This document shows, piece by piece, positions 1 through 64,000 of a DNA stretch of 64,000 nucleotides. Within the stretch, counting starts at the first letter, position 1, and each line of letters opens with the position of its first letter. Source of the stretch: a virus (lineage: Duplodnaviria; Caudoviricetes); the IMG/VR virus record IMGVR_UViG_3300020227_000045, positions 10,496-74,495 of that record; one strand, written 5' to 3'. The position numbers and the translations under genes are program-made. The notes below the pieces were generated by a model, which saw nothing but the letters and a program-made list of their open reading frames with translations, ran no database searches and was not told the DNA's origin.

Positions 1-143
1 CTAAACAATAATTACTAAATCCATATTTTTCTAAATTAATCATTCCTAAAACAACTCCTTATTAATAAAATGATTCTTTTATTTAATATACTCTTATTAT
101 ACAATAAAACTCTACCTAAGTCAATAGATAGAGTTAAAGTTTT

Positions 144-626
144 TTATTTATTTTGTTTTAAATACTCTTTTACTTCTTCAACTACTTCAGTGAAGTAATC
201 ACTTTCGTTTACAGTTCTACCTGTCTTAGTGTCAAATACTTCAATATATTCATCTAATCCGAAAGGTAGGTATTCATAATCTTCTTCCAACTCTTCGATA
301 GTATTAAAACTAATTTTTAAATCTCCTGTACCTCCACTAGGGTAGTAACTTTCATAACTAAATAATAAAAATCTATAATATATAGGTTCTCTTAAATAAA
401 CATGCTCTTTAGGCATCTTACGACCCTCATAATGAGTTAATTCTTTAATCACTGCGTAATCTTTAATTACTACACCTTTTACTTTTTCATAAATGTTAAT
501 ACCTACCTCTTTATACCCTTCTTCTTCCAAAGACCATATTACATTATCTATATTTGTATATACTGTTTCTTCCTGTGTTGCTTTACCATCTTTTATGAAT
601 TCCAATTGATATACTTTATTTGCCAT
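144..626 (-). CDS. hypothetical phage protein
   Basis: 160-aa ORF in a tightly packed minus-strand cluster with an upstream SD-like sequence. Confidence 0.7.
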   Translation of the reverse strand: MANKVYQLEFIKDGKATQEETVYTNIDNVIWSLEEEGYKEVGINIYEKVKGVVIKDYAVIKELTHYEGRKMPKEHVYLREPIYYRFLLFSYESYYPSGGTGDLKISFNTIEELEEDYEYLPFGLDEYIEVFDTKTGRTVNESDYFTEVVEEVKEYLKQNK

Positions 627-801
627 TCTGGATTTCTCCTTTATTTTTTAGTTTTCTTACTCTTTCTATAGCTATCAAGCTCTCTACCATACTATGAACA
701 CTTGCAGTATTTGAATCATATTCTTCTTGTAGTAGTAATTCAAATTCTTTCTTAATATTTTCTAATTTTTCTATCCTACTCATTATAATTTCCTCTATCA
801 T
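616..801 (-). CDS. hypothetical phage protein
   Basis: 61-aa ORF overlapping both neighbours, GGAAATT upstream. Confidence 0.6.
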   Translation of the reverse strand: MIEEIIMSRIEKLENIKKEFELLLQEEYDSNTASVHSMVESLIAIERVRKLKNKGEIQNGK

Positions 802-1210
802 TAATTTCTTTTAATGTTGCATCTATATGTCTATGAATCATTTTATCATCTGCCATTGCTTTAATAGCTTTCATTTGATGAATTAAAAACTCATAGTTTG
901 AAGGTTTTGGTTGAGACCAAAGAAGTATTGTAATGCTGTCTCTTATATAACCGAAAGTAACTGCTTTTTCAAGAAATACTCTCTTAACGTAGTCATATTC
1001 ATAGATGTACCCATCACTTTCTATTCTTAAGGTAGTATTACCTTCTGTATTTGCTAGGTGTGATATTTCTTGTGTAAATGCTTTAGCTAAAATAATGTCT
1101 GCATCTAAATCAAAAACACCAATAGTTAAATTATTATACTCATCTTGTCTTCTTACTTCTTCCAAAATAAGTTCATAGTTTTCATCTTCTGAAATTAAAA
1201 TCATTTTCAT
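776..1210 (-). CDS. hypothetical phage protein
   Basis: 144-aa ORF, AAGGAGG SD at about 1220-1226. Confidence 0.7.
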   Translation of the reverse strand: MKMILISEDENYELILEEVRRQDEYNNLTIGVFDLDADIILAKAFTQEISHLANTEGNTTLRIESDGYIYEYDYVKRVFLEKAVTFGYIRDSITILLWSQPKPSNYEFLIHQMKAIKAMADDKMIHRHIDATLKEINDRGNYNE

Positions 1211-1223
1211 TATAATATCCTCC

Positions 1224-1448
1224 TTAAAATAAGATAGAACCTGCTACAGTGTAATCATTTCTTTCTAAACAATACTGTTGTAGCTTAATGTAATCATCTT
1301 TATTAATATTTGATACATCAATTTGCAATACACCTTTATCAGTGTCCGCATTAAATTCTGTGTTAACAATTACTAAAATATTTCCAGTAAATCTAACCTT
1401 ACATGGTTTATTCTTTTTAATAGTTTCTAATACCTCTTTATGATCCAT
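1224..1448 (-). CDS. hypothetical phage protein
   Basis: 74-aa ORF, AAGGAGG SD upstream. Confidence 0.7.
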   Translation of the reverse strand: MDHKEVLETIKKNKPCKVRFTGNILVIVNTEFNADTDKGVLQIDVSNINKDDYIKLQQYCLERNDYTVAGSILF

Positions 1449-1523
1449 TTGTAATTTCCTCCTTATTTATTATAATCTTATTATATAATAAAAGAAACCT
1501 ACTGTCAATAGGTTTCTAAAAGT

Positions 1524-1811
1524 TTATTTTATAAATCCTTTAAGTTCTAAAATTGCATAATATTCAGGGTTTAAAATATGAAGCACTCCCCAAATGAAAC
1601 TTGCAACAATAGCTACAATCATAATAACATATACAACAAATGCAGTAGGATTATTGAAAGGTACTTGAAACTTCTTAACCAATACCCAAATTACAAATGC
1701 TAGTGCTACACCTAATAAAACAAAACCTAAACCTATTAATACTTGTTGCCATACCATTGTCGAAAATCCTTGCCCTAGTGCATTACTTGCTTTCTCAATT
1801 GCTTTATCCAT
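1524..1811 (-). CDS. membrane protein (2 TM)
   Basis: two hydrophobic stretches in a 95-aa ORF. Confidence 0.75.
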   Translation of the reverse strand: MDKAIEKASNALGQGFSTMVWQQVLIGLGFVLLGVALAFVIWVLVKKFQVPFNNPTAFVVYVIMIVAIVASFIWGVLHILNPEYYAILELKGFIK

Positions 1812-2003
1812 TTATTTTCTCTCCTCTCTAATTTTATCAAATTCTTTAGTAGTTTTAATACTGTACTCTGTATCTGGGTTACGTTCTTCTAGTCTTTCTT
1901 TAAGTTCTTCTAAGATAGAAATATCTCTATTTGCTCTGATTTGTTTAGGTACTTTTTTCTTACCTACTTTATCATAATAACATAAAGCATACCATGTGTC
2001 CAT
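1812..2003 (-). CDS. hypothetical phage protein
   Basis: 63-aa ORF abutting the next gene. Confidence 0.6.
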   Translation of the reverse strand: MDTWYALCYYDKVGKKKVPKQIRANRDISILEELKERLEERNPDTEYSIKTTKEFDKIREERK

Positions 2004-2009
2004 ATTAAT

Positions 2010-2200
2010 CCGTTGTCAAAAATTTATAAAACTCTATAAATTTTATTCCTTATTCAACGTACCCCTTTTTGAGTATTTCACTATAAATAGCTACTTCTGA
2101 TTACTCTACTAAGGTTTGTGTGATACTCCAAAGGCTTAAATTCCCATACAACGAATGGTACATATATTTAGTATCGTGTTAGTGATATTCTAAATATTAT
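2010..2200 (-). ncRNA. putative TnpB omega-RNA / IS607-type right end
   Basis: directly 3' of tnpB; minus strand reads ATGTACCATTCGTTGTATGGGAATTTAAGCCTTTGGAGT...GGGGTACGTTGAATAAGGAA...TTTTTGACAACGG, resembling IS607-type right ends terminating in GG; limits approximate. Confidence 0.65.
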
Positions 2201-3302
2201 AGTTAGCTAAATTAATACTTGCATTAAGGTCTCTATCAATGCTAAAACCACATTCACAGTTAAATACTCTGTCTGATAGTTTTAAGTCTTTATTAATGGT
2301 TCCACAGTTAGAGCACATCTTACTAGAAGGAAAGAATCTATTTGCTATAACTAAGTCAATACCTTTATTCTTAGTTTTATACTCTAACTGTCTACGAAAT
2401 TCATAGAAACCTTGTTTTTGTATTGCTTTAGCTAAATGTCTATTTTTCATCATACCGCTCACATTCAAATCTTCAATTACAATTCTTCTAGGTTTGGTTT
2501 TCACTATAGAAGATGTAGTTTGATGTAAATGGTTTTTACGAGTATTAGACAATCTTCGTTGTAGTAGTTTGATTTCTTTTTCAAGTTTTATAATATTGCA
2601 AGTTTTAACAAACGTACTCCCTTCTTTATTGTTTTGGTATTTACGAGATACCTTACGTTGCAATCTACGTAATCTTTTTTCTAATTTTTTAGTTTTTACT
2701 GTTTTATTTATATTACCATAAATAGTTCCATCAGAGCATATTGCTAGCTCTTTTATCCCTAAGTCAATACCTAAAGATTCATTTGTTAGTTCTTCATATT
2801 CATCTTCTTTTTCTATAGAAACACTTATATACCAATACTTACCATCGAAGGTAATCCTAGGGTTATAGTATTTAGTATCTGTAGGAAGTTGTTCTGAGGT
2901 TCTAACCCAACCTATTTTTTCTAATAATACTAATTTTTCTTTTACTTTTAATTTTTGTGTATCATTATAGAAACTAGGTCTTGTTTTCTTTCTAGACTTA
3001 AATTTAGGAAACTTAGCTTGACCTTTAAAAAACCTCTTGTAAGCGTTACAAGAATCTTTAACTGATTGCTTAGGGATATTGTTACTTACCTCAGTTAACC
3101 AATTAAATTCTTCAGTTTTCTTAAGTTGAGTAATTTCTTTACGTAAAACAGAATCAGGTATAAATTTATTTCCTTGTTTATAATTTTCTTGTTGTTTTCC
3201 TAAGACCCAATTATATATAAATCTTGCTGTTCCTGAAGATTTATATAACTGTTTTTCTTGTTGTTTAGTAGGTTTAATTCTAACTTTTTTAGTTATCATC
3301 AT
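2190..3302 (-). mobile_element. tnpB: TnpB RNA-guided endonuclease (IS200/IS605/IS607 OrfB), no transposase nearby
   Basis: N-terminal HTH_OrfB (KVRIKPTKQQ...GTARFIYNW), RuvC motifs GIDLG, IVIEDL and DRDLNASINL, Zn ribbon CSNCG...CECG. Confidence 0.93.
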
Positions 3303-3371
3303 TTAATTCACCTACTATATTACTAAATTTTACTATAGACATATATGCCATAATATCATCCTCCTATTTAT

Positions 3372-3400
3372 AGTATATAATACTATTATCTATATGTCAA
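3372..3400 (-). promoter_or_regulatory. sigma-A-type promoter upstream of tnpB
   Basis: TTGACA-17 bp-TATACT on minus strand, followed by AGGAGG. Confidence 0.75.
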
Positions 3401-3444
3401 CAACTATTTTAAAATTAAGAGGTTCAATTAAGAACCTCTATAAA

Positions 3445-4464
3445 TTACATAAGTAAAGGTTCTGCAACCTCATGTAGATACTTACGTAAATCTTCAATAT
3501 TTTTAATCTCTTTATTTTTAACAACATTTACAAGTGTAGTTTCCAATTCGTTTAGTATTAAATTGAATGTTGTTTTATTCGTTTCTTTAGTATATTTTAA
3601 AGTTATTATATACCCTATTCTTAAATCTATATTTAAAGTACCTTCATTTTTTATAGTTAAATTTGAAGTAGGCATATACCCACCAATATAAATAGGAGAT
3701 GACAACATAGCAAGAATCATAGGTAATCTATCTTTCTCTTGTGTACCTTTTTCTGCTTTCTCTTTTGCTTGTAGGTACTCCCTCTTAGCTCCTAATAAAC
3801 AATCACTTATCCACTGTTCTATATCTCCAACTTCTTTTGGTATTTTAAACTGGTATACAGTATCGAGTGATATACTTAATGTATTTAAGTCTCCTTCTAC
3901 TATAGTAACAGGGATTTTCTTATCTAACTCTTCATCATATAAATAGAAAATAATACCATCATTATTATCTTGTCTAAAGTAATGTACATATCTATTACTG
4001 TTCTTATTTAGAGTGTTCATAGTATTAACTCTAGGATAATTACCAATTTCATCTCTTTGTTCAATATAATCTTTCCATTCAGTTAAAAATGGTGAAAGCT
4101 TATTAACTTCATTAATAAAATATAATGATTCTTCTATATTTTTATCTTTTAAATTTTCTTTAATAAAATCAAAAGCTAATTGAGTACCTTCTTCAAAGTC
4201 TCTTACGTCACCTAAATAAGTATAAAAATCATTATGGTCACAGTGTGTTGCACAGTATCCTTTAACTTGAATGATTGTAAAAACAAAATTAAAGTCTTTC
4301 TCAGTTAATGGTCTTTCTAACGTATCTAAATCAATTTCTTTTTTAACTGAAACTAAAAGTACCTTCTTATCATTTTCTATATATGAGTGATTAAATACAG
4401 TTAAGTACTTACCTTCCCCTGTTAAAAATCGTTTTACTTTTAATTTCTTTTTATCAAACTCCAT
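3445..4464 (-). CDS. hypothetical phage protein
   Basis: 339-aa ORF with AAGGAG SD and its own upstream promoter-like sequence; no motif recognised. Confidence 0.75.
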   Translation of the reverse strand: MEFDKKKLKVKRFLTGEGKYLTVFNHSYIENDKKVLLVSVKKEIDLDTLERPLTEKDFNFVFTIIQVKGYCATHCDHNDFYTYLGDVRDFEEGTQLAFDFIKENLKDKNIEESLYFINEVNKLSPFLTEWKDYIEQRDEIGNYPRVNTMNTLNKNSNRYVHYFRQDNNDGIIFYLYDEELDKKIPVTIVEGDLNTLSISLDTVYQFKIPKEVGDIEQWISDCLLGAKREYLQAKEKAEKGTQEKDRLPMILAMLSSPIYIGGYMPTSNLTIKNEGTLNIDLRIGYIITLKYTKETNKTTFNLILNELETTLVNVVKNKEIKNIEDLRKYLHEVAEPLLM

Positions 4465-4798
4465 AATATCTCTCCTTTATCTGTTATATATACAGTTTAC
4501 CACAGATACTTATTTGTGTCAATAAAAAAAAAGACACCTTTTTTAGGTGTCTTTGTTTCTTTTAAGTTTTTGAATTAGTAACTCTATTTTGATTTTAATA
4601 TATTCTAAAATATTCATAGTTTAACCTACTTTGCTGAGTACTCCCAGTTCCAATACGTACCATCATATGAGAATTTGTATTTAAAACCATCTAATTCAAA
4701 ACCAATATCATACTTTTCGTTCTTCAAAGGCTTCTCGTTTAATACAGGACTATTACTTTTTGCTAATTCTGCTAAAAATTCTTTACTGATTTCTAACA

Positions 4799-5170
4799 TT
4801 ATTTTTCACGCTCCTCATAATTAATGTAACATTTTACATATTTTTCTAAAAATGTTGTGATTACTTTATCTGGTTTTTCTTTATAAAGTTTGTTGAGTTC
4901 ATATTGTGTTAAAGTTTTCTCTAATATTACATCTATTAAATGATTATGAACATCCTCTAAATTAAAACAATGTTCTGACATATAATCTAGGTCTATTTTA
5001 ACATAAATAATTTCCCCACGTTTATTATCATTCACTCTAGCTGTATAATAACGTGTTGTTCCTAAATTATGTGCATGTGTAGCCACATTACCATCTAAGA
5101 ACACGTAGCCTTCGTCTAATATTTCTTCTAGGAAAACTTCGATTAATTGTGCCAAAAGGTTATTATTCAT
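4799..5170 (-). CDS. hypothetical phage protein
   Basis: 123-aa ORF. Confidence 0.7.
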   Translation of the reverse strand: MNNNLLAQLIEVFLEEILDEGYVFLDGNVATHAHNLGTTRYYTARVNDNKRGEIIYVKIDLDYMSEHCFNLEDVHNHLIDVILEKTLTQYELNKLYKEKPDKVITTFLEKYVKCYINYEEREK

Positions 5171-5639
5171 AGAGAGAAAGACCTTCTCTTAATCTGACAA
5201 AGTAACTAAAGATTTTAATTAACTCTTTATACGTATCATCTTTACGTCCTAAACGTGTTGTGTATTTTACAATATTAAATACCATAGACCCAACAAATTG
5301 CTCTCTTGTGAAATATTCTTCTTGTAAGAATTGAATAACATCCACCTCACCATTGTAGTGACTAGGAATACTAATATCTTCCTTAGTGATTGTATGTCCA
5401 AAGTAGCTACTTAAATCTAAGATTGCAGTTCCTAAATAATCTAAAACTTGTTCACTCGGCTCCTCAAACAAATTCATGTCTTGAGTAACATAAAAAGCAT
5501 TATCTAAAACTTCTCGTTTAATTCCTTTAAGCTCTTGTTCATCTGTACCCTGTGTTTCTAAAAATTCTTTTGCATCCATATATCTAATCTCCTTTTCATC
5601 TTCTAAATGTATTATATCATAAAAGTTAATTAATTGCAA
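5163..5639 (-). CDS. DUF3310-like (putative nucleotide kinase) protein
   Basis: C-terminal GSMVFNIVKYTTRLGRKDDTYKELIK resembles the DUF3310 KY..R.G.K motif. Confidence 0.6.
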   Translation of the reverse strand: MQLINFYDIIHLEDEKEIRYMDAKEFLETQGTDEQELKGIKREVLDNAFYVTQDMNLFEEPSEQVLDYLGTAILDLSSYFGHTITKEDISIPSHYNGEVDVIQFLQEEYFTREQFVGSMVFNIVKYTTRLGRKDDTYKELIKIFSYFVRLREGLSLYE

Positions 5640-5729
5640 ACAAAAACCCCTAACCGAAGTCAGGGGTAAAAAGGAAAAAAGATATTATGGAGTTTGTGCC
5701 AATTGACACATTTTTAATATATCATTTTG

Positions 5730-5924
5730 TTAATAGTTTATGTCGTTTACATTAATATTTTTAATACTTCCATCTAAATAATCATTTGGATGATTATTAA
5801 TATCTTCTTCGATTTCTTCTTCAATATTTTGGTCTTTATTAAAGTCTACATTCCAAGTAATATGCTTAGATAAAGACACTGTGTAATCTACTCTTACAGT
5901 TCTTTCATTCATTTCATCTTTCAT
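5730..5924 (-). CDS. hypothetical phage protein
   Basis: 64-aa ORF. Confidence 0.55.
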   Translation of the reverse strand: MKDEMNERTVRVDYTVSLSKHITWNVDFNKDQNIEEEIEEDINNHPNDYLDGSIKNINVNDINY

Positions 5925-6172
5925 TTAGAAACCTCATTTAAATGTGCGTGGTCTGTTTCGTTGAAATCTGGTAAGTCTACATCATCATTTGCTGTTAAGT
6001 AGTAGATTAATTCTTGTATAAGATATTTCATTAATACAATAAGTGGTATTATAATTGCTAGTATAGTTATTAATTTCTTCATATTCTCACCGCAACTCTA
6101 TCATGTATTTTATAACTCTCTTTTTCTATTACTTCACAACCATTAAACTTGTATCCTGTCATATCTATAGCT

Positions 6173-7012
6173 TTACTCAATAATATCACTTTCTTTAATA
6201 AATGAGCCATCTTTAGACATCTTACCTTTTCTATCTTTTATTTCTCCATACGCTTGCTCTAAACATTCTTCTAAATTCATACCATTTTGTTGTGCTAATA
6301 TTACTAATGTAACGATAACGTCTCCTATGCCGTCTCTAAGCTCGTCTATATCATTTCTGCATAATGCAGCAGCAACCTCGCCTGATTCTTCAAAAAATTT
6401 CGCTAACTGTACGAAACTATTTCCTCTATCTAATCCTTTATCTTTACTCCATTGTTCTACTGATTTTACTAACTCTTCCATTCCTAATCTCTCCTCATAT
6501 TCTTTTATTAATTTTTCCATAGTTTTTAATTCTTCATGAAGTTTTACGATTTGTTTTTTATATTCTTCTCTATCAGAAAAAACACTAGCTTTAACATAAT
6601 CGCTTTGACGTAGCTCTTCTTTGAGTTTTTTGTTTTCTTTCTTTAAATCTTTACATTTAATTGAATAATGTCTAACATCTTCCAATAATTTAAGGTCATT
6701 GTCTTCAAGTTGTTCTTGTAGTCGTTCGTTTTCTTGTTGAAGTCTTTCATTCTCTTCTTCTAAATAATCTTCTCTATTAGCCCAATTTACATTACCTTCT
6801 GAATCTGTTTTTTTACTGTCTTTGTATAACACTGACATAACATATTCACTTTTTACTGCTACCATTTCTCCTATTTTTCTATCAAATAAATCAATGTAAT
6901 CATGTGAATCAATATATTTTAAAACATCTTTTTTACCATGGAAATTAGTTATAATCTCATATTCTTTACCATTTGTCATTTTAACAACATATCTAAATTC
7001 ATAATTAACCAC
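6173..7012 (-). CDS. coiled-coil protein with C-terminal MazG-like NTP pyrophosphohydrolase domain
   Basis: VEQWSKDKGL...QLAKFFEESGEVAAA...DELRDGIGDVIVTLVILAQQ...AYGEIKDRKG. Confidence 0.8.
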   Translation of the reverse strand: MVNYEFRYVVKMTNGKEYEIITNFHGKKDVLKYIDSHDYIDLFDRKIGEMVAVKSEYVMSVLYKDSKKTDSEGNVNWANREDYLEEENERLQQENERLQEQLEDNDLKLLEDVRHYSIKCKDLKKENKKLKEELRQSDYVKASVFSDREEYKKQIVKLHEELKTMEKLIKEYEERLGMEELVKSVEQWSKDKGLDRGNSFVQLAKFFEESGEVAAALCRNDIDELRDGIGDVIVTLVILAQQNGMNLEECLEQAYGEIKDRKGKMSKDGSFIKESDIIE

Positions 7013-7018
7013 TATCTA

Positions 7019-7249
7019 TCACTCCTCATATTCTTCCATTACAGATTCAAATACCTTATCTAATTCATTTCCACCTTGTTTACCATATTTTTCAACATGT
7101 TTTTTATATTTTAAGAAAGTATCAAATGCTTTTGCTTTACGATACACTTCTTGTAATTCAGTAATTGATTTTGTAATGTTAGCTCCACCTGATAAAACAT
7201 TATAACTATTTAGCTTTCTAATATTTTCTTTCTCATACTCATACGCCAT
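7019..7249 (-). CDS. DUF1024-like staphylococcal phage protein
   Basis: ELQEVYRKAKAFD motif typical of staphylococcal siphophage small proteins. Confidence 0.55.
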   Translation of the reverse strand: MAYEYEKENIRKLNSYNVLSGGANITKSITELQEVYRKAKAFDTFLKYKKHVEKYGKQGGNELDKVFESVMEEYEE

Positions 7250-7273
7250 CTATCCATCCTCCTATTTAATATA

Positions 7274-7474
7274 TTAATTATATTCTTCCATTATTTCTTC
7301 TACTTCTATTCTTTCATCTTCTGATAAATCTATTTTTTCTCTTACAATTTCTTCAGCTTCATCTTCATCAAGTGCTTTAACTGTTAATTCATACGGAGTA
7401 ACAACATAGCCTTTTACTTTATAATTCTTTCCAATCATAGTTCTTCTTAAAGTATCATCATTGTTCATTTCCAT
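7274..7474 (-). CDS. hypothetical phage protein
   Basis: 66-aa ORF. Confidence 0.6.
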   Translation of the reverse strand: MEMNNDDTLRRTMIGKNYKVKGYVVTPYELTVKALDEDEAEEIVREKIDLSEDERIEVEEIMEEYN

Positions 7475-7478
7475 TATA

Positions 7479-7670
7479 TTATTCCTCTTCCTTGTAATTT
7501 CTTGTATTCCATATCTTGACTAATTTATTTACGCTATCAGTTTCAACACGCAACCAAGTAGAAGGTTGTATTTCACATTTAGTATTTATACATTCAATCA
7601 ATGCTTTACCAAGACTATATCTCATATCTGCTCGACCTCCACAAAACGGACAAGGTTTTATTGAATTCAC
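7479..7670 (-). CDS. Lar-family restriction alleviation-like zinc-finger protein
   Basis: KPCPFCGG...C....C...WNTR signature. Confidence 0.75.
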   Translation of the reverse strand: MNSIKPCPFCGGRADMRYSLGKALIECINTKCEIQPSTWLRVETDSVNKLVKIWNTRNYKEEE

Positions 7671-7870
7671 TCACCATCACACTCCTTGAGCTTTCTTTTT
7701 AATTCTCTGTTCTCTTTTTCTAAACGTTCCAGTTTTTTATTTAATCTTTGTAAACATTCGTTTTTAAAATCCACTAAATCATTAGCAATCCTTAACTGTT
7801 CTTCTCTAATACGCAAACTCTCTCTGTAATATTCACTCACTCGGCATCACTCCTCTAATAAATTTGGGTG

Positions 7871-8608
7871 TTACTTATAAAATTTTCCATTTTTTCTGTT
7901 TTGTTCTTTTGCTAAGTTTCTTAAATTTTCTTTTGTTTCTTGTGTGTGACCTTCCCAACTATAATCAGTATCTTGAATGTTACTGATATTACCCTTTTTT
8001 AATCTTTGCCATTGTATTTTATAATGCTTTGTACAAAGTTTATACTTGCTAGAAGTTACTTCATTACATTCTGGGTATATACATTGTGCACTTCCTTTTC
8101 TTATAAACCTATCTTTATTACCTTTTGTATGAAGTTTTGTGTGTTCTTCTGTTGTCATTATCTGCAAGTTTTCAATTCTGTTATCTGACTTATCTTCATT
8201 TATGTGGTGCACTATTTCGTCTTTTCTTAAAGGTCTACCTATATGCTGAGACATTACATATCTATGCTCTGCAATGTAGCCTGACTTTCTGGAGTTTGGG
8301 TGTTCAGGAATCCATATGTCAATATACCCATTCTTCCTTTTGTGTTTTCCACCTTTATTATTTCCACCTTTTTTACCTTTTCTTGATTTAACAAGGTTAT
8401 CTCTTGCTAAACTAGATATTTCTGGTTTTAATATAGACAATCCCATATACTCTATAAAACTATTCCAATTACCAAAGTTTTGCCTTATAGGCATATCACT
8501 TGGTGTTAAATTGCTATCTAACCAGTCTTTTTTAGTAGGTCTTTTACCTAATACTTTTTCTAACTCGTTAAACAAGGACACTAAAGTATTTTTATTATAC
8601 TTAATCAT
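7871..8608 (-). CDS. free-standing HNH homing endonuclease
   Basis: N-terminal homing-endonuclease-associated repeat (LGKRPTKKDW...RQNFGNWN) and HNH motif VHHINEDKSDNRIENLQIMTTEEHTKLH. Confidence 0.85.
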   Translation of the reverse strand: MIKYNKNTLVSLFNELEKVLGKRPTKKDWLDSNLTPSDMPIRQNFGNWNSFIEYMGLSILKPEISSLARDNLVKSRKGKKGGNNKGGKHKRKNGYIDIWIPEHPNSRKSGYIAEHRYVMSQHIGRPLRKDEIVHHINEDKSDNRIENLQIMTTEEHTKLHTKGNKDRFIRKGSAQCIYPECNEVTSSKYKLCTKHYKIQWQRLKKGNISNIQDTDYSWEGHTQETKENLRNLAKEQNRKNGKFYK

Positions 8609-8985
8609 CTACTCAACCAGCCCTTTCTCATGTGTCCATATTAACTTCAATACTCCATTTAATATTGCATGAATTTCAACTACAGCACTGTTTTTCTCTC
8701 TATTAATTGTTGCATCAGTGCAGGTATAAACAGTGCCATCTTCGATTACTTTAACTAACGTGTGAAATACTGTATATTCATCAATTTCTTCCTCGACTTC
8801 GACTATGAAAGTGTCATCTGGATTATATGAAAATTCATCACTAAATTCTGCCCAACCCGATAAATTAAAAATTACTGATTTTTTCTTAAATTCATTACAA
8901 ATATACTCTTTATTTGTTATACCGTTCTCCCACACCCATTCAATAAATTGTGGTAATTTTAATTGTTTCTTAGTTTTACTTTCAT
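8609..8985 (-). pseudogene. staphylococcal phage protein with a probable 1-nt frameshift near the start
   Basis: AGGAGG SD and ATG at 8985 read MKVKLRNN-stop; adding one A in GTAAAACT gives MKVKTKKQLKLPQFIEWVWENG continuous with ORF 8609..8935. Confidence 0.55.
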
Positions 8986-9091
8986 TTTTTATTTCCTCCT
9001 TTTATCTTATGTATTAATAATACCATGTTTAAAACTCATTGTCAATTAAAAAATAAGGGTTTATTAAACCCTTATTATGATTTAGTGTATT

Positions 9092-9526
9092 TTAAATAAA
9101 AGCATCTACTAAGTTATCTATAATTTTATCTTTAATGTGAATATTTTTATTTAAACATTTATATTCTACAACATTAGGGTGTGTTAAATTTCTTTTAGAA
9201 AATACATCGCCTCTAACGTATCCTTTTTCTTTCATATCTTCTAACCATAAGTTATGAAAATCTTCTGAATTTAATTCTGGACATTCAATTCTCATTCTAA
9301 TTTGTGTTCTTATTTGATTTGCAAACTCTGAATCCATACATACATCTTTACATATGTTTTGAGTTTCTAACATATTTAATGTAGCTTGGGTTAAATTATC
9401 TAACATAATTTCTTCATATTCATCTGTTAATTTACTTACATTATTATATGTATTAGAAACATATTTATTATCTGATTTACTAGAAAGTTCTTCCATATCA
9501 TCTACTATTTTATTAATTACAATCAT
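9092..9526 (-). CDS. RyR-repeat-like domain protein
   Basis: FHNLWLEDMKEKGYVRGDVFSKRNLTHPNVVEYKCL...KD resembles the HNxW...GW.YG...KtHP.lvpY..L..kD RyR pattern. Confidence 0.65.
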   Translation of the reverse strand: MIVINKIVDDMEELSSKSDNKYVSNTYNNVSKLTDEYEEIMLDNLTQATLNMLETQNICKDVCMDSEFANQIRTQIRMRIECPELNSEDFHNLWLEDMKEKGYVRGDVFSKRNLTHPNVVEYKCLNKNIHIKDKIIDNLVDAFI

Positions 9527-9737
9527 TTTCCTACTCCTTTCGCATTTACGACTTGGTTTAAAATTTTATTATATAATGGTGTTCCTTTATCTAATTTTTC
9601 TAATATTTCTTTTGCTTCTTCTACTTCTATAATCACTTTTGCTTCCATGTTTTATCAATCCTTTCTTTTAACTTAACTCTATTATAACATCTAATTATTA
9701 AAAACACAAGTATAAAATGCAAAAAAAAAGAAGGCTA

Positions 9738-9998
9738 TTAAAAGCCTTCTAATCTCGTAGTATATGTTGTAGTCTCTATTTTATTAATAGGTGTAACATT
9801 GTCATTCTCTAATAATGATTCATATTTCCTAGAATTCTTAAACTTAATTGTATTAGGTATCGTTAAAGCTTCTTCTAATATTTTTGTAAAAGATACAGGA
9901 ACATTATTATGATTAACTTCCTTAATATACTTCTCTTCTATTTCATCATAAAATACTATTTCATTTTTATTTTGTACGGTTTCTTTATTGTATTCCAT
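9738..9998 (-). CDS. hypothetical phage protein
   Basis: 86-aa ORF abutting the HNH gene. Confidence 0.6.
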   Translation of the reverse strand: MEYNKETVQNKNEIVFYDEIEEKYIKEVNHNNVPVSFTKILEEALTIPNTIKFKNSRKYESLLENDNVTPINKIETTTYTTRLEGF

Positions 9999-11009
9999 TT
10001 AATTCACCTCTGTTAATTTCATCACAAATTTCCTATTAGCATTAAATATAGGTAATCCATATTTCTTAATTTTATCTTTTATTGTATTGGGTGAATGACC
10101 TTTACCATATATTTTATATACCTGGTCTAAACTTTTATTATTCTCAAGCATTTCATAAAACCATAGTTTATAATAGTAATCTGAAAAATAATCAATGTCA
10201 TGGTCATATATTGTTTTTACCAACTTTATATTATAACTTTTATCTTTTTTACTTTTTCTTAAAGGTAAATAGAATTTTTTAAATGCTTTTAAGAGGGAGC
10301 CTTTAGAAATATTTTGCTCTTTACTTATTACTAATGAAGATTTTCCTTTTTTAAAATATTCATTAAACCATAAAGATTCTACAAAATGCTTATCTTTAAG
10401 TTTTTTTGTTGTGTTATTTCTTTTTTTATTAATGTCAGAATAACCTCTAACTAAGTTTTTAGTTATATATTTATAAGTAATATTATTCCTAATGTCATTT
10501 AAGGTTTGTTTATTAAGTTTTTTATAAGAATATTTTTTTATAATTTCTTTATCAGGTAATGTAGATGTATAAATATCAGTTACTTCTTCTTTTGTATATA
10601 AAGTTCCACTTTCGCTAATATCTTCATATCTATAGTCACTATAACCAAAACCATGTCTTGCATTTTCAAAAGCATATACCCATTCTAAATTTGAAGGGTG
10701 GTTATTATATACATCCCCATCTATATGATTAACAACATCCCTATTATCTTTTCTAATTTTAAAAACATCTGCAACCATCCTATGAATCTTATAATACTTA
10801 TTTTTGTAATTATAAGAAACATTTATTATAAGGTAACCAGACATATCTTCTATTATCTTATGAAATTTATTAAACATTTTATTATATATTTTATCCCCTT
10901 TTATATTTATAAAATATTTTCCAGATTCTATATAAGTTGGATAAAATATTTCGTTTTCATACTCTACTATATTTATTGGTCTTTTTTCTTTTATTACTTT
11001 ATTAACCAT
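9999..11009 (-). CDS. free-standing HNH homing endonuclease
   Basis: KIHRMVADVF...VVNHIDGDVYNNHPSNLEWV; lies directly downstream of phoH. Confidence 0.85.
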   Translation of the reverse strand: MVNKVIKEKRPINIVEYENEIFYPTYIESGKYFINIKGDKIYNKMFNKFHKIIEDMSGYLIINVSYNYKNKYYKIHRMVADVFKIRKDNRDVVNHIDGDVYNNHPSNLEWVYAFENARHGFGYSDYRYEDISESGTLYTKEEVTDIYTSTLPDKEIIKKYSYKKLNKQTLNDIRNNITYKYITKNLVRGYSDINKKRNNTTKKLKDKHFVESLWFNEYFKKGKSSLVISKEQNISKGSLLKAFKKFYLPLRKSKKDKSYNIKLVKTIYDHDIDYFSDYYYKLWFYEMLENNKSLDQVYKIYGKGHSPNTIKDKIKKYGLPIFNANRKFVMKLTEVN

Positions 11010-11065
11010 AAAATTCCTCCTTTATATAAATAATATCATAAAGGAGGTAATATGTCAAACATTTT

Positions 11066-11803
11066 TTACCAGCTAAGAGAATCACTTACAGTAGCTATAC
11101 GACCTCTAAAGTTAACAGTAAATTCATGGTGTACTGCAAAATCTTGTTTTTTAAACAATTCTATATAAGGCTCAAAACCACTTTTTTCTCTTCTAATATC
11201 TGATTGTTCTGGTTGTCCTTCAATAACAACTTTACAATTATCATGAATTCTAGTTAAAGTTTTTTTAAGTTCTCCTCTTGTAAAGTTCTGTGCTTCTGAA
11301 ATTATAACAGTTTTATTCATAATATTTTTACCTCTTAAGAAAGTATGAACTGCTTGTGTAACAAAAGCTTCACTTAATTTTTGTTTATCTACATTAGGGT
11401 CTAGCTCTATCAATGTTTTAACTGAATTTGTTGGACTAATCTCTAATTCTAATAAAGCATCATGTAAAGGTGAGAAATAATCTAATGCTTTTTCATCAGC
11501 ATTACCACCTCTGTACCCTAATGAACGTTCTTCAACAGGACTCATAATAAAAATTATTTCTTTACCTTTATTTAAATATTCTGCATAAGCACAAACAATA
11601 CTTGTATATGTCTTTGCACTACCACTTCTAGATGAATTTGTCAATAGTAAAATACCATCATTAAAAAAGTCCTCTGCAAATTGTAATTGCTCATCTGTAG
11701 CTTTTAATAAAAACTCATTAAAAACTGTATGTTTCATGAGATTGTATCTCACATTTGGGTAATTATTTAATTTGTACTCTAAGTCTTTGAATTTTCCTGC
11801 CAT
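11066..11803 (-). CDS. phoH: PhoH-family ATPase
   Basis: Walker-A-like SRSGSAKT, LGYRGG, TFLRGKN, IISEAQNFTRGELKKTLTRIHDNCKVVIEGQPEQSD. Confidence 0.9.
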   Translation of the reverse strand: MAGKFKDLEYKLNNYPNVRYNLMKHTVFNEFLLKATDEQLQFAEDFFNDGILLLTNSSRSGSAKTYTSIVCAYAEYLNKGKEIIFIMSPVEERSLGYRGGNADEKALDYFSPLHDALLELEISPTNSVKTLIELDPNVDKQKLSEAFVTQAVHTFLRGKNIMNKTVIISEAQNFTRGELKKTLTRIHDNCKVVIEGQPEQSDIRREKSGFEPYIELFKKQDFAVHHEFTVNFRGRIATVSDSLSW

Positions 11804-11976
11804 ATTTACAAGTATCCCCTTACTTTATATTTTGTTCTACAAATGATAATAAATCTTCTAAAGAATCAATAAGTTCTTGGGTCTTTTCATCTTCACTATC
11901 TATTTGTAGGTCGTGTATTTCACCTTTAATATAATCTAAAGCTATATCTAAATTCTCATATTTCAAATTACCACTC

Positions 11977-12387
11977 CTAGTTGATTGAAATTGTTGCTAG
12001 GTCATCTGCCCTTTCGTTATAGAAATCACCGCTGTGTCCACGAACTTTATTAAAGTTTATATCGATATGTTGTTCTAAATGTCTCATTGTACTTATATAA
12101 GCTTGACTTAATTCATTCTTAGCTCTCCAAGCACCACTACGCCATTTAATTAATCCGATATAATCTACATAAACTTCTACAGACTCATAACCTAGTTCTA
12201 CACATTTTTCAATACCATAAAGGCAAGCAAATATTTCACCTGCAACATTATTATACTTAACGAATTGTGGGTATTTCCCTTTAATACTTGCACTGTATAC
12301 TTCTGCATCATTTTCTACAATTACATATCCAGAACCATAGAGACCTCTTTTATATGAACTTGCTCCATCTGTATATAGTTTAGGCAT
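11977..12387 (-). CDS. rnhA: ribonuclease HI
   Basis: LYTDGAS, NNVAGE, VYVDYIG, KVRGHSGDFYNERADDLA; start moved to the ATG at 12387. Confidence 0.92.
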   Translation of the reverse strand: MPKLYTDGASSYKRGLYGSGYVIVENDAEVYSASIKGKYPQFVKYNNVAGEIFACLYGIEKCVELGYESVEVYVDYIGLIKWRSGAWRAKNELSQAYISTMRHLEQHIDINFNKVRGHSGDFYNERADDLATISIN

Positions 12388-12574
12388 ATAAGAAGTCCTC
12401 TCTATTAATAATATAAGGAAAATCACTATCATTATTTTGGTAATTTAAAAAATAAACTTTTATATCATTATAATCAAAGAAAGCAAAACAATGTTTCTTA
12501 ATTTCATCTTCATTCTTAGCAACTGCAAACATTTCTCTACCATCAACAATAACTCTATATAAACATTTTAACAT
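12380..12574 (-). CDS. conserved hypothetical phage protein
   Basis: 64-aa ORF in the position usually upstream of rnh in Twort-like phages. Confidence 0.65.
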   Translation of the reverse strand: MLKCLYRVIVDGREMFAVAKNEDEIKKHCFAFFDYNDIKVYFLNYQNNDSDFPYIINREDFLYA

Positions 12575-12586
12575 ATTGTAATCCTC

Positions 12587-13192
12587 CTAGAAATTAATAA
12601 GTTTTAAAATCTCTAACATTTCTTCATCGTTAGGTTCTTCTTCTTTGTTGAAATTAATGTCTAAGTAATAACCATTCTCAACATTATCATCAATCACTTT
12701 TAAGTTATCTAACATCTTACTTAAGTTATTTTTATTTTCTCTTAAATACTTAACAACTTCAGTACTGTATGCAGAACTCTCTTCACTTAAGTCACTACCT
12801 AAGACTATATATTCAATAATAGAACTCATAACGACAGTCTCACCTGTGTTTTTAAGGTTATATCGAATGTCTTCAATCGCTTGCCCAATACTATCACTCA
12901 ATACTGAAGAATAGAAGTCTGTCTTCTCGTCTATAGGTGAGTGTTTACGGTATACTGTACCTTCTTCATACTCTACAAAATTACTTTTATTAGCATTTAG
13001 TAATTTATCTAACGAACCATAAACATGTAGTCTTTCTTCAATTGTTAAATGGTCTTCAATTGTTTCATAAAGCTTCATAAAGTTTTCTGTACCTAAAACT
13101 CTTTCAACTTCATTAAGCTCCATGAGTTCATAAGTATCTACTTTATCTCTAGCTTCATTTAAATATCCTTCTAATATTTCTGAGTTAGTCAT
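12587..13192 (-). CDS. conserved hypothetical phage protein
   Basis: 201-aa acidic ORF with AAGGAGG SD. Confidence 0.75.
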   Translation of the reverse strand: MTNSEILEGYLNEARDKVDTYELMELNEVERVLGTENFMKLYETIEDHLTIEERLHVYGSLDKLLNANKSNFVEYEEGTVYRKHSPIDEKTDFYSSVLSDSIGQAIEDIRYNLKNTGETVVMSSIIEYIVLGSDLSEESSAYSTEVVKYLRENKNNLSKMLDNLKVIDDNVENGYYLDINFNKEEEPNDEEMLEILKLINF

Positions 13193-13391
13193 CCTTTATA
13201 TCCTCCTTTAGTAATTCTTGTAAAGGCATACCTAGAAGCTTTTCTAATTTAGTTGCATTTGCATTTCTAGGTTTACGTTTACCGTTCTCCCATAAAGAAA
13301 TAGAAGAATAATTCACACCTATTTCATCTGCTAAAGAACGAACAGAATAACCTTTTTTCTCTCTTACCCTTTTCATTACTTTCCTAGCCAT
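13185..13391 (-). CDS. XRE-family HTH transcriptional regulator
   Basis: REKKGYSVRSLADEIGVNYSSISLWENGKRKP. Confidence 0.9.
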   Translation of the reverse strand: MARKVMKRVREKKGYSVRSLADEIGVNYSSISLWENGKRKPRNANATKLEKLLGMPLQELLKEDIKDD

Positions 13392-13407
13392 AATATCCTT
13401 TTCCTTT

Positions 13408-13611
13408 CTAGTCTTCCTCTACACCTAAAAATTTATAATCATTTTTGTTAGTAGAGAACCTGTTTATATATTCTTTAGCTTCTTTAGTTGCTTTTGCAGG
13501 TGTTGTAGCATCTATTCTTAGATAGAGTTTTTGTGTGTTTCTATACAAAAAACAAATTTGATATGTTTTAATTTTATAATTAAAAACATTATCTTTTAAC
13601 CATTTTATCAT
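13408..13611 (-). CDS. hypothetical phage protein
   Basis: 67-aa ORF. Confidence 0.65.
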   Translation of the reverse strand: MIKWLKDNVFNYKIKTYQICFLYRNTQKLYLRIDATTPAKATKEAKEYINRFSTNKNDYKFLGVEED

Positions 13612-13612
13612 A

Positions 13613-13861
13613 TTACCATCCTCTTCTATATTTTGTCAATACATTTTTTAAATAATCATTAGATTTTGTCATATCTGAAATCAGTTGTTGTTTTTGAATT
13701 GTAGATAACTTAATACTATTTTTAACCAATACATCGAATTCATGTAAATTTTCTTCTACATTTTTAAGTAAATGTGGATTAGACTTTACAATCTTATTTT
13801 CTCTAGCTGTTTTATAATTATTATTCAAATCTTCGTATAAACCTTCTACATCGTAATTCAT
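13613..13861 (-). CDS. hypothetical phage protein
   Basis: 82-aa ORF with AAGGAG SD. Confidence 0.65.
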   Translation of the reverse strand: MNYDVEGLYEDLNNNYKTARENKIVKSNPHLLKNVEENLHEFDVLVKNSIKLSTIQKQQLISDMTKSNDYLKNVLTKYRRGW

Positions 13862-13890
13862 TTTAATCTCTCCTTTTATTTTATATACTT

Positions 13891-13919
13891 AGTATATCAT
13901 AAAGGTTTTTTATTGTCAA
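13891..13919 (-). promoter_or_regulatory. sigma-A-type early promoter
   Basis: TTGACA-17 bp-TATACT. Confidence 0.75.
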
Positions 13920-13932
13920 CAAGTATTTAAAT

Positions 13933-13960
13933 AATTAACCCCTATTTTAAGGGGCTAATT
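13933..13960 (-). terminator. hairpin terminator after the portal gene
   Basis: AATTAGCCCCTT-AAAAT-AGGGGTTAATT inverted repeat right after the portal stop. Confidence 0.6.
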
Positions 13961-15604
13961 TTATTCTTCATCCATTGTTTGTTTTTGGTATCCTGCTTTA
14001 TCATCTTTAGGTTGTCCATCTTTACCCATTTCATCAGCTTTACCATTAACATCTTCATCAGTACCATCAAGAGGTTGTTTACTTGGGTCTAGTTTATTTG
14101 GTGCATCATTACCTAGTAATCCTTCTTTTTCCGCTTCAAAACGTTCTCTGTTCATATCTTGTCCGATACCTTGGATATATTCAGCTTTAAGAATAATGTC
14201 TCCACCTTCTATAGGCTCATGACCTCTTTCTTTACGTGCTTCATTAACCGTTTTGAATGTAGATACTTCTTTAGTTAATATATCTAGTTTTTCTTCTTCA
14301 GACTTCGTATCTCCACCAACAAATTGGAAAAGATATTGTTCTCCAAATTCTTCAACTAAATGTTTATTAATTAAATCTTCTATAAATCTAAGTAAAGGTT
14401 GTAAACCTTTATTTTGAGATTGTTGGAGTTTTTTCTGAGGGTCTGATTCATTTAAGGTGTTTCCTCCCTTAGAACCTGTAGCTCCTCCTTTGTTAGGGAA
14501 GCCAATTTCAGCAGGGTCAATACCATATAAACTAGCTATAATATTGATAAGGAAATTTAACCATTTCTCAAATTGCATATCATTTGCAGTTGGTGTCATA
14601 TTAACAAAGTTAATATCTTCAGCACTTACTACAGGGATTTGCCAACTTCCATTTATACCACTTAAACTATTTTTCCATTCACGCTTAAAGTTTTGAAGTG
14701 CCCTTTGGGATTGTTGTTGTCCTGTTTTAATCTGTAAGACACCTCTTGTAGTTCCTCCATGCGAGAAGAATCTATCATTAAAAGATTCAGTATTTATAAA
14801 GGCAATTAATTCTCTCATAGCTATTTCTACTTCAGACAATCCATAACCACTTGAACCTATATCTGTTCTTGGGTTTCTAATGCCCATTGCCATTTCTCTA
14901 GAAGTAAAAGCAGCACGAACTTGCTTATCTATAACTTGAACGTAACGTTGTCCACCTTTAATAATCTCACCTTTAGCATTTGTACCATAGAATATTGTAC
15001 TAGGGTCAACTGCTATAAATTTCTCTAGTTTATTTGTCTTCTTATTAAATATTTTCTCAAAGTTAACTTGGTCAAATATATAAGTATCTCTAACAATTTT
15101 TCTACAGAAGTTTTGGAATGAATCTCTATCAATATCTCTATCTTTACCTGTATTAAGTAAAAATTCTTCTATACGTTTAATTTCTTCTTTTTGTTGTCTT
15201 CCTGGTTCTTTATTAAAATCTCTCATTCTTACTTGGAATCCTAAACCTTTTTCTGAGTATCTAGCAGGTTGACAATACATAGATACTTGGTTTTGTCTCG
15301 TAAGTATTACTGAGTTTAAGATTGGGTTACTCCCAAACTTTTTAAGTACATCATGCAAGTTATGTTCACCTTTAGTATAACTACTCTTATCCCTATATTC
15401 GGGGTTTGTATCAAAAGCAGTTAAAAAAGGCTCTGCATAAGCTTTTTGATTTCCATTTAAAGACTTATTAATATTATTGTCTTTAGCATTTTTCTCTATC
15501 TCTCTTATGTTTAAAGCTAGGTTTTCTTCAGGTAATTCTATATCGTAATTCTCAGTACCGTCTTTTAATCCACCTAACCTCAAAGACTTCCAAAAGTCTG
15601 CCAA
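13961..15604 (-). CDS. portal protein
   Basis: 547 aa; YGLSEVEIA, FFSHGGTTRGVL, GSWQIPV, DMQFEKWLNFLINII..LYGIDPAEIGF, NKGLQPLLRFIEDLIN, TVNEARK. Confidence 0.93.
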   Translation of the reverse strand: MADFWKSLRLGGLKDGTENYDIELPEENLALNIREIEKNAKDNNINKSLNGNQKAYAEPFLTAFDTNPEYRDKSSYTKGEHNLHDVLKKFGSNPILNSVILTRQNQVSMYCQPARYSEKGLGFQVRMRDFNKEPGRQQKEEIKRIEEFLLNTGKDRDIDRDSFQNFCRKIVRDTYIFDQVNFEKIFNKKTNKLEKFIAVDPSTIFYGTNAKGEIIKGGQRYVQVIDKQVRAAFTSREMAMGIRNPRTDIGSSGYGLSEVEIAMRELIAFINTESFNDRFFSHGGTTRGVLQIKTGQQQSQRALQNFKREWKNSLSGINGSWQIPVVSAEDINFVNMTPTANDMQFEKWLNFLINIIASLYGIDPAEIGFPNKGGATGSKGGNTLNESDPQKKLQQSQNKGLQPLLRFIEDLINKHLVEEFGEQYLFQFVGGDTKSEEEKLDILTKEVSTFKTVNEARKERGHEPIEGGDIILKAEYIQGIGQDMNRERFEAEKEGLLGNDAPNKLDPSKQPLDGTDEDVNGKADEMGKDGQPKDDKAGYQKQTMDEE

Positions 15605-15970
15605 TTATTCTTCACTCCTAACAATCGTTATTGAAGTAGAATTATTAAATGTTCTATTCTTAATATCTTCACTAACATTTACCTTAACTTCAAATGGTTC
15701 TTCGATATAATAAAACATCTTTCGACTACTATAAACAATATCATAATCCTCAAGTTTAATATGATTATCTTTATCTACAAGAATAACTTTATCGTCTGTT
15801 GTAGCCTCTAATATCATATATTTAACTTTATCTATAGCAATAAATACCGTAACGTGTTTACCACCAATTTGTCTATAGTAATCGACAACTTCTATCCAAT
15901 TATTTTTCATTCCTTGTTCTTCAATAAATTTTTTAGCTTCTACCCACTTCTTATCTTGTCCATATGTCAA
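15605..15970 (-). CDS. conserved hypothetical protein upstream of portal
   Basis: 121-aa ORF in the conserved Twort-like position. Confidence 0.75.
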   Translation of the reverse strand: MTYGQDKKWVEAKKFIEEQGMKNNWIEVVDYYRQIGGKHVTVFIAIDKVKYMILEATTDDKVILVDKDNHIKLEDYDIVYSSRKMFYYIEEPFEVKVNVSEDIKNRTFNNSTSITIVRSEE

Positions 15971-15990
15971 TTTGTAATCACCATTATCTT

Positions 15991-16356
15991 TTAATCTTTT
16001 TTATACCATATACTTTCATAGTTTTTTCGTTTTACATAGTTAGTAATTTCTACAATAACATATCCTACTACTACACCTATAGTTGACACAGACATAACAA
16101 TCCAAATATCAATGAAATAACTATAACGTGTTGTATTTGCTACTGTATCGAGAATATCATATCTAATTAATGATGCAGTTTCCCTAAACATTATTGTTAA
16201 GTATACTGTTGATACTACTATTATAACATAAAATATTGAGTTGAACAATATTGTTTGTTTAGGTCTAAGTTGAACAATAATTATACCTAAGATAAGTAAA
16301 GAAGAAATAAAAGCTAAAATTGATGTTACTAAAATACCTGTATCCATTTTATACAC
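15991..16356 (-). CDS. membrane protein
   Basis: three hydrophobic segments. Confidence 0.75.
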   Translation of the reverse strand: MYKMDTGILVTSILAFISSLLILGIIIVQLRPKQTILFNSIFYVIIVVSTVYLTIMFRETASLIRYDILDTVANTTRYSYFIDIWIVMSVSTIGVVVGYVIVEITNYVKRKNYESIWYKKD

Positions 16357-16416
16357 CTACTTTTTTAATCTCTATAGTCTAATATATCAACGTTTACAAA
16401 TTAAAGAAGAAGAGGT

Positions 16417-17667
16417 TTATTCCTCTTCTTCTATAGGTTTTTCTTGAGATTGTTCTGTTGATTCTTCTTGAGGTTCTTCTTGAGGTTCTTCTTTAGGTTT
16501 TTCTGTAGTTTCTTCTTGAGGTTCTTCTTGAACTTCTTCTTGAGGTTCTTCTTGAACTTCTTCTGTAGGTTTTTCTGTAGTTTCTTCTTGAACTTCTTCT
16601 GTAGGTTCCTCATCAGTTGTTTTATCTTCATTAGGGATTGCAGGTTCTAAAGGTACCATAGGAATAACTTCATTAGGGATTGCAGGTTCTAAAGGTACCA
16701 TAGGTTGTTCTTGTACTTTATTAGAAGATTCTAAAGTTACATCAGGTTTTCTATATGGTACATTATTGTCATCTTCAATAGGTTGTTGAGGTTCTATAGG
16801 AACAAAAGACTCTGGAACTGTTTGGTTATCCGTAGTACCTTGAGGTACTGTAGGTTCTTCTATAGGGTCTTGAGGTTCTATTGGTGTGTTAGGAGTAATT
16901 GGTTGTTCTACAGGTTTTTCAGATAAATTAGGTTGTTGTACTTGAGAAACTTCAGGTGTTATAGGTTGTTGTTGTTCTTCAGGTTGTGCTTGAGGAACTT
17001 GTGGTTGTTCTACAGATTTAACAGGAGGTACTTCTCCTTGAGTATTAACCTGAGGTGGAACAATTGGTTCATTTTGTACTTGATTTCCTACAGGGTTACT
17101 TTGCGTTGGTTCTGTAGGAGTTGTAGACGTATTATTAACACTTTCTACAATATCCTGTTCAGAACTATTTAAATCTTTACTATCTCCTTGTATCCCTTCT
17201 ATAACTTTTTCCTTATCTATCTTATCTAACATACCTTTAGGAACTTCTACTTTCCCTATTCCGTCATCCCCTTGCACAATTCTAGGTTTATCAATCTTAC
17301 TATTTTCTTTAATATCTTTACTAATTAGAACTAAGTTATCATACTTAGAAGAACCTTCATTATACTTATCTAATTGCTTATCTTGTTCTTTTTTACTTAG
17401 TTTGTTAAAACCTTTATAGTTTGTTTCCTTCTTAACCTTTTTAATTTCTTCTTTTGCTTGACTTAGTTTCTTAGCATAGTTCTCAGAAGTTTTATCATCT
17501 TTTTTATCATCTTTTTTGTAAATTTCTATCGTTCTTTCTTTTTCTTGTATCTCTTCTTGATACTCTTTAACTTGATGATAGAAGATAATGAAACCAATCA
17601 TAATTAAGATGATAAAGAATATAAATATATTTAAGATTAAGCTTTTACCGCTATCTTTCTTTTTCAT
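16417..17667 (-). CDS. membrane-anchored protein with Pro/Gln/Glu-rich repetitive C-terminus
   Basis: N-terminal TM (LILNIFIFFIILIMIGFIIFY), then low-complexity EEPQ/EEVQ repeats. Confidence 0.8.
   Translation of the reverse strand: MKKKDSGKSLILNIFIFFIILIMIGFIIFYHQVKEYQEEIQEKERTIEIYKKDDKKDDKTSENYAKKLSQAKEEIKKVKKETNYKGFNKLSKKEQDKQLDKYNEGSSKYDNLVLISKDIKENSKIDKPRIVQGDDGIGKVEVPKGMLDKIDKEKVIEGIQGDSKDLNSSEQDIVESVNNTSTTPTEPTQSNPVGNQVQNEPIVPPQVNTQGEVPPVKSVEQPQVPQAQPEEQQQPITPEVSQVQQPNLSEKPVEQPITPNTPIEPQDPIEEPTVPQGTTDNQTVPESFVPIEPQQPIEDDNNVPYRKPDVTLESSNKVQEQPMVPLEPAIPNEVIPMVPLEPAIPNEDKTTDEEPTEEVQEETTEKPTEEVQEEPQEEVQEEPQEETTEKPKEEPQEEPQEESTEQSQEKPIEEEE
16440..16704. repeat. intragenic tandem repeats (12-bp units and a 42-bp duplication)
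   Basis: TTCTTCTTGAGG/TTCTTCTTGAAC units at about 16440-16610; TTCATTAGGGATTGCAGGTTCTAAAGGTACCATAGG at 16627 and 16669. Confidence 0.85.
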
Positions 17668-17682
17668 TGGGAAATCCTTTCT

Positions 17683-18033
17683 TTATTTAGTATTCCCCAT
17701 AATATCTTTAAACTCCTTAAAATCAAAACTTTTACTCACTTTAAATATAACATTTATAATCGTTATATTCCCTTTTGAAGTTTTTTCTGTTGTATTCTCT
17801 AGAGTTACACTTATACCTGTTTCTTCTTTTCTATTAATTGAACCTGCTAATTTAATAAAACTTTTAGCTTCTTCTCTTGAATTTTCATCTTCCACAATAT
17901 CTACAAGAGGGTCTGAGTCATCAATTAACATATTAGGGATAGGGATAGCGATTTCGTTAAATTCATAGTGTGTATCTTCAAAGTTAATCTTCTCAAGTTT
18001 CTTTTTCAATGAATCATAAAAACGATTATCCAT
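17683..18033 (-). CDS. hypothetical phage protein
   Basis: 116-aa ORF. Confidence 0.65.
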   Translation of the reverse strand: MDNRFYDSLKKKLEKINFEDTHYEFNEIAIPIPNMLIDDSDPLVDIVEDENSREEAKSFIKLAGSINRKEETGISVTLENTTEKTSKGNITIINVIFKVSKSFDFKEFKDIMGNTK

Positions 18034-18523
18034 TTTCTCTCTCCTCTAATTTTTGTTTGATTTTTTCTTCTGCCTCTTTTTCTTTTTGTTCTTTTTCATC
18101 AAATAATGTTTTATCCATAAATGAAATTGTAAAGTTATATTCATTGCCAGATAAAATATTACCTACCGCTGTATCTGTAATTTTAATATTTGAACCTAAA
18201 GGTAATACATTCCCTTTTTCAACTTCTTCTCGGAACTTAACGTTAATCTCATAAATATTTAAGTTATTATCAAAAGCTAACTTAAACATTTTATTGTGTT
18301 CTTTTGTAGTTAGAGGGTCATTTTGATGACTTTGGAAAAGTAATTGATGACTATAGTATTTTTGCTCTTCTGATTGAGGTGCTTGCCATAATACTTTATA
18401 TTCAGAATAAAGATTATACGCTATCTTAGATAAGTTTGTAACAAACTCTTCTACAGCCTTTTCCTTGTTATCCGAACCCTTAATTAATTCTTCTAATGTG
18501 TTATCATTTAAAACTTTCTCCAT
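18026..18523 (-). CDS. conserved hypothetical protein of the terminase-portal region
   Basis: AAGGAG SD precedes the ATG at 18523 (MEKVLNDN...). Confidence 0.7.
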   Translation of the reverse strand: MEKVLNDNTLEELIKGSDNKEKAVEEFVTNLSKIAYNLYSEYKVLWQAPQSEEQKYYSHQLLFQSHQNDPLTTKEHNKMFKLAFDNNLNIYEINVKFREEVEKGNVLPLGSNIKITDTAVGNILSGNEYNFTISFMDKTLFDEKEQKEKEAEEKIKQKLEERENG

Positions 18524-18567
18524 AATAATAAATCTCCTTAAAATGTGTTTAATTGTGCATAGTTCTT

Positions 18568-19070
18568 TTATAACCAATAAATATTTGTAAACTTCCATAA
18601 TAATTTAACTTTATTAACGTTTATTGCCTTACAGTGTTTTGTGGGTGATTTAAAATTAATAGCATTTCTTTTAGGTCTAAGACCTGTAACATACCCTCTG
18701 TGTGTTTCTCTATTACGATATGTGTATTCCACTATATCTCTATGTTTAATACCGTTAACATTATCATAAATAGCTTTACTTTTTCTTCTTATTGGTTTGA
18801 CTATATATTCTTCTATATTTAAATCCTTACTAGGAATTAAATTTGTTACAACTACTGCATCGTTAGAATGTGATTTATCTACATCCCAATCTATACGTTT
18901 ATTTGCTGTATCTCCACCTGTTGTCAATCTTAAATATGCTATTTTAGATAACTCTTGTTGTAAATAACTCTTACCTATCATAACATGAGAAGCATGGTTT
19001 AAAAAATTAAAGTTTTTCTTACCTATAATAGAGTATAAAGTATCAATATATTGTTCTTCTACACAGGTTA
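18568..19070 (-). pseudogene. iscB: truncated IscB (C-terminal RuvC-III part only)
   Basis: HVMIGKSYLQQELS...LTTGGDTANKRIDWDVDKSHSNDA matches the IscB C-terminal region; no PLMP, RuvC-I or HNH upstream; frameshifted VEEQYIDTLY remnant before it. Confidence 0.75.
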
Positions 19071-19245
19071 TCTTACCTTATCCTAAGACTTAGGTAAGTT
19101 TCTTTGTTCACACTCTTAGAGCTTCCGACTAAAGCTTGCATCTGAAGGTAAGTCTTTACCATTTTCCTCTAACGTAGTTCATATCTAGGATACGTTGTTT
19201 CCAACTCCCTAGTCACTAAGGCTTGAAACCAACTGGATAAGTATA
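19070..19245 (-). ncRNA. IscB omega-RNA (HEARO-like) scaffold
   Basis: minus strand GGTTTCAAGCCTTAGTGACT...CTACGTTAG...TACCTTCAGATGC...AGTCGGAAGCTCT, an element order typical of IscB omega-RNAs, directly 5' of the IscB remnant; limits approximate. Confidence 0.6.
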
Positions 19246-19269
19246 AATGTCTACTTATTTAGTAAGTCC

Positions 19270-19407
19270 TTATTTTAGTTTTCTTTGTATATCTTTTAGT
19301 TTATATTCTATTTTCCCTTTTCTTTTAAGTTGTAATAGGTTTTTAAATAATGTAACTAAAAAGATTAGTACAAAACCTATTATACACCCAAATAATATCA
19401 ATGTCAA
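19270..19407 (-). CDS. small membrane peptide (45 aa)
   Basis: TTG start after AGGTGG; LTLILFGCIIGFVLIFLVTLFK then a basic tail; not in the ORF track. Confidence 0.45.
   Translation of the reverse strand: MTLILFGCIIGFVLIFLVTLFKNLLQLKRKGKIEYKLKDIQRKLK
19379..19407 (-). promoter_or_regulatory. consensus sigma-A promoter upstream of the IscB omega-RNA
   Basis: TTGACA-17 bp-TATAAT (perfect consensus). Confidence 0.6.
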
Positions 19408-19464
19408 CCGCCACCTAAATTTTTCCTTTATAAAAACCGTAAGCTTTAAACTTACGGTTTAGTT

Positions 19465-22400
19465 TTAATCATCTAAAAAGAAATTATTATTGTCTTCATA
19501 GTTTGTATTAATGAATACAGAATCAAATTCATTTTCATTATTTTTAATGTACAAGTCTTCTAGACGTGATAGACCAATTCTAGCATATATACTTGCTTGA
19601 CTATAGTGGTCATCGCCTTTTCTCTTGATTACTTGATACATTTCTTCTGTTCTACTATCTTCTTCATCTCTAATTACCACATTTTGCCAATGTTTAAGAA
19701 GTATAGCTTTATCGTTATCATTTTCTTGGTAAATTCTTATTCTTCCTGTTTTTAAATCTTGGATATAAATTTTGTTCTGCATTAATTTATCTACAGTAAC
19801 AATATTTGAATTCTCATTGAATACAGGTTTAATTTGTCCAGATGATTTAGGAGATGATTTGTAAGTACAACCAAACACAATATCTTCACCAAAGTATTGT
19901 TGAAGTCTTAGTAGGTTGTTTCCTGAATCTCCTGTATCTGCTACAATAATATCTGGATTATATTTAGAAAATTCTACACGTATTTGTTCTATATCTGATT
20001 CAACCATATTAGGGTTTTTATTTCTTTTAACATTAAATAACCTAATTAAGTCTATCTTACCATCTTCGGTCATTCCATGTATAGTGCAATAATGAACATT
20101 TCCCCAATCCACTGATGCTGCGATAAATTTATAATCTCCTCTATTAAACATTTGTTTCTTAGCAATAGGAGATTGATTATCATAAATATCTTCTTGTAAT
20201 ACTTTCATCTTCTGGTCTTCATAAGGGAATCCTAGCGTGTAGTTATAAAACAATTGGGTTGATTCAGTGTTCATTTCTTTTTCTTTTAATTCACTAGCTG
20301 AAATCCAACATTTTTTGTTACGATTGAGTTCGTTATTCTCAACCTTCTATATATCGCTATATAAGTTCAGACTATATCTTTACCTTATCAAATGAGACTT
20401 AGGTATCCTCTGTTTCGTGCTACTTAGCACTACTAATTAGTCGTTGCACGTTCTCTTATTACAAGAGCTTCGCTCATGATTATCTCTAATGAGAGACTTC
20501 CCATGAATTAAAAGGACTTCACTCTGTACATTTCTATATAGAGGGGCTTGGTTAACCGCATTTAGCTGTGAAATAAAATAACCTCTTGTTCCTTTTCCAC
20601 CTTTAGTTCTTTCAGGGTACTTACAGTGCCATTCACCGTTATACCATCTATCTAGAAGTTTACCACATTTTTGACAAACAAATTGGTAACTTCCTTCTTG
20701 CACTGTTTTAGCCATCTCGTCAACACCTTCAGGATTGACTAATAGGATATTCCCACTCTTCTCTAAATTATCTGGGTCATAATCTTCATAACTCATTTCA
20801 TTTAAGTAATCACAATGTGTACATCTATGACCATAATACCATTGGTCAGATTGCATGTAGAGTTTATGGATTCCCATATTTGGAGTCGTCTTAAACATTA
20901 TTATTTTCATAATAAAATGGACTATCTCATAATCCTTATTTTTGGTTAAGGATTCTCTGCTTTACGAAATTAATCTCTTATCTGATTCTACCTTACTCCT
21001 TTTAGTAAGTTACTCAGAAATTTAGTCTCTAGGCATTTACAAGTATATAACTTGATTTAGCAATTGATTGTCTACAGCTTTACCTGTTTAGAGTTTCCAA
21101 TTTTAACAGAGTTTTTCAAAACAAATTACTTTGTTAAGCCCCACGATTTAACATAGGGGTACTCCAACGTCTTATAACCTTGAAAGGTGAACTTGACATT
21201 GATTCCATTGCTGATGATTCTGATGATGAAGGTACTCTATCATATTCCAAATTATACCGCTAGTTTCCTAGTATTTACTTACGGTTTAGACTATCTCATA
21301 ACTACTTACTTAGGTTAGTAGCTCCTTGCTTTACGAAATTAATCTCTTATCTGATTCTACCTTACTCCATTTAGTAAGTTACTCAGAAATTTAGTCGTTA
21401 GGCATTTATCAGTTAATAACTGAATTTAGCAATTGATTGCCCTCAGCATTATCTGTTAGGGGTTTCCAATTTTAACAAGGTTTATACTGGACAAATTTTA
21501 TCCAGTGACAAATAATCAATCATTTTTTTACTTAATACCCCTACTTTCGTAGTACTTTAACACTATTTAAATAGTGGGCTTAGACTATATCTTAGCTATT
21601 CATTAATAGCTCCTTGCGTTACTTCTCTTTGAAAGAGTTTTTTTATCTAAAGTAATTTAGAAATTTAGTCGTTAGAGATTTTCCTCTACATAAAGTAGAT
21701 TCTTTCCTACGGTATTCCCTCTATCCTTATAGGACTTAGGGTCTCTTACCAGCTACTTAAAGCTATGACCGTTTAGCAAGGTTTAACGTGAACAGATTAT
21801 TTTATCCACGCCTTCTAAAGCTTTAGGTGTAGAACTTGTTCTAAAGAACATACTTGAATTTCTTATTTGTTTATATTTCAAGGAATCATTATCTTGGTTA
21901 ATTATGCTTGCAAAATAAGGTTGTTGCAGTGTAGGGTTTATCCTACTTTGTACGAACTTTTGCATTTGATCACTGGTTGGGTCTAGGGTATACCGCTAGT
22001 TTCCTAGTACTTTAACACTTAATTAAAAGTCGGAGTAGACTATATCATAATCCTTATTTTCGGTTAAGGACTCTCTACGTTACGGATTAAATATCCTTTT
22101 ATCTAGTTCTCAATATTCCCTTTTGAATATTTACCTAGAAGATTAGTCGTTAGGCATTTACGTAACTAAGGTATATATACCTTAGTTCGATTTAGCAATT
22201 GATTGTCCTCATCATTACATGTTAGGAGTTTCCAATTTTAGTAGAGTTATTCGATATACATTACTGTATAAAGCCTCCCCTAATTATTTGAAGGTGAACA
22301 TACATTTGACCGAATCTTTACTATGCGTATCTGCAAAGTGTAACATCTTATTGTATCCAACTTCACTTACGTTTATACCGTCACTTTCGTGATATTTATA

Positions 22401-23255
22401 TACGGACTAGACTATATCTTGATTGTATAAAGATAATTTTAATTACGGTTTATACAACCCCTTGCTTTACGAAATTAATCTTTTATACTGTTCTACACTC
22501 AACCATTTATGAGCTTACCAGTAATTTTAGTCGTTCGGCATTTATCAGTTAGTAACTGAATTTAGCACAGGATTGTCCTCAACTTTACTTGTTAGGAGTT
22601 TCCCTGTTTAACAAGGTTTTACTTGAACAAATTTTTATCCAAGTTGTCTCGACTTAAGTACTGCTATGTTAGGATGTTTGTCATTACGTTTATACCGTCA
22701 CTTTCGTGATATTTATATACGGACTAGACTATATCATAATCCTTATCTTTGGTTAAGGATTCTCTGCTTTACATTATTTATATTAAATAAATAACTATTA
22801 TCTAGTTCTCAGTATCTCCTTTTAGATACCTACCTAGAAATTTAGTCGTTAGCCATTTATCTTAATTCTATTATAACATACACATTTAGTGTTGTCAATA
22901 CTAAAATTAAGAATTTAGGAAGGGATTCTCACTATCCGTTTGGACTTAGAGTTTCTTATCAGGATATTCTTTATTTTCCTATGCCCTTTTAACAGAGTTA
23001 TTCGATATACATTACTGTATAAAGTCACATTATTTATATGATAGCAATTTGCCATGGTCTATGAGCTTGAGCTTTACTTTTATCTCTATTTGGTATAGAA
23101 AAAGTAATATTATGACCACGTATTAAATTGTGTTTCAACATATAAGCAGTTGTACTAGACATTGTTAATACATAATCTAACTGTTCTTGGGTAACATTTG
23201 TAGTTCCATATGTGGATATGAGTAAGTCTTTTAATTGTTTTCCATCCATTTTCAT
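19465..23255 (-). CDS. terL: terminase large subunit split into 8 exons: 23255-23038, 22686-22637, 22369-22292, 21982-21804, 21520-21500, 21247-21155, 20889-20555, 20308-19465
   Basis: exons sum to 1818 nt (605 aa plus stop) and restore RPWQIAIINDKHPNIAVLKSRQLGLSE, MFTYPTSDQMQKF, EGVDIDYLSLDEYDRV, WSTPTTPNMGIH, LNAVWISAS and the nuclease motifs SVDWG and GDDHY. Confidence 0.93.
20309..20554 (-). ncRNA. group I intron terL-I7 (246 nt, ORF-less)
   Basis: GT|taacc...atG|TTGG; AACGACTAA and GATATAGTCT. Confidence 0.88.
20890..21154 (-). ncRNA. group I intron terL-I6 (265 nt, ORF-less)
   Basis: CCT|atg...aaG|ACG; AGAGACTAA and GATAGTCC. Confidence 0.85.
21248..21499 (-). ncRNA. group I intron terL-I5 (252 nt, ORF-less)
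   Basis: GAT|aaaa...ttG|GAA splits Walker B D|E; AACGACTAA and GATATAGTCT. Confidence 0.88.
21521..21803 (-). ncRNA. group I intron terL-I4 (283 nt, ORF-less)
   Basis: GAT|aaaa...atG|ATT; AACGACTAA and GATATAGTCT. Confidence 0.88.
21983..22291 (-). ncRNA. group I intron terL-I3 (309 nt, ORF-less)
   Basis: U/G junctions restore T-Y-P-T; AACGACTAA and GATATAGTCT. Confidence 0.85.
22370..22636 (-). ncRNA. group I intron terL-I2 (267 nt, ORF-less)
   Basis: U/G junctions; CGACTAAA and GATATAGTCT; splits the Walker A region QLG|LS. Confidence 0.88.
22687..23037 (-). ncRNA. group I intron terL-I1 (351 nt, ORF-less)
   Basis: 5' exon ends in U, intron ends in G; P7 elements AACGACTA and GATATAGTCT. 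Confidence 0.88.
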
Positions 23256-23257
23256 AA

Positions 23258-23728
23258 TTAAAACGTCTCCGAATTTTGTTTATTCATAAGTTTCTCTTTT
23301 TCTGTAACCATTTCTGCTACTTCATCAGCAGTCATTTCAGATAACTTATCTAAGTCCACATATTCATTTCCGTCTTCGTCTACTTCACCTGTAGTTTCAA
23401 CGAAGTTACTTAGTACAGCACGTTCTTTTTCTCCTAATGCAGGTAGCGTACCCATACCACCTGAAGCATTACCATTCATTTCACTAATTTGTCCGTACAT
23501 GACTAATAATTTATAGATGTCGTTTGTGTCGTTTACATTGATTTCTCCACGTTCGACTTTATCTTCTAGTTTAATCATAAGTTTTTGTATGACACTTAAA
23601 AAACCATTGGATATAGCTTCATTCGCATCTTCATTCTCTCGCTTTTTTTGTTTGAGTTGGTTTCTCATCGTATCTACTCTTGATTTCAAAAGTAAATCAC
23701 TCCTCTTTCTTGTATTTATAACAATCAC
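23258..23728 (-). CDS. putative terminase small subunit
   Basis: immediately upstream of terL; helical protein; the true start may be the internal MRNQLK. Confidence 0.55.
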   Translation of the reverse strand: MIVINTRKRSDLLLKSRVDTMRNQLKQKKRENEDANEAISNGFLSVIQKLMIKLEDKVERGEINVNDTNDIYKLLVMYGQISEMNGNASGGMGTLPALGEKERAVLSNFVETTGEVDEDGNEYVDLDKLSEMTADEVAEMVTEKEKLMNKQNSETF

Positions 23729-24020
23729 TTAGCTTGTGACATATATCTAGTTGTAATACTTCACTGAAAACTAAGTGCAGGTGGTCATGCGAAGCAAAGG
23801 CTTTACCTGTTAGTTTATCGTATGTTGATAAGCTTCTCCCACAAACAGAGCATACTCTTGAAGAACTTGATATTCTTTTATCTCCTCTTTTTATGTGTGT
23901 AACTTTAGATGCTCTTCTCTTTAACTTGTTTCTCATCAATTTTATCTTCTCTTTCAAGGTTTCTTCCACTCTCCTCACGAACTTTAGCTCGCATTTTAAC
24001 CTCCTCTTTAGATATACCAT
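23697..24020 (-). CDS. conserved hypothetical protein (CSVC...CH motif)
   Basis: ORF in the conserved pre-terminase position; start uncertain. Confidence 0.55.
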   Translation of the reverse strand: MVYLKRRLKCELKFVRRVEETLKEKIKLMRNKLKRRASKVTHIKRGDKRISSSSRVCSVCGRSLSTYDKLTGKAFASHDHLHLVFSEVLQLDICHKLSDCYKYKKEE

Positions 24021-24294
24021 GTTCTTCCATAAGTTCTTTTAAGACTTCTACTTCTTCAGCTGTTTCTCTTGTTGTCTTTAATACATACTCTGGGAGTGGG
24101 TCTTCTCTTCTCTGTATAACTTTTTCATGTATTTTATTACCCATATAGTAAGCAAACACACCTACGCTTACGTAAACTAATACAGATAATGGTCGAATAC
24201 TGAAAGTAAGAGCCATAATGTCAGCAAAAGATAAAAAGCATAATAACACTACCATTCCTAATATTATCTTAAGAAAGAATTCATTCACTTTCAT
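23905..24294 (-). CDS. membrane protein
   Basis: two N-terminal TM segments, charged C-terminus. Confidence 0.7.
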   Translation of the reverse strand: MKVNEFFLKIILGMVVLLCFLSFADIMALTFSIRPLSVLVYVSVGVFAYYMGNKIHEKVIQRREDPLPEYVLKTTRETAEEVEVLKELMEEHGISKEEVKMRAKVREESGRNLEREDKIDEKQVKEKSI

Positions 24295-24482
24295 ATTTCT
24301 TTTTCACCTAAATTCATTTTAATTTATGTGTGCCACTCGCAAAAACATTTAGTGATACTATTACTAATATAATAACATAATAAAAATAACACATACAATT
24401 TAGTTGTGTACCATTGTATTGTTATTATAATTAGCTACTATGTTATATTAATATTAGATATTTATACTAGACTAAGAATGGT

Positions 24483-24758
24483 GTGTTAGGAATGATATTA
24501 ACGACCTCAATCTCTATAGTTATCATCCTATTTTATCTTTACTGCCTTATCATTGTTACAAGGAATTTATCGTCTTCTATATATTTCAAAAGAACAGATA
24601 ATATTTTAAAATATGGGCTAATTATTATAATAATATTTCTGTTCTATGTGTCCACTATAATATTAACTTTGCAAAATAATACTATAGCTTTACTATCTAT
24701 CCTAATAATCTTACTTATATCTCTTACTATTACTATTATAACATATTTTACAAGGTAA
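24483..24758 (+). CDS. membrane protein (3 TM)
   Basis: highly hydrophobic 91-aa ORF after a TGTTATATTA motif. Confidence 0.65.
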   Translation: MLGMILTTSISIVIILFYLYCLIIVTRNLSSSIYFKRTDNILKYGLIIIIIFLFYVSTIILTLQNNTIALLSILIILLISLTITIITYFTR

Positions 24759-24789
24759 TACAAATTCAATTAATAGGAGGTTAGAACTA

Positions 24790-25113
24790 ATGTCTAAATA
24801 TAGAGATGTGTTGAAAGTAGAGTTTAAAGATGCTATCAGACACTTTCTCAGAAATCGTAATATGTATCACATCTACAGAATAAACCGTCTTATGTCTAAT
24901 GGTACACTTATCAACTTCGATTTTTATTTTTTACCTTCTCAAAACCCTGAGAAAGTAATACAAGAAATAGACTTACAAGATTACGGTAAATTAACTTTTG
25001 AAATAGATGTTACTAATTCTTATGGAGAAATAATTAGTGATGATTACAATGATGTCATAAATAACTTTATAGAAAATTATGACGTAGATTCAGAACACCT
25101 TGGAAAGAATTAG
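24790..25113 (+). CDS. conserved hypothetical protein
   Basis: AGGAGG SD, 107 aa. Confidence 0.75.
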   Translation: MSKYRDVLKVEFKDAIRHFLRNRNMYHIYRINRLMSNGTLINFDFYFLPSQNPEKVIQEIDLQDYGKLTFEIDVTNSYGEIISDDYNDVINNFIENYDVDSEHLGKN

Positions 25114-25125
25114 AGGTGTTATATA

Positions 25126-25452
25126 GTGGAAAATTATGAAGATTTGTCACAAAAAGTAGAAACACTGAAAGAAAATATACAAACTAAGGGTTATATAGAT
25201 AATACTACTTTTAAAGAGTTAGAGAATAGAGTTAATTTATTGAGTGATGCGGTAAAAGATTTGGATAAAGATGTTGCTATTAAGCAAGAAAAACAAGCAC
25301 AGATATATATTCAAATTGATAGATTAGATGATTTAATTAAAGAAATGAAAACATCAACATCAACCAAAGAAGATAAAAAGAAAGACACTATCGAAAAAGT
25401 TTTACTTTTAATTATAGGTGGAATAATTTCTTTCGTGTTTAATAAATTATAA
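25126..25452 (+). CDS. coiled-coil protein with C-terminal TM anchor
   Basis: AGAGGTG SD; heptad-rich; C-terminal VLLLIIGGIISFVF. Confidence 0.75.
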   Translation: MENYEDLSQKVETLKENIQTKGYIDNTTFKELENRVNLLSDAVKDLDKDVAIKQEKQAQIYIQIDRLDDLIKEMKTSTSTKEDKKKDTIEKVLLLIIGGIISFVFNKL

Positions 25453-25471
25453 CTGATAAGGAGAAAATGTA

Positions 25472-25675
25472 ATGATAGAGATAACTATGATTAGCGGAAA
25501 GATATATTATAAAAAAATGGAACAAAGTACAGAGAGAAGTAACGTAGGGGATATGCAAAAACTAATGTCAGGTAAAGGTAATGCTGTAGAAGCATACAGC
25601 ACTGAAAGCTTTAACCAAGAAGACAAAGTATTTCTAAGTCCTTTTAATATTGAATCATTCCGTATTATCTTGTAA
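25472..25675 (+). CDS. hypothetical phage protein
   Basis: AAGGAG SD; followed by the hairpin terminator AAGGGTAA-TTAAGT-TTACCCTT. Confidence 0.7.
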   Translation: MIEITMISGKIYYKKMEQSTERSNVGDMQKLMSGKGNAVEAYSTESFNQEDKVFLSPFNIESFRIIL

Positions 25676-25829
25676 TATGTTAAAGTAGGTAAGGGTAATT
25701 AAGTTTACCCTTATTTTTTTATACATTTTTTACTTGCTAGAGATAAAAAAGTATGATATAGTATGAATATCTAGAAAAATATAGTTAATTTGATTTTACA
25801 AATTAGTAAAAGTGTGTTATACTATATTT

Positions 25830-26290
25830 AGTTAGAAATACATAACAATTAAATAAAGAGCTGATGAGTACACATAACGGTGAGATGTGTAGGGATAGCG
25901 ACAATGAGGAAGTTAAATCGGAGCTTCGAGCATCACCATAAGAATTCGATGGGTATATATGTAAATAAATAGTACAATGGTGCATATATTTCCAGATTTG
26001 GTGATGACTACCAATGTACTAAAAAGGTCAGGGAGGTTTCTTGTTGTGCTTTGCACAGGGGAGCCTTGTTCCCATATACAGACTTCACGAGGGGCGGTAG
26101 CTATCCCCTCTTTAAACATTATAACTAAAGGCTAAACGAAGTAGTATTGGTTGTTAGGACAAGAATTAACGTAAAACAAGGTTAGCACTAGACCGTAATC
26201 TATACATATTTTATACACTATGATTATATCTTTCTAGTTACAATTCTGTTGTACCTAGGGGATAAGTCTACCCGTAATGCTACGCAAACC
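25830..26290 (+). ncRNA. candidate structured non-coding RNA A
   Basis: promoter TTTACA-17-TATACT at 25795-25823; no SD-led ORF; several complementary pairs (25869-75/25885-91, 25931-38/25999-26006, 25971-80/26011-20, 25892-99/26100-07); limits approximate. Confidence 0.55.
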
Positions 26291-26595
26291 TAAACAAATA
26301 AAACACAAAACAAATAACCTAAATAATTAATAACTCATTACTTACTGTAGACTTATCTAATAATTAAATAAATTAAATAATAAATATATAGAGTAATTAA
26401 GATATACAGAAAACTAAATAAATATACAGTATATATAAATAAACTTAATAAACATATATAAATATATTAAATTAATTAAGTAATTGTAGTGAAGAATTAG
26501 AGCGAATCTTTATAACTTAATTATATACATATACATACATAAATATTAAGATATACTAAATAAAATAACTTAGTATATATTTTTTAAAATAAGTG

Positions 26596-26695
26596 TTGAC
26601 ATATTATGATTTATAAGTTATAGTTAACATATACTAATTATTCAAGATATTAATTAAAAAAAGTTATTGACAAACATTAATAAATATATTATAAT
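26596..26695 (+). promoter_or_regulatory. tandem sigma-A promoters
   Basis: TTGACA-17-TATAGT (26596-26624) and TTGACA-17-TATAAT (26667-26695). Confidence 0.8.
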
Positions 26696-26734
26696 TAGAT
26701 ATATAAAATAAATTAAAGAAAAGGAAATGATAAT

Positions 26735-26944
26735 ATGAAAAAACAAGTAATGGTTTACAGTAAATTAGAATGTCAAGAATGTGGAAGTAACTTAAGTATT
26801 CCTAGAAAAAGAGCTAAGAAAAGAAGTGAAGGACACATTAAACATATGTATTGTCCTACATGTCAATCAACTACAGGATTTATAGAAACAAGTAAAGACA
26901 AATCATATGATTTTTGGGAACAATGGCAAGCACAATTTAACTAA
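26735..26944 (+). CDS. small zinc-finger protein conserved in Twort-like phages
   Basis: CQECG...IPRKRAKKRSEGHIKHMYCPTC. Confidence 0.8.
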   Translation: MKKQVMVYSKLECQECGSNLSIPRKRAKKRSEGHIKHMYCPTCQSTTGFIETSKDKSYDFWEQWQAQFN

Positions 26945-26958
26945 GGAGATGGTGAGAG

Positions 26959-27261
26959 ATGAGTAACTATACAAATCATGGACAGAAAAGACTACGTAAA
27001 AGACAAGGTGTTAAGAAAAGTAATTTAGAAGATGAAATAGATAAAGTGTTAGAAGAAGGATTAAGTCATGGTGATTGTAAAGGTAAGCTTAAGAAATACT
27101 TAGACAGACTATGGTTTAGTCATAAGAGTGGTTACTTCAGAGTTTACAAATCTAATATTTATATATTTGACTTTAATACAGATAGATTAATTACAATGTA
27201 TGCTCTACCTGGACACTTAAATAAGATTTATCAACAATGTTTAAAAAAGAAATCAATTTGA
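26959..27261 (+). CDS. basic protein, possibly DUF4258/RelE-like fold
   Basis: N-terminal YTNHGQKRLRKR and C-terminal RLITMY pattern. Confidence 0.45.
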   Translation: MSNYTNHGQKRLRKRQGVKKSNLEDEIDKVLEEGLSHGDCKGKLKKYLDRLWFSHKSGYFRVYKSNIYIFDFNTDRLITMYALPGHLNKIYQQCLKKKSI

Positions 27262-27299
27262 TTTTGTAAAAATGGACTTGTGTGTTATAATGTAATTAA

Positions 27300-27935
27300 G
27301 TAGTTGAGATACACTACTTAAACCACATGCCCACCCTATATATTCAGAGAGATTAAGTTCTCTCTGTTTATACATATATTAGTGTATTGAAAGCACTTGT
27401 TATAATGACTGAATAATGGTTTGGTATCCATAAAGTACAAGATAATCAAACGAACTAAAACCTATCGGGTTAATCAATCGGTAGGATAGGTCGTCATTAG
27501 TATTGTTTAATATGATTGGTATACTTGGTACTTGGTTATAAGGTCTGTAGAGTATGATAACAGCTAGAGTTTAACTTCTTCTTAGGGTCTTAGCGGAATC
27601 CTAGGAAGATACGCTGTAACAACTTCCTGTAGTTGGAGCACAGAAATGTGTTTGATAATAGAGGTTATCAGTACAAGTAGCATAAACCTACAGTTCAAAA
27701 GATATATATTTGATAAAAATAATTATGTAATCAAATAATTTACTTCTTCGACCATGTGAACGTTACTAACTATTATGTTAGTATCACATTATCCTTTTGG
27801 ATTACGTGAGATGGACTTAAGGTAGCTCCTTAATAGAGTCAAGCGTAGTGATTCACTTAATAACAGGTCTTATAATCAGGTTCTCGGTGAGACGAGTTAT
27901 AACAGGTGCTTTGATTACATTAGTAATCCCATAAC
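27300..27935 (+). ncRNA. candidate large structured non-coding RNA B (~530-630 nt)
   Basis: no ORF; 13-bp closing helix 27393-405/27897-909, 12-bp helix 27536-47/27864-75, 10-bp hairpin 27578-87/27599-608; G-U pairs only on plus strand; extended -10 TGTTATAAT at 27283-91. Confidence 0.7.
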
Positions 27936-27989
27936 AATAATTCCTCCGTTTTATTTATTACATTTTTTATTGTTATATTAAGTCCTAGG

Positions 27990-28415
27990 TATATGAAAAG
28001 ATATTGTAGTTATCAAAAATTTAAATCATATAAATCCTCCTTTCCCTTTGTTTTTTGTATAGATTCATTCTACAGTCAAATCGAAGTAGTATACCTATAA
28101 ACCCACTTTAAATAAATAGTATGGATGAACAGTGGGCTCCATACCATACATAAACATTTTAACATATGACTGTTTTTTAGACCTTATCCTGTTTTCCAGT
28201 ATAAACAATAACTAATGATAAGGGATATGTAAGAATAATTAGGGTGAGAGTTTAGCTACCTCTTGCTTAATGCTTAGCGACTGTATCTAACTCTTTGGAC
28301 AGTATAAAATTTGCAAAGACGGGCAGTTTAGCGAGGAGACCTGCGGTACCAAACATCTCGCTTACATAATAGTAATTGATATCGACCCTGATTAAAGCTT
28401 TATCAATTCTTTTTT
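27990..28415 (+). ncRNA. candidate structured RNA C / long leader of the lysis operon
   Basis: TGTTATATTA motif at 27971; crossing helices 28102-07/28131-36 and 28119-24/28139-44; AGCGAG/CTCGCT helix; terminator-like end 28374-28415. Confidence 0.45.
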
Positions 28416-28439
28416 ACATATATTAAAAGGAGAAAACCT

Positions 28440-28625
28440 ATGGCTAGTTATAAACAAACTAACTATGTAAATAGTTTAATTGTAAAAGGTTTAATGGAAG
28501 ATAAAATTAAAGACAAACAAGACTTACTAGATAAATTAGAAATCCTTGATGGGGTTAGTTTATCAGACTTTGACACAAAAGAAACTTCCGATATTATTAA
28601 AAAATTAAATACAATAGTAGAATAA
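28440..28625 (+). CDS. conserved small protein upstream of holin
   Basis: AAGGAG SD; MASYKQTNY...DKLEIL...SDIIKKLN. Confidence 0.75.
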   Translation: MASYKQTNYVNSLIVKGLMEDKIKDKQDLLDKLEILDGVSLSDFDTKETSDIIKKLNTIVE

Positions 28626-28700
28626 AATTGCTATATTATCCATTGAAGATTAAAAGTCTTTAATGGATTTTTTTATATAATATTATAGGAGTGATAGATA

Positions 28701-29258
28701 GTGTCAAAAGATACTAACCAGAAAAAGCCTAAAGTATTTTTAGGTCAAAACTTATCTACACGTGTACGTAGTCCTTTATTTTGGACAGGTATTGTAGGTA
28801 TTTTAGGTAGTGCAGTTGTATCATTCGGTGGATTAATAGGTGTAGATTTATCAGCTCAAGTAGATAATGTCACAGCTAACTCAAGTAAAATTATTGAGTT
28901 TATTTTCTTAATCCTTGGATTGTTAGGTGTTTCAGTAGACCCTAATAGTAAAGGTGCAAAAGATAGCGAGATTGTAAGAACTGATTACACAAAACCTAGA
29001 AATGATAAAGACCCTAATGAATTTGTTCAATGGAAAAATGATAGTTCACTTACAGATGTAACTCCAGAGCGTAAAGAAAAAGAACCAGAAGAATTCGATA
29101 CTTCTGAACCTTTTACAGATGACTCAGATGAAGTAGAATATGATGTTTCTGAGTATGAAGATGAAGATAATACACCTTTAGGTGGAAGTAAACTTCATGA
29201 TGATACACCATTAGATACTACAATTGACCCTGACAATTTAGAAAGGGATGGTAAATAA
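28701..29258 (+). CDS. holin (phi LC3-like)
   Basis: two TM segments, LLGVSVDPNSKGAKDS motif, acidic tail, directly before the endolysin. Confidence 0.9.
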   Translation: MSKDTNQKKPKVFLGQNLSTRVRSPLFWTGIVGILGSAVVSFGGLIGVDLSAQVDNVTANSSKIIEFIFLILGLLGVSVDPNSKGAKDSEIVRTDYTKPRNDKDPNEFVQWKNDSSLTDVTPERKEKEPEEFDTSEPFTDDSDEVEYDVSEYEDEDNTPLGGSKLHDDTPLDTTIDPDNLERDGK

Positions 29259-29259
29259 G

Positions 29260-32235
29260 ATGGTTGCAAAACTCACAGAAAAAGAAGCAATAGCATTTGT
29301 CAAAAGTTTAGAAGGTAAGAAAATAGACTTTGATGGATGGTACGGATATTAACATAATGGTATCCTAACTCATTGAATTGACGGGAACCCCCTTAGAGCT
29401 TTAACTACTAACTTATCATGGTGACATAGGTAAGGGCAAACAGTAATGTGTTTGGTAAAGTAAAAAAGTTAAAGATTGGGAAATCCGCAGGTAAGCTACT
29501 ATGGTAACAGTAGTAGAAACTTCAACGACTAAATACTATCAATTGGTAGTTAGTGGTGAGTACTTGATAAAAGTTAAGTAATAATATAGTCTGTTCTTAT
29601 AGGAAACTATAAGAGTTACATTATACAATCAATGGTAGAAATATTATTGAGGAAAGATGATAACATAACAAAAAGCAATGTTTTGACCTAGCTAATGAAT
29701 ATTGGAATAAATTATTTGGCACAAGTCTTAAAGGTGTAGGAGCAAAAGACATACCTAATTCAAATAATTTTAAAGGTATAGCTAAGGTATATAATAATAC
29801 ATCTTCATTTAAAGCTAAACCAGGTGATTTGGTAATTTTCAACTCATCTTATGGTGGCGGGTATGGTCACGTAGCTATAGTTTTAAATGGAAATGCAGAT
29901 GGAAATTTAATGAAGTTTGTAAGTCTTGACCAGAATCAAATAAGGTTCCCTTTATATAGTAATATATAATTGAATAACACATTAAATTGCTGGAACCCCG
30001 TAAAGCTCAATTAACTACAACGTAATAGGAAACTATAAGCGTGAAAGTTAGGAAACTAGAAAAAATAATTGAGATACCATAAGCTGAGAAAAAGCTCAAA
30101 GAGTGCTAAGTGGTGAATAATCGGAAATCAGCATCCAAACCTACAAATAGTGGGGAGGTTCAACGACTATAATATGTGGCTCCTATAAGGAGTATGGTAT
30201 AGTCTAGTCCGTAAATAAATACTAGGAAACTAGCGGTATAGACGTGGCAAGGCGGAGGATGGACAAGTGGTCCAGAAAAAGGTGGTACAGGTTGGGAAGC
30301 AGCAACAAGAGTAACTCATCCATACGATTTCCCTATGTGGTTTATCAGACCATATTACAAAGAAGAGTCAAAAACAAAAACTACAAGTAAAAAAACAACA
30401 GCTAAGAAAAAAGCTAAAAAACTAACTTATATTCGTGATGAAGTAAAAGGTTATCGTTTACCTAATCGTGGATATAAGCCAAAAGGGATAGTTCTACACA
30501 ACGATGCGGGTAGTGCAGGTGCTACAGCTGAAGCGTACCATCGTGGATTAGTAAATGCACCATACTCAAGATTAGCTGCTGGTATTGCTCATTCTTATAT
30601 CAGTGGTAACACAGTATATCAAGCATTACCAGAAAGCAGAGTAGGTTGGCATACGGCTTAATTTAGGTCATTTGTATAGTAATATACATCTAAATGTGTT
30701 TTAATTCAGAGGAAGTCTAAACAATATAAGTTGTAGATAATTCTGAGCTAAGTTTATATTGACATATAATTATATTTATTGTATAATATTCATAGGAGGA
30801 GATTTTATGGAATTATACAAATTAGAAAATATTAAAGGTTTAGAAGAATTAAAAGGATACTCAATAGATAAAGAAGGTAACGTATACTCTCACAAATATA
30901 CAACTTCGAATGGTAATACTTTTTATTATCATATATCAAATGAACCAGTTAAGAAATTAACTACTAAAAAAGATAGTAGAGGTTATATAAAAATAGGGTT
31001 AAACGGTAAAAGTTTATTCATTCATAGGCTGTTAGCTTTATTATTTATTCCTAATCCAGAGAATAAAGAACAAGTAAATCATATGAACGGTGTTAAAGAT
31101 GATAATAGAATAGAAAATTTAGAATGGTGTACAAACAGAGAAAATAGAATACATGCTATAGAGAATAATTTGTTAGATAACATACCTTATGGCATTTCTC
31201 AGTACACTAAAGAAGGGTTACATGTTAGAGATTATGATACTTGTTTAGAAGCTATAGAATACTTAGGCTTAGACAAAGGTGCTTCTGGAAATATAGGAAG
31301 ATGTATTAGAGGTAAAAGAAAAACAGCTTATGGTTATATATGGAAGTCAATATAAAAAAGTGCAACGACTATCCCTTAGGACGAGTGCCAATAAAAATAA
31401 ATCGTCAACAGGAGTAGGGCTCAAGTCAATGGAGTGGGTGAAAATCCCTTAAATCGAAAAGGACACTTCCTTTTATAAGGAAAAGATATAGTCTATTCTT
31501 ATAGGAAACTATAAGGAGTTCATAAGAGAACCAATAAAGAGTTACGAACTTTATTGAATATTAAAGAACCAAAATGGTAATAAAAATTACTATGGTATAG
31601 AAATATGTCAATCTATAGGTGCAAGTGATAAAGTATTCTTAGCTAATGAACAAGCATCTTTCCAAGAAGCTGCTCGTTTATTAAATAAATGGGGATTAAC
31701 AGCTAATAGAAATACTATCCGTTTACACATGGAATTTTCTCAAACTAGCTGTCCTCATAGAAGTATGAAGTTACACACTGGTTTTGACCCTGTAACACAA
31801 GGCGTACCTTCAAAAGCTACACAGCTTAAACTCAAAGACTATTTTATTAAGCAAATTCGTGCTTATCAAAATGGTAAAATACCAACTGCAACTGTTTCTA
31901 AAAACACTAGCTCTGCAAGCAATACAAAATCAACTGTAGCAGGAAAATGGAAACGTAATTCTTTCGGAACGTATTACATGACAGAAAAAGCTAGATTTAC
32001 TAATGGTAATCAACCTATAGCAGCAAGAACAGTAGGACCTTTCAGAAGTTGTCCATTAGCTTATTGGTTCCAACCAGGAGGATACTGTGATTATGACGAA
32101 GTAATGCTTCAAGATGGTCACGTATGGATTGGATATGATTGGCAAGGACAAAGATATTATCTTCCTATACGTACATGGAATGGAGTAGCTCCTCCAAATC
32201 AAGGTTTAGGAAACCTTTGGGGTTCAATTAAGTAA
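29260..32235 (+). CDS. endolysin (CHAP - amidase_2 - SH3b) in 4 exons: 29260-29349, 29676-29936, 30245-30658, 31567-32235
   Basis: exons sum to 1434 nt (477 aa); joins give DGWYGY|[17 protein letters not shown]|WQGGG, LHND, GWHTA|[17 protein letters not shown] and an SH3b C-terminus. Confidence 0.93.
29350..29675 (+). ncRNA. group I intron lys-I1 (326 nt, ORF-less)
   Basis: TAT|taac...aaG|CAA; TTCAACGACTA and TATAGTCT. Confidence 0.88.
29937..30244 (+). ncRNA. group I intron lys-I2 (308 nt, ORF-less)
   Basis: AAT|caaa...acG|TGG; TTCAACGACTA and TATAGTCT. Confidence 0.88.
30659..31566 (+). ncRNA. group I intron lys-I3 (908 nt) with HNH gene
   Basis: GCT|taat...aaG|AAC; TGCAACGACTA and AAGATATAGTCT. 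Confidence 0.9.
30807..31355 (+). CDS. intron-encoded HNH homing endonuclease with NUMOD1-like tail
   Basis: AGGAGG SD, ATG 30807; [36 protein letters not shown]; C-terminal [15 protein letters not shown]. Confidence 0.92.
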   Translation: MELYKLENIKGLEELKGYSIDKEGNVYSHKYTTSNGNTFYYHISNEPVKKLTTKKDSRGYIKIGLNGKSLFIHRLLALLFIPNPENKEQVNHMNGVKDDNRIENLEWCTNRENRIHAIENNLLDNIPYGISQYTKEGLHVRDYDTCLEAIEYLGLDKGASGNIGRCIRGKRKTAYGYIWKSI

Positions 32236-32307
32236 CAGAAATTAAGAGAGACCTATTTACAGGTCTCTTTTTTTATGTTAAAATAAATATAGATAATAAA
32301 AAAGGAG

Positions 32308-33657
32308 ATGATATATATGGTAAATTTTAAAGAAACTGTTTATGAAAACGAACATATGAGAAAATATGTAAAAGATATAGAAAAGTCTAAAAATATAAGT
32401 AGTAATGACTCATATAGAAAATTGTATTGGGTATGTCCTATATGTAAGGAAGAAACTTTATCAACACCTCATAGTATTAAGAAACGAAAATATAGATGTT
32501 ATTCTTGTAATCCTAGGTATAAAGAATCTGTTTATGATAACAAATATATGAGAAAATATGTTAAAAATATTGAAGAGTCTAAGAAAATAAGTTCATCATC
32601 AAAGCAATATATAGAATGGGAGTGCCCAAAATGTTTAAGAGAGATGTATACTGCTCCTCAAAATGTTAAAAAATCTGGTTTTATTTGTCCTGAGTGTAAA
32701 CCTAGGTTTGAGGAATCGGTTTATGAAAATGAATATATGAGAAAATATGTTAAAAATATTGAATATTCTAAAATAATTAGTAGTAAATCAAGAATTAAAA
32801 TTGACTGGGAATGTCCTAAGTGTAAAAAATTAAAAAAATCTACACCTTTTTCGATTTCCCTTAACGGTTTTATATGTTATTTTTGTTCACCTAATATTTC
32901 TTATCCAGAGAGATTGATGACAGAGATATTAGAAGAAAATAAATTAAATTATGATACACAAGTAACTTTTGAAGGTTGTAAGAACAAAAACCATTTACCT
33001 TTTGATTTTGCTATATATGATAAAGAAAATAATTTAAAATATTTGATAGAAATGCAAGGAGAACACCATTATTTAAAAGAAAGCCATAATAGGTGGGATA
33101 CGAGTTTAGTTAAGGTAACGGATAAAATTAAAGAGAAATATTGTGATGATAACAATATAAAGCTTGTAACTATAGAATGTAAAAAGTCAGACTTTAATTA
33201 TATTTTAAATCGTATTGAGAACACAGAATTGTATTTTCTCCTACATAACATAGACAAAGATAATTTAAAAAATGATAGTTTAGTTAGGGATACAGATGTA
33301 GATATTGAAGGAATGGTTAATTTATACTTATTAGGTGTTAATTATAATAGTATAGCTAAATATTTTAATAGTAGTAGTAGTTATACCATAATTAATTTAC
33401 TTAAAAAATTAGGATATTATGAAAGACATAGAGAAATTAACAGATACCTTAATGTTGTTTTTGTAAATAAAAGACAAATATTTAAAAGTGTTCATGAAGC
33501 AAGAAGATATATGAAATTTAAGAATACTAATGAAATAAAAAGAAGTTGTGAATATTCAAAGAAATATGAAAATAATACAATACAAGAATGGATGTATATA
33601 ACAGATTATATTAATAAGTTTGGGTTTGAAGGTCTTACTTGCCCTATAGATATATAA
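32308..33657 (+). CDS. free-standing PD-(D/E)XK (DUF559/Vsr-like) endonuclease with three Zn-ribbon repeats
   Basis: three ~61-aa repeats (ESVYENxYMRKYVKNIE...WECPKC...CxxC), then LPFDFAIY...LIEMQGEHHY. Confidence 0.75.
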   Translation: MIYMVNFKETVYENEHMRKYVKDIEKSKNISSNDSYRKLYWVCPICKEETLSTPHSIKKRKYRCYSCNPRYKESVYDNKYMRKYVKNIEESKKISSSSKQYIEWECPKCLREMYTAPQNVKKSGFICPECKPRFEESVYENEYMRKYVKNIEYSKIISSKSRIKIDWECPKCKKLKKSTPFSISLNGFICYFCSPNISYPERLMTEILEENKLNYDTQVTFEGCKNKNHLPFDFAIYDKENNLKYLIEMQGEHHYLKESHNRWDTSLVKVTDKIKEKYCDDNNIKLVTIECKKSDFNYILNRIENTELYFLLHNIDKDNLKNDSLVRDTDVDIEGMVNLYLLGVNYNSIAKYFNSSSSYTIINLLKKLGYYERHREINRYLNVVFVNKRQIFKSVHEARRYMKFKNTNEIKRSCEYSKKYENNTIQEWMYITDYINKFGFEGLTCPIDI

Positions 33658-33817
33658 TTTTCTGAATTATTACAATTGATGTAATTAAAATATAATATAA
33701 AAACATTCTAACTAGTTAATTAAATATTATATTATAGCTTGTGAGAAAAGCATAAGTATGTTATGATTACTTATGTAATAAAAATACATTAAAAAATATT
33801 AAGGAGTTTTAAGAATT

Positions 33818-34555
33818 ATGAAGAAAACAATTTTTGCAACATTAGCATTAGGAGCAGCGATTACATTTGGTGGAGTATCTAGTAATGAAGCTAGTGCTGA
33901 CGAAATTGACTATAATAAATTAGCAGAACAAGCTAAATCAAATTCAGTAGAAGTTAATACGAAACCAATTCAAGAAGGAAACTATGACTTCTCATTTAGT
34001 GATGGAGAATTTACTTACCATTTCTACAATTATAATGGTAACTTTGGATATGAATATCAATATGGTTCAACACAAGTAAATAACACAAGTTCACAATTAG
34101 CAGCACAAGAACAAGCAAGTGAACAAAAAGTAGACCAACAACAAGCACAGTTTGATACTCAAAATGAAATTGATACTAATAAAGCAACAAGTTCAAATGA
34201 ACAACCTAAACAAGTAGAAGCACCTAAGGGAGAAGTTAAACAAGAAACTAAACAAGAAACTTCAACACCAGTACAAAAAGAAACTAAATCAGTTTCGGGA
34301 GGTTCTGTAAAAGCACAATTCTTACAAGCAGGTGGAACTGAAGCTATGTGGGATTCTATTGTAATGCCTGAAAGTACAGGTAATCCTAATGCAACCAATG
34401 GTCAATACTCAGGATTATTCCAAATGTCACCACAATCAGGTAACGGAACAGGTTCCGTAGCTGAGCAAACTAAATCAGCAATTAAATACGCTAACGAAAG
34501 ATACGGTTCAGTAGAAAATGCTATTTCTGCTCGTCAATCTAAAGGTTGGTGGTAA
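33818..34555 (+). CDS. secreted lytic transglycosylase (IsaA/SceA-like)
   Basis: signal peptide, IVMPESTGNPNA, RYGS...GWW. Confidence 0.88.
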   Translation: MKKTIFATLALGAAITFGGVSSNEASADEIDYNKLAEQAKSNSVEVNTKPIQEGNYDFSFSDGEFTYHFYNYNGNFGYEYQYGSTQVNNTSSQLAAQEQASEQKVDQQQAQFDTQNEIDTNKATSSNEQPKQVEAPKGEVKQETKQETSTPVQKETKSVSGGSVKAQFLQAGGTEAMWDSIVMPESTGNPNATNGQYSGLFQMSPQSGNGTGSVAEQTKSAIKYANERYGSVENAISARQSKGWW

Positions 34556-34579
34556 TAAATAAGACTAAGGGTATTCCCC

Positions 34580-35914
34580 TTAGTCTCTTTTTTTAAAATT
34601 ATTATATTTTCTACTTACAGTAAACCTTGAAATTTTGTATCCTTGTTTATTTAATATTTCTGTAGTTTGTCTATAATTATAACCAGAGTCAACTAATTCT
34701 ATTATTTTATTTATAGGATATTTATGCTTTTCATTAAGGATAATCAAGTTATCCCTTATTTCTTTTTCTTTAGATAAATTTAATAAATTATTTAACTCTG
34801 ATTTTTTTATAGAGTTCATGATATATTCGTAATTACTTTCTCTAGCATCAATACAAATTAATTTTATATTATTAGTAGAACAAAAATTTAATTTGATATT
34901 GTCTCTTTCTTTTATATTTTTAAGAGATTCACTATTAGAAAAACCTGACTTTTCATTATAATGCTGTAAACCTTGAATCTCTACTAGGATATTATAATCT
35001 ATTAGATAAAAGTCAAAAGGTAGAGGTACGGTAGTTTTACAATCTTCAAATATTTTTTGTGTTTCATAATTAAAATTATTAGTTTTTAGAACAGATTCAA
35101 ATAATTTTTCTGTGAAAGGAGTGTTATCACTACAAGAATTACAAATATAAAACTTAGGTAAATCTTTAACTTTATAAGTTTTTGTTTTTTTACAATTAGG
35201 ACATTCTAATACTATGGAGTTAGTTCTACTAAAATGTGTTGTTCCTTTTTTAGCATACTCTATGTTTTTTATATAAGGTCTCAAATCAGGTCTTTTGTTC
35301 CACAGACAGTTTTCACTATTAACAGTTAGTCTATTATGGTAAGGACTAAATTTCCTTTTCTTTAATGTGGTCTCTTCCCAATCAAACACAATACCTGTAA
35401 AATTGCATTTTACTTTATAACCTTTTACAGTTTTCATTTTTTTATATTTAGATTTTAAACGTTTTTTCTCTAATATAGTACAGTTTGCTATAACATCACC
35501 AACATTAAATTTAAAATCCTTATCAAAGGAACCACTTAAGAAATTTAATTTGGCAAACTTTATAGTCTCTGTCTTCCTGTTGAATACTTTTCCATTACTT
35601 AAAACCTTTAAACTTTTTAATTCTTTAGGTTTTTCTTTATACACAGGTTCTAGTATGGTTATAGTATATACAGTATTTTTGTGAAAACAAGTTAAATTTA
35701 TATCTATAGAATTTTTCCAATCAAAACTTGTTTTACCGTTCCATAATTTTTTAGGTATATCTCCAAGCATTATGTAATCTAAGTATAATGAATCTTTATC
35801 TTTATATAACCTAAAAGAATTATATAAGTCGTCAGTATAAAATTCTAAATTATTAGATTCCATGTATTTTTTAGTATATTCTAAATATTTTTCAGATAAC
35901 ATATTATCCCTCAT
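34580..35914 (-). CDS. free-standing PD-(D/E)XK (DUF559-like) endonuclease
   Basis: LECPNC...CNSC, then PLPFDFYL...LVEIQGLQHY; convergent with the transglycosylase. Confidence 0.75.
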   Translation of the reverse strand: MRDNMLSEKYLEYTKKYMESNNLEFYTDDLYNSFRLYKDKDSLYLDYIMLGDIPKKLWNGKTSFDWKNSIDINLTCFHKNTVYTITILEPVYKEKPKELKSLKVLSNGKVFNRKTETIKFAKLNFLSGSFDKDFKFNVGDVIANCTILEKKRLKSKYKKMKTVKGYKVKCNFTGIVFDWEETTLKKRKFSPYHNRLTVNSENCLWNKRPDLRPYIKNIEYAKKGTTHFSRTNSIVLECPNCKKTKTYKVKDLPKFYICNSCSDNTPFTEKLFESVLKTNNFNYETQKIFEDCKTTVPLPFDFYLIDYNILVEIQGLQHYNEKSGFSNSESLKNIKERDNIKLNFCSTNNIKLICIDARESNYEYIMNSIKKSELNNLLNLSKEKEIRDNLIILNEKHKYPINKIIELVDSGYNYRQTTEILNKQGYKISRFTVSRKYNNFKKRD

Positions 35915-35961
35915 TTCATATTATTTATTATATAATATATCATAACATATAGCTAAGTATA

Positions 35962-36096
35962 ATGCAAGGTTTAGGAAAATCATGGGCTAATGGTTCAGTA
36001 GCAGAACAAACTAAAGGAGCTAAACAATATATGATTGACCGTTATGGTTCAACAAGTGCAGCCCTTTCTCACCATGATGCGAATAATAGCTATTAA
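35962..36096 (+). pseudogene. orphan 3' end of a second transglycosylase allele
   Basis: translates to MQGLGKSWANGSVAEQTKGAKQYMIDRYGSTSAALSHHDANNSY, aligning with GSVAEQTKSAIKYANERYGS of 33818..34555; followed by its own hairpin terminator. Confidence 0.8.
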
Positions 36097-36191
36097 TATC
36101 TAAGACTAGGATAATCTCCTAGTCTTTTTTCTTTATTATATTAGACATAGGTATATATACCTATGTCTAAAAATGAAAGAGGTATTGCTAT

Positions 36192-36626
36192 GTGAGTGAC
36201 TACAACAAAAGAGAAATTTACAATCTTGTCTATTATTTATTAGATAATGGATATTTATGGCATATGCAATATGCAAACATTGTATTAATACCTAGTGAAG
36301 TACAAAAGATAATGAAAGAACGAGAAAAGTTTAATAAAAGTATCTTAGAAAGGATTGACAAACTTTTGGGTAAAGAAGAGCCTAACCCTATAAAGTATAT
36401 AGAAATATATACACAATCATGTGTAGTTAATTTAAATAATGAACATTATACAAATGAACAACTTAACACTGTATTTAACCAATTAGAAGAAGGTAAAAAA
36501 GTATATGTAGAGAGTGAATATAAAACAATATGTATTAAAGATTACACAGGATACCAAATAACATATATTAATGAATATAAGAAACATATGAGTAAACAAA
36601 ATGAAAAAGATATTAATTTAGAATAA
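36192..36626 (+). CDS. hypothetical phage protein
   Basis: 144-aa ORF after AGAGGT. Confidence 0.6.
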   Translation: MSDYNKREIYNLVYYLLDNGYLWHMQYANIVLIPSEVQKIMKEREKFNKSILERIDKLLGKEEPNPIKYIEIYTQSCVVNLNNEHYTNEQLNTVFNQLEEGKKVYVESEYKTICIKDYTGYQITYINEYKKHMSKQNEKDINLE

Positions 36627-36813
36627 ATTGACTACTATTAAAGTAGTCTTTTTTGATTTTGTGAAAAAAGGATTATATGCTATAATAAATATATAATAAA
36701 TGTATAAGATAAATATACATAATAAAATCAACAAGAAAGTTAATAATGTTATATTATGTAGAGAGTACGCATATGTATTTGAAAAATATAACATAAGAGA
36801 GGTGTAAAACCTT

Positions 36814-37601
36814 TTGGAAGAGACAAAATTTAATACTTTTGTTCCTTTAGATTTAGAGAAGTCTACAGAGGTAGAAAATGACACTAGAGAATTCTCTACA
36901 GTATCTGGTTGGGCTTCAACACCTAACTTAGATTTACAGAACGATATTGTAAACCCTAAAGGGATAGACATAGAGTATTTCGTTAAGCATGGGTATGTTA
37001 ACTACGAACATCAACCTGACCAAATCGTAGGTATACCTTCTGAAAATTGCTATGTAGATATGAATAAAGGATTATACATTGAAGCTAAATTGTTTAAAGA
37101 TAACGATAAAGTTATTAAGATGTTAGATTTAGCAGAAAAATTACAAAAGACAGGCTCAGGACGTAGATTAGGATTCTCTATAGAAGGAGCAGTGAAGAGT
37201 AGAAATGTTAATGATAATAGAATTATAGATTCTGTTATGATTAGTGGTGTAGCTTTAACTGCACATCCTGCAAATCCTGATGCTACATGGGAAAAATTTG
37301 TTAAATCTTTTGTTACAGGTTATGGTACAACACCAGAAACACAACAAGATGCAGGAGCATTAAGAAGAGAACAAATTTCAAGTAGTATTACTAACCTAAC
37401 ATATTCTACAAGCCTTCAAAATCCTAAAGACTTAGATAATTTATGGAAAGATGTAGTTAACTACATGTCTAAAAATAATCAACTAGGTTATGAGGAATCT
37501 ATTGTTACATTACAATTAGCAAAAGGATTATCAAGAAAAGATGCTGAAAAAGCAGTTTTAGATATAAGACGAAACGAATTAGATTCGGAAGGAGAAAAAT
37601 A

Positions 37602-37602
<1 letters not shown>
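36814..37602 (+). CDS. prohead protease
   Basis: VSGWASTPNLDLQNDIV, VNYEHQ, LGFSIEG, GVALTAHPANPDA. Confidence 0.92.
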
Positions 37603-38633
<1,031 letters not shown>

Positions 38634-38719
38634 ACAGTAAAACTTATGTTATATTATAGTACGAAGTGAAATAAAATTTAAACTTTTAAAAAAACATATA
38701 AATGAAAGGTGAATAATAA

Positions 38720-40144
38720 ATGACCGAAGAAAATAAAAACGGTTTTGAACAAAAGTTAAAACCAAGTCAACGTGAATTCGCTGAAAACTTGCAAGAACAA
38801 TTGTCAAAATCATTCCAAACAGGATACGGAATTACTCCTGATACACAAATTGATGCAGGAGCTTTACGTAGAGAAATTTTAGATGACCAAATTACAATGC
38901 TTACTTACACTAATGAAGACTTGATTTTCTTCAGACAAATTACTAAACGTCCAGCTCAATCAACAGTTATGAAATATGACGTTTACTTAAACCATGGTGA
39001 AGTAGGTCACTCAGGTTTCGTTCGTGAAATCGGCGTAGCACCTGTATCAGACCCTAACATCCGTCAAAAGACCGTTAACATGAAATATGTAAGTTCTACT
39101 CGTAACATGTCAATCGCTACAACGTTAGTAAACAACGTTGAAGACCCAGCTCAAATCTTGACAGAAGATGCGATTGTAACAGTTGCTAAAAACATTGAGT
39201 GGGCTTCATTCTATGGTGATGCTTCATTATCAAGTGAACCAACTAACGAAGGCGGACTTGAATTTGATGGTTTAGTTAAATTAATTTCTAAAGAAAACGT
39301 AATTGATGCAAAAGGTAAAGCATTAGACCAATTATTATTAAACGATGCAGCAGTTCACATTTCTAAAGGTTTCGGACAACCTACAGATGCTTTCATGCCT
39401 TTAGGTGTACATGCAGAATTCGTAAACGATATGCTTTCTAACCAACGTCAATTAATGTCAGACAACAGTGGTAACTTAACAGCAGGTTACAACGTACAAG
39501 GATTTAACTCAGTACGTGGACACATTGCTTTACATGGTTCTACTGTAATGGAAAATGACTTAATTTTAGACGAATCAGTTCAACCAAAACCAAATGCACC
39601 TCAACCAGCTAAAGTAAATGCTACTGTTAAAACAGACCAAAAAGGTAAATTTGAAGACCCACAAGAAACTGAAGTTAACTACAAAGTAGTAGTAAACTCA
39701 GATGAAGCTAAATCTTATGCTAGTGAAGTAGTACAAGCACAAGTTTCAAATGCTACAGATGCAGTTGAATTAACTATTCAATTACAATCTATGTATCAAT
39801 CACAACCTCAATTCGTTTCTATTTACCGTCAAGGTAAAAACACTGGTTTATTCTACCTAATTGATAGAGTAGCAGTTTCTCAACAAAACGAAGAAGGTAA
39901 CATTGTGTACTTAGACCGTAACGAAAACTTACCAGAAACAGCAGACGTATTCGTTGGTGAATTAACTCCAACAGTAATTCACTTATTCGAGTTACTTCCA
40001 ATGATGAGATTACCATTAGCTCAAATTAATGCTTCAATTACATTTGCAGTATTATGGTATGGTGCTTTAGCACTACGTGCACCTAAAAAATGGGCTCGTA
40101 TTAAAAACGTTCGTTACACAGCAGTTAACCCATACGCACAATAA
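38720..40144 (+). CDS. major capsid protein
   Basis: SKSFQTGYGITPDTQIDAGALRRE..., LWYGALALRAPKKWARIKNV; high-expression codon usage. Confidence 0.96.
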   Translation: MTEENKNGFEQKLKPSQREFAENLQEQLSKSFQTGYGITPDTQIDAGALRREILDDQITMLTYTNEDLIFFRQITKRPAQSTVMKYDVYLNHGEVGHSGFVREIGVAPVSDPNIRQKTVNMKYVSSTRNMSIATTLVNNVEDPAQILTEDAIVTVAKNIEWASFYGDASLSSEPTNEGGLEFDGLVKLISKENVIDAKGKALDQLLLNDAAVHISKGFGQPTDAFMPLGVHAEFVNDMLSNQRQLMSDNSGNLTAGYNVQGFNSVRGHIALHGSTVMENDLILDESVQPKPNAPQPAKVNATVKTDQKGKFEDPQETEVNYKVVVNSDEAKSYASEVVQAQVSNATDAVELTIQLQSMYQSQPQFVSIYRQGKNTGLFYLIDRVAVSQQNEEGNIVYLDRNENLPETADVFVGELTPTVIHLFELLPMMRLPLAQINASITFAVLWYGALALRAPKKWARIKNVRYTAVNPYAQ

Positions 40145-40243
40145 TTTAATAAACATTTTAAATAACAATTTAATACAACTCAATAAGCTAAGGTCATATA
40201 ACCTTAGCTTTTTTTATTATAATAAAAGAGAGGATACTAATAC

Positions 40244-40525
40244 ATGTTAAAATATAAAGGTTCATTCAATAAAAAAGTTCAAACTGTAGTAGGAGAAGTT
40301 ACAGTTGATGAATTTGGATTAGTTAAAGGATTAAAGAAAGCAGATGAAGATATTCTTTTAAATGGTTTTAACTTTGAACAAGCAGAAGAGTCAAAATCTA
40401 CAAGTAAAACACAATCTAAAGAGGATTCTAAAGAAGAGGAAAAGTCTTCAACTACTAAGAAGACAACAGGAACTACTAGAAAAACAACTGCACGTAAAAC
40501 AACTAAAAAAACTGAAGAGAAATAA
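40244..40525 (+). CDS. conserved small protein after capsid
   Basis: 93 aa, basic/Thr-rich tail. Confidence 0.75.
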   Translation: MLKYKGSFNKKVQTVVGEVTVDEFGLVKGLKKADEDILLNGFNFEQAEESKSTSKTQSKEDSKEEEKSSTTKKTTGTTRKTTARKTTKKTEEK

Positions 40526-40537
40526 AGGTGATAAAGA

Positions 40538-43211
40538 ATGTCTAACCAAATGTTCGGAGGACATCTAGACCCATACGAAACAACAGATAACTATGAGTAC
40601 CCTTATCACCCAGCAGGTAATCCTAAAAAGATAGATAAATCAGAAGTAGAATCATATACTCTAGCTGATTATGGTTGGACACCTGAAGCTATCAAAGAAC
40701 ATTACATGTATGGTATAAGGGTACAAAACCCTGAAACAGGTAAAGAAATGGATGATGCTTTCTATTATCATGTATTTGAAGTGGCTATAGATAAAGCAGA
40801 AAAAGCATTAGATATATCTATACTACCTGATTTCCAAGATGAACAAAGAGACTATTATGAACAAGACTTCAATAGTTACATGTTTGTTCATGCTTATAAA
40901 AAACCAATACTACAAGTTGAAGGATTACAATTACACTTCAATGGTAGACCAATATATAAATATCCAGCTAACTGGTGGAAAGTACACCATGTAGATGGAC
41001 AAGTACAGTTATATCCAACAGCTTTAATGCAAGTAGGACAGGGAGCTAGTTATTCTAGTGCGGTGAGTGGTTATCCTTATCTAGCAGGTATGATGCCACC
41101 ACAAGGTAATACTTATGCTCCTCAAATGATACATTTAGAATACATTTCAGGTATGTTACCACAGAAAAGAGCAGGCGTAACTAAACCATGGGAATGTCCT
41201 ACAAGTTTACAACAATTAGTAATTAAATACGCACTTAAAGAGATATACCAAGTATGGGGTTACGATGATATTACCCTGTGTGTAGCGTAAGTTGCACATT
41301 TTCAAAGGTTAACTGCTAAGAAATCCTAAAGCTAACTAAACTACAAAGTAATCTGAAAGGATAGGCTTGAATGTTGAGAAATCAGAAAAAATTAGTTAGA
41401 TACTCTAAGGTTAAATCCTAAGGAGAAGAGCAATGGAAGTTTAGCATCGAAAGTCCTAAGTCAATAGATAAGGAATACGTTCAACGACTATTCTGTATAG
41501 ACGACAGAAGTAAAGCTCCAAGTGATTGGGAGAAGAAAAATCTTTACCCTAGTCTTAGGGATAACAAATAGTCTGCACACGTCTTGAAAAAGAGTGCTAG
41601 GAATTGACCTAGACTTATTTAGTAGCGTAAGTAAGGAAACAATGTTAATTAAATGAAAACTTCCTATTGAAATTACCCCAAGTATATGTTATATTATAGG
41701 TATAATATATATAAGGTGGTGAAAGTAAATGAAAAAAACGGAAAATAAATTTTATAGAGGTATAATACTAAAAGTAAACCCTACACAAGAACAAGAAGAT
41801 TTAATGTGGAAACATGTTAATCACTCAAGGTTTATTTATAATTATATGTTAGAAAGATATTGGGAAGCTTTAGATAGTGATAAATATATAGACTATAAGA
41901 ATATGCTTTCTTTACTTAAGGAAATGAAAAAAGAAGATGATTATGATTTCTTAAATGAAGTATCTAGAAAAACTTTAGTTGGTAAAATAGATGATTTAAG
42001 AGAAGCTTTAATAAAGTACCATAATCATGAAATAAGAAAACCTAAATTTAAGTCTAAAAAGAGAGAACCTAAACGTTTTCCAATTAGATATGACCGTATG
42101 CACTTCAGTAAAGAAAAAAGTGTTAAGGTTGAGAAGTTAGGCTACTTAAGAATTTCTAATGGAACATATAAAAATAATAAATCAGTACTTGAGAATGAAA
42201 ACATTAAACCTTTAAATCCTAAGTGCTATTATGACGGTAAATATTGGTATGTATCATTTTCGGTAGAAGTAGATAATCAATACAAAAAAGAAAATGATAA
42301 CACTGATGAAGTTGTAGGAATAGACTTAGGTAGTGGTAAAAAACACGTAATTTGTTCTAACAGAAAAATATATGGTAATATTATTTATTCTAAGAAAATG
42401 AAAAGGTTAGAAAAAAAAATATCTGACCTACAGAAAAGATTAAGTAATAAATATGATATTAACCACACCAAAACAAATAATGTTTTAAAGCTAGAAAATA
42501 AGATAGCTAAAGTTTATAGGAAAATGTCAAATATCCGTAAAAATCATGTACATGAAATAACAAAAGAAATTGTTGAAAAGTATCCTAAAGAGATTATTGT
42601 AGAGGATATAAGAGTTCGTGATTTAATAAAAGACAGAGGATATACAGGACAAAAAAGAAAAAAAATACAGTTTTCTAATTTCTATATGATTAGACAGCAA
42701 TTACAATATAAATGTGAAGATAGAGGTATAAAATTTACAGTAGCTAATACTTATTATCCATCATCACAAATATGTAGTAATTGCGGAGAAAGAAAAAGAA
42801 ATGCTTTAAAATTACAGTTAGGTGATAAAGTCTTTAAATGTAATGCTTGTGGATATGAAGAAGATAGAGATATTAATGCAAGTATTAACTTAAAAAATTA
42901 CCATAAATCTCAATGGTTAAAAGAACAAAACCAATAATATGTTTGCTTTTAGTAGGGTTCTATAACCCGAAAATATAATGCCTTTTATTTTAAGAAGGAA
43001 GTTAATTTAATTAACATATGGTAATCTCATTATCGGTGCAGGAATAGCAAACAAATCACTAGATGTTGATGGTATTAGTGAAACAATCGGTACTACTCAA
43101 TCAGCTATGTATGGTGGAGCTAGTGCTCAAATACTTCAAATAAATGAAGATATTGGAGAACTACTAAAAGGTCTACAATCATACTTTGGTACCAACATGG
43201 TAGCTATCTAA
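40538..43211 (+). CDS. conserved head-neck (adaptor-like) virion protein in 2 exons: 40538-~41258 and ~43021-43211
   Basis: join restores KEIYQVWG|NLIIGAGIANKSLDVDGISETIGTTQSAMYGGASAQIL; 912 nt = 303 aa. Confidence 0.85.
41259..43020 (+). mobile_element. IStron-like element: group I intron core plus tnpB, no transposase
   Basis: intron core ~41260-41640 (TTCAACGACTA 41481, AAATAGTCT 41567), internal promoter, tnpB, short 3' tail ending CATATG; GG at both junctions; ends uncertain by 1-3 nt. Confidence 0.85.
41729..42937 (+). CDS. tnpB: intron-encoded TnpB nuclease
   Basis: LKVNPTQEQ...HSRFIYNY, VGIDLG, IIVEDI, CSNCG...CNACG, DRDINASINL. Confidence 0.92.
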   Translation: MKKTENKFYRGIILKVNPTQEQEDLMWKHVNHSRFIYNYMLERYWEALDSDKYIDYKNMLSLLKEMKKEDDYDFLNEVSRKTLVGKIDDLREALIKYHNHEIRKPKFKSKKREPKRFPIRYDRMHFSKEKSVKVEKLGYLRISNGTYKNNKSVLENENIKPLNPKCYYDGKYWYVSFSVEVDNQYKKENDNTDEVVGIDLGSGKKHVICSNRKIYGNIIYSKKMKRLEKKISDLQKRLSNKYDINHTKTNNVLKLENKIAKVYRKMSNIRKNHVHEITKEIVEKYPKEIIVEDIRVRDLIKDRGYTGQKRKKIQFSNFYMIRQQLQYKCEDRGIKFTVANTYYPSSQICSNCGERKRNALKLQLGDKVFKCNACGYEEDRDINASINLKNYHKSQWLKEQNQ

Positions 43212-43224
43212 AGGAGGAATATAG

Positions 43225-44106
43225 TTGGAAAAGAGTTATAAATTAACAAGTAGTAGAGTAGATAAAGTTAATCCTTCTATAGCTAATGATACTTCCTATT
43301 CTCCTTTAGAAAAAGAAGAACCTAAAACATCAACAGCAAAATTAGAATTTGACACAAAAGATATGCGTAGGTTTATGAATGATAGAGGTATAAAAGTTCT
43401 TTGGGAACAAGCATACCTCTGCCCTTGTTTAAATACAAAAACAGGAGCACCTAGAATAGATTGTCCTAGATGTCATGGGTCAGGTATAGCTTATCTACCA
43501 CCTAAAGAGACAGTGATGGCTATTCAATCACAAGGTAAAGGTGTAAGTGTATTTGACTTAGGTATTATGGAGACAGGTACTGCTATAGGTACAACACAAC
43601 TAGAACATAGAATATCTTACAGAGATAGATTTACAGTTCCAGATGTAGTAATGCCACAACACATGATTTTCTTAATAACAGAAGATAGAGTTAAAAAAGG
43701 AATATCATTAGTATATGATACAAAAGAAATTGTATATATAACAACAGATGAACGTGTCTTATATGAAGAAGATTATACAGTAAAAGATAATAGACTATAT
43801 TTAGATAAATCATTCATAGGACAAAACGTATCTTTAAAAATATATATGACTTTAAGATATACTGTTTCAGATATATTAAAAGAAAGTCGTTATCAATATA
43901 CACAATTCAATGAACCTCAAACTAAATTTGAAAATCTACCTCAAAAACTACTCTTAAAAAGAGAAGATGTTTTTGTTAAACCAGAAGCATATAAACCTAA
44001 AGATGGTATTAATGAAGATATACAAATAGATGATGTTATAGATGACCCTAAAGCTAAACCTACAAGTCAAGAAAATAAAGGTGGATTCTTTGGTGGTGGT
44101 TTATAA
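43225..44106 (+). CDS. conserved virion (head completion/neck) protein
   Basis: WEQAYLCPC...CPRCHGSG; conserved position. Confidence 0.75.
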   Translation: MEKSYKLTSSRVDKVNPSIANDTSYSPLEKEEPKTSTAKLEFDTKDMRRFMNDRGIKVLWEQAYLCPCLNTKTGAPRIDCPRCHGSGIAYLPPKETVMAIQSQGKGVSVFDLGIMETGTAIGTTQLEHRISYRDRFTVPDVVMPQHMIFLITEDRVKKGISLVYDTKEIVYITTDERVLYEEDYTVKDNRLYLDKSFIGQNVSLKIYMTLRYTVSDILKESRYQYTQFNEPQTKFENLPQKLLLKREDVFVKPEAYKPKDGINEDIQIDDVIDDPKAKPTSQENKGGFFGGGL

Positions 44107-44714
44107 TGGCAAAGAATAAAATACCTAAATTTTTAGCAAATCCTAGTGAATCATCTAAAAAGATTGCTAAAGGTTTAGAGAATGATGCTACAAATGAATT
44201 ACATTTACAAGCTCAACAAATACAAATGGATATGGACGATGTAAAAGTAACAAGACTTAATAATAGAATTCAAATAGAAAAGAAAATGGAAGAAAATAAT
44301 ATCATTGACTTAAAACCATATTTTGCCAGGTCTTCTAAGAAGAAAGATAAAAAAGATGGTGGATGGTACTTAATTGTACCTATTCGTGTAAAAACAAGTC
44401 AAATGAGTAGTAGAATGTATACGAAGTTAAACAAAGTAAAAAAGCAGGGTAAGTATACAAATACTTTAATAGACTATATAGAAGGTACAAGACAAAAAAC
44501 AACAGTTCCTAGCTTAGCACCAAAACAAGCTAGTAAAAATATAACTAAAGTAGATAAACCTACAAACCAATCTCATTATGTATTCTTTAGAACAGTTTCC
44601 GATACATCACCTCCAAACTCTTGGATAATAAATAGAGGAAATACTGAAGGAATGTCTTCGAGAGACAGAAGAGATATTGAATCATTAATGAGATGGAAGA
44701 TGAACAACCTATAA
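44106..44714 (+). CDS. conserved neck-region protein
   Basis: GGWYLIVPIR, FFRTVSDTSPPNSWIIN. Confidence 0.7.
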   Translation: MAKNKIPKFLANPSESSKKIAKGLENDATNELHLQAQQIQMDMDDVKVTRLNNRIQIEKKMEENNIIDLKPYFARSSKKKDKKDGGWYLIVPIRVKTSQMSSRMYTKLNKVKKQGKYTNTLIDYIEGTRQKTTVPSLAPKQASKNITKVDKPTNQSHYVFFRTVSDTSPPNSWIINRGNTEGMSSRDRRDIESLMRWKMNNL

Positions 44715-44730
44715 AGGAGAAAAGACTATT

Positions 44731-45573
44731 ATGGCTATCACTTCAATTGACTCATATTTACTAGAAGAAATAGAGCCTAGATTACAGACAGTGCTTAAAA
44801 ATTGTTATATTATAGACGAGGTTTTGAAGGACTACAACGAATCCACAAGATATAACTTTAAAGAAGGTTTTTGTGGAGAAAATGCACCTTATGAAGTCGA
44901 TATAAGTTTCAAAACACCTGAATTTAAAAATGGTACTAAAGCACATTATCTCATTCAACAAGGACAAGGAAGAGAATCAAATACATCCTTCTCTAATATA
45001 CAAGCTGACTACTTAGAAGCAAGTGGTAATACACATTCTGAATATAGTACAGTATATAGAGATGAGGATAGATTGAAACTTAAAGTTTCCAAGCCTATTC
45101 ATGAAGTATTGGTTGTAGAACACATTTCCTTTGCTGAGTTTGATGATTTAAAGTGGGAAGATAATGTTATTTCTTTTAGATATGATGGAAATGAATCTTT
45201 AGAAAATTATCAGGCTATTGTTAAATATGTTGAAAAAACAGGTGATACTAAAGGTCTTGTAAAAGGATTTACTGTTAGTGAACAAGTAACGATTGTTGGA
45301 TTATCTGATAACGTAGATACAGCAAGGTGTTTAGATGCTATTTTAAAAATGATTTTAATATCAATGAGAGATAGCTTACAAGAACAACAATCTTTACAAT
45401 TACAAAGATTAGAGTTTGGAGATTTATCCCCTATAATTACAGATACTGATTTTTATATTTGGGGTAGACCAACAATCATTTCATATGAAACATCTATAGA
45501 TATGGACTATACAATCACTCAAGACATCAACAAATTAACATTTAAAGAGAGGTATGACTATAACAATGGCTAG
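44731..45573 (+). CDS. conserved tail completion/terminator-like protein
   Basis: 280 aa upstream of the sheath gene. Confidence 0.65.
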   Translation: MAITSIDSYLLEEIEPRLQTVLKNCYIIDEVLKDYNESTRYNFKEGFCGENAPYEVDISFKTPEFKNGTKAHYLIQQGQGRESNTSFSNIQADYLEASGNTHSEYSTVYRDEDRLKLKVSKPIHEVLVVEHISFAEFDDLKWEDNVISFRYDGNESLENYQAIVKYVEKTGDTKGLVKGFTVSEQVTIVGLSDNVDTARCLDAILKMILISMRDSLQEQQSLQLQRLEFGDLSPIITDTDFYIWGRPTIISYETSIDMDYTITQDINKLTFKERYDYNNG

Positions 45574-45781
45574 TAAAAAACAAACAACAAAACAAACAAA
45601 ACCTAAATTCACAGGGTATGCTGATATAGATACTTTTATTAATTCAGCACAAACTGTCTTTAAATTCTCTGATGGAGAAGCTAAAGGATTTAAAGCTTAT
45701 ATGGAAGGTAAATATTATCAACGTTCAGAACGTGATTTTATCCCTTACTTAGAAAGCTATTTAGGTAGAAAATTAAAATAA
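45554..45781 (+). CDS. conserved small protein before the sheath gene
   Basis: GFKAYMEGKYY...FIPYLESYLGRKL. Confidence 0.7.
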   Translation: MTITMASKKQTTKQTKPKFTGYADIDTFINSAQTVFKFSDGEAKGFKAYMEGKYYQRSERDFIPYLESYLGRKLK

Positions 45782-45802
45782 TAGATAGGAGACATAAATA
45801 AT

Positions 45803-47572
45803 ATGGCTGAAAGTGTATTTCCAAGAATCCCTATCACCCGTCCACATACAGAAATCAATGTAGATACGTCAGGTATTGGTGGTTCAGCAAGTTCAAGTGA
45901 GAAGATTCTTTGCTTAATTGGACAAGCTGAAGGTGGGGAACCTAACACAGTATATGAATTACGAAATTATTCACAAGCTGAACAAGTTTTCCGTTCAGGA
46001 GAGTTAGTAGATGCTATTCATTTAGCATGGACTACAAACCCACAATTTACAGCAGGAACTATTTTAGCAATGCGTATTGAAGATGCAGAACCTGCAACAC
46101 TAACTAAAGGTGGATTAACTTTTAAATCTAAAATCTATGGTGTAGATTCTAACGACATTCAAGTTGCTTTAGAAGAAAACACTATTACAGATTCTTACCG
46201 TTTGAAAGTTAACTTTGATAAAGACCGTATTCGTAACACTTACGATAATATCGGTAACATCTTCAAATTAGAATATACAGGTGAAGGTCAAGGTACTTAT
46301 ACAGTTAAACATAGTAAAGAAACTGGAAAAGCTACAAACCTAATCTTAAGTGAAGATGGTTCAGAAGTAAGAAACTATGCACTAGGTGAAGGTGTATATG
46401 AATATACAAATGACATCATTAAAGATGTAAACAACTTACCAAGCTTTAAAGCTACATTATCACCTTTTGGAAATAAAGACTTAGAAACTAAGTATTTAGA
46501 TGAAGCTAAAGATGTAGATATTAAAGTTGAAGACGGAGTTTATGTAACAGCAATATTCGGTGATATTCTAAATCAAACAAAATATGACCAAGCAGTTACA
46601 ATTGAACGTGCAGAAGCACAACAAGAATCTCCAAGTGACGTAGATGTAGAAGCAGGAGAAACTAGTGCTGAAGTAACAGCAGGAAGCACTGTATCTACAC
46701 AAGAAATCGAACCATTTGAATTGTCTAACTTACAAGGTGGAACAAATGGAACACCACCAAGTACTTGGTCAGAAAAATTAGATAAATTTGCTCATGAAGG
46801 TGGATACTACATTGTACCACTAAGTTCTAGACAATCTGTACACGCAGAGGTTGCACACTTTGTAACTTCACGTACAGATGCAGGAGAACCAATGAGAGCT
46901 ATTGTTGGTGCAGGATTTAATGAAGCAAAAGAACAATTAATTGGTCGTGCTTCAGCTCTAGTAAATCCTCGTGTTACACTTATAGCTAACTCTGGTACAT
47001 TTATGATGGGAGATGGACGTAGAAACCATGTACCTGCATATATGGTAGCAGCAGCTATTGGTGGTTTAGCAAGTGGGCTAGATATTGGTGAATCAATCAC
47101 ATTCAAGAACTTCGGTATTAATTCATTAGACCAAGTTTATGAGTCAGCAGACTTAGACCAATTAAACGAAAACGGTGTTGTATCTATCGAATTCGTTCGT
47201 GACAGATTAAATACTCGTTTCCGTATTGTAGATGATGTTACAACATTCAATGATACAAGAGACCCTGTTAAATCTGAAATGGCAATTGGTGAAGAAAACG
47301 ACTTCTTAAGTTCTGAACTTAAAGTCTTACTCGATGATAACTTCATCGGTACTAGAACAACAGAAACAAGTCCTTCAATTATCAAAGACTTTATTCAGTC
47401 TTATCTTGAACGTAAAAAACGTGACCATGAAATCCAAGATTTCACACCAGAAGACGTACAAGTTATTATTGAAGGTAAAGAAGCACGTATATCAATGACA
47501 GTATTCCCAATCAGAACATTGAAAAAAATTACTGTATCATTGGTTTATAAAGAACAACAATTACAAGCCTAA
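45803..47572 (+). CDS. tail sheath protein
   Basis: 589 aa; FPRIPITRPHTEINVDTSGIGG, GGEPNTVY, YYIVPLS, RIVDDVTT. Confidence 0.95.
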   Translation: MAESVFPRIPITRPHTEINVDTSGIGGSASSSEKILCLIGQAEGGEPNTVYELRNYSQAEQVFRSGELVDAIHLAWTTNPQFTAGTILAMRIEDAEPATLTKGGLTFKSKIYGVDSNDIQVALEENTITDSYRLKVNFDKDRIRNTYDNIGNIFKLEYTGEGQGTYTVKHSKETGKATNLILSEDGSEVRNYALGEGVYEYTNDIIKDVNNLPSFKATLSPFGNKDLETKYLDEAKDVDIKVEDGVYVTAIFGDILNQTKYDQAVTIERAEAQQESPSDVDVEAGETSAEVTAGSTVSTQEIEPFELSNLQGGTNGTPPSTWSEKLDKFAHEGGYYIVPLSSRQSVHAEVAHFVTSRTDAGEPMRAIVGAGFNEAKEQLIGRASALVNPRVTLIANSGTFMMGDGRRNHVPAYMVAAAIGGLASGLDIGESITFKNFGINSLDQVYESADLDQLNENGVVSIEFVRDRLNTRFRIVDDVTTFNDTRDPVKSEMAIGEENDFLSSELKVLLDDNFIGTRTTETSPSIIKDFIQSYLERKKRDHEIQDFTPEDVQVIIEGKEARISMTVFPIRTLKKITVSLVYKEQQLQA

Positions 47573-47641
47573 TCTAGTGGAGTACCTAGATTAGGTACTC
47601 CTATTATGAAAAAGTTAAACAAAATAGGAGAGTGAATATAG

Positions 47642-48908
47642 ATGGCAAGTGAAGCTAAACAGTCCATTCACACTGGTAATACCGTCTATCTCATGATTAA
47701 AGGTAAAATTGTAGGCAGAGCTCAATCAGCTTCAGGTACTCGTGAATACGGTACTGAGGGCGTATATGAAATTGGTTCAATTATGCCACAAGAACACGTT
47801 TACCTTAGATATGAAGGTACGGTTACAATAGAAAGATTACGAATGAAAAAAGAAAACTTCGCAAAATTAGGATATGCTTCTTTAGGTGAAGAAATCCTTA
47901 AAAAAGATGTTATCGACATTTTAGTTGTAGATAACTTAACTAAGAGTGTAATCATAGCATACCATGGTTGTAGTGCTAATAACTATAAAATTTGTAGCTT
48001 TAGGAAGTAATTCCTATCGAAAAACTTTTCTAAACAGGGAAACCTAAGTACAATTTGTATAAGGCAATCCTGTGCTAAATTGACTTAATCAGTCATAAAT
48101 GCCAAACGACTAACAGAAACCTATTCATATAAGTGAAGGGAGTAAGAGTACAGCCAAGTGGTCAAGGTGTTGGGTAATAACCAAATAAATCCTTGTTAAA
48201 TGGAAAAGAAAAGAATCCTTAATATAAAAAGGATTATGATATAGTCTCATCTATATGGAAACATATAGCAGTTCTAAAAGAACGTACAATGATTAACGAC
48301 CATTGTAGAAGTAAATGGATGAAGAAATTAATACCAATGAAATGATTACAGAAAGTATTGAGTAGGTAAAAAGCTCCTATAATCAGAAATGGTTATAGCA
48401 AATCTCTCTAATTCATGGAAACCCCTAACAAGTAATGATGAGGGCAATCATGAGCGAAGCTCTTAAAACAAGAGAACGTGCAACGACTAGTCTACGGACG
48501 TACAATCAAGTGATTGGAAATGGGAGACACCTTCAATTTTAAGGTGATGATATAGTCTGAACTATATGGAAACATATAGAAGGATAGAATTAACGATTCT
48601 ATTCGTAACAAAATTGTTTCTTATCTTACAGCATTAAATTTCTAGTGCCCTTATACAGTAATGTATATTGAATCAATCCTCTAATTCAGGGAAACCCTAA
48701 ACGAAATTAAGACGTAGGCAATCCTGAGCCAAGCCTATAATTAGGAAGGTGCAACGACTATCTCTAAGGAGAGTACGCTCAAGTGAGTGGAAATGGGGAT
48801 TATCCTATACAATATAGGATAGTGATATAGTCTGGACTATATGGAAACATATAGAAGGTTAGGAGTAACGAACCTAATCGTAACATAATCGCAGATAAAG
48901 CATCATAA
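47642..48908 (+). CDS. tail tube protein in 4 exons: 47642-47986, 48318-48363, 48617-48634, 48892-48908
   Basis: exons sum to 426 nt (141 aa): ...GCSANNY|DEEINTNEMITESIE|FSYLTA|SDKAS-stop. Confidence 0.92.
47987..48317 (+). ncRNA. group I intron tube-I1 (331 nt, ORF-less)
   Basis: U/G junctions; AAACGACTAA and GATATAGTCT. Confidence 0.87.
48364..48616 (+). ncRNA. group I intron tube-I2 (253 nt, ORF-less)
   Basis: U/G junctions; TGCAACGACTA and GATATAGTCT. Confidence 0.87.
48635..48891 (+). ncRNA. group I intron tube-I3 (257 nt, ORF-less)
   Basis: U/G junctions; TGCAACGACTA and GATATAGTCT. Confidence 0.87.
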
Positions 48909-49018
48909 TATTTTAGAATATTTAAACCCAACAATAAAAGTTGGGTTTATTTTTTTTATACTTTACATAACAGAGCAACTATGATATAATATAAATATAA
49001 ACAAAAGGAGGATATATT

Positions 49019-50284
49019 ATGACATTAACAAATAGAAGAAATAAAGGTTCTATAGGAGAGCAAATAGTAGATACGATATTAGGGTATAATAATATGACTT
49101 ATGAAAGAGAATATACAATAATTAACAAAGAAGAAAGAAAACAAAGGATGGATTTTAAAGTTAAGTATAGAGGTAAAGATTACTGTATTGAATATATGGG
49201 TGAACAACATTATGTTGATAAAACTATATTTGACTTAAAAAGTATACAAAAGAATGATAAACTTAAAAAAGAATATTGCTTAGATAACGGTATCATATTT
49301 ATTGAAATTAGTTACTTAGAAAATTCTATAGATAGTATTTATAAAATATTAAAATGGTATTTCAAAGATATTAAAAAACCTAAAAATATAGAATTATATA
49401 AGGAAGCAAATAAATTTAAAGGAAATATAACTATAGAAAATAAAAGAAAGAATATTAAATTTACAGGAACATATGGAGATATATTAAATGAATTTAAAGA
49501 TATAAATGAATCAAATATTAATAAGTGTTTAAATGGGGAGACTGATAGTATTGGTGGTTATCTCATGTCTTTTGAAGATGATTATTTAGAAAGTATAAGA
49601 ATTTTAAATTGTCAAGAAAGAAAGGATAAAAGGAAAAACAAACCATTAAAAAAACCTAGAGAAAAAACACCTATTGTTGCTCTAAATGTATATACAATGG
49701 AAGAATATAAATTTGATTCTATTAATGAGTGTCAAAAAGAATTAGGTCTAACTGGAGTTTATAACTTAATATTTCCTAGAGAAGAAGATAGAACAAGAGT
49801 TAGTTTAAAGGGTTTTATATTTAAAAAAGTAGGAGAAGAATATAAACACAATCCAAAAGAAGTTAGAGAAAAATTAAAAAAAAGAAAACCTCAAAAGGTA
49901 AATAAACCTGCGGTTCCTAAAAGACAAGTATACATGATTGATATAGAAACAGGAAAGGAAACAAAATTTGAATCTATAGCACAAGCAGAAAGAGAGACAG
50001 GTATAAAAGGAATCTCAACATATATTTCAAGTAAAAGAAACAGAGTATCATTAAAAGGAAAAATGTTTAGAATAGACGGACAAGAGTATAGATATAGTTT
50101 AGAAGAAGCTAGAAGTAAATCTCAAAAAAGAAAAGTAGAAGCTTATAATATAGAAACAGGAGACAAAATAATAGGAAGTCTAAATGAAGTAGGTAGGAAA
50201 ATAGGGGTTTCAGGAACTAACATAAGTAAAGTTTTAAGAGGTAAAGGTAAAAGTTTAAAGGGATATACATTTGAGTATAAATAA
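49019..50284 (+). CDS. free-standing PD-(D/E)XK endonuclease with NUMOD1-like repeats
   Basis: QRMDFKV...CIEYMGEQHY; repeated FDSINECQKELG / FESIAQAERETG / GSLNEVGRKIG...GYTFEY. Confidence 0.78.
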   Translation: MTLTNRRNKGSIGEQIVDTILGYNNMTYEREYTIINKEERKQRMDFKVKYRGKDYCIEYMGEQHYVDKTIFDLKSIQKNDKLKKEYCLDNGIIFIEISYLENSIDSIYKILKWYFKDIKKPKNIELYKEANKFKGNITIENKRKNIKFTGTYGDILNEFKDINESNINKCLNGETDSIGGYLMSFEDDYLESIRILNCQERKDKRKNKPLKKPREKTPIVALNVYTMEEYKFDSINECQKELGLTGVYNLIFPREEDRTRVSLKGFIFKKVGEEYKHNPKEVREKLKKRKPQKVNKPAVPKRQVYMIDIETGKETKFESIAQAERETGIKGISTYISSKRNRVSLKGKMFRIDGQEYRYSLEEARSKSQKRKVEAYNIETGDKIIGSLNEVGRKIGVSGTNISKVLRGKGKSLKGYTFEYK

Positions 50285-50453
50285 TATTTAAGACCTAGAT
50301 TAATTTCTAGGTCTATTTTTTTATTCCTATTTTGTTATATATAAATAATATGATATAATTGATATAAATAAGATAGAATAATATTATTGCGTGCTATATT
50401 AGATATGTAAAAGGAAAAAATAATTACTAAGAAGAGGAGAAAGTGTTTATATT

Positions 50454-51005
50454 ATGGCTGAAGAAACTAAAAAAGATTTATCTGAAATGACCGAAGAAGA
50501 AATAGATAAATTAAAATATAAAAAAGATACTAAAGAAACAGAAGATAAAAAAGAAGATTCTAAAGAAGACTCTAAAGAAAAGGAGTCTAAAGAAGAAAAA
50601 CAAAAACCTGTTTCTGAAATGACTAAAGAAGAAATAGAAGAATTAAAATACCAACAAGAACAAGAGAAACAAAAAGTATTAGATAAAGTTATTAGAGGAT
50701 ACAATGATACATTTATTAAACACTATGACTTTAGAGAACTAGGTTTAACATTCACAATTAAATTACATTTACCTAACATGATTGAACAAGGTCAAATTAA
50801 TGCTCTACGCTCCAAATACCTTGGAGGTACGGATGTAGACCAACCTGCATATATTTATTATGCTTTTGAAATGTTAGCTACAATTCAAGTTGTAGGTGAC
50901 GAAGTTCCTAAATATTTCAAGAATGAAGAAGATGTATATAACCCAGCTCCATTAATTCAAATGTATAATGATTGGATGGACTTTCAATCAACCTTTCGTT
51001 ACTAG
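50454..51005 (+). CDS. tail assembly chaperone
   Basis: position between tube and tape measure; conserved NTFIKHY...PN..EQG.I pattern. Confidence 0.7.
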   Translation: MAEETKKDLSEMTEEEIDKLKYKKDTKETEDKKEDSKEDSKEKESKEEKQKPVSEMTKEEIEELKYQQEQEKQKVLDKVIRGYNDTFIKHYDFRELGLTFTIKLHLPNMIEQGQINALRSKYLGGTDVDQPAYIYYAFEMLATIQVVGDEVPKYFKNEEDVYNPAPLIQMYNDWMDFQSTFRY

Positions 51006-51597
51006 AAGAGATATACAAGAACTAGGTGGTATGAAGCATGTTGCGAAGAATAACTATGGTCGTAATATGTGGAGAATCATGGATAAGTTCCAAGTACTAC
51101 CTACAGATGAAAGATTCCAAAATCTATCCCCTGACCAAATAGAGTACATATTTGCTAATATGGAAATGGACATGAAAGAACAACAAAGAATGGCTAAAGG
51201 ACTTAAAAACACAGTTGAAGATGATGATGATTCATGGTGGAGTGAAGACTCTGAAACGTTTGACCCATTACGTGAAGACCATGATGAAGATGATTTAGCT
51301 AAACAGGTAGATGCTTTACTTTCTGAAACAGAAAGACGTAAGAAAGCAGAACGTATTAAAGCTGATGATTACTCAGAAGAAGAACAAGAAATGATTAAAC
51401 AAAACCATCAAGATGAAGTTAGAGATTATATTAATAAACAACTCGAAGAACTTGATGATGAAGTAAGCAATGGAAAAACTAAAGAAGAAAAACCTTCTAC
51501 AACAATTCCAGAAGATATGACTAAAGATGATTTAGAAAGTGCAATAAGCTTATTCAATGGTACAGAAGAAGAAACAGATGATTTCTTCGATATTTAA
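50968..51597 (+). CDS. tail assembly chaperone, downstream (T-like) part
   Basis: overlaps the previous ORF in the +1 frame; RNMWRIMDKFQVLPTDERFQNLS. Confidence 0.65.
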   Translation: MIGWTFNQPFVTRRDIQELGGMKHVAKNNYGRNMWRIMDKFQVLPTDERFQNLSPDQIEYIFANMEMDMKEQQRMAKGLKNTVEDDDDSWWSEDSETFDPLREDHDEDDLAKQVDALLSETERRKKAERIKADDYSEEEQEMIKQNHQDEVRDYINKQLEELDDEVSNGKTKEEKPSTTIPEDMTKDDLESAISLFNGTEEETDDFFDI

Positions 51598-51651
51598 AGG
51601 TGGTGGTTAAAATCCACTACCTTATTTTTTTAGAAAAGTGGTGGTATACAA

Positions 51652-54600
51652 ATGGCAATGAATGAAACTTATAATTTAACCATAAATGGTGATGGTTCCA
51701 AGTTAAATAAGGAACTGGAGACAATACTTACAAATTTAAAATCTATTGAAAATCAAAATATGTCCAAGCCTTTAAAAGACTATGAACAAAAGATTAGAAA
51801 AGCTGTAGATTTAAATAAAGAATTACAAAAGATAATGAATAAAAACCAAGGTAATACAATTGTATCTTCTAAAGATATGAATAGTTCATTAAAGATAACA
51901 CAAGAAATGACTAAACATATGAAAGACTTACAAGGTGTATTACAAGATGTTCAGAAGACTGGATTATCTAAAGGTATTAAAGCTGATTATGATATGTTGC
52001 ATCAAACATTAAATGGTTTGAATGGAACAATGAGTCAAACAATTAAACAACAAAAAGAGTTTAATGGTTTAAAAACAACAAGAGACCCTAACGTTCAAGC
52101 AATGATTAAAGATTGGGAACGTTTAGGTAAAATGCCTAAAGAATACGAAAAGTCTGTGAAAAATATAGACAAAACAAAAGAAGCTAACAAGACTTTAAAT
52201 AAACAAAGAAACAGAATTACATCTGCAAATGAAAGAGAACGTAGAGATGGTAGATATTCTGCTAGAGATGGTTCGGAAGTATCTAAAGCTTTAAACCAAG
52301 ATTACGACCAATATAGAAATGAGCTTAAGAAAGCTAAAGCTTCTTTAAAAGAGCTAAGAAAAAAACAAGATGATATTGCTAAAAACCAAGAGAAAGCAAA
52401 TACAGATTATTCAAGTAATAAAATCGGGAAAGATGAACATAGAGAACAAACAGCTTATAACTCTACCTTATCAAGTCAATATGATAAAGAGATTAAAGAG
52501 AGAGAAAAATATGTCTCTAACTTAAAAAGCATGACTAATGATTTAGGTAAAACGGGTGCAACAAGACAACAATTTGAACAAGGGAGAGTAGCTAGAAGTC
52601 GAGATACATTCTTAGGTACTGCTTTAGAACGAGCACCATCCATTGCATCTCACGCAACTATGGGAGTAGGTGGAGCATTAGGTTTACAATATGCTCAAGG
52701 TAAAAGCTCTCTAGAAGGTATTAGAGGAGAAGAAATAGCATTAGGACAACAAACAGGTGCAAGTGATTATTCTTCTTTAAGAAAAAACTTATTCCAAGCA
52801 TCTGATGATAGAGGTTTAGGATTTTCACCTTCAGAACTCGTTAAAATGTCTTCACAAGCTATGCAAGCAATTGGAGATAAAGGATTACCTAATCAACAAG
52901 AAATCACAACAGAACTAGCTACAGGAGCTAGAGGTATGGGTGTAGCTGACACAGAATCTTACTTGAAATCTATGACAGATATTATGCACAGTGGTGGAAT
53001 TGATGATGACGTAGATTTAAAACAATTCCAAAAAACAGTATCTGGTGGTATTAAAGAATCAGGTATGAAAGCACAAGCAGATGAACAATTAAAAGCTTTA
53101 TCTTCTATGTCTAATACAATAGGAGCTCAACGTGAACTTTCAACTGCTGATTTAAATTCTATTGCTAGCTTACAAGGTACTTTTGCAGAATCAGGAAATA
53201 AAGCATTACAAGGTGAAAAAGGTGCAAATGCTTTAACTCAAATACAACAAGGTCTTTCTAATGCTTATCAAGACCCTGGAATGAGGAATATCATGGGGTT
53301 CGGTTCTGAATACACAGGTGTTACAGGAGCATGGCAACAAAGAAGAGATTTAGGAGACCCTAGTAAATTAGGGGAGAATTTAAGTCAATTCATGGGATTC
53401 TATGGTACAGCAACACCTGAACAAGAAGCTGCTACAGGTATGGGTCTTATGGATAATTTTGGACTTAGTGGTCAACAAGCCGAAGAAATCATGAAGTTGT
53501 ATGATAAAGGTGAATTATCTGAGGAAGAACTAGGTAAGAAAGTGAAAGAGTACCAAGATTCTAGTGAAATAGATAAAAACAACAAAGACCAATCAGAACA
53601 ACAACAAGGTAAAGATAACCGAAACCAAGCTAGACAAGAATCACAATCACAAGCTTTATACGAATCAACAGGAGCTTTAAGAAACTTCCAAGGTATGTTA
53701 GCTGGATTAAACCCAGTATTTTATCAAATAATGGTTGCTGGGGAAGCACTGGTAGCTAGTATGGCTTCATCTGCTGCAATGATGGGTGGAGCTTACGGAA
53801 TGAAACGAGCAGGAGGAGCAGCAAATAGAAGAGGCTCTACTATGACACGTCAAAGAGCAGACAAAAATAACAAATCAGGAAAAGGAACAAACTTAGGTGG
53901 AACACCTAGAGGAAAAAAACGAGCAGGTGGAAAATCTAATGAAAAAAGCTCAGGTTATAGTGGTATTGTAGATGACGGAATGATGTCTGGAATGATGATG
54001 GGTGGAATGATGGGAAGCCCATTCGGAGGTGGAGACACTCAAGAAGGTGGAAAACGTAAAGGTATGTTAGGTAAAATCGGTCAAGCAGGAGGACGAATGG
54101 CTCGATTTGGTATGATGCCTATGATGATGGGTTCTATGATGAGTGGCGGACAAACCGATGAAGAAGGAAATCCTACAGGAGGTTCACCTATGGGTTCTAT
54201 GGCTACTATGATGATGCAAATGATGGCTATGGAAGCTCTTATGAATGGTGGAATAGGTAAACTAGGAAACCTAGGTAAAAAAGGATTTGAAAAAGGTAAA
54301 GGTATCTACGGTAAAGGTAAAGATACTTATAAAAAAGGTGGAGCTAAACGACTAGGTAAAAAAGCTGGAATTAAATTCCTTAAAGGAGATAGAGCTTTAA
54401 GAGGATTCCCTAATATGGCTAAAGGTAAACTAAGTGATTTAGCTAAGTCTGAAAAAGTGTCTAAAACTGAATCTATACTAGGTAAAGGTTTTGATAAATC
54501 TAAAGGATTTGCCCAAAAAGGATTTGGAAAGCTATCTAGTTTTGGTGGACAATCACCTACAGGTAACATGAGTAAAACTTTAAATAAAGGTTCAGGTATG

Positions 54601-55995
54601 TTAGGAAAACTAGGAAAAGTAGGTAAGTTCGGTAAAGGTATTCCATTAGTTGGTGGAGCACTAGGAGCACTAGGTATCGGAAGCTCATTAGCAGAAGGAG
54701 ATATGAAAGGTGCTAGTGGTGGTGTTGGAGCGACAGCAGGAGCTACTATAGGAGGAACTCTAGGTTCTATAGTACCTGGAATAGGTACAGCTATTGGAGC
54801 TACAGCAGGAGGACTTCTAGGTGGTTCTGTAGGAGAACATGCTTATGATACTTCTAAGAAAAATGATAAAGCACTTAAAGAAGGTAATGTCTTTGGTGAA
54901 GGTGGACTTATAGACTTTAGTTGGGGTAATGGAGATAAAGATGGTAAAGGTGGTTTCGGAGATTCTATTGTAGGAAAACCTGTTATGGGAGCTATTAATG
55001 GAGTCAAGTCACTCTTTGGCGGAGGAGATAAAGCCAAAGGTGGTGGCGGTGGAGGACAAGATTCCACTGGAATTGCAGGAGCTTACGATAGTACTGAAAA
55101 TTTAGGAGGTCAAGAAAATAGTGTTAAAGGCTCAGATAATAAGAAGAAAAAAATGACTGCTGAAGAACTAAGACAGAAAAATAATAAATCTGAATCTGAA
55201 AATTTAAACATGTTCAAAAACCTACTAACTCGCTGGGAACAATCTATCCAAGAAGCCAAAGGTTTAGATACAGGTGGGGGAGATAGCGATTCAGGAGACT
55301 CAGGTGGTAGTGCATCAGATGTTGGAGGTAGCGGTTCTAAGAAAATATATAGTTTCTTAAAATCTAAAGGACTATCTGATAACCAAGTAGGTGCTATTAT
55401 GGGTAACCTAAAACAAGAATCTAATCTTGACCCTAATGCTAAAAACCCTTCTAGCGGAGCTTTTGGTATAGCTCAATGGTTAGGTGCTAGAAAAACAGGA
55501 CTAGATAATTTTGCTAAATCTAAAGGAAAAAAATCAAGTGATTTAGATGTTCAATTAGATTATCTATGGAAAGAAATGCAATCAGATTATGAAAGTAATA
55601 ATCTTAAAAATGCTGGATGGAGTAAAAATGCTAGTCTTGAGAAAAATACTCAAGCATTTGCTACAGGATTTGAACGTATGGGTGTAAATGAAGCTATGAT
55701 GGGTACTCGAGTTAACAATGCTAAAGCCTTTAAGAAAAAATACGGAGGAGGTGGAGGTGGTAAAGATTGGACATCTGAACCATCTTACACAAACCGCTCT
55801 ATGGCTACATTACAAAACCAGCAAGCAACAATGACTCAACCATCTTCAAGTAATACTGCTAACGTATCAGTAAGTATTAATATTACTGGTGGAGATAGTC
55901 CAACAGAAACAGCACAAGCTGTTAGAGATAGATTAGATAGTTACTTTGATTCAAGTGATTTTGATATTTTCCAAAATAACTATCGAAGAACATAG
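51652..55995 (+). CDS. tape measure protein with C-terminal phage tail lysozyme domain
   Basis: 1447 aa helical/Gly-rich; IYSFLKSKGLSDNQVGAIMGNLKQESNLDP...GAFGIAQWLG. Confidence 0.92.
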   Translation: MAMNETYNLTINGDGSKLNKELETILTNLKSIENQNMSKPLKDYEQKIRKAVDLNKELQKIMNKNQGNTIVSSKDMNSSLKITQEMTKHMKDLQGVLQDVQKTGLSKGIKADYDMLHQTLNGLNGTMSQTIKQQKEFNGLKTTRDPNVQAMIKDWERLGKMPKEYEKSVKNIDKTKEANKTLNKQRNRITSANERERRDGRYSARDGSEVSKALNQDYDQYRNELKKAKASLKELRKKQDDIAKNQEKANTDYSSNKIGKDEHREQTAYNSTLSSQYDKEIKEREKYVSNLKSMTNDLGKTGATRQQFEQGRVARSRDTFLGTALERAPSIASHATMGVGGALGLQYAQGKSSLEGIRGEEIALGQQTGASDYSSLRKNLFQASDDRGLGFSPSELVKMSSQAMQAIGDKGLPNQQEITTELATGARGMGVADTESYLKSMTDIMHSGGIDDDVDLKQFQKTVSGGIKESGMKAQADEQLKALSSMSNTIGAQRELSTADLNSIASLQGTFAESGNKALQGEKGANALTQIQQGLSNAYQDPGMRNIMGFGSEYTGVTGAWQQRRDLGDPSKLGENLSQFMGFYGTATPEQEAATGMGLMDNFGLSGQQAEEIMKLYDKGELSEEELGKKVKEYQDSSEIDKNNKDQSEQQQGKDNRNQARQESQSQALYESTGALRNFQGMLAGLNPVFYQIMVAGEALVASMASSAAMMGGAYGMKRAGGAANRRGSTMTRQRADKNNKSGKGTNLGGTPRGKKRAGGKSNEKSSGYSGIVDDGMMSGMMMGGMMGSPFGGGDTQEGGKRKGMLGKIGQAGGRMARFGMMPMMMGSMMSGGQTDEEGNPTGGSPMGSMATMMMQMMAMEALMNGGIGKLGNLGKKGFEKGKGIYGKGKDTYKKGGAKRLGKKAGIKFLKGDRALRGFPNMAKGKLSDLAKSEKVSKTESILGKGFDKSKGFAQKGFGKLSSFGGQSPTGNMSKTLNKGSGMLGKLGKVGKFGKGIPLVGGALGALGIGSSLAEGDMKGASGGVGATAGATIGGTLGSIVPGIGTAIGATAGGLLGGSVGEHAYDTSKKNDKALKEGNVFGEGGLIDFSWGNGDKDGKGGFGDSIVGKPVMGAINGVKSLFGGGDKAKGGGGGGQDSTGIAGAYDSTENLGGQENSVKGSDNKKKKMTAEELRQKNNKSESENLNMFKNLLTRWEQSIQEAKGLDTGGGDSDSGDSGGSASDVGGSGSKKIYSFLKSKGLSDNQVGAIMGNLKQESNLDPNAKNPSSGAFGIAQWLGARKTGLDNFAKSKGKKSSDLDVQLDYLWKEMQSDYESNNLKNAGWSKNASLEKNTQAFATGFERMGVNEAMMGTRVNNAKAFKKKYGGGGGGKDWTSEPSYTNRSMATLQNQQATMTQPSSSNTANVSVSINITGGDSPTETAQAVRDRLDSYFDSSDFDIFQNNYRRT

Positions 55996-56042
55996 TAGGG
56001 TAAAACCTACTATGTATACATATAAAAAAGGAGTGACACTGA

Positions 56043-58478
56043 TTGACTAAAAGCTATCACGTAAGACGACCAAGATTCAGGGTAGAAGCTATTAATGATA
56101 CTAATGCTATATCCTTTGAATATGAAGCAAGAGCTTCAGCTACTGACAACGAAAAAACAAGTCGTTCTATACAATTTCAAACAAAAAACTCAATGTCTGA
56201 TGATAGTGCAGTATTCCAAATTATTCTTTATGGGGATGTTCAATGGGATAGAGTACTACAAGCAAATGATATTATTAAAATATACGTAATAGAAGATGAA
56301 ACAATTACAGATGGAAAAGAAAGCTTGATACTAAACGGAATGGTAAGTCAAGTATCTACAGTTGGAGAACACTCTAATGATAAAGCAGTATACAGAGTAA
56401 CAGGACAATCATTTTCTAAACCATTCTTAAACTTTGGACTAGGTATTATACAAGAAGTAAGTGCAGTTCTTTCTTCTAGTGTAGGTTGGTTGCCCGATGA
56501 TAAAGAACATGGTATTGAGTTTACTGGTAAAACAGCAAAAGAAGTTATGAACTCAGCTTTAGATAGATTTTTAGAATATATGAAATATGATTATTCAGGT
56601 GAACATGGTAATGTCGATAAAACACTTAAAAGTAACTTTACTAGAAACCTAGCTAGTTGGGAAGAATATGAAAACTTACAAGACCATTCAAACTTAATTA
56701 ATTTTGATGGTAATTTCAAACAGATGTTAGATTTAATTACTTGTAAACCATTTAATGAATTATTCTTTAGAAATGGAGAAGAAGGAAAGTCAGAATTAGT
56801 ATTAAGAAGAACTCCATTTGACCCAAGTGACTGGAGAAATTTAGAAATTGTTTATGAAGAAACTGGAAGATTAATAAATGAAGACTTAGGTAAATCCGAT
56901 GTTGAGTCATACGCAGTATTTAACGTTACAACACCTCAACAAACTAAAGAATTAACTTCTAAAGTATCTTCAAGACCACAAACACATAGAGCTCTAAGAA
57001 ATAGATATGGTTATAAGAAACTAGAAGCAGAATATATGTTCTTACCTATGACTGATTCAGATAGTAACTCTGAAGAAGGGGATAGCCAAGAGAACGATGA
57101 TAAAGGTAATGTTGAAATAACATATGACCAAATATTTAACGAACTTGAAGACTTTGGACAAAAACGTGTTTCTAGAGATAAAGACGGAATTGTCAAGAGA
57201 ATGTCTTCTAAATATAGAGGTTTAGATAAACCTAAAGCTAAGAAACTTGTAGAGAAGTATATTAAAACAAATAGCTTACCTAAAGAATACTTCCAAGAAG
57301 TAACAGGTATAGACCCTAATAGAAAAGTAACTGAAGATGCACTTAAAAAATTCCCTTCAGCAGAAGATGTACAAAGTTTTGTAGAAGGTAAGTTCCCTCA
57401 AAGTAAATTTAAAGAAACTTTTAAAGAAGATAGTGATTATAAGAAATTAACTAAAGCAGTTAAAGAGAAATACCCAATGATAAAGGAAACACATATAGCA
57501 CAATTAACAGCAGACTTCAAGAAGAAAAAAGGTGCTTTAACTTTAGATGACTATAAGAAGTTTACAGATAGAGCTAAACAAAGAGTTCAAAATGCACAAG
57601 AAACGGGAGCAGCAGCAGGGGATAATGCTTTCTCTATATTCTCTAAAAAACTATTTAACTGGTATCATGCAAATCAAAACTTCTCTAATGGTTCATTAAC
57701 AGTAATAGGTAGTGGGGATTATGATTTAGGTAAGAGATTAATCATGCACAACAGACAGAATAATGAACGTTGGGAATATTATATAGAATCTGTTGAACAT
57801 AACTTTGATATGCAACAAGGATATACAACAACTCTAGGAGTAACTAGAGGACTAAGAATGGAACCTAATGATAAGAATGAAAATGGTTCGTCTAACAGAT
57901 TTGCTTTCTTATGGGGTCAAAGTGTAGACTTCTTAGGTGGATACTTAGGAGAGAAAACTTTAACACAACTTAAAGAAGAAGGTGTGGCTTCTAAGAAAAA
58001 ATCTGATGATGGTGATGGTGGAAGTGAACATGGTGGAGGAACACTAGCAGGACTTAAAAAATATAAAGGTAAACTACCAACACCTAAAAACAAAAAAAAT
58101 ACTTCTTGGACAGCACCAGGAAACCCTAACACAGGACAGTGGGCTAGAGAATGTACTTGGTATTGTTATAATAGACGGCATGAATTAGGATTAAGTACAC
58201 CATTTAATGGGGATGCTGCCGAATGGATAGGAACAGCTAAATCAGCTGGAGTTAAAACAGGCAATACACCTAAACAGGGTGCAGTTGCAGTTTGGCAAAG
58301 AGGAGTAAAAGGTGGTTCAGCTCGATACGGTCACGTAGCTTTTGTTGAATCGGTATCAAGTGATGGTAAATCATTCCATGTGTCTGAATACAACTATGAC
58401 ACACCAAAAGGTTATGGTGAGAGAACAATAAAAATGAGTTCACCTGAAGGGAAAAATGCTAAGTTTATTTACGACTAA
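56043..58478 (+). CDS. baseplate hub / tail-associated murein hydrolase with C-terminal CHAP domain
   Basis: 811 aa; RECTWYC...GHVAFVE. Confidence 0.88.
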   Translation: MTKSYHVRRPRFRVEAINDTNAISFEYEARASATDNEKTSRSIQFQTKNSMSDDSAVFQIILYGDVQWDRVLQANDIIKIYVIEDETITDGKESLILNGMVSQVSTVGEHSNDKAVYRVTGQSFSKPFLNFGLGIIQEVSAVLSSSVGWLPDDKEHGIEFTGKTAKEVMNSALDRFLEYMKYDYSGEHGNVDKTLKSNFTRNLASWEEYENLQDHSNLINFDGNFKQMLDLITCKPFNELFFRNGEEGKSELVLRRTPFDPSDWRNLEIVYEETGRLINEDLGKSDVESYAVFNVTTPQQTKELTSKVSSRPQTHRALRNRYGYKKLEAEYMFLPMTDSDSNSEEGDSQENDDKGNVEITYDQIFNELEDFGQKRVSRDKDGIVKRMSSKYRGLDKPKAKKLVEKYIKTNSLPKEYFQEVTGIDPNRKVTEDALKKFPSAEDVQSFVEGKFPQSKFKETFKEDSDYKKLTKAVKEKYPMIKETHIAQLTADFKKKKGALTLDDYKKFTDRAKQRVQNAQETGAAAGDNAFSIFSKKLFNWYHANQNFSNGSLTVIGSGDYDLGKRLIMHNRQNNERWEYYIESVEHNFDMQQGYTTTLGVTRGLRMEPNDKNENGSSNRFAFLWGQSVDFLGGYLGEKTLTQLKEEGVASKKKSDDGDGGSEHGGGTLAGLKKYKGKLPTPKNKKNTSWTAPGNPNTGQWARECTWYCYNRRHELGLSTPFNGDAAEWIGTAKSAGVKTGNTPKQGAVAVWQRGVKGGSARYGHVAFVESVSSDGKSFHVSEYNYDTPKGYGERTIKMSSPEGKNAKFIYD

Positions 58479-59394
58479 GGAGGTTATATTTTTGGACACA
58501 GATATTAATAAAATAGTAGAGATGTATATTAAAAATATATATGAATATGAAAAAGATTTTGATGGAGACACAATATTTGATAAACAAAAAGAGTTAGAAC
58601 AAATAGCAGAAACAGATACAGTAGATTCAGCCTCACATTTAAGACCTTATTCCAATGTAATTCAACAAATGATAATAACAAATTCTAACTATGATATAAA
58701 AGAAATAAGAACAGGTTTATATGAAGTGAATATTAAGGTAAGAACCTTAACACATACTTATGATGGTAAGAAGGCCGAATCAGAACATACTGAACAAATA
58801 AAAGTAGAAAAAACACTTAAATCAAGTTATTTTATAAGTTCTTTATCTTCAGATATACAACAAATATATGCTACTTATATGGATTATGAAGACCTAGAAC
58901 CTGAACTTAGAAAGTCAGAACAAGCTTATTATGAATATATGATAGGTAATGTTAACTTAGATAATATTTATTATATGTATAAAGGTTATCCGTTTCAGAA
59001 TCCATTAGTAACTGATGATAAACAACTTCCTTGTGATTCCTACAACTTTATTTATTGGTTATATTATAATGTAGATGTAGAATTAGAATATCCATTAAGA
59101 AGTGTTGATGTCTTGACAGGAGATAATTTTAATACTATACTAGAAAAAGGTCATAAATACAAAGATGATATTTCAAAAATTAATGAAGGAGATTTAATAT
59201 TCTTTGGTATTAATGATGATAATGTAGGTATTTATATGGGAGATGGAGAAGTAGCAACTATTATAGGTTACTTCCCTATAGACGAATCTGGAAGAGTGAG
59301 AACTTATAAGTTAGAAGAACTTTGGGAAGCTTTTAACGGAAGAGTTATGAGGTATAAAGACCCTATATTTGATTTTTATGTGGAGGGTAAATAG
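58456..59394 (+). CDS. tail protein with NlpC/P60-like domain
   Basis: LPCDSYNF...GDLIFFG...NVGIYMGDG; the likely start is the TTG at ~58492 after AAGGAGG. Confidence 0.75.
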   Translation: MLSLFTTKEVIFLDTDINKIVEMYIKNIYEYEKDFDGDTIFDKQKELEQIAETDTVDSASHLRPYSNVIQQMIITNSNYDIKEIRTGLYEVNIKVRTLTHTYDGKKAESEHTEQIKVEKTLKSSYFISSLSSDIQQIYATYMDYEDLEPELRKSEQAYYEYMIGNVNLDNIYYMYKGYPFQNPLVTDDKQLPCDSYNFIYWLYYNVDVELEYPLRSVDVLTGDNFNTILEKGHKYKDDISKINEGDLIFFGINDDNVGIYMGDGEVATIIGYFPIDESGRVRTYKLEELWEAFNGRVMRYKDPIFDFYVEGK

Positions 59395-62300
59395 ATGGCT
59401 ATGCAAATGCAATCTTCTTTAGGTAGTAACTTAAAGAAAACAGATTCAGATGATTTTAAGATTAATAATTTAACTTATGGTACAATAACGAAAGTTAATT
59501 ATCAATATAGTACTGTAGAAGTAAGAACAAGTAGAACATATGCAGGAAGAGTAAATGGTACAGATGGACAATATTCTATACCATTTCCAAGAGGATTTAC
59601 AGGTAGAACACCAGAAGGAAGACCTTTTGGTTCTACACCATTAATTATTCCAGGTATGTTAGTTTTATTAGGATTTATAGAAGGTGAAAGTGGAAACCCT
59701 ATTGTCTTATCTATTTATTCTAATCCTGAAGATAGTAAGATGTTAACACCTAACCCATTAGAAAGTGGGGACATTAGAAACGATGATATTTATACTTATG
59801 GTAGTATGATGTTTTCTATATACCCTTCTTTAAATTATTCATTCCAAAATGGTAACGGTACAATTGTTAGAAGTTTAAATGGTAACTCATTCTTATCAAT
59901 AACATCTGAAGATGATGAAAAACCAATGGCAACTGATTTTGGTATAGGTACAGAATATGAAGACTTAATGTCTTCTAAATATGGTAATGGTGAAATCATT
60001 GAGTCTAGAAACCAAAGAGCACCTGACATGTTATTTAAACATCAAGGAGATTTAAATACAAATAATCATATTACAATGTTACAGCTAACAGAACAAGGTA
60101 CGCTTAGGTTCTCTGTACTTAATACTGAAACGAATAGTAGAACTTCTTGGGAGATAGATGACCAAGGAAACCAACGTACCTTATCCCAGAAAGATGATTT
60201 AATACTTGATAATGGACAAGATTATGTAGAGTATGGTATAGATAAAGAACATAATGATTTCTATATTAAAAACGGTAATCATGATTTAAGATTTACTGAC
60301 CAAGGATTACTTTTAGATGGTAAACCTATGATAGATGATATAGGTAATCAAATAGATGAACAGTTAGCTAAAGTAAAAGAAATACAAGAATCTTTAAAAG
60401 GTGTGAATGACCTTTTAGAAGGTGCAGGTAAGCAAAACCTACTAGATGTTATAGATGCTTCTGAGAGGTCTGAACAACGTTCTAAAAGTGCTTTAGAACA
60501 AGTTACAGGACTTAATACTCAAGTTCAACAAGTATCTTCAAGAGTAGAAGGAAATATTACTAACTTAAATAATTTCATGAGTAATATTAATGAGTATGTA
60601 CAAACAAATGATGAAATTATTCGAGAGTTGGTAACATTTAAAAATGATTTGAATGTAGATAGTATTCCAGAGATTAAACAAACAGAAGAGAAATACAGAC
60701 AAACAACATTTAGAGATATTAAGATACATGCAGATTTACCTTTTAAGTTTAAAGATTATGATAGTATTATAACATCTGAAAAATTATCTTATTTATTTCC
60801 ACAAGGATTAGCAATTCATAATGGTTATACGTATATTATACACTCAGCACCAGAATCAGGAAGTAAAAGACTTATTGTTGTATATGATGAATTCTTTAAA
60901 TATGTAAACATGTTCTTTGCAGGAACGACAGGCGGTGAAGGATTACATGTAGAAACAGAAGGCAATAAAACATATCTTTATGCTAGAACAGATAGCTTTA
61001 ACATTGGTAAGTTTGATGTTACAAGTTTAAGAAGTATACAAGAAAGATCTACTATAACACCAATTAAAGAGTTTAATTTAAATGCTTATATGAACTTCTT
61101 CAGAACAAAAGATGGTTGGGGAGTAGAATATTATAACCAAACCAAAGGAGTATACTTGCAAAGAGATACAATTGTATTCTTTAATAAAGACTTTAGTAAA
61201 CGAACAGGTTATTTATGGATAAATCCTTCTAACTCAACATTATGGTCTGAAGATTTATTAAATGGGGTTACGAATAACTCAGCTAAGAAACAAGGTATGA
61301 CTTTAGTTAATAACACAATAGTGCAAACTCTAGGAGGTAACTATAACCCTTCTAGAGATACAGAAATACACACTTATCATTTACAAGGTGTCCAAGAGAT
61401 AAGTCCTAGTGGAGATATTATGAATGATTACACTTATCATCCACAAGAACTAAGAGACTATTTAAGTAAACAAGGAAAAACAGCAGATATTATTGAACAT
61501 GAAGGTGCTTTCTCATACAACAATAGATTATTCAGTATTATTGTATATAAAGGTAGAACAAATGCTAATGCTAATAATCAAGGTGTACTACTTGTAGAGT
61601 ATAAACCTAAGGAAAAAGATTATACATTTAATGCAATAGGTGAACCCTTCTTGGCACCTACAGCTAATTATAATCCTTACAAGACAAATATTGATAACAA
61701 ATTAGTGAATGAATATACAGGAGACTTCATAAATACAATAGAAGAGCTTATCCTTTATATGAAAGATACGTTCCAAGATAATATTGTTTTCTATTCAAGT
61801 AAGATAACAATTAGAGATTTTGGTGGAGGTTCTATTCCAACAGGTTGTAGAGTAGAAGTAGAGAATATGAATAGTTTGACTTACTATGTTAAAATAAAAG
61901 GACTAAGTTATGATTATTTCTATCAAGTAAGTTATAATAGAAGCACAGATACATTAACTAAATATAATCCTAAATATGAATATGCTACGAAAGAAGATAT
62001 TAAAGATTTAAGTAGTACAGTAAACCCTAAAGACTATACAGCAACATTTGTTAGAAATAGTAGTGTTACTGATAGAGGTGTAACATTTAACGAGAATGAA
62101 CCTATCTACAAAGACGGAGGTATAGAAGTATTTAAGTCATTAAATGAGACTTTACAAGTACCTAATAGCGTGTTAAACTTAACTGAAGGAACAATAAGTA
62201 TTCAAGTAGAACCTACAAGTTTATCTAATAATTCACTTATTGATGGTGGAGGTATTTTAATAGAAACTATTAATAGTGGTCAAGTTAAAGCTACAGTAGG

Positions 62301-62553
62301 TGGTGTGACAATACAAAGTTCTCAAAAAATTAAAGAAAATACATTTAATAAAATAACAATTAAATGGTCTACAAAGAGTAAGGTTCTATGTGTTATGATA
62401 GATAATGAAGTAGATAACGTAACTGATTATATATCCTATACAGGAACTATTTCAAATACAATTAAGTTATCAACAACAGTAGATTCAATTATTAAAGACT
62501 TATACTTTGTAGATAAACCATTACCTACGTATAGAGTGAAGGAGGAATTATAG
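59395..62553 (+). CDS. baseplate central spike-like protein with extended C-terminal (propeller/lectin-like) domains
   Basis: conserved N-terminus (GTITKVNYQY, GRTPEGRPFG); no glycerophosphodiesterase motif seen; QGLAIH/QGMTL repeats and a LamG-like end. Confidence 0.65.
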   Translation: MAMQMQSSLGSNLKKTDSDDFKINNLTYGTITKVNYQYSTVEVRTSRTYAGRVNGTDGQYSIPFPRGFTGRTPEGRPFGSTPLIIPGMLVLLGFIEGESGNPIVLSIYSNPEDSKMLTPNPLESGDIRNDDIYTYGSMMFSIYPSLNYSFQNGNGTIVRSLNGNSFLSITSEDDEKPMATDFGIGTEYEDLMSSKYGNGEIIESRNQRAPDMLFKHQGDLNTNNHITMLQLTEQGTLRFSVLNTETNSRTSWEIDDQGNQRTLSQKDDLILDNGQDYVEYGIDKEHNDFYIKNGNHDLRFTDQGLLLDGKPMIDDIGNQIDEQLAKVKEIQESLKGVNDLLEGAGKQNLLDVIDASERSEQRSKSALEQVTGLNTQVQQVSSRVEGNITNLNNFMSNINEYVQTNDEIIRELVTFKNDLNVDSIPEIKQTEEKYRQTTFRDIKIHADLPFKFKDYDSIITSEKLSYLFPQGLAIHNGYTYIIHSAPESGSKRLIVVYDEFFKYVNMFFAGTTGGEGLHVETEGNKTYLYARTDSFNIGKFDVTSLRSIQERSTITPIKEFNLNAYMNFFRTKDGWGVEYYNQTKGVYLQRDTIVFFNKDFSKRTGYLWINPSNSTLWSEDLLNGVTNNSAKKQGMTLVNNTIVQTLGGNYNPSRDTEIHTYHLQGVQEISPSGDIMNDYTYHPQELRDYLSKQGKTADIIEHEGAFSYNNRLFSIIVYKGRTNANANNQGVLLVEYKPKEKDYTFNAIGEPFLAPTANYNPYKTNIDNKLVNEYTGDFINTIEELILYMKDTFQDNIVFYSSKITIRDFGGGSIPTGCRVEVENMNSLTYYVKIKGLSYDYFYQVSYNRSTDTLTKYNPKYEYATKEDIKDLSSTVNPKDYTATFVRNSSVTDRGVTFNENEPIYKDGGIEVFKSLNETLQVPNSVLNLTEGTISIQVEPTSLSNNSLIDGGGILIETINSGQVKATVGGVTIQSSQKIKENTFNKITIKWSTKSKVLCVMIDNEVDNVTDYISYTGTISNTIKLSTTVDSIIKDLYFVDKPLPTYRVKEEL

Positions 62554-63336
62554 GTGGCTGATTTATATGAATCTATGACCGAACTTATGAGTAAAACAAC
62601 AGAAGGTGAAGATTGGGATATAGAAACAATTGATGCACCTAGTGATATTATATCTATGGCTGTACATGGCGGAGGTATCGAGATAGGAAGTACTGAATTA
62701 TCCAGATTAATAGCTGAAAAAGGTGGGTATAACTACTTCTCTTTTGTAGCTAAATTATCTAGTAATAATACACAACTACATGTAACAAGTACAAGATATG
62801 ATGCACAGAGAATTATATCTAAGATACAAGATTCAAAACATTCTATATCTGTACACGGGGCATCAGGAGATGAAAGTTACACATATATGGGTGGTGGAAA
62901 CACTGCCCTTAAAAACCTAATATGGGAAAATTTAGTAGAAAAAGGTTTTGACTGCAGAGAATCACCAGGTAACCTAGCAGGAGTACAACCTATGAATATT
63001 GCTAATAGAACAACTTTAGGTATGGGTGTACAATTAGAACTTTCTACCCAACAACGAAAAGATTTCTTTATAGATGGAAATTGGTCGAGGTCAAATAGGG
63101 AAGATAAAAACAAATGGACTAAAAACTTATATGACTATGCAGAAGCAGTAGTTAAAGCTGTAGAAGAATACCAAAAAAGAGAAACAATTGAAAAAGAAAA
63201 TTTAACATACTACCCATTCTTAGAAAGTCTAAAAGTTAGTGATAAAGTCAAAGAGAGACTAGCAACTATAAACCCTATTGTAGTATCAAAAGAAGAACCT
63301 GAAGAAGCAATGATTTGGTTTGAGGTGACTGATTAA
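62554..63336 (+). CDS. poly-gamma-glutamate hydrolase (DUF867/PghP family)
   Basis: MAVHGGGIEIGSTEL, YFSF, LHVTSTRYD, ISVHG, GVQLELS. Confidence 0.88.
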   Translation: MADLYESMTELMSKTTEGEDWDIETIDAPSDIISMAVHGGGIEIGSTELSRLIAEKGGYNYFSFVAKLSSNNTQLHVTSTRYDAQRIISKIQDSKHSISVHGASGDESYTYMGGGNTALKNLIWENLVEKGFDCRESPGNLAGVQPMNIANRTTLGMGVQLELSTQQRKDFFIDGNWSRSNREDKNKWTKNLYDYAEAVVKAVEEYQKRETIEKENLTYYPFLESLKVSDKVKERLATINPIVVSKEEPEEAMIWFEVTD

Positions 63337-64000
63337 TGGGTAGATATATAATTGTTTTTGAAAAAGAAGAAGATACTAAAATACTAGAACAATATAATGC
63401 TAAAGATATAGAAGTTCATATGGATGTAATTGCTATGGCTACTTTAGATTCTGAAAAAGCTAAAGAGTTATCTAAAAAACCTGAAGTAGAAAGCGTAGAA
63501 GAAGATTTTAATGAACACTTAGATATGGAAGAGGATTCTGGTGATGTAAGATATGAAAAATCTACAACAACGTATGCCTTTGATTTCATGAATATAGCTA
63601 ATTTCCATAGAGAGGGTATTACAGGTAAAGGTTTAAAAATAGCAATCTTAGACACGGGTATACAAAAACATGTGAATCTTAAAATTAAAGAAGGAATCAA
63701 TACTTATGACAGTTCTCAACCTTGGAATGAAAATCTAGCAAATGCTCATGGAACTAGAGTGGCAGGAATTATAAATGCCCAAGGATTGAATAACGAAGTA
63801 ATAGGTATTGCACCTGATGCAGAGATATATTGTGCTAGGATAGATAATGGTAACGGTGCAATCAATACAACAACATGGAGTTCACAAATTGCTGGGATTG
63901 CTTGGGCAATTGAAAAAGGTGTAGATGCAGTAAACTGCTCTTTTTCTAGCAGAATAGATTCTAAGGCTAGGAAAAAAGCATTTAAAATAGCTTCTGATAG
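63336..64000 (+). CDS. subtilisin-like S8 serine protease with I9-like propeptide (runs off the window)
   Basis: ATG overlaps the previous TAA; GITGKGLKIAILDTGI (catalytic Asp) and AHGTRVAGII (catalytic His); absent from the ORF track because no stop is in the window. Confidence 0.88.
   Translation, partial: MGRYIIVFEKEEDTKILEQYNAKDIEVHMDVIAMATLDSEKAKELSKKPEVESVEEDFNEHLDMEEDSGDVRYEKSTTTYAFDFMNIANFHREGITGKGLKIAILDTGIQKHVNLKIKEGINTYDSSQPWNENLANAHGTRVAGIINAQGLNNEVIGIAPDAEIYCARIDNGNGAINTTTWSSQIAGIAWAIEKGVDAVNCSFSSRIDSKARKKAFKIASD

Follow-up and report, generated by a model that had tools for sequence, protein, structure and literature searches.

Seven putative endonuclease-free group I introns divide the large terminase gene of a Baoshanvirus-like phage

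The window, a 64,000-nt stretch of IMG/VR record IMGVR_UViG_3300020227_000045 (positions 10,496 to 74,495 of that record), comes from an uncultured Baoshanvirus-like (Twortvirinae) Staphylococcus phage. Its identification as Twort itself was rejected, because terL is laid out differently in the Twort record MT151386. Using the uninterrupted 605-aa large terminase (TerL) of Kayvirus Stab20 as the tblastn query, we found eight colinear minus-strand pieces in the window (Table 1). The junctions between these pieces were fixed by scanning all positions for an exon-last T, an intron-last G and a kept reading frame, which gave one solution per junction. The joined exons amount to 1,818 nt, i.e., 605 codons and a single terminal stop, and at 7/7 junctions the exon ends in U and the intron in G. 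On both the codon number and the exon-U/intron-G rule, an earlier sequence-only reading of this DNA had been accurate.

Table 1 Features of the terL locus in window coordinates (I, intron; RF00028, Rfam group I intron model).
Feature	Coordinates	Strand	Length	CDS site	Description
terL (large terminase, GpA type)	19465..23255	-			8 exons and 7 introns; tblastn against intron-free Stab20 TerL
Exon 1	23038..23255	-	218 nt		codons 1-73 (in part); aa sequence 100% identical to that of PSU4 exon 1
I1	22687..23037	-	351 nt	nt 218	RF00028 21.8 bits, E 0.0017 (391-nt local search)
Promoter in I1 (predicted)	22870..22898	-			TTGACA-17-TATAAT, 12/12 consensus
Exon 2	22637..22686	-	50 nt		encodes NDKHPNIAVLKSRQLG; tblastn and junction scan
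I2	22370..22636	-	267 nt	nt 268	inside P-loop-like motif; RF00028 55.4 bits
Exon 3	22292..22369	-	78 nt		tblastn and junction scan
I3	21983..22291	-	309 nt	nt 346	RF00028 46.3 bits
Exon 4	21804..21982	-	179 nt		tblastn and junction scan
I4	21521..21803	-	283 nt	nt 525	RF00028 27.3 bits, E 4.9e-4
Exon 5	21500..21520	-	21 nt		micro-exon IDYLSLD, Walker B-like; tblastn and junction scan
I5	21248..21499	-	252 nt	nt 546	between Asp182 and Glu183; RF00028 41.1 bits
Exon 6	21155..21247	-	93 nt		ends in ...RRWSTP; tblastn and junction scan
I6	20890..21154	-	265 nt	nt 639	RF00028 53.7 bits
Exon 7	20555..20889	-	335 nt		partial Pfam GpA_ATPase match
I7	20309..20554	-	246 nt	nt 974	RF00028 90.6 bits; different subfamily
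Exon 8	19465..20308	-	844 nt		includes stop; nuclease half; weak Pfam Terminase_6C match (RNaseH-like)

The spliced product has the layout of a lambda gpA-type TerL, with a GpA ATPase domain ahead of an RNaseH-like nuclease domain, and shows 66-68% identity to Kayvirus TerL. GpA_ATPase (PF05876) matches the colinear Stab20 homologue with 62 bits over residues 79-287, and exon 7 of the window alone reached 24.4 bits, just below the cut-off of 25.6. The ATPase motif names used here (Walker, P-loop-like) are those that we presume to carry over from lambda gpA-type terminases, the Pfam GpA_ATPase domain alone having been tested; a phmmer search of PDB sequences with the TerL homologue returned nothing meaningful for placing these motifs. 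The insertion contexts (slashes marking introns) are KSRQLG/L, EGVD/IDYLSLD/EYD and WSTP/T. Those flanking Walker B and at WSTP had been described correctly before, as had the context of I2; however, I2 does not lie right after Walker A, as claimed, but inside the P-loop-like KSRQLGLSE. The spliced exons are under strong purifying selection with an undamaged frame; in comparisons with the seven Baoshanvirus-group relatives, nonsynonymous changes are far fewer than synonymous ones (8 and 77, respectively, against PSU4, for example). Junction 3 was counted against the reading, since the U/G rule makes residue 116 a Tyr there, whereas it is Phe in intron-free relatives. Codon 116 is TAC in all three carriers of the site-346 intron after in silico splicing (the window, BS2 and UViG_3300010165), and the alternative junction giving Phe was rejected, as the intron would then end in A. 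Inspection by hand for a P10 pairing that would settle this junction found no usable helix.

The intervening segments contain the group I catalytic core (P3-P8, with the guanosine site in P7) as represented by RF00028, the gathering score of which is 50 bits. I7, I2 and I6 are above this score, while I3, I5 and I4 are under it but all have E-values of at most 5e-4. That I1 and I4 fall under the gathering threshold was counted against them; both were placed in the intron family by alignment, in which the columns of P3 and P7 to P9 of I1 align with the family and P3, P8 and P9 of I4 pair. I1 shares homology with I2, with I3 and with the site-898 intron of Golestan101. A test for compensatory changes, which covered 16 introns of the I1-I6 family, showed that 29 of the 39 RNAalifold pairs are kept via changes on both sides, and the covarying pairs span P3, P4/P5, P7.1/7.2, P8 and P9. 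The putative P1 helices of I1 to I7 have 4, 8, 3, 9, 7, 4 and 3 contiguous pairs, respectively, each with a U.G pair at the splice site. Only 0.2-0.8% of the gene's T positions attain lengths such as those of I2, I4 and I5 (8, 9 and 7 bp), which exceed chance; the 3-4 contiguous pairs of I1, I3, I6 and I7 are within chance by length alone, which was counted against them. As the longest ORF in any intron on either strand has 37 aa, no intron of the window is able to encode an endonuclease, which agrees with the earlier reading. Overall, the RF00028 matches of I2-I7 (90.6-27.3 bits), the homology of I1, the intron-free alleles at 7/7 sites and the purifying selection on the spliced frame bear out the central claim, and this terL gene is very probably split at its ATPase motifs by seven endonuclease-free group I introns, their splicing being deduced from the family to which they belong.

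The relatives used for comparison were vB_SurM-PSU4 (OL436245), phiSA_BS1, BS2, RSM-J51Sa, JDF86, Golestan101 and IMG/VR UViG_3300010165, plus Twort. The seven Baoshanvirus-group relatives carry two to six terL introns each (five in PSU4, RSM-J51Sa and Golestan101, six in UViG_3300010165), in combinations that differ from that of the window, and together with the window they define 14 sites. After in silico removal of introns by the U/G rule, which holds for 30/30 of their introns with a unique solution each, the spliced length of all seven is exactly 1,818 nt, with a single stop. Each site in the window has an intron-free allele (sites 1-4 in BS1, site 5 in PSU4, site 6 in UViG_3300010165 and site 7 in BS1 and BS2), and precise removal leaves 605 codons colinear with Stab20 TerL. 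The earlier reading had known of no phage gene with this many introns. The exact set of seven is indeed absent from the eight relatives examined (the seven above and Twort), and our literature search found no publication describing it; nevertheless, the novelty is smaller than claimed, because close relatives in public databases carry five or six introns. The seven-intron terL is an extreme case of a habit known in these phages.

I1-I6 constitute one recombining intron family and I7 represents a second. I1, the site of which (nt 218) holds an intron in this window only among the window and the relatives examined, is a mosaic: its nt 14-51 are 95% identical to I3, its nt 39-264 are 92% identical to the Golestan101 site-898 intron, and its final 49 nt repeat the end of I2 without a mismatch (100%). 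The 29-mer of its predicted promoter recurs in the Golestan101 site-898 intron, where it precedes a 312-aa ORF with treble-clef Zn-finger and CapR domains by about 100 nt; judged by this sequence match, the promoter in I1 is left over from an endonuclease gene that has since been lost. The first 93 nt of I4 resemble the same Golestan101 intron (90%), and the intron at nt 525 was found in the window and one contig of an unrelated RNA-library run only. At their own sites, I2 is identical to the intron of UViG_3300010165 (267/267 nt), I3 shows 90-93% identity to those of BS2 and UViG_3300010165, and I6 shows 96-98.5% identity to those of RSM-J51Sa, BS1, JDF86 and BS2. At site 546, BS1, BS2 and JDF86 have an intron of about 1,255 nt that carries an endonuclease gene, and at site 639 PSU4 has a 1,228-nt form with an ORF. 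The first 244 of the 246 nt of I7 are 100% identical to the same-site intron of Golestan101, and I7 is 85% identical to the BS1 and RSM-J51Sa intron at nt 886, 88 nt upstream. The reading frame enters I7 for 39 codons before a stop; ribosomes reading into this intron could interfere with its folding, a point counted against it.

Given the repeated sequences within the locus, we considered whether co-occurring strains had been joined by the assembler across repeated intron sequences, such that no genome would carry all seven introns. The source sample contains at least one further strain, the Logan contigs of run X1 (an independent assembly) break at repeated intron segments, and I1 and I2 share the identical end noted above; moreover, a minor variant lacks I5 and I6 (depth 6.6-8) and another joint occurs at a depth of 7.5. 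However, the intron-bearing contigs of X1 are deeper (12.6-28.4), intron-free junction contigs exist at sites 5 and 6 only, with none among those listed for sites 1-4 and 7, and the exons follow TerL in perfect colinearity, their frame closing to 605 codons. X1 contigs span six of the 14 junctions cleanly with 100% identity; another three have a coverage of only 6-34 nt, and the remaining five lie in gaps between the listed contigs. In addition, UViG_3300010165, which was assembled elsewhere, has six introns. A chimeric origin therefore appears very improbable. The RNA-library contigs aligned to the region contained no spliced junction of this gene and are sequences of relatives with differing intron sets. 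One fish-gut metatranscriptome contig has a joint lacking intron 2, but its reading as spliced RNA was rejected, since it keeps the end of the upstream intron and thus derives from a relative without I2.

It is similarly hard to credit that the gene is decaying, with at least one intron (most likely I1 or I4) left unspliced and terL a pseudogene in a defective genome. The low RF00028 scores of I1 and I4, the deletion mosaic of I1 and the lack of introns at nt 218 and 525 in any cultured relative would fit such decay; yet P3, P8 and P9 of both introns pair with compensatory changes, their P7 strands are conserved in the family, and I4 has the longest P1 of all. The purifying selection and intact frame of the exons, the phage depth of about 25-fold in the source sample and the recurrence of the I4/E4 junction in contig 19 of run X18 from another study (3 differences in 190 nt) also argue for a functional gene.

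If all seven introns are active, the 3.8-kb late transcript would fold into seven independent ribozymes. In each of them, P1 would form between the last 3-9 exon bases and the internal guide sequence, with a U.G wobble marking the position to be cleaved; a free guanosine docked in P7 would attack at this position, and the released 3'-OH of the exon would then attack after the terminal G. Since the 605-aa TerL is encoded only by the transcript minus all seven introns, packaging would depend on seven correct splicings. The reactions had been described as sequential, but no order is required, each ribozyme acting on its own. Whether these ribozymes are autonomous is a separate question: the introns may be genuine and still need a phage or host protein (maturase or chaperone) for efficient removal, which we consider rather unlikely, albeit well above the two preceding alternatives. 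No sequence feature requires such a cofactor, and related Twort introns are said to self-splice in vitro in work of Landthaler and Shub from 1999 and 2002. On the other hand, several P1 helices in the window are short, and exons of 21 and 50 nt between near-identical introns invite misfolding or exon skipping, for which Twort orf142 and SIOphi offer a precedent (PMC11878797). Furthermore, some Bastillevirinae introns that failed to splice in vitro were nevertheless spliced in vivo (PMC11878797).

With regard to origin, the introns of the window are probably endonuclease-less derivatives of endonuclease-bearing introns. Their position in motif-coding sequence would then be explained by the homing endonucleases of sister introns in related phages, which target conserved DNA. 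Clean splicing, together with the protection of an occupied site from cutting by the endonuclease of a co-infecting relative, probably accounts for the persistence of the ORF-less copies. I2, I4 and I5 follow three of the seven TGGAT pentamers in the terL CDS, and upstream of the pentamer each of their guides (GUUCAAG, GUUCACG and GUCCAG, respectively) matches its own exon; the guide of the Golestan101 site-898 intron, which is located after GGUGAGU, is one base off that of I4. We tentatively propose that retargeting of their guide sequence let introns multiply inside a single phage gene, the endonuclease-free copies then serving as armour against competitors, although we regard this as doubtful. 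The guide and TGGAT pattern is what would be expected if introns had reverse-spliced into new sites and the copies had then exchanged modules, a possible course to which we give no greater weight. DNA-level routes, namely relaxed endonuclease specificity or recombination between introns, also remain open. If the proposal holds, each ORF-less intron destroys the target site of a competing relative's endonuclease.

With seven introns in 3.8 kb and tiny exons between near-identical ribozymes, an essential enzyme would hang on seven accurate RNA reactions. The terL genes of the window and its relatives, with 14 sites in nearly every combination of presence and absence and with or without endonuclease genes, form a natural series that bears on the arrival of ORF-less introns at new sites, on the loss of endonuclease genes and on occupied-site protection when phages co-infect. 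In practical terms, annotation pipelines fragment these genes, and in the database records of the relatives the terL exons are annotated as separate CDSs or not at all. Because terL serves phage taxonomy and PCR typing, such fragmented annotations mislead.

That phage terminase genes can contain group I introns is textbook knowledge. In the literature searched, three is the highest number of introns reported for any one phage gene, and papers on Baoshanvirus, phiSA_BS1 and the Golestan phages do not mention terL introns. The Baoshanvirus relatives are the closest match, having the same gene (90-95% nt identity over the spliced CDS), shared intron families, identical or near-identical introns at 268, 346, 639 and 974, and an endonuclease-bearing form at 546. 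They differ in that several of their introns have endonuclease genes and none lies at nt 218 or 525, whereas their sites 202, 351, 542, 886, 898, 1053 and 1674 are empty in the window. Intron ORFs of about 300 aa occur in the relatives at sites 268, 351, 546, 639, 898, 1053 and 1674, with treble-clef Zn-finger and CapR domains and in one case also DUF2726. The published Twortvirinae cases likewise comprise small phage-type group I introns, several per gene, in late and DNA-metabolism genes; however, they reach a maximum of three introns per gene, in contrast to seven in the window terL, all ORF-less, and the terL gene of Twort is interrupted by two or three introns, of which two contain endonuclease genes. 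Bacillus phages of the Bastillevirinae, which are also Herelleviridae with terL group I introns but differ in host and subfamily, have at most three such introns per gene in terL and DNA polymerase (Weglewska et al. 2025, PMC11878797). Splicing of Bastillevirinae introns was demonstrated in vitro and in vivo, and compared with those of the window they are fewer, mostly longer (mean 802 nt) and often carry endonuclease genes (PMC11878797). In nuclear rDNA, related group I introns at different sites have been taken as circumstantial evidence for spread by reverse splicing (Bhattacharya et al. 2005, PMC1299323; review PMC3984707). As in the window, paralogues occupy more than one site in the same gene, and short stretches of the 5' exon match the guide, but those hosts are eukaryotic rRNA genes, whereas terL is a protein-coding phage gene.

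The window is a portion of a 74.5-kb IMG/VR virus contig, and megablast with positions 19300-23400 as the query identified Baoshanvirus members (Herelleviridae, Twortvirinae) as the nearest GenBank phages, with identities of 95.6% (vB_SurM-PSU4, hereafter PSU4) and 94.6% (phiSA_BS1, BS1) at a query coverage of only 67-71%. The uninterrupted 605-aa TerL of Kayvirus Stab20 was used as the reference for mapping the exons of the large terminase gene terL, and every donor and acceptor position was scanned at each junction. The results showed that this protein aligns in eight colinear pieces on the minus strand, and that each junction has a single frame-keeping solution in which the exon ends in T and the intron in G. 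Joining the eight exons (E1-E8; 218, 50, 78, 179, 21, 93, 335, and 844 nt) yields a coding sequence of 1,818 nt, i.e., 605 codons plus one terminal stop, and no ORF longer than 37 aa was found in any of the seven introns (I1-I7) on either strand. The coordinates and exon number, codon count, splice rule, and lack of intron-encoded endonucleases claimed in the sequence-only reading are all borne out.

Introns of the window terL and other mapped features (positions are those of the window unless stated)
Feature	Position	Length (nt)	RF00028 (bits)	Intron-free allele	Remarks
I1	CDS nt 218	351	21.8 (local search)	BS1
I2	CDS nt 268	267	55.4	BS1	KSRQLG/LSE
I3	CDS nt 346	309	46.3	BS1
I4	CDS nt 525	283	27.3 (E 4.9e-4)	BS1	EGVD/IDY
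I5	CDS nt 546	252	41.1	PSU4	LSLD/EYD
I6	CDS nt 639	265	53.7	UViG_3300010165	WSTP/T
I7	CDS nt 974; 20309-20554	246	90.6	BS1 and BS2
Codon 116 (junction 3)	22290-22292 / 21981-21982				Tyr by the splice rule
I1 promoter	22898-22870				perfect TTGACA-17-TATAAT
nt-886 intron	L002 4052-4299 (BS1); L009 3485-3732 (RSM-J51Sa)				comparison records
Second promoter	19379-19407 (-)				perfect TTGACA-17-TATAAT, ~60 nt past the stop codon of terL
45-aa ORF	19270-19407				promoter starts at its TTG start codon; -10 box within ORF
Region just downstream of terL	18545-19285 (-)				~670 nt missing from PSU4 layout
HEARO/omega-RNA match	19067-19222				weak, 23.5 bits, E 0.073
137-aa ORF	18568-18981				no Pfam family
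Three consecutive group I introns	47976-48854 (+)				strong; 79, 98.3, 98.1 bits
Further group I match	~41345-41596				weak, 21 bits
Rfam matches above gathering score	31800-32054 (+) and 2046-2134 (-)				Staphylococcus sRNA S808 85.2 bits; RAGATH-18 60 bits
Twort terL	40030-44673 of MT151386				record joins three pieces

I2-I7 matched the Rfam group I model RF00028; I1, which scored only weakly, aligns with the other introns across P3, the P7 strands ACGACUA and GAUAUAGUC, P8, and P9. In an RNAalifold consensus of 16 same-family introns (six from the window and ten from relatives), 29 of the 39 consensus pairs were preserved by two-sided changes, located in P3, P4/P5, P7.1/7.2, P8, and P9. 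A P1 helix with a U.G wobble at the cleavage site could be drawn for all seven introns. It comprises 8, 9, and 7 contiguous pairs in I2, I4, and I5, respectively, lengths reached by 0.2-0.8% of the T positions in the gene; the 3-4 pairs of I1, I3, I6, and I7 are not significant alone. We infer the splicing chemistry from the intron family, and no spliced terL product was present in the public-run contigs matched to the region. The seven reactions, earlier described as sequential, are independent of one another. An in-frame stop lies 0-6 codons past the 5' splice site in I1-I6 and 39 codons past it in I7. Exon skipping, known in Twort orf142 and SIOphi, is a real possibility at E2 and E5, because these exons are tiny and flanked by similar introns.

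We mapped terL in seven relatives and found six introns in the IMG/VR record UViG_3300010165 (UViG), five each in PSU4, RSM-J51Sa, and Golestan101, three each in BS1 and phiSA_BS2 (BS2), and two in JDF86. The exon-last U/intron-last G solution was unique in 30/30 introns, and once its introns were removed, each of the 7/7 genes came to precisely 1,818 nt, with a single stop. Together with the window, these genes define 14 insertion sites (CDS nt 202, 218, 268, 346, 351, 525, 542, 546, 639, 886, 898, 974, 1053, and 1674). Introns at nt 218 and 525 were found in none of the seven mapped relatives, and every site occupied in the window is intron-free in at least one of them. Synonymous differences dominate the spliced frame (synonymous:nonsynonymous, 77:8 against PSU4 and 75:7 against BS2), so it is this frame that selection acts on. 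Codon 116 is TAC in all three carriers of the site-346 intron (the window, UViG, and the cultured phage BS2) and TTT or TTC (Phe) in all alleles without it; this Phe/Tyr difference in the exon goes together with the intron, a pattern that co-conversion or a splice-site requirement would be expected to produce.

The contig might be a chimera of co-occurring strains. A public run labelled as a plant metagenome contains 95% of the sampled words, which makes it the probable source sample, and its independently assembled Logan contigs (depth 12.6-28.4) match the window at 100% identity. They cleanly bridge six junctions (I7 with both flanks, I4-E4-I3, and I2-E2-I1); coverage at the I6/E6, E5/I5, and E1/I1 junctions is only 6-34 nt on one side, and the remaining five fall in gaps between the eight contigs listed. 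Two contigs (depth 6.6-8; region 20886-21510) are intron-free at sites 546 and 639 and use synonymous codons in the Walker B exon. Therefore, the sample holds a minor second strain, whose lack of I5 and I6 represents an intron presence/absence polymorphism inside one sample. Intron-free junctions were listed for no other sites, and a chimera is therefore unlikely.

I1 is a mosaic, with 95% identity to I3 over nt 14-51, 92% identity to the Golestan101 site-898 intron over nt 39-264, and the same terminal 49 nt as I2. Long introns (~1,230-1,330 nt) occur in relatives at sites 268, 351, 546, 639, 898, 1053, and 1674; their ~300-aa ORFs contain treble-clef zinc-finger and CapR domains (one also DUF2726) and are annotated in GenBank as HNH or VSR-type homing endonucleases. 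The promoter 29-mer of I1 recurs unchanged in the site-898 intron of Golestan101, where the endonuclease ORF follows after ~100 nt, and the homology of the two introns stops at about the ORF start, which makes I1 an endonuclease-deletion relic. The same relation was seen at site 1053, where RSM-J51Sa has promoter and ORF, and UViG and Golestan101 the promoter only. I2, I6, and I7 share 98-100% identity with relatives' introns at matching sites, which fits recent exchange by homing or recombination.

With regard to site choice, the Pfam GpA_ATPase domain covers residues 79-287 of the colinear homologue, and we take sites 268, 525/546, and 639 to correspond to the P-loop-like segment, Walker B Asp-Glu, and coupling motif of lambda gpA, with fitting spacing. 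A sequence search found no structure for placing these motifs. Homing endonucleases target conserved DNA, and insertion at such sites is their expected signature (PMC3984707). I2, I4, and I5 have a 5' module in common, and each of them lies directly after TGGAT, a pentamer occurring seven times in the coding sequence; the complementarity of each guide to its own exon extends past this pentamer. The Golestan101 site-898 intron has the 5' module of I4 with one guide base different and follows GGUGAGU. BS1 and RSM-J51Sa carry an intron 85% identical to I7 at nt 886, 88 nt upstream of the I7 site, and not at nt 974; it follows ...TGGT and I7 follows ...CGGT, both exons ending in GGU, so that here too a single type of intron occupies two sites close to each other. 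Guide-directed insertion by reverse splicing would leave such a pattern. That it placed related introns at new sites is possible but less likely than not, because DNA-level routes may have done so instead; a review states that no direct evidence supports the reverse-splicing route and that rDNA introns are its best circumstantial cases (PMC3984707).

In the searchable literature, the published maximum is three introns per phage gene and Baoshanvirus terL introns are not mentioned; GenBank records give the terL exons as separate genes. The triple introns elsewhere in the window resemble the arrangement in the Twort tail-tube gene orf142, which also has three. The terL layout of Twort is unlike that of the window, and tblastn divides the Twort gene into four exon blocks, so that one more intron, of ~257 nt and without an ORF, would lie after residue ~70. 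Overall, the window terL is the heaviest intron load seen so far of a phenomenon known in this clade, rather than a new kind.

Follow-up and report, generated by a model that had tools for sequence, protein, structure and literature searches.

The window analyzed here, a 64,000-nucleotide part of a 74.5-kb IMG/VR virus record, contains a stretch (27262-28439) in which no open reading frame of at least 50 amino acids was found on either strand. The first-pass annotation had proposed a large structured non-coding RNA of about 530-630 nt at a former tRNA island, belonging to the ROOL or GOLLD kind or else to a new class. To judge from its relatives, the source is a Twort-like staphylococcal phage of the Twortvirinae type. 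Over the RNA region it shares 96-97% identity with Staphylococcus phages vB_SsapH-Golestan101-M and RSM-J51Sa. Identity in the core, 27402-27900, is 81-95% across many unclassified Twortvirinae and Kayvirus, phage K among them, and about 67% in Silviavirus; in Sciuriunavirus and Twort this core is partially conserved. For comparative analysis, an alignment (A1) was made of 27 homologues, no two of them identical, that represent at least five Twortvirinae genera, with members from Kayvirus, Silviavirus, Sciuriunavirus, Twortvirus and Sepunavirus as well as from unclassified phages and IMG/VR contigs. A search of IMG/VR with a strict motif yielded 15 loci, 10 of which were true homologues. A covariance model, R1, represents the central domain (27528-27697) and contains staphylococcal sequences only. 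The sequence-only nhmmer profile located one copy of the RNA and no paralogue in the window, and R1 located a single copy in the window and in the record. We conclude that 27380-27922 on the plus strand is very probably a divergent ROOL RNA gene, in the Twortvirinae form that is known from RNA-seq as Kayvirus 'lncRNA2'. The two parts of the locus are as follows.

27380-27922, plus strand: RNA core, very probably of the ROOL class; 543 nt, bounded by the closing helix; delimited from nhmmer, alignment A1, covariation and the ROOL and R1 models
27923-28439, plus strand: downstream stretch free of open reading frames; tRNA genes lie here in relatives, and no tRNA, terminator or Rfam match was found here in the window

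The structure was derived from covariation in A1. RNAalifold predicted 123 pairs, with compensatory double changes in 83. Four helices that RNAalifold is unable to place or had overlooked, two of them crossing others and two nested, were added by hand, and the final structure comprises 135 pairs in 19 helices, including crossing (pseudoknot) helices. Double changes on both sides occur in 93 of the 135 pairs. Among all pair cells 98.0% are paired, a value compared with 80.2% in column shuffles (0/500 reach 98.0%) and with about 36-42% in slid controls, in which partners were moved by 1-3 columns; because the 27 sequences are related, shuffling overstates the significance, and more weight is given to the slid controls and to the many independent pair types. 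The structure has a covariation score of 0.533, compared with at most 0.081 with slid partners. As the first-pass annotation had stated, the G-U pairs define the plus strand: they account for 10.3% of the pair cells, and pairing is 98.2% on the plus strand versus 87.9% when read on the minus strand. The minimum free energy is -149 kcal/mol on the plus strand versus -119 on the minus strand. The stability z-score is about -5.3 for both strands alike, so that stability alone cannot separate them.

In some GenBank records, between one and four 'hypothetical proteins' are annotated across the homologous stretch, and the ends of the RNA form an inverted repeat. Both observations would fit a locus without an RNA gene, consisting of small open reading frames or of an element that acts at the DNA level (inverted repeats or an origin, for instance). 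However, the open reading frames over the RNA do not exceed 40 amino acids, their strand is not constant, and every frame is disrupted in A1 by indels and by the variable linker. The compensatory changes in the helices, the strand-specific G-U pairs and the abundant transcription of homologues likewise argue against this explanation, which has practically no probability in our view.

The ends of the RNA are joined by a closing helix, P1.

27380-27405, plus strand: 5' strand of closing helix P1; pairs with 27897-27922 in 23 pairs, 13 of them changed on both sides, 99.7% paired

The 13-bp end helix recognized in the first-pass annotation, in which GCACTTGTTATAA (27393-27405) pairs with TTATAACAGGTGC (27897-27909) including one G-U pair, is the inner part of P1. 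In the lineage of the window (the window and the IMG/VR relatives L028 and L019), both strands of the outer 13-16 pairs are wholly unlike those of K-type phages, and the promoter region upstream is likewise replaced. The interior of the RNA is nonetheless 94.6% identical to phage T2-102. Both flanks of P1 have thus been exchanged and are still complementary, a pattern that is difficult to account for unless the helix is under selection. The words GATTAC and GTAATC, listed earlier as a further hairpin, are present (27913-27929); they were found only in three near-identical sequences and overlap the 3' strand of P1.

Upstream of P1 the window differs from other lineages, in which a TTGACA-17-TATA(A/G/C)T promoter precedes the closing helix by about 11 nt. 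A promoter in this position directly before the helix was looked for in the window lineage and not found. The TATAAT at 27400-27405 was rejected as a start, as it lies inside the closing helix. The following two elements were assigned to this flank.

27264-27291, plus strand: candidate sigma-70-type promoter; TTGTAA, 16 nt, TATAAT with TG extension (10/12); predicted start near 27298
27298-27379, plus strand: lineage-specific 5' leader; two hairpins, at about 27299-27319 and 27345-27366, read from the sequence

Both IMG/VR relatives with this flank (L028 and L019) conserve the candidate promoter. The leader is conserved only among three near-identical relatives and is absent from the K-type, Silviavirus, Twort and SEP1 loci. 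We infer that these approximately 80 nt would be transcribed and perhaps trimmed off. The RNA would measure about 625 nt if the transcript begins at the conserved promoter, and this length and that of the 543-nt core both agree with the size first proposed.

Between the two strands of P1 the structure contains the following elements.

27408-27527, plus strand: 5' domain; bipartite hairpin 27408-27436, and helix 27438-27449/27516-27527 around hairpins 27451-27493 and 27500-27513
27531-27548 / 27863-27880, plus strand: long central helix; 18 pairs, 12 compensatory
27550-27553 / 27855-27858, plus strand: short helix after the central helix, GAGT with ACTT; 4 pairs, 3 compensatory
27555-27565 / 27660-27670, plus strand: long-range helix; 9 pairs, 8 compensatory, 100% paired
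27577-27615, plus strand: hairpin with loop-junction pairing; stem 27577-27588/27598-27609, loop AGCG (27592-27595) pairs with CGCT (27612-27615)
27627-27632 / 27688-27693, plus strand: crossing helix CTGTAG/CTACAG; crosses the long-range helix
27694-27744, plus strand: variable A/U-rich linker; closed by GCAT 27680-27683 / ATGT 27754-27757
27744-27849, plus strand: 3' domain; conserved TTCTTC and TGTGAA, hairpin 27763-27784, small hairpin CCTTTTGG at 27793-27800, three-tier hairpin 27801-27849
27883-27896, plus strand: terminal hairpin with a GUGAGA-type loop, just 5' of the 3' strand of P1; 3 pairs, all compensatory

In the 5' domain, helices 2-7 are 91-100% paired with 2-7 compensatory pairs apiece. 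The layout of this domain fits positions 23-170 of the ROOL model, with two inner hairpins versus three in ROOL. The nested 12-bp helix (27536/27864) noted before proved to be real and is part of the 18-pair central helix, all 12 compensatory pairs of which are changed on both sides. The same is true of the hairpin at 27578/27599, whose stem of 12 pairs includes 10 with double changes; its loop-junction pairing AGCG/CGCT is 100% paired, with AU to GC and CG to UA swaps. Two other hairpins of the first-pass annotation stood in part. The CCTATCGG/TCGGTAGG hairpin does form, but only its inner four pairs can be aligned across genera. The words TGATAA and TTATCA are both present, but the local hairpin drawn from them is not a conserved pairing, as it is paired in 75.9% and its changes are uncompensated. 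TTATCA (27665-27670) pairs over a long range with TGATAAC (27555-27561) within the long-range helix. This helix aligns to ROOL positions 192-203 and 326-337, which form the bracketed pseudoknot helix of the Rfam consensus.

Inside the crossing helix lie an invariant GTTGGAG, a hairpin with a GAAA tetraloop (27637-27652) and the invariant GTACAAGTAGCA (27671-27682); corresponding motifs, GccgaGAAAucggC and GUAcaAGUAGC, are found in the ROOL consensus. The linker varies in length and sequence, and the alignment is unreliable there; in the helix that closes it, 14 sequences have CG at pair 354:443 and the other 13 have UA. When sequences were folded individually, the 3' domain displayed one architecture with stem sequences that differ in every genus. 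Its three-tier hairpin contains invariant GGAC / ATAGA internal loops and the apical loop TAGCT (27823-27827). The loop GGU-N-GCUCC is common to the window RNA, to the RNAs of Listeria phage A511 and Enterococcus phage phiEF24C and to the ROOL consensus. The terminal hairpin is the counterpart of the GGGcGAAGgCCC hairpin at ROOL positions 543-554.

ROOL RNA (RF03087) was reportedly described by Weinberg et al. and by Cousin et al., both in 2017. Neither ROOL nor GOLLD was matched in a scan of the whole 64 kb at gathering thresholds or in a scan of 26500-29500 at E<=10, and standard Rfam scans of 37 kb of relatives gave no match. An early reading of the RNA as not belonging to ROOL was dropped after a 566-nt stretch, searched in isolation, matched the family. 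With this stretch alone the Rfam model gave 52.1 bits (E 1.2e-9) between model positions 182-526 and window positions 27545-27867; the match was seen only in this isolated search and lies below the ROOL gathering score of 99.1 bits. Standard annotation misses the RNA due to this low score. The same model matched the SEP1 RNA over its full length with 88.2 bits (E 2e-18), the Twort RNA with 50.7 bits (E 2.7e-9), the A511 RNA over its full length with 87.5 bits (E 2e-16) and the phiEF24C RNA over its full length with 264.8 bits. Only the last of these exceeds the cut-off of 99.1 bits, whereas SEP1, Twort, A511 and the window are all below it and all have E<=3e-9.

The reverse comparison was made with R1, which scored 197 bits at 27528-27697 of the window and 80.1 bits (E 6e-13) in A511. 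In phiEF24C the match was weak (23.3 bits, E 0.003-0.04), and in Lactobacillus phage LP65 it reached only 14 bits and was non-significant. No match to R1 was found in Bacillus phage SPO1, in Brochothrix phage A9 or in 118 decoy loci. These decoys derive from more than 118 IMG/VR loci that had been retrieved with a loose motif and were rejected as chance hits, as none of the 118 that were scanned is recognized by R1.

The elements of the RNA occur in one order with those of the ROOL consensus. This order starts with the closing helix, which is followed by the bipartite 5' hairpin with UGAA(G/U)A and then by the long-range bracketed helix. Next come the loop-junction hairpin, the GAAA hairpin and GUACAAGUAGC, then the A/U-rich linker and GUGAAAGUU, and finally the GGUNGCUCC loop and the last small hairpin. 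The core motifs, namely the GAAA hairpin, GUACAAGUAGC, UUCU...GUGAA(A/C)GUU and GGUAGCUCC, are present, are invariant or nearly so in A1 and match the ROOL consensus.

If the RNA formed a new class of its own among large phage RNAs and resembled ROOL by convergence or through a biased sub-threshold match, this would account for scores under the curated cut-off in all staphylococcal lineages, for the absence of matches when the window and 37 kb of relatives were scanned in the standard way, and for the sequence-only nhmmer profile, which does not reach A511 or phiEF24C. This reading is at odds with E values of 1e-9 to 2e-18 in three independent lineages and with the alignment of SEP1 and A511 over the whole 574-position model. 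It also conflicts with the reciprocal match of R1 to A511, with the helix order, closing helix, linker position and sequence motifs held in common with ROOL, and with a genomic place that is that of the bona fide ROOL RNA of phiEF24C. The new class that had been considered at first is therefore argued against by the ROOL match, which is bridged by A511 and phiEF24C, and we assign it only a small probability. Membership in GOLLD found no support, as the Rfam model gave no match at E<=10 in the window stretch or its relatives. Like the RNA described here, GOLLD is a large ornate phage RNA that is found near tRNA genes and forms RNA-only cages, but it is larger (about 800 nt) and its fold is unrelated. 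The model searches and the covariation analysis suggested in the first-pass annotation gave a significant but sub-threshold ROOL match, no GOLLD match and overwhelming covariation, and the proposal of a large structured non-coding RNA of the ROOL kind is borne out to that extent.

Compared with known ROOL RNAs, the window form shares a phage-borne location, a length in the 540-660 nt range, the long terminal helix, the domain order, the crossing helices and the place of the linker. It is shorter (543 nt versus 574-659 nt for typical ROOL), lacks the optional ROOL stem before the L8-type hairpin, which appears as a deletion in the ROOL alignment, and has two hairpins in the 5' domain where ROOL has three. 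As one optional stem and one 5'-domain hairpin are missing, its assembly state may differ from that of ROOL. The setting also differs, with strictly lytic Herelleviridae as carriers here and prophages or rumen contigs for ROOL. ROOL is very abundant and usually adjoins tRNA genes; the lineage of the window is without a neighboring tRNA, whereas relatives have tRNAs at this place.

The homologue in phage K is 83.7% identical over 27402-27900 and lies, as in the window, between small early genes and the lysis module. Bounded by its helix, the phage K RNA extends over about 38,007-38,590 on the minus strand of KF766114 and encloses the published limits of lncRNA2 (38,024-38,566), a transcript seen from 2 min (PMC11598898). 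Together with lncRNA1 it accounts for 27% of reads, and it is much more abundant than the downstream tRNAs, with no terminator in between (PMC11598898). In phage vB_SauM-515A1, lncRNA2 was reported as 525 bp (38,000-38,525) with a typical early promoter and 8.4-9% of CPM (PMC7698491), and a 'lnc' RNA was placed at 37,679-38,832 in phage K (PMC9241854). Among the RNAs of infected cells, these homologous transcripts rank with the most abundant (PMC7698491, PMC11598898). The Kayvirus papers give no structure or family and liken the RNAs to GOLLD and ROOL by position and abundance only (PMC7698491, PMC9241854, PMC11598898). For phage K lncRNA1 (13,688-14,215), blastn gave no match in the window; this RNA also lacks similarity to lncRNA2 and is not matched by R1. 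In comparison with Kayvirus lncRNA2, the lineage of the window has another closing-helix sequence, another promoter with the leader of about 80 nt, and no downstream tRNAs. Phage K, Clo6 and Silviavirus possess an extra hairpin after the one at 27763-27784, which the window lacks.

Counterparts were also located outside the staphylococcal phages. The A511 RNA (26,196-26,747, minus strand) lies just after tRNA-Pro and has its own TTGACA-17-TATAGT promoter and a closing helix of 20 pairs. Its apical loop is as in the window RNA, but its position is downstream and not upstream of the tRNAs. The phiEF24C RNA is located 113 nt upstream of tRNA-Asp/Trp/Arg and has its own TTGACA promoter, an arrangement as in Kayvirus. 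Across staphylococcal, Listeria and Enterococcus Herelleviridae, comparative analysis shows the fold to be kept by compensatory change. A literature search found no publication on the structure of these phage RNAs or on their membership in ROOL, and they are unmentioned in the Minerva preprint and in the phage K CRISPR paper.

The A511 RNA coincides with region 26,236-26,727 of Listeria phage CKA15, which is among the most-read of that genome and was proposed by the authors to be a Y RNA (PMC12282133). Following this proposal the RNA would work together with a phage protein, serving a Ro/Rsr-like protein as a Y-RNA-like scaffold. The CKA15 authors point to a Ro-like protein about 1-2 kb downstream (PMC12282133), its A511 counterpart gp178 carries DUF2828 and the vWA-like DUF7788, and the long terminal stem loosely resembles Y RNAs. 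However, the Pfam TROVE domain is absent from all six records searched (A511, phiEF24C, K, Romulus, SEP1 and the window record), and no homologue of gp178 was found in K, Romulus, SEP1, phiEF24C, SPO1 or the window record. The RNA itself gave no match to the Rfam Y-RNA model (YrlA), and the solved ROOL RNAs assemble protein-free (PMC12286853). A role as a Y-RNA-like scaffold is thus very improbable.

The neighborhood of the RNA leads to a further alternative. In relatives, tRNA-Asp/Phe/Trp/Ser are located just downstream, and in Kayvirus, Silviavirus, PSU5/6, Stab23 and phiEF24C the tRNAs come next on the strand of the RNA and no terminator separates them from it (PMC11598898), an organization that would suit an RNA acting in cis as leader or processing platform for the phage tRNA operon and having no function of its own. 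The window and its close relatives, however, keep the intact RNA without a tRNA, and none was detected in the whole window. The assumption of a former tRNA island found no support beyond synteny with relatives, in which tRNAs occupy this place; neither a tRNA nor a detectable remnant is present in the window. No tRNA is annotated beside the RNA in qdsa001, Twort and SEP1, the A511 RNA is downstream of the tRNAs with its own promoter, and in phage K the abundance of the RNA greatly exceeds that of the tRNAs (PMC11598898). As the RNA has been kept in the window though the neighboring tRNAs are gone, its role is argued to be independent of tRNAs, and a mere leader function has a very low probability.

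The ROOL reading that is preferred here allows a comparison with the solved ROOL RNA env-120, a protein-free octameric cage that is held together by kissing loops and A-minor contacts and has the variable linker inside (PMC12286853). Among its contacts, bridge B4 is a covarying, intermolecular pairing of L8 with J6/8, and bridge B6 is a symmetric kissing loop, L18 (PMC12286853). The loop-junction element 27592-27595/27612-27615 is probably the B4 element, a mapping that follows the consensus line and the text of that paper, not coordinates. The corresponding sites are GTAAGTA / TACTTAC in A511 and UGGC / GCCA in the ROOL consensus. From the same consensus line and text, and likewise not from coordinates, the apical loop 27823-27827 is inferred to be the B6 element. 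Most lineages, as well as A511 and phiEF24C, have UAGCU in this loop. In Sciuriunavirus it is UUGCA (core UGCA), which keeps the palindrome, and in the Twort lineage and the Rfam consensus it is UCGCU, in which the palindrome is broken and only the GC core is self-complementary. As the loop-junction hairpin and the self-complementary UAGCU loop are kept, the elements for cage contacts appear to be retained. The linker of the window RNA is located where ROOL has its disordered, cage-internal linker (PMC12286853).

In the mechanism favored here, the RNA would be transcribed early from its own promoter, in this phage the candidate at 27264-27291, and the transcript would be trimmed to a compact, nuclease-resistant core, with the closing helix holding its two ends together. 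Like the solved ROOL RNAs, it would act as a folded particle that probably self-assembles with further copies into a hollow ROOL-type cage, and neither as an antisense regulator nor as an mRNA. A bolder version of the ROOL reading, which we consider rather unlikely, is that this trimmed ROOL, without the inner-ring stem of the solved octamer and with a smaller 5' domain, may build a cage of another size or symmetry, and that its abundance reflects a stoichiometric task during take-over of the host, in which it might cage or titrate a host machine (ribosomal subunits or an RNase, for example).

The transcript and the ROOL class were both already known; the new link is the recognition of lncRNA2 and its Listeria and Enterococcus counterparts as ROOL. 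ROOL cages consist of RNA only and are larger than the ribosome, and the solved examples are from metagenomes or prophages. The phage K-like viruses are strictly lytic, easily grown and in therapeutic use. They can also be edited with CRISPR-Cas9 (PMC12442396). If the dominant lncRNA2 of these tractable phages is a ROOL RNA, the function of ROOL becomes approachable by ordinary phage genetics. The ROOL identity would account for a feature that was reported repeatedly, in three or four transcriptome studies, and left without explanation. It also means that the Rfam model and its threshold miss a whole subfamily, which is left unannotated or recorded as small hypothetical proteins in GenBank. 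If the trimmed ROOL does serve in host take-over, its conservation in the Herelleviridae of Staphylococcus, Listeria and Enterococcus would indicate an ancient core function of this virus family.

Within the ROOL-class RNA, lineage-specific insertions occur in columns 100-142 and 482-517 of the alignment of 27 non-identical homologues (loci L007, L002, L011, L012 and L003). In Stab23 a 44-nt hairpin is inserted into the loop of the 27461-27485 hairpin, and in K, Clo6, EW36 and Silviavirus an extra hairpin of ~37 nt lies 3' of the 27763-27784 hairpin. The inserted sequences are unlike between the two groups. Variation was also observed in the ORF-free stretch 3' of the RNA, where a cassette of ~160 nt (28237-28395) is wholly different between the window and its relatives L028 and L019, although the three are otherwise near-identical and the flanks of the cassette are conserved among them. 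Parts of the cassette share 83-88% identity with the staphylococcal siphoviruses PT1-4 and SA2 (88-89 kb), and it contains no tRNA and no Rfam match.

Another ORF-free stretch of ~1 kb (25676-26735) is located 5' of the ROOL-class RNA and harbors the candidate RNA A proposed in the first-pass annotation, which is preceded by a terminator and followed by promoters:

25687-25716, terminator
25815-26305, candidate RNA A
26596-26695, two consensus promoters

No Rfam match was found in this stretch at E<=0.1. The equivalent place is occupied by a 356-aa CDS in phage PSU6, and the gap in phage K is only ~480 nt.

Elsewhere in the window, matches to two RNA families exceeded the Rfam threshold and five group I introns were located:

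2046-2134, minus strand, RAGATH-18
20898-21164, minus strand, group I intron
22388-22646, minus strand, group I intron
31800-32054, plus strand, Staphylococcus sRNA S808, within the lysis region
47976-48854, three group I introns in tandem

The other abundant Kayvirus RNA, lncRNA1, adjoins tRNA-Met in phage K (13,688-14,215). Based on synteny, its counterpart would be expected at ~51-52 kb of the window; blastn of the phage K sequence against the whole 64 kb detected none.

In Listeria phage A511, the neighborhood of the ROOL RNA includes:

25,837-25,907 (L159 1338-1408), minus strand, unannotated tRNA match (Rfam, 52.5 bits, E 1e-8)
L161 34-1554, minus strand, gp178, 'RNA-binding protein', ~1 kb downstream of the ROOL RNA

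The tRNA match falls within gp179, a CDS whose annotation reads 'ribosome associated inhibitor A; zinc finger domain'. No homologues of gp178 were found in the tested staphylococcal, Enterococcus and Bacillus Herelleviridae. The protein combines a DUF2828 with a DUF7788 (vWA-like) domain, an architecture reminiscent of Ro60.

Follow-up and report, generated by a model that had tools for sequence, protein, structure and literature searches.

A TnpA-less group B IStron in a virion gene of lytic staphylococcal phages, its recent passage between phage genera and its shortened right end

In a lytic Staphylococcus phage, a 303-aa virion gene is split by an insert of 1,762 nt that carries a group I ribozyme and a TnpB nuclease. 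This locus raises the question of what kind of element the insert is, whether the gene is restored by splicing, and how the element reached this phage. In the present study, we analyzed the insert within a stretch of 64,000 nt of viral DNA (the window) together with related phage genomes. Neither phiSA_BS1, a relative at 97-99% identity, nor phage K has an interruption in this gene. When 40538-41259 and 43022-43211 were joined, we obtained a 912-nt ORF that restores ...YQVW-G-NLIIG... and is collinear with, and of the same length as, the genes of phiSA_BS1 (L007 3001-3912) and phage K. The insertion point lies inside a Gly codon (GG/T), in line with the original prediction that a conserved virion gene was split at W-G/N; the limits then given (41252-43030) enclose the insert but are wider than the actual ones, 41260-43021. 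Relative to the empty alleles of phiSA_BS1 and phage K, the 5' junction is GTATGGGG/UUACG. The GG repeat allows the DNA boundary to slide by 1-2 nt, and it was placed so that the element begins with U, as the group B rule demands. Junctions of the GG type, also foreseen, were borne out at both ends. The sister IStrons of Fi4S2, qdsa001 and c-st terminate in CGG; at the 3' terminus of the window element (...CAUAUGG) the GG is retained, C has become U and the SL2 loop is changed to match. The gene holding exon 1 has been annotated as 'tail fiber', neck or head-completion protein (PHROG 772), and exon 1 is 97% identical to the phiSA_BS1 gene. Elements at the same site are found in Silviavirus phages and DH2, and that of StAP1 lies in the same gene at the same insertion site with a TnpB about 93% identical. 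As a structure, the insert and its boundaries are plainly observed (Table 1).

Table 1. Features of the split virion gene and of the inserted element in the window
Feature	Position	Strand	Basis or remark
Exon 1 of virion gene, ends ...GTATGGGG	40538..41259	+	PHROG 772
Whole IStron, first base U, end ...CAUAUGG	41260..43021	+	absent from phiSA_BS1 and phage K alleles
P1/P10 region	41253..41281	+	read from sequence
Group I ribozyme core P3-P9.2, subgroup IA, with P7.1 and P7.2	41300..41641	+	covariation; nhmmer 310 bits
P3	41304-08 with 41541-45	+	covariation
P7	41486-90 with 41569-73	+	covariation
5' arm of AU-rich inverted-repeat stem enclosing the ORF	41642..41675	+	34 nt against 42986-43017
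Promoter-like site TTGAAA-17-TATATT, extended TG	41667..41695	+	10 of 12 matches
tnpB, 402 aa, IS607-type RNA-guided endonuclease	41729..42937	+	Pfam, NCBIfam, PDB matches
Right end, shortened guide-RNA scaffold, 84 nt	42938..43021	+	anchor comparison, fold
SL2, loop CUAU	42955-59 with 42964-68	+	fold
Stub hairpin at RAGATH-18 position	42981-86 with 42993-98	+	fold
Terminal hairpin	43001-06 with 43010-15	+	fold
3' arm of inverted-repeat stem	42986..43017	+	overlaps stub hairpin and terminal hairpin
Exon 2, 63 codons and stop	43022..43211	+	comparison of alleles

The 5' part of the insert was examined by comparison with related introns. Over nine of these, the P3-P9.2 core with its P3/P7 pseudoknot was 95.2% paired, and compensatory changes on both sides were found in 57 of 90 pairs, a value reached by none of 500 shuffles (slid controls, 32-45%). 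These findings confirm the predicted group I core. The Rfam model RF00028 did not match the window copy, even at E <= 10, and matched the ORF-less KSAP7 copy weakly (20.3 bits, E 0.008); this reflects the limits of the model and not absence of the ribozyme, and covariation decided the matter. A candidate P3 picked by hand at 41357-62 was discarded, because covariation puts this helix elsewhere. The internal guide, 41270-41281, aligns both exons, which extends the earlier claim that it is complementary to the empty site. In P1, positions 41273-41280 pair with UAUGGGG of the 5' exon (41253-41259) and with U41260 of the intron, and in P10 the bases AUUA (41270-41273) pair with UAAU of the 3' exon (43022-43025). 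Fi4S2 follows the same pairing logic with other exons (AGGGU/GCCCU and CAUU/AGAUG). A 9-nt motif in the promoter spacer (ATTACCCCA, 41673-41681), also complementary to the ligated exons, was regarded as chance, being not conserved in DH2 (CCAC). The G-ended 5' exon had been taken for a non-canonical splice site; it is actually a documented hallmark of group B IStrons, and splicing after G was shown experimentally for BcISt1 (PMC4227781; PMC13565253). The inverted-repeat stem around the ORF (34 nt) has 78-94% complementarity. Since its 3' arm overlaps the stub and terminal hairpins of the right end, the intron fold and the guide fold exclude each other, and such competing folds are known for CboIStron (PMC13521648).

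From these elements we infer that, in the late pre-mRNA, the 5' ribozyme would fold, the inverted-repeat stem would draw the 3' end towards the core, both exons would be aligned by the internal guide, and splicing after G41259 and G43021 would restore the virion protein. It is highly improbable that there is no splicing and that the gene is truly split or inactivated, with two ORFs as separate products. The gene is conserved across Herelleviridae (752 records), the insert is present in more than 24 isolated, viable phages, exon 2 continues in frame without its own start codon or ribosome-binding site, and both ribozyme fold and internal guide are under clear structural selection. A truly split gene would suit the absence of spliced reads: the contigs of runs covering small shares of the query hold no spliced junction of the window allele, and one contig each from the RNA-seq runs X5 and X6 crosses the unspliced 5' junction (exon 1-intron). 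A single joint spans the insert, in X2; it has AACTTG and thus represents the phiSA_BS1-type empty allele, not a splice product, and X1 is an ORF-less variant. Taken as they are, the RNA contigs weigh neither for nor against splicing.

The ORF of the element encodes a TnpB in which, as claimed before, the D/E/D residues of the RuvC site are intact (D199, E292, D381), and so are both CxxC pairs of the zinc finger (CSNC...CNAC). It matched Pfam PF07282, PF01385 and PF12323, NF040570 (243 bits) and PDB 8IAZ (E 1e-42), the IS607 TnpB of ISFba1, to which it is closest. It is 39-69% identical to the TnpBs of the IStrons CbISt4 (c-st; 39%), Fi4S2 and qdsa001. A single-protein scan of IMG/VR returned SA11 as the sole result, and a profile scan was needed to get more. 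The promoter-like site is situated 33 nt before the tnpB start and is the best of 10 in the region, in which the total number of such sites is not above shuffles. A similar site can be read from the sequence before tnpB in DH2, Fi4S2, qdsa001 and c-st. It is probably the internal promoter of the element, in agreement with the original prediction; a ribozyme-less transcript starting there would encode TnpB and end in the right-end RNA, running into exon 2. There is no ORF A in the element, and the search for a trans-acting serine recombinase that had been proposed turned up no resolvase (PF00239), either in the 74.5-kb contig or in the four complete genomes of phages with related elements that were searched. 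The stated lack of TnpA therefore stands. A missing TnpA is common among group B IStrons and is no bar to membership.

The right end is where the doubt about TnpB activity arises. Between shared anchors, 7 nt are found in the window element versus 67-78 nt in sister IStrons; the gap was sized by these anchors, as MAFFT had pushed it to the alignment end. RAGATH-18 (RF03064) matched neither the element, with E values up to 10 allowed, nor the same-site copies; it scores 57-72 bits in five sister IStrons, and the deletion of its core is common to the whole same-site group. The earlier remark that the 3' tail is short for an omega-RNA was right: it measures just 84 nt because the RAGATH-18 interior is deleted. 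An nhmmer profile of RAGATH-18 built from sequence alone failed on loci in which the motif is plainly visible and is uninformative on the frequency of loss. Thermodynamic folding of the tail was unremarkable (z -0.6 to -1.2). Its last bases, UAUGG, pair with the SL2 loop in a pseudoknot read by eye, CUAUA/UAUGG in the window element versus CCGUA/UACGG in Fi4S2 and qdsa001, and this pairing covaries over about 10 IMG/VR loci (also by eye). These pairings point to a scaffold pseudoknot preserved through compensatory change. We tentatively suggest, at somewhat below even chances, that the 84-nt right end represents a natural miniature guide RNA, with which TnpB has co-evolved and still cuts DNA. 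Such a scaffold would retain the closing helix, SL2, the pseudoknot and the terminal hairpin only, with the RAGATH-18 core gone.

Published dissections set a high demand on this scaffold. CboIStron cleavage needs nearly the whole right end, and it is abolished by removal of at least 174 nt or by deletion of SL2, SL3 or SL5 in the stem-loop numbering of CboIStron (PMC13521648). In ISFba1, a pseudoknot involving RAGATH-18 bases is essential (PMC11061315). The would-be 20-nt guide/target (43022-43041, TAATCTCATTATCGGTGCAG) is mismatched at 4 positions with phiSA_BS1, at 5 with phage K and at 3 with the nearest IMG/VR empty allele. Most of these positions are close to the TAM, and the form TAATCTC is absent from all six IMG/VR empty alleles and from both phage alleles (phiSA_BS1, phage K). 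The original prediction had named the 5' flank TGGG as the TAM. A TGGG TAM is indeed published for CboTnpB (10.1101/2023.11.20.567912), but in the window GGGG precedes U41260 and TGGG lies one base further 5'. In keeping with self-protection, the bases preceding the guide at the self site are AUGG, which lacks the G at -3, and it is the -3 G at which CboTnpB discriminates most strictly (10.1101/2023.11.20.567912).

The RAGATH-18 loss, in the window and in every same-site copy, and a guide with 3-5 mismatches to all compared empty alleles stand against a cutting TnpB. Together with the CboIStron and ISFba1 work, which points to the lost scaffold part being required (PMC13521648, PMC11061315), they argue for a decaying IStron. 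Such an element would splice, its guide RNA would be dead since the RAGATH-18 deletion, it would have spread by ordinary homologous recombination, and its TnpB would be retained because it does something else, such as tuning splicing by its binding to the right end or acting with a guide RNA that another element supplies. We consider this a real possibility, if a rather doubtful one. In its favor, TnpB binding was reported to lower CboIStron splicing (10.1101/2023.11.20.567912), and the sister IStron of qdsa001 keeps RAGATH-18 with a broken tnpB, which makes work in trans conceivable in some phages. In the phage fragment itself, the only RAGATH-18 belongs to a second, unrelated TnpB, just 40% identical to that of the element, and this speaks against a borrowed guide. 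The ORF-less derivatives KSAP7 and LSA2308 also fit decay, and they are what is expected of a decaying homing element.

The pattern of selection weakens the case for decay. Among same-site copies, tnpB has a dN/dS of 0.12-0.14 with dS up to 0.57, and all six copies, from three phage lineages, are open, keep D/E/D and share the deletion; such constraint, with the zinc finger also intact, is not expected of a useless nuclease. The 84-nt tail differs from that of DH2 at 4 of 84 positions, whereas the ORF next to it has some 8 differences per 60 nt. Viable, ORF-less LSA2308 has lost the 5' part of the tail, so splicing does not need that part, and yet the 5' 55 nt are conserved in the window element and the pseudoknot complementarity is retained. 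These comparisons show purifying selection on both tnpB and the tail. Because the element is a mosaic, part of the selection signal may stem from a lineage with another right end.

The history of the element was read from its degree of identity to other copies. It is 92-99.5% identical to Silviavirus copies, whereas the flanking genes of those phages are 71-76% identical. Identity to Silviavirus CIFT28 reaches 99.5% in the ribozyme, 92.6% in tnpB and 94% in the tail, against 75.9% in exon 1 and 71-74% in neighbouring genes; empty phiSA_BS1 is 97-99% identical in the neighbouring host genes and the virion gene. This contrast indicates, on the evidence of sequence identity, that the element crossed recently between phage genera, from a Silviavirus-like donor. 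Donor-type sequence extends 28-33 nt into exon 2 and less than 8 nt into exon 1. Exon 2 has seven synonymous differences to phiSA_BS1, at +4, 5, 7, 13, 22, 25 and 28, all identical to Silviavirus; 43022-43049 is therefore donor-type, a co-conversion tract read from one event with an inferred recipient sequence, and recipient-type sequence is found from +35 on. ISFba1 TnpB cuts 16 and 22 nt from the TAM (PMC11061315), and a tract in exon 2 only fits a cut about 16-22 bp inside this exon. The left junction, at most 7 nt from the element, would be hard to obtain by the plain homologous exchange, at about 76% identity, that a decaying IStron would need.

The precise left junction would also suit transposition as an IS607 element with TnpA acting in trans, from the host or a co-resident element, so that the event would be insertion and not homing. 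The GG-core junctions and the G-rich targets in three different genes are in keeping with this (sister IStrons are inserted after TATGGGG in a tail lysin gene and after TTAGGG in sbcD). We judge it very unlikely. Transposition would not carry along 28-33 nt of donor exon 2, no resolvase was found in the contig or the four genomes searched, the identical gene position is filled in three phage lineages, and the Cbo recombinase requires a terminal CGG (PMC13521648), which is UGG in the window element.

The reading that we favor, with a modest degree of confidence, is that of a TnpA-less group B (IS607-type) IStron that splices, spreads on the DNA level and has a TnpB cutting with a mini-guide. 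Between co-infecting phages, TnpB with the short right-end RNA would cut guide-matching empty alleles about 16-22 bp inside exon 2, and double-strand-break repair or gene conversion would copy the element into them; in this way it may have entered the window phage lineage from the Silviavirus-like donor. The weakest step is the break itself, with the RAGATH-18 core gone: the balance tips slightly towards TnpB with the shortened right-end RNA as its maker, and whether the window copy still cuts could go either way. The RNA-guided homing intron of the original prediction thus stood in part. Genus-crossing transfer, the tract in exon 2 only and selection on TnpB and tail are in favor of it, and so are two features of homing introns, the occurrence of alleles with and without the intron among close relatives and the co-conversion of a flanking exon; the RAGATH-18 deletion and the mismatched guide are against it.

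The assignment of the element as an IStron was correct. Group B IStrons include BcISt1 of Bacillus cereus, CbISt1-4 and CsISt1 (Tourasse et al. 2014, PMC4227781), and they are defined by a GG-ending target, first base U and terminal GG, with a 3' consensus CGG (CAG in CsISt1) and a stem of 15-34 bp (PMC4227781). We found in the window element an IA ribozyme at the 5' side, a GG-ending site, a U start, a GG terminus, a long AU-rich stem around the ORF and an IS607-type TnpB. It shares with this group the G-ended 5' exon, the ISBth15-like ORF B with ORF A often missing, and ORF-less derivatives left with the repeat stem only. An IStron in a phage is not new, since CbISt3 and CbISt4 are located in C. 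botulinum phage c-st (PMC4227781), and the ribozyme and both ends of CbISt4 can be aligned with the window element. Unlike group B IStrons, the window element has a strictly lytic Herelleviridae staphylococcal phage as host, ends in UGG instead of CGG, pairs U(+1) with A instead of G in P1, and has the RAGATH-18 part of its right end deleted.

With CboIStron and CseIStron (Zedaveinyte et al., 10.1101/2023.11.20.567912; PMC13521648), the element has in common a TnpB and guide RNA with the scaffold ending at the 3' splice site, a G-rich TAM that equals the insertion motif (TGGG), the pseudoknot of SL2 loop and last bases, and the competing folds. CboIStron has TnpA and a right end of five stem-loops, in contrast to the core-less 84-nt tail without TnpA described here, in which an internal promoter may separate the two RNA fates. 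The best solved relative, ISFba1 (8IAZ, PMC11061315), has the same RuvC triad and zinc finger, and its 16/22-nt cuts fit the tract, but it has a 187-nt scaffold with a central RAGATH-18 and an AGGAG TAM.

Among mobile phage group I introns, a classical case is T4 td with I-TevI. Such introns likewise show intron-plus and intron-minus alleles, co-conversion skewed to the cut side and ORF-less decay products. In the window element, an RNA-guided TnpB takes the place of the protein-only homing endonuclease, and the ORF lies between ribozyme and 3' splice site.

We found no paper on IStrons in staphylococcal phages. The clostridial IStrons were dissected with the transposase present, and the spread of TnpA-less IStrons by "intron homing" is no more than a conjecture in a 2026 review. 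The staphylococcal phage group offers a natural test bed, with lytic isolates carrying the full element, ORF-less derivatives and empty alleles, and the footprint of the transfer has the asymmetry expected of a TnpB cut. Either TnpB has long been selected without a working guide and has another function, or an IS607-type TnpB works with a scaffold of less than half the usual length, which, if true, would be of interest to genome editing. If cutting with the mini-guide is true, the element would be the first RNA-guided homing intron to act from one lytic phage to another, with the smallest natural scaffold in its TnpB class. In genomic work for phage therapy, the Silviavirus genes annotated as 'transposase' and 'split tail fiber' are to be reread as one spliced virion gene with an IStron.

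The window is part of the genome of a Herelleviridae staphylococcal phage that shares 97-99% identity with phiSA_BS1 (Baoshanvirus) in its head genes. The ORF at 40538-41290 starts in a conserved virion gene and continues into foreign sequence. This gene (PHROG 772) occurs in 752 phage records and has been annotated variously as tail fiber, neck or head-completion protein. When 40538-41259 was joined to 43022-43211, a 912-nt ORF was obtained that restored ...YQVW-G-NLIIG... and was collinear with the intact genes of phiSA_BS1 and phage K. Hence, the insert was placed at 41260-43021 (1,762 nt), within a Gly codon between GG and T, and the original prediction of a split virion gene was borne out. 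The insert encodes a TnpB of 402 aa, in which the predicted D/E/D residues (D199, E292, D381) and both CxxC pairs are present, and its nearest solved relative is the IS607 TnpB ISFba1 (8IAZ, E 1e-42). TnpA is lacking, as first noted; a search for a resolvase domain gave nothing in the contig, nor in the complete genomes of four phages that have related elements. The element had also been credited with its own promoter: TTGAAA-17-TATATT with TG, which ranks first among the promoter-like sites here, does lie 33 nt 5' of tnpB, and DH2, Fi4S2, qdsa001 and c-st have comparable sites; its use is what we infer. Transcripts started at this site would lack the ribozyme, and guide production would thereby be uncoupled from splicing.

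Within the window, the Rfam group I model recognised five other introns and missed the ribozyme of this element, and the ORF-less KSAP7 copy reached only 20.3 bits. The 5' 400 nt of the element had blastn relatives in 191 phage records. Nine diverged relatives were aligned, including LSA2308 (same site), qdsa001, DELF3 and Alsa_4 (tail lysin), Fi4S2 (sbcD), CbISt4 of C. botulinum phage c-st, 184DA and Enterococcus phage EF1TV. The RNAalifold consensus, with P3 added by hand, contained P3, P4-P6, P7, P7.1, P7.2, P8, P9, P9.1 and P9.2; 95.2% of cells were paired, 57 of 90 pairs changed on both sides, and none of 500 shuffles matched this covariation (slid controls, 32-45%). Because P7.1 and P7.2 are present, the ribozyme was assigned to subgroup IA, like published IStrons. 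In P1, 41273-41280 pairs with the 5' exon UAUGGGG and intron U41260, and in P10 the AUUA just 5' of this strand (41270-73) pairs with the 3' exon UAAU; therefore, the internal guide sets the exons in exactly the register required by the protein. Fi4S2 has the same layout with other exons (AGGGU/GCCCU, then CAUU/AGAUG). The G-ended 5' exon, previously regarded as a non-canonical splice site, is instead known from the literature as the hallmark of the group B IStrons, where the cut follows G and the U lies one position inside the intron, as found experimentally in BcISt1 (PMC4227781; PMC13565253). The element most likely splices in the manner of BcISt1. Public sequencing runs yielded no spliced junction and were uninformative on splicing either way. 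One run (X2) gave contigs with the junction of element and exon 2 and also a phiSA_BS1-type empty allele (41260/43029 joint), so that this sample may hold a mix of phages that carry the element and phages that lack it. Overall, we are nearly certain that this lytic staphylococcal phage carries a group B IStron that lacks TnpA.

Our literature search found no paper on IStrons in staphylococcal phages. Among 80 IMG/VR loci (L015-L094) fetched by a TnpB profile, about 30 had a match to the ribozyme nhmmer profile directly 5' of tnpB, and IStrons with TnpB thus seem common in viral contigs of uncultivated phages. The Fi4S2 sister IStron is intact, with a 424-aa TnpB, RAGATH-18 (an Rfam motif, the conserved core of the guide RNAs used by IS607 TnpBs) and a terminal CGG. 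The ORFs of the 184DA and EF1TV introns had no Pfam match and may be unrecognised intron-borne nucleases. Elsewhere in the window, a second TnpB has RAGATH-18 in full (60 bits) directly after it and no ribozyme upstream, so that it looks like a plain IS607-type TnpB and guide module without TnpA. An intron of the same family as the IStron ribozyme, whose own ribozyme is split in two by an ORF within a loop, adjoins an Rfam S808 'sRNA' match.

Positions of the repeat stem, related elements and other introns
Feature	Sequence	Position	Strand	Remark
AU-rich inverted-repeat stem, 34 nt	window	41642-41675 with 42986-43017		encloses the ORF
Sister IStron	qdsa001 (L009)	1972-3853		tail lysin gene, after TTATGGGG; full RAGATH-18 right end
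Sister IStron	Fi4S2 (L013)	2464-4345		sbcD/mre11-like gene split between LLG and HYH, after TTTTAGGG
Related ribozyme	184DA (L096)	2704-3996		431-aa ORF
Related ribozyme	EF1TV (L098)	2645-3748		368-aa ORF
Second TnpB, 370 aa	window	2046-3302	-	40% identical to the IStron TnpB
Split ribozyme	window	29983-30174 and 31360-31558	+	~1.2 kb between halves
S808 match	window	31800-32054
Two group I introns	window	20898-22646	-	above Rfam threshold
Three group I introns in tandem within ~900 nt	window	47976-48854	+	above Rfam threshold

Judged from identity values, the element has evidently moved between phage genera. Compared with Silviavirus CIFT_MFB_MRSA28, the ribozyme, tnpB and 3' tail are 99.5%, 92.6% and 94% identical, and exon 1 and the neighbouring genes only 75.9% and 71-74%. 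Against the Silviavirus copies (L010; 41260-43050 compared) the element is a mosaic, in which the ribozyme (41260-41690, almost no differences) and the 3' third (~2% from 42340) are near-identical and the 5' two-thirds of tnpB is diverged (~13% at 41790-42340); this indicates recombination between IStron variants. Exon 2 differs from the empty phiSA_BS1 allele by seven synonymous changes (+4, 5, 7, 13, 22, 25 and 28 from the insertion boundary), all in the Silviavirus state, and is again phiSA_BS1-type from +35; exon 1 is phiSA_BS1-type already at -8. Consequently, the donor tract extends 28-33 nt rightward and less than 8 nt leftward, in a single event whose recipient sequence is deduced. The cut sites of ISFba1 lie 16 and 22 nt 3' of its TAM (PMC11061315), and a cut at such a distance in exon 2 would force conversion of precisely this tract.

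The 3' tail had been considered short for a guide RNA, and this was confirmed. In five sister IStrons (those of qdsa001, Fi4S2, c-st and two IMG/VR loci), the right end matched RAGATH-18 at 57-72 bits, and the window element and its same-site copies had no Rfam match to it. The shared anchors GCCTTT and AGAAGGAAG are 7 nt apart in the window versus 78 in Fi4S2 and 67 in qdsa001; the RAGATH-18 interior is missing and the outer helix is capped by a short loop. The qdsa001 IStron is the mirror case: RAGATH-18 is complete there, and tnpB is broken at an A8 run, where codon 7 is followed by a stop. In CboIStron, cleavage requires almost the entire right end and deletion of SL2, SL3 or SL5 abolishes it (PMC13521648), and in ISFba1 a pseudoknot with RAGATH-18 bases is essential (PMC11061315). 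By analogy with these two systems, in which this part of the scaffold is probably needed, the window guide RNA should be dead. An element with a dead guide, kept for another reason, is a possible reading, to which we give a somewhat lower chance than to a working nuclease.

There is evidence in sequence constraint that the element is not simply dead. The deletion, with identical borders, is common to the Silviavirus copies, HM01, the window and S. pseudintermedius phage DH2, and among these copies tnpB is open and keeps D/E/D at dS up to 0.57 and dN/dS of 0.12-0.14. Between window and DH2 the 84-nt tail differs at 4 positions, and the adjacent ORF at ~8 per 60 nt. The ORF-less LSA2308 is viable after loss of the 5' part of the tail, so that splicing does not depend on this part. 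Furthermore, the pseudoknot of the SL2 loop with the last bases, read by eye, is CCGUA/UACGG in the sisters and CUAUA/UAUGG in the window, a compensatory change, and covaries in about 10 IMG/VR loci. The TnpB loops that align to the RNA-contact regions of ISFba1 are remodelled, which is only suggestive of live guide function.

When the would-be guide TAATCTCATTATCGGTGCAG was compared with empty alleles, phiSA_BS1 showed 4 mismatches, phage K 5 and the nearest of six IMG/VR alleles 3; the TAATCTC form was found in none of these eight alleles. This fits a homing cycle at a late stage, when susceptible alleles have been exhausted and derivatives without the ORF arise, and it is also compatible with an inactive element. 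The proposed RNA-guided homing intron is favoured by the transfer between genera, the donor tract skewed to exon 2 and the selection on tnpB and tail, and opposed by the deleted RAGATH-18 interior and the mismatches to all empty alleles compared. We give an even chance that TnpB still works as a homing nuclease under RNA guidance, with this right end as its natural mini-scaffold. The new twist, in an otherwise known kind of element and a little-described setting, is a right end without RAGATH-18 that is under selection.
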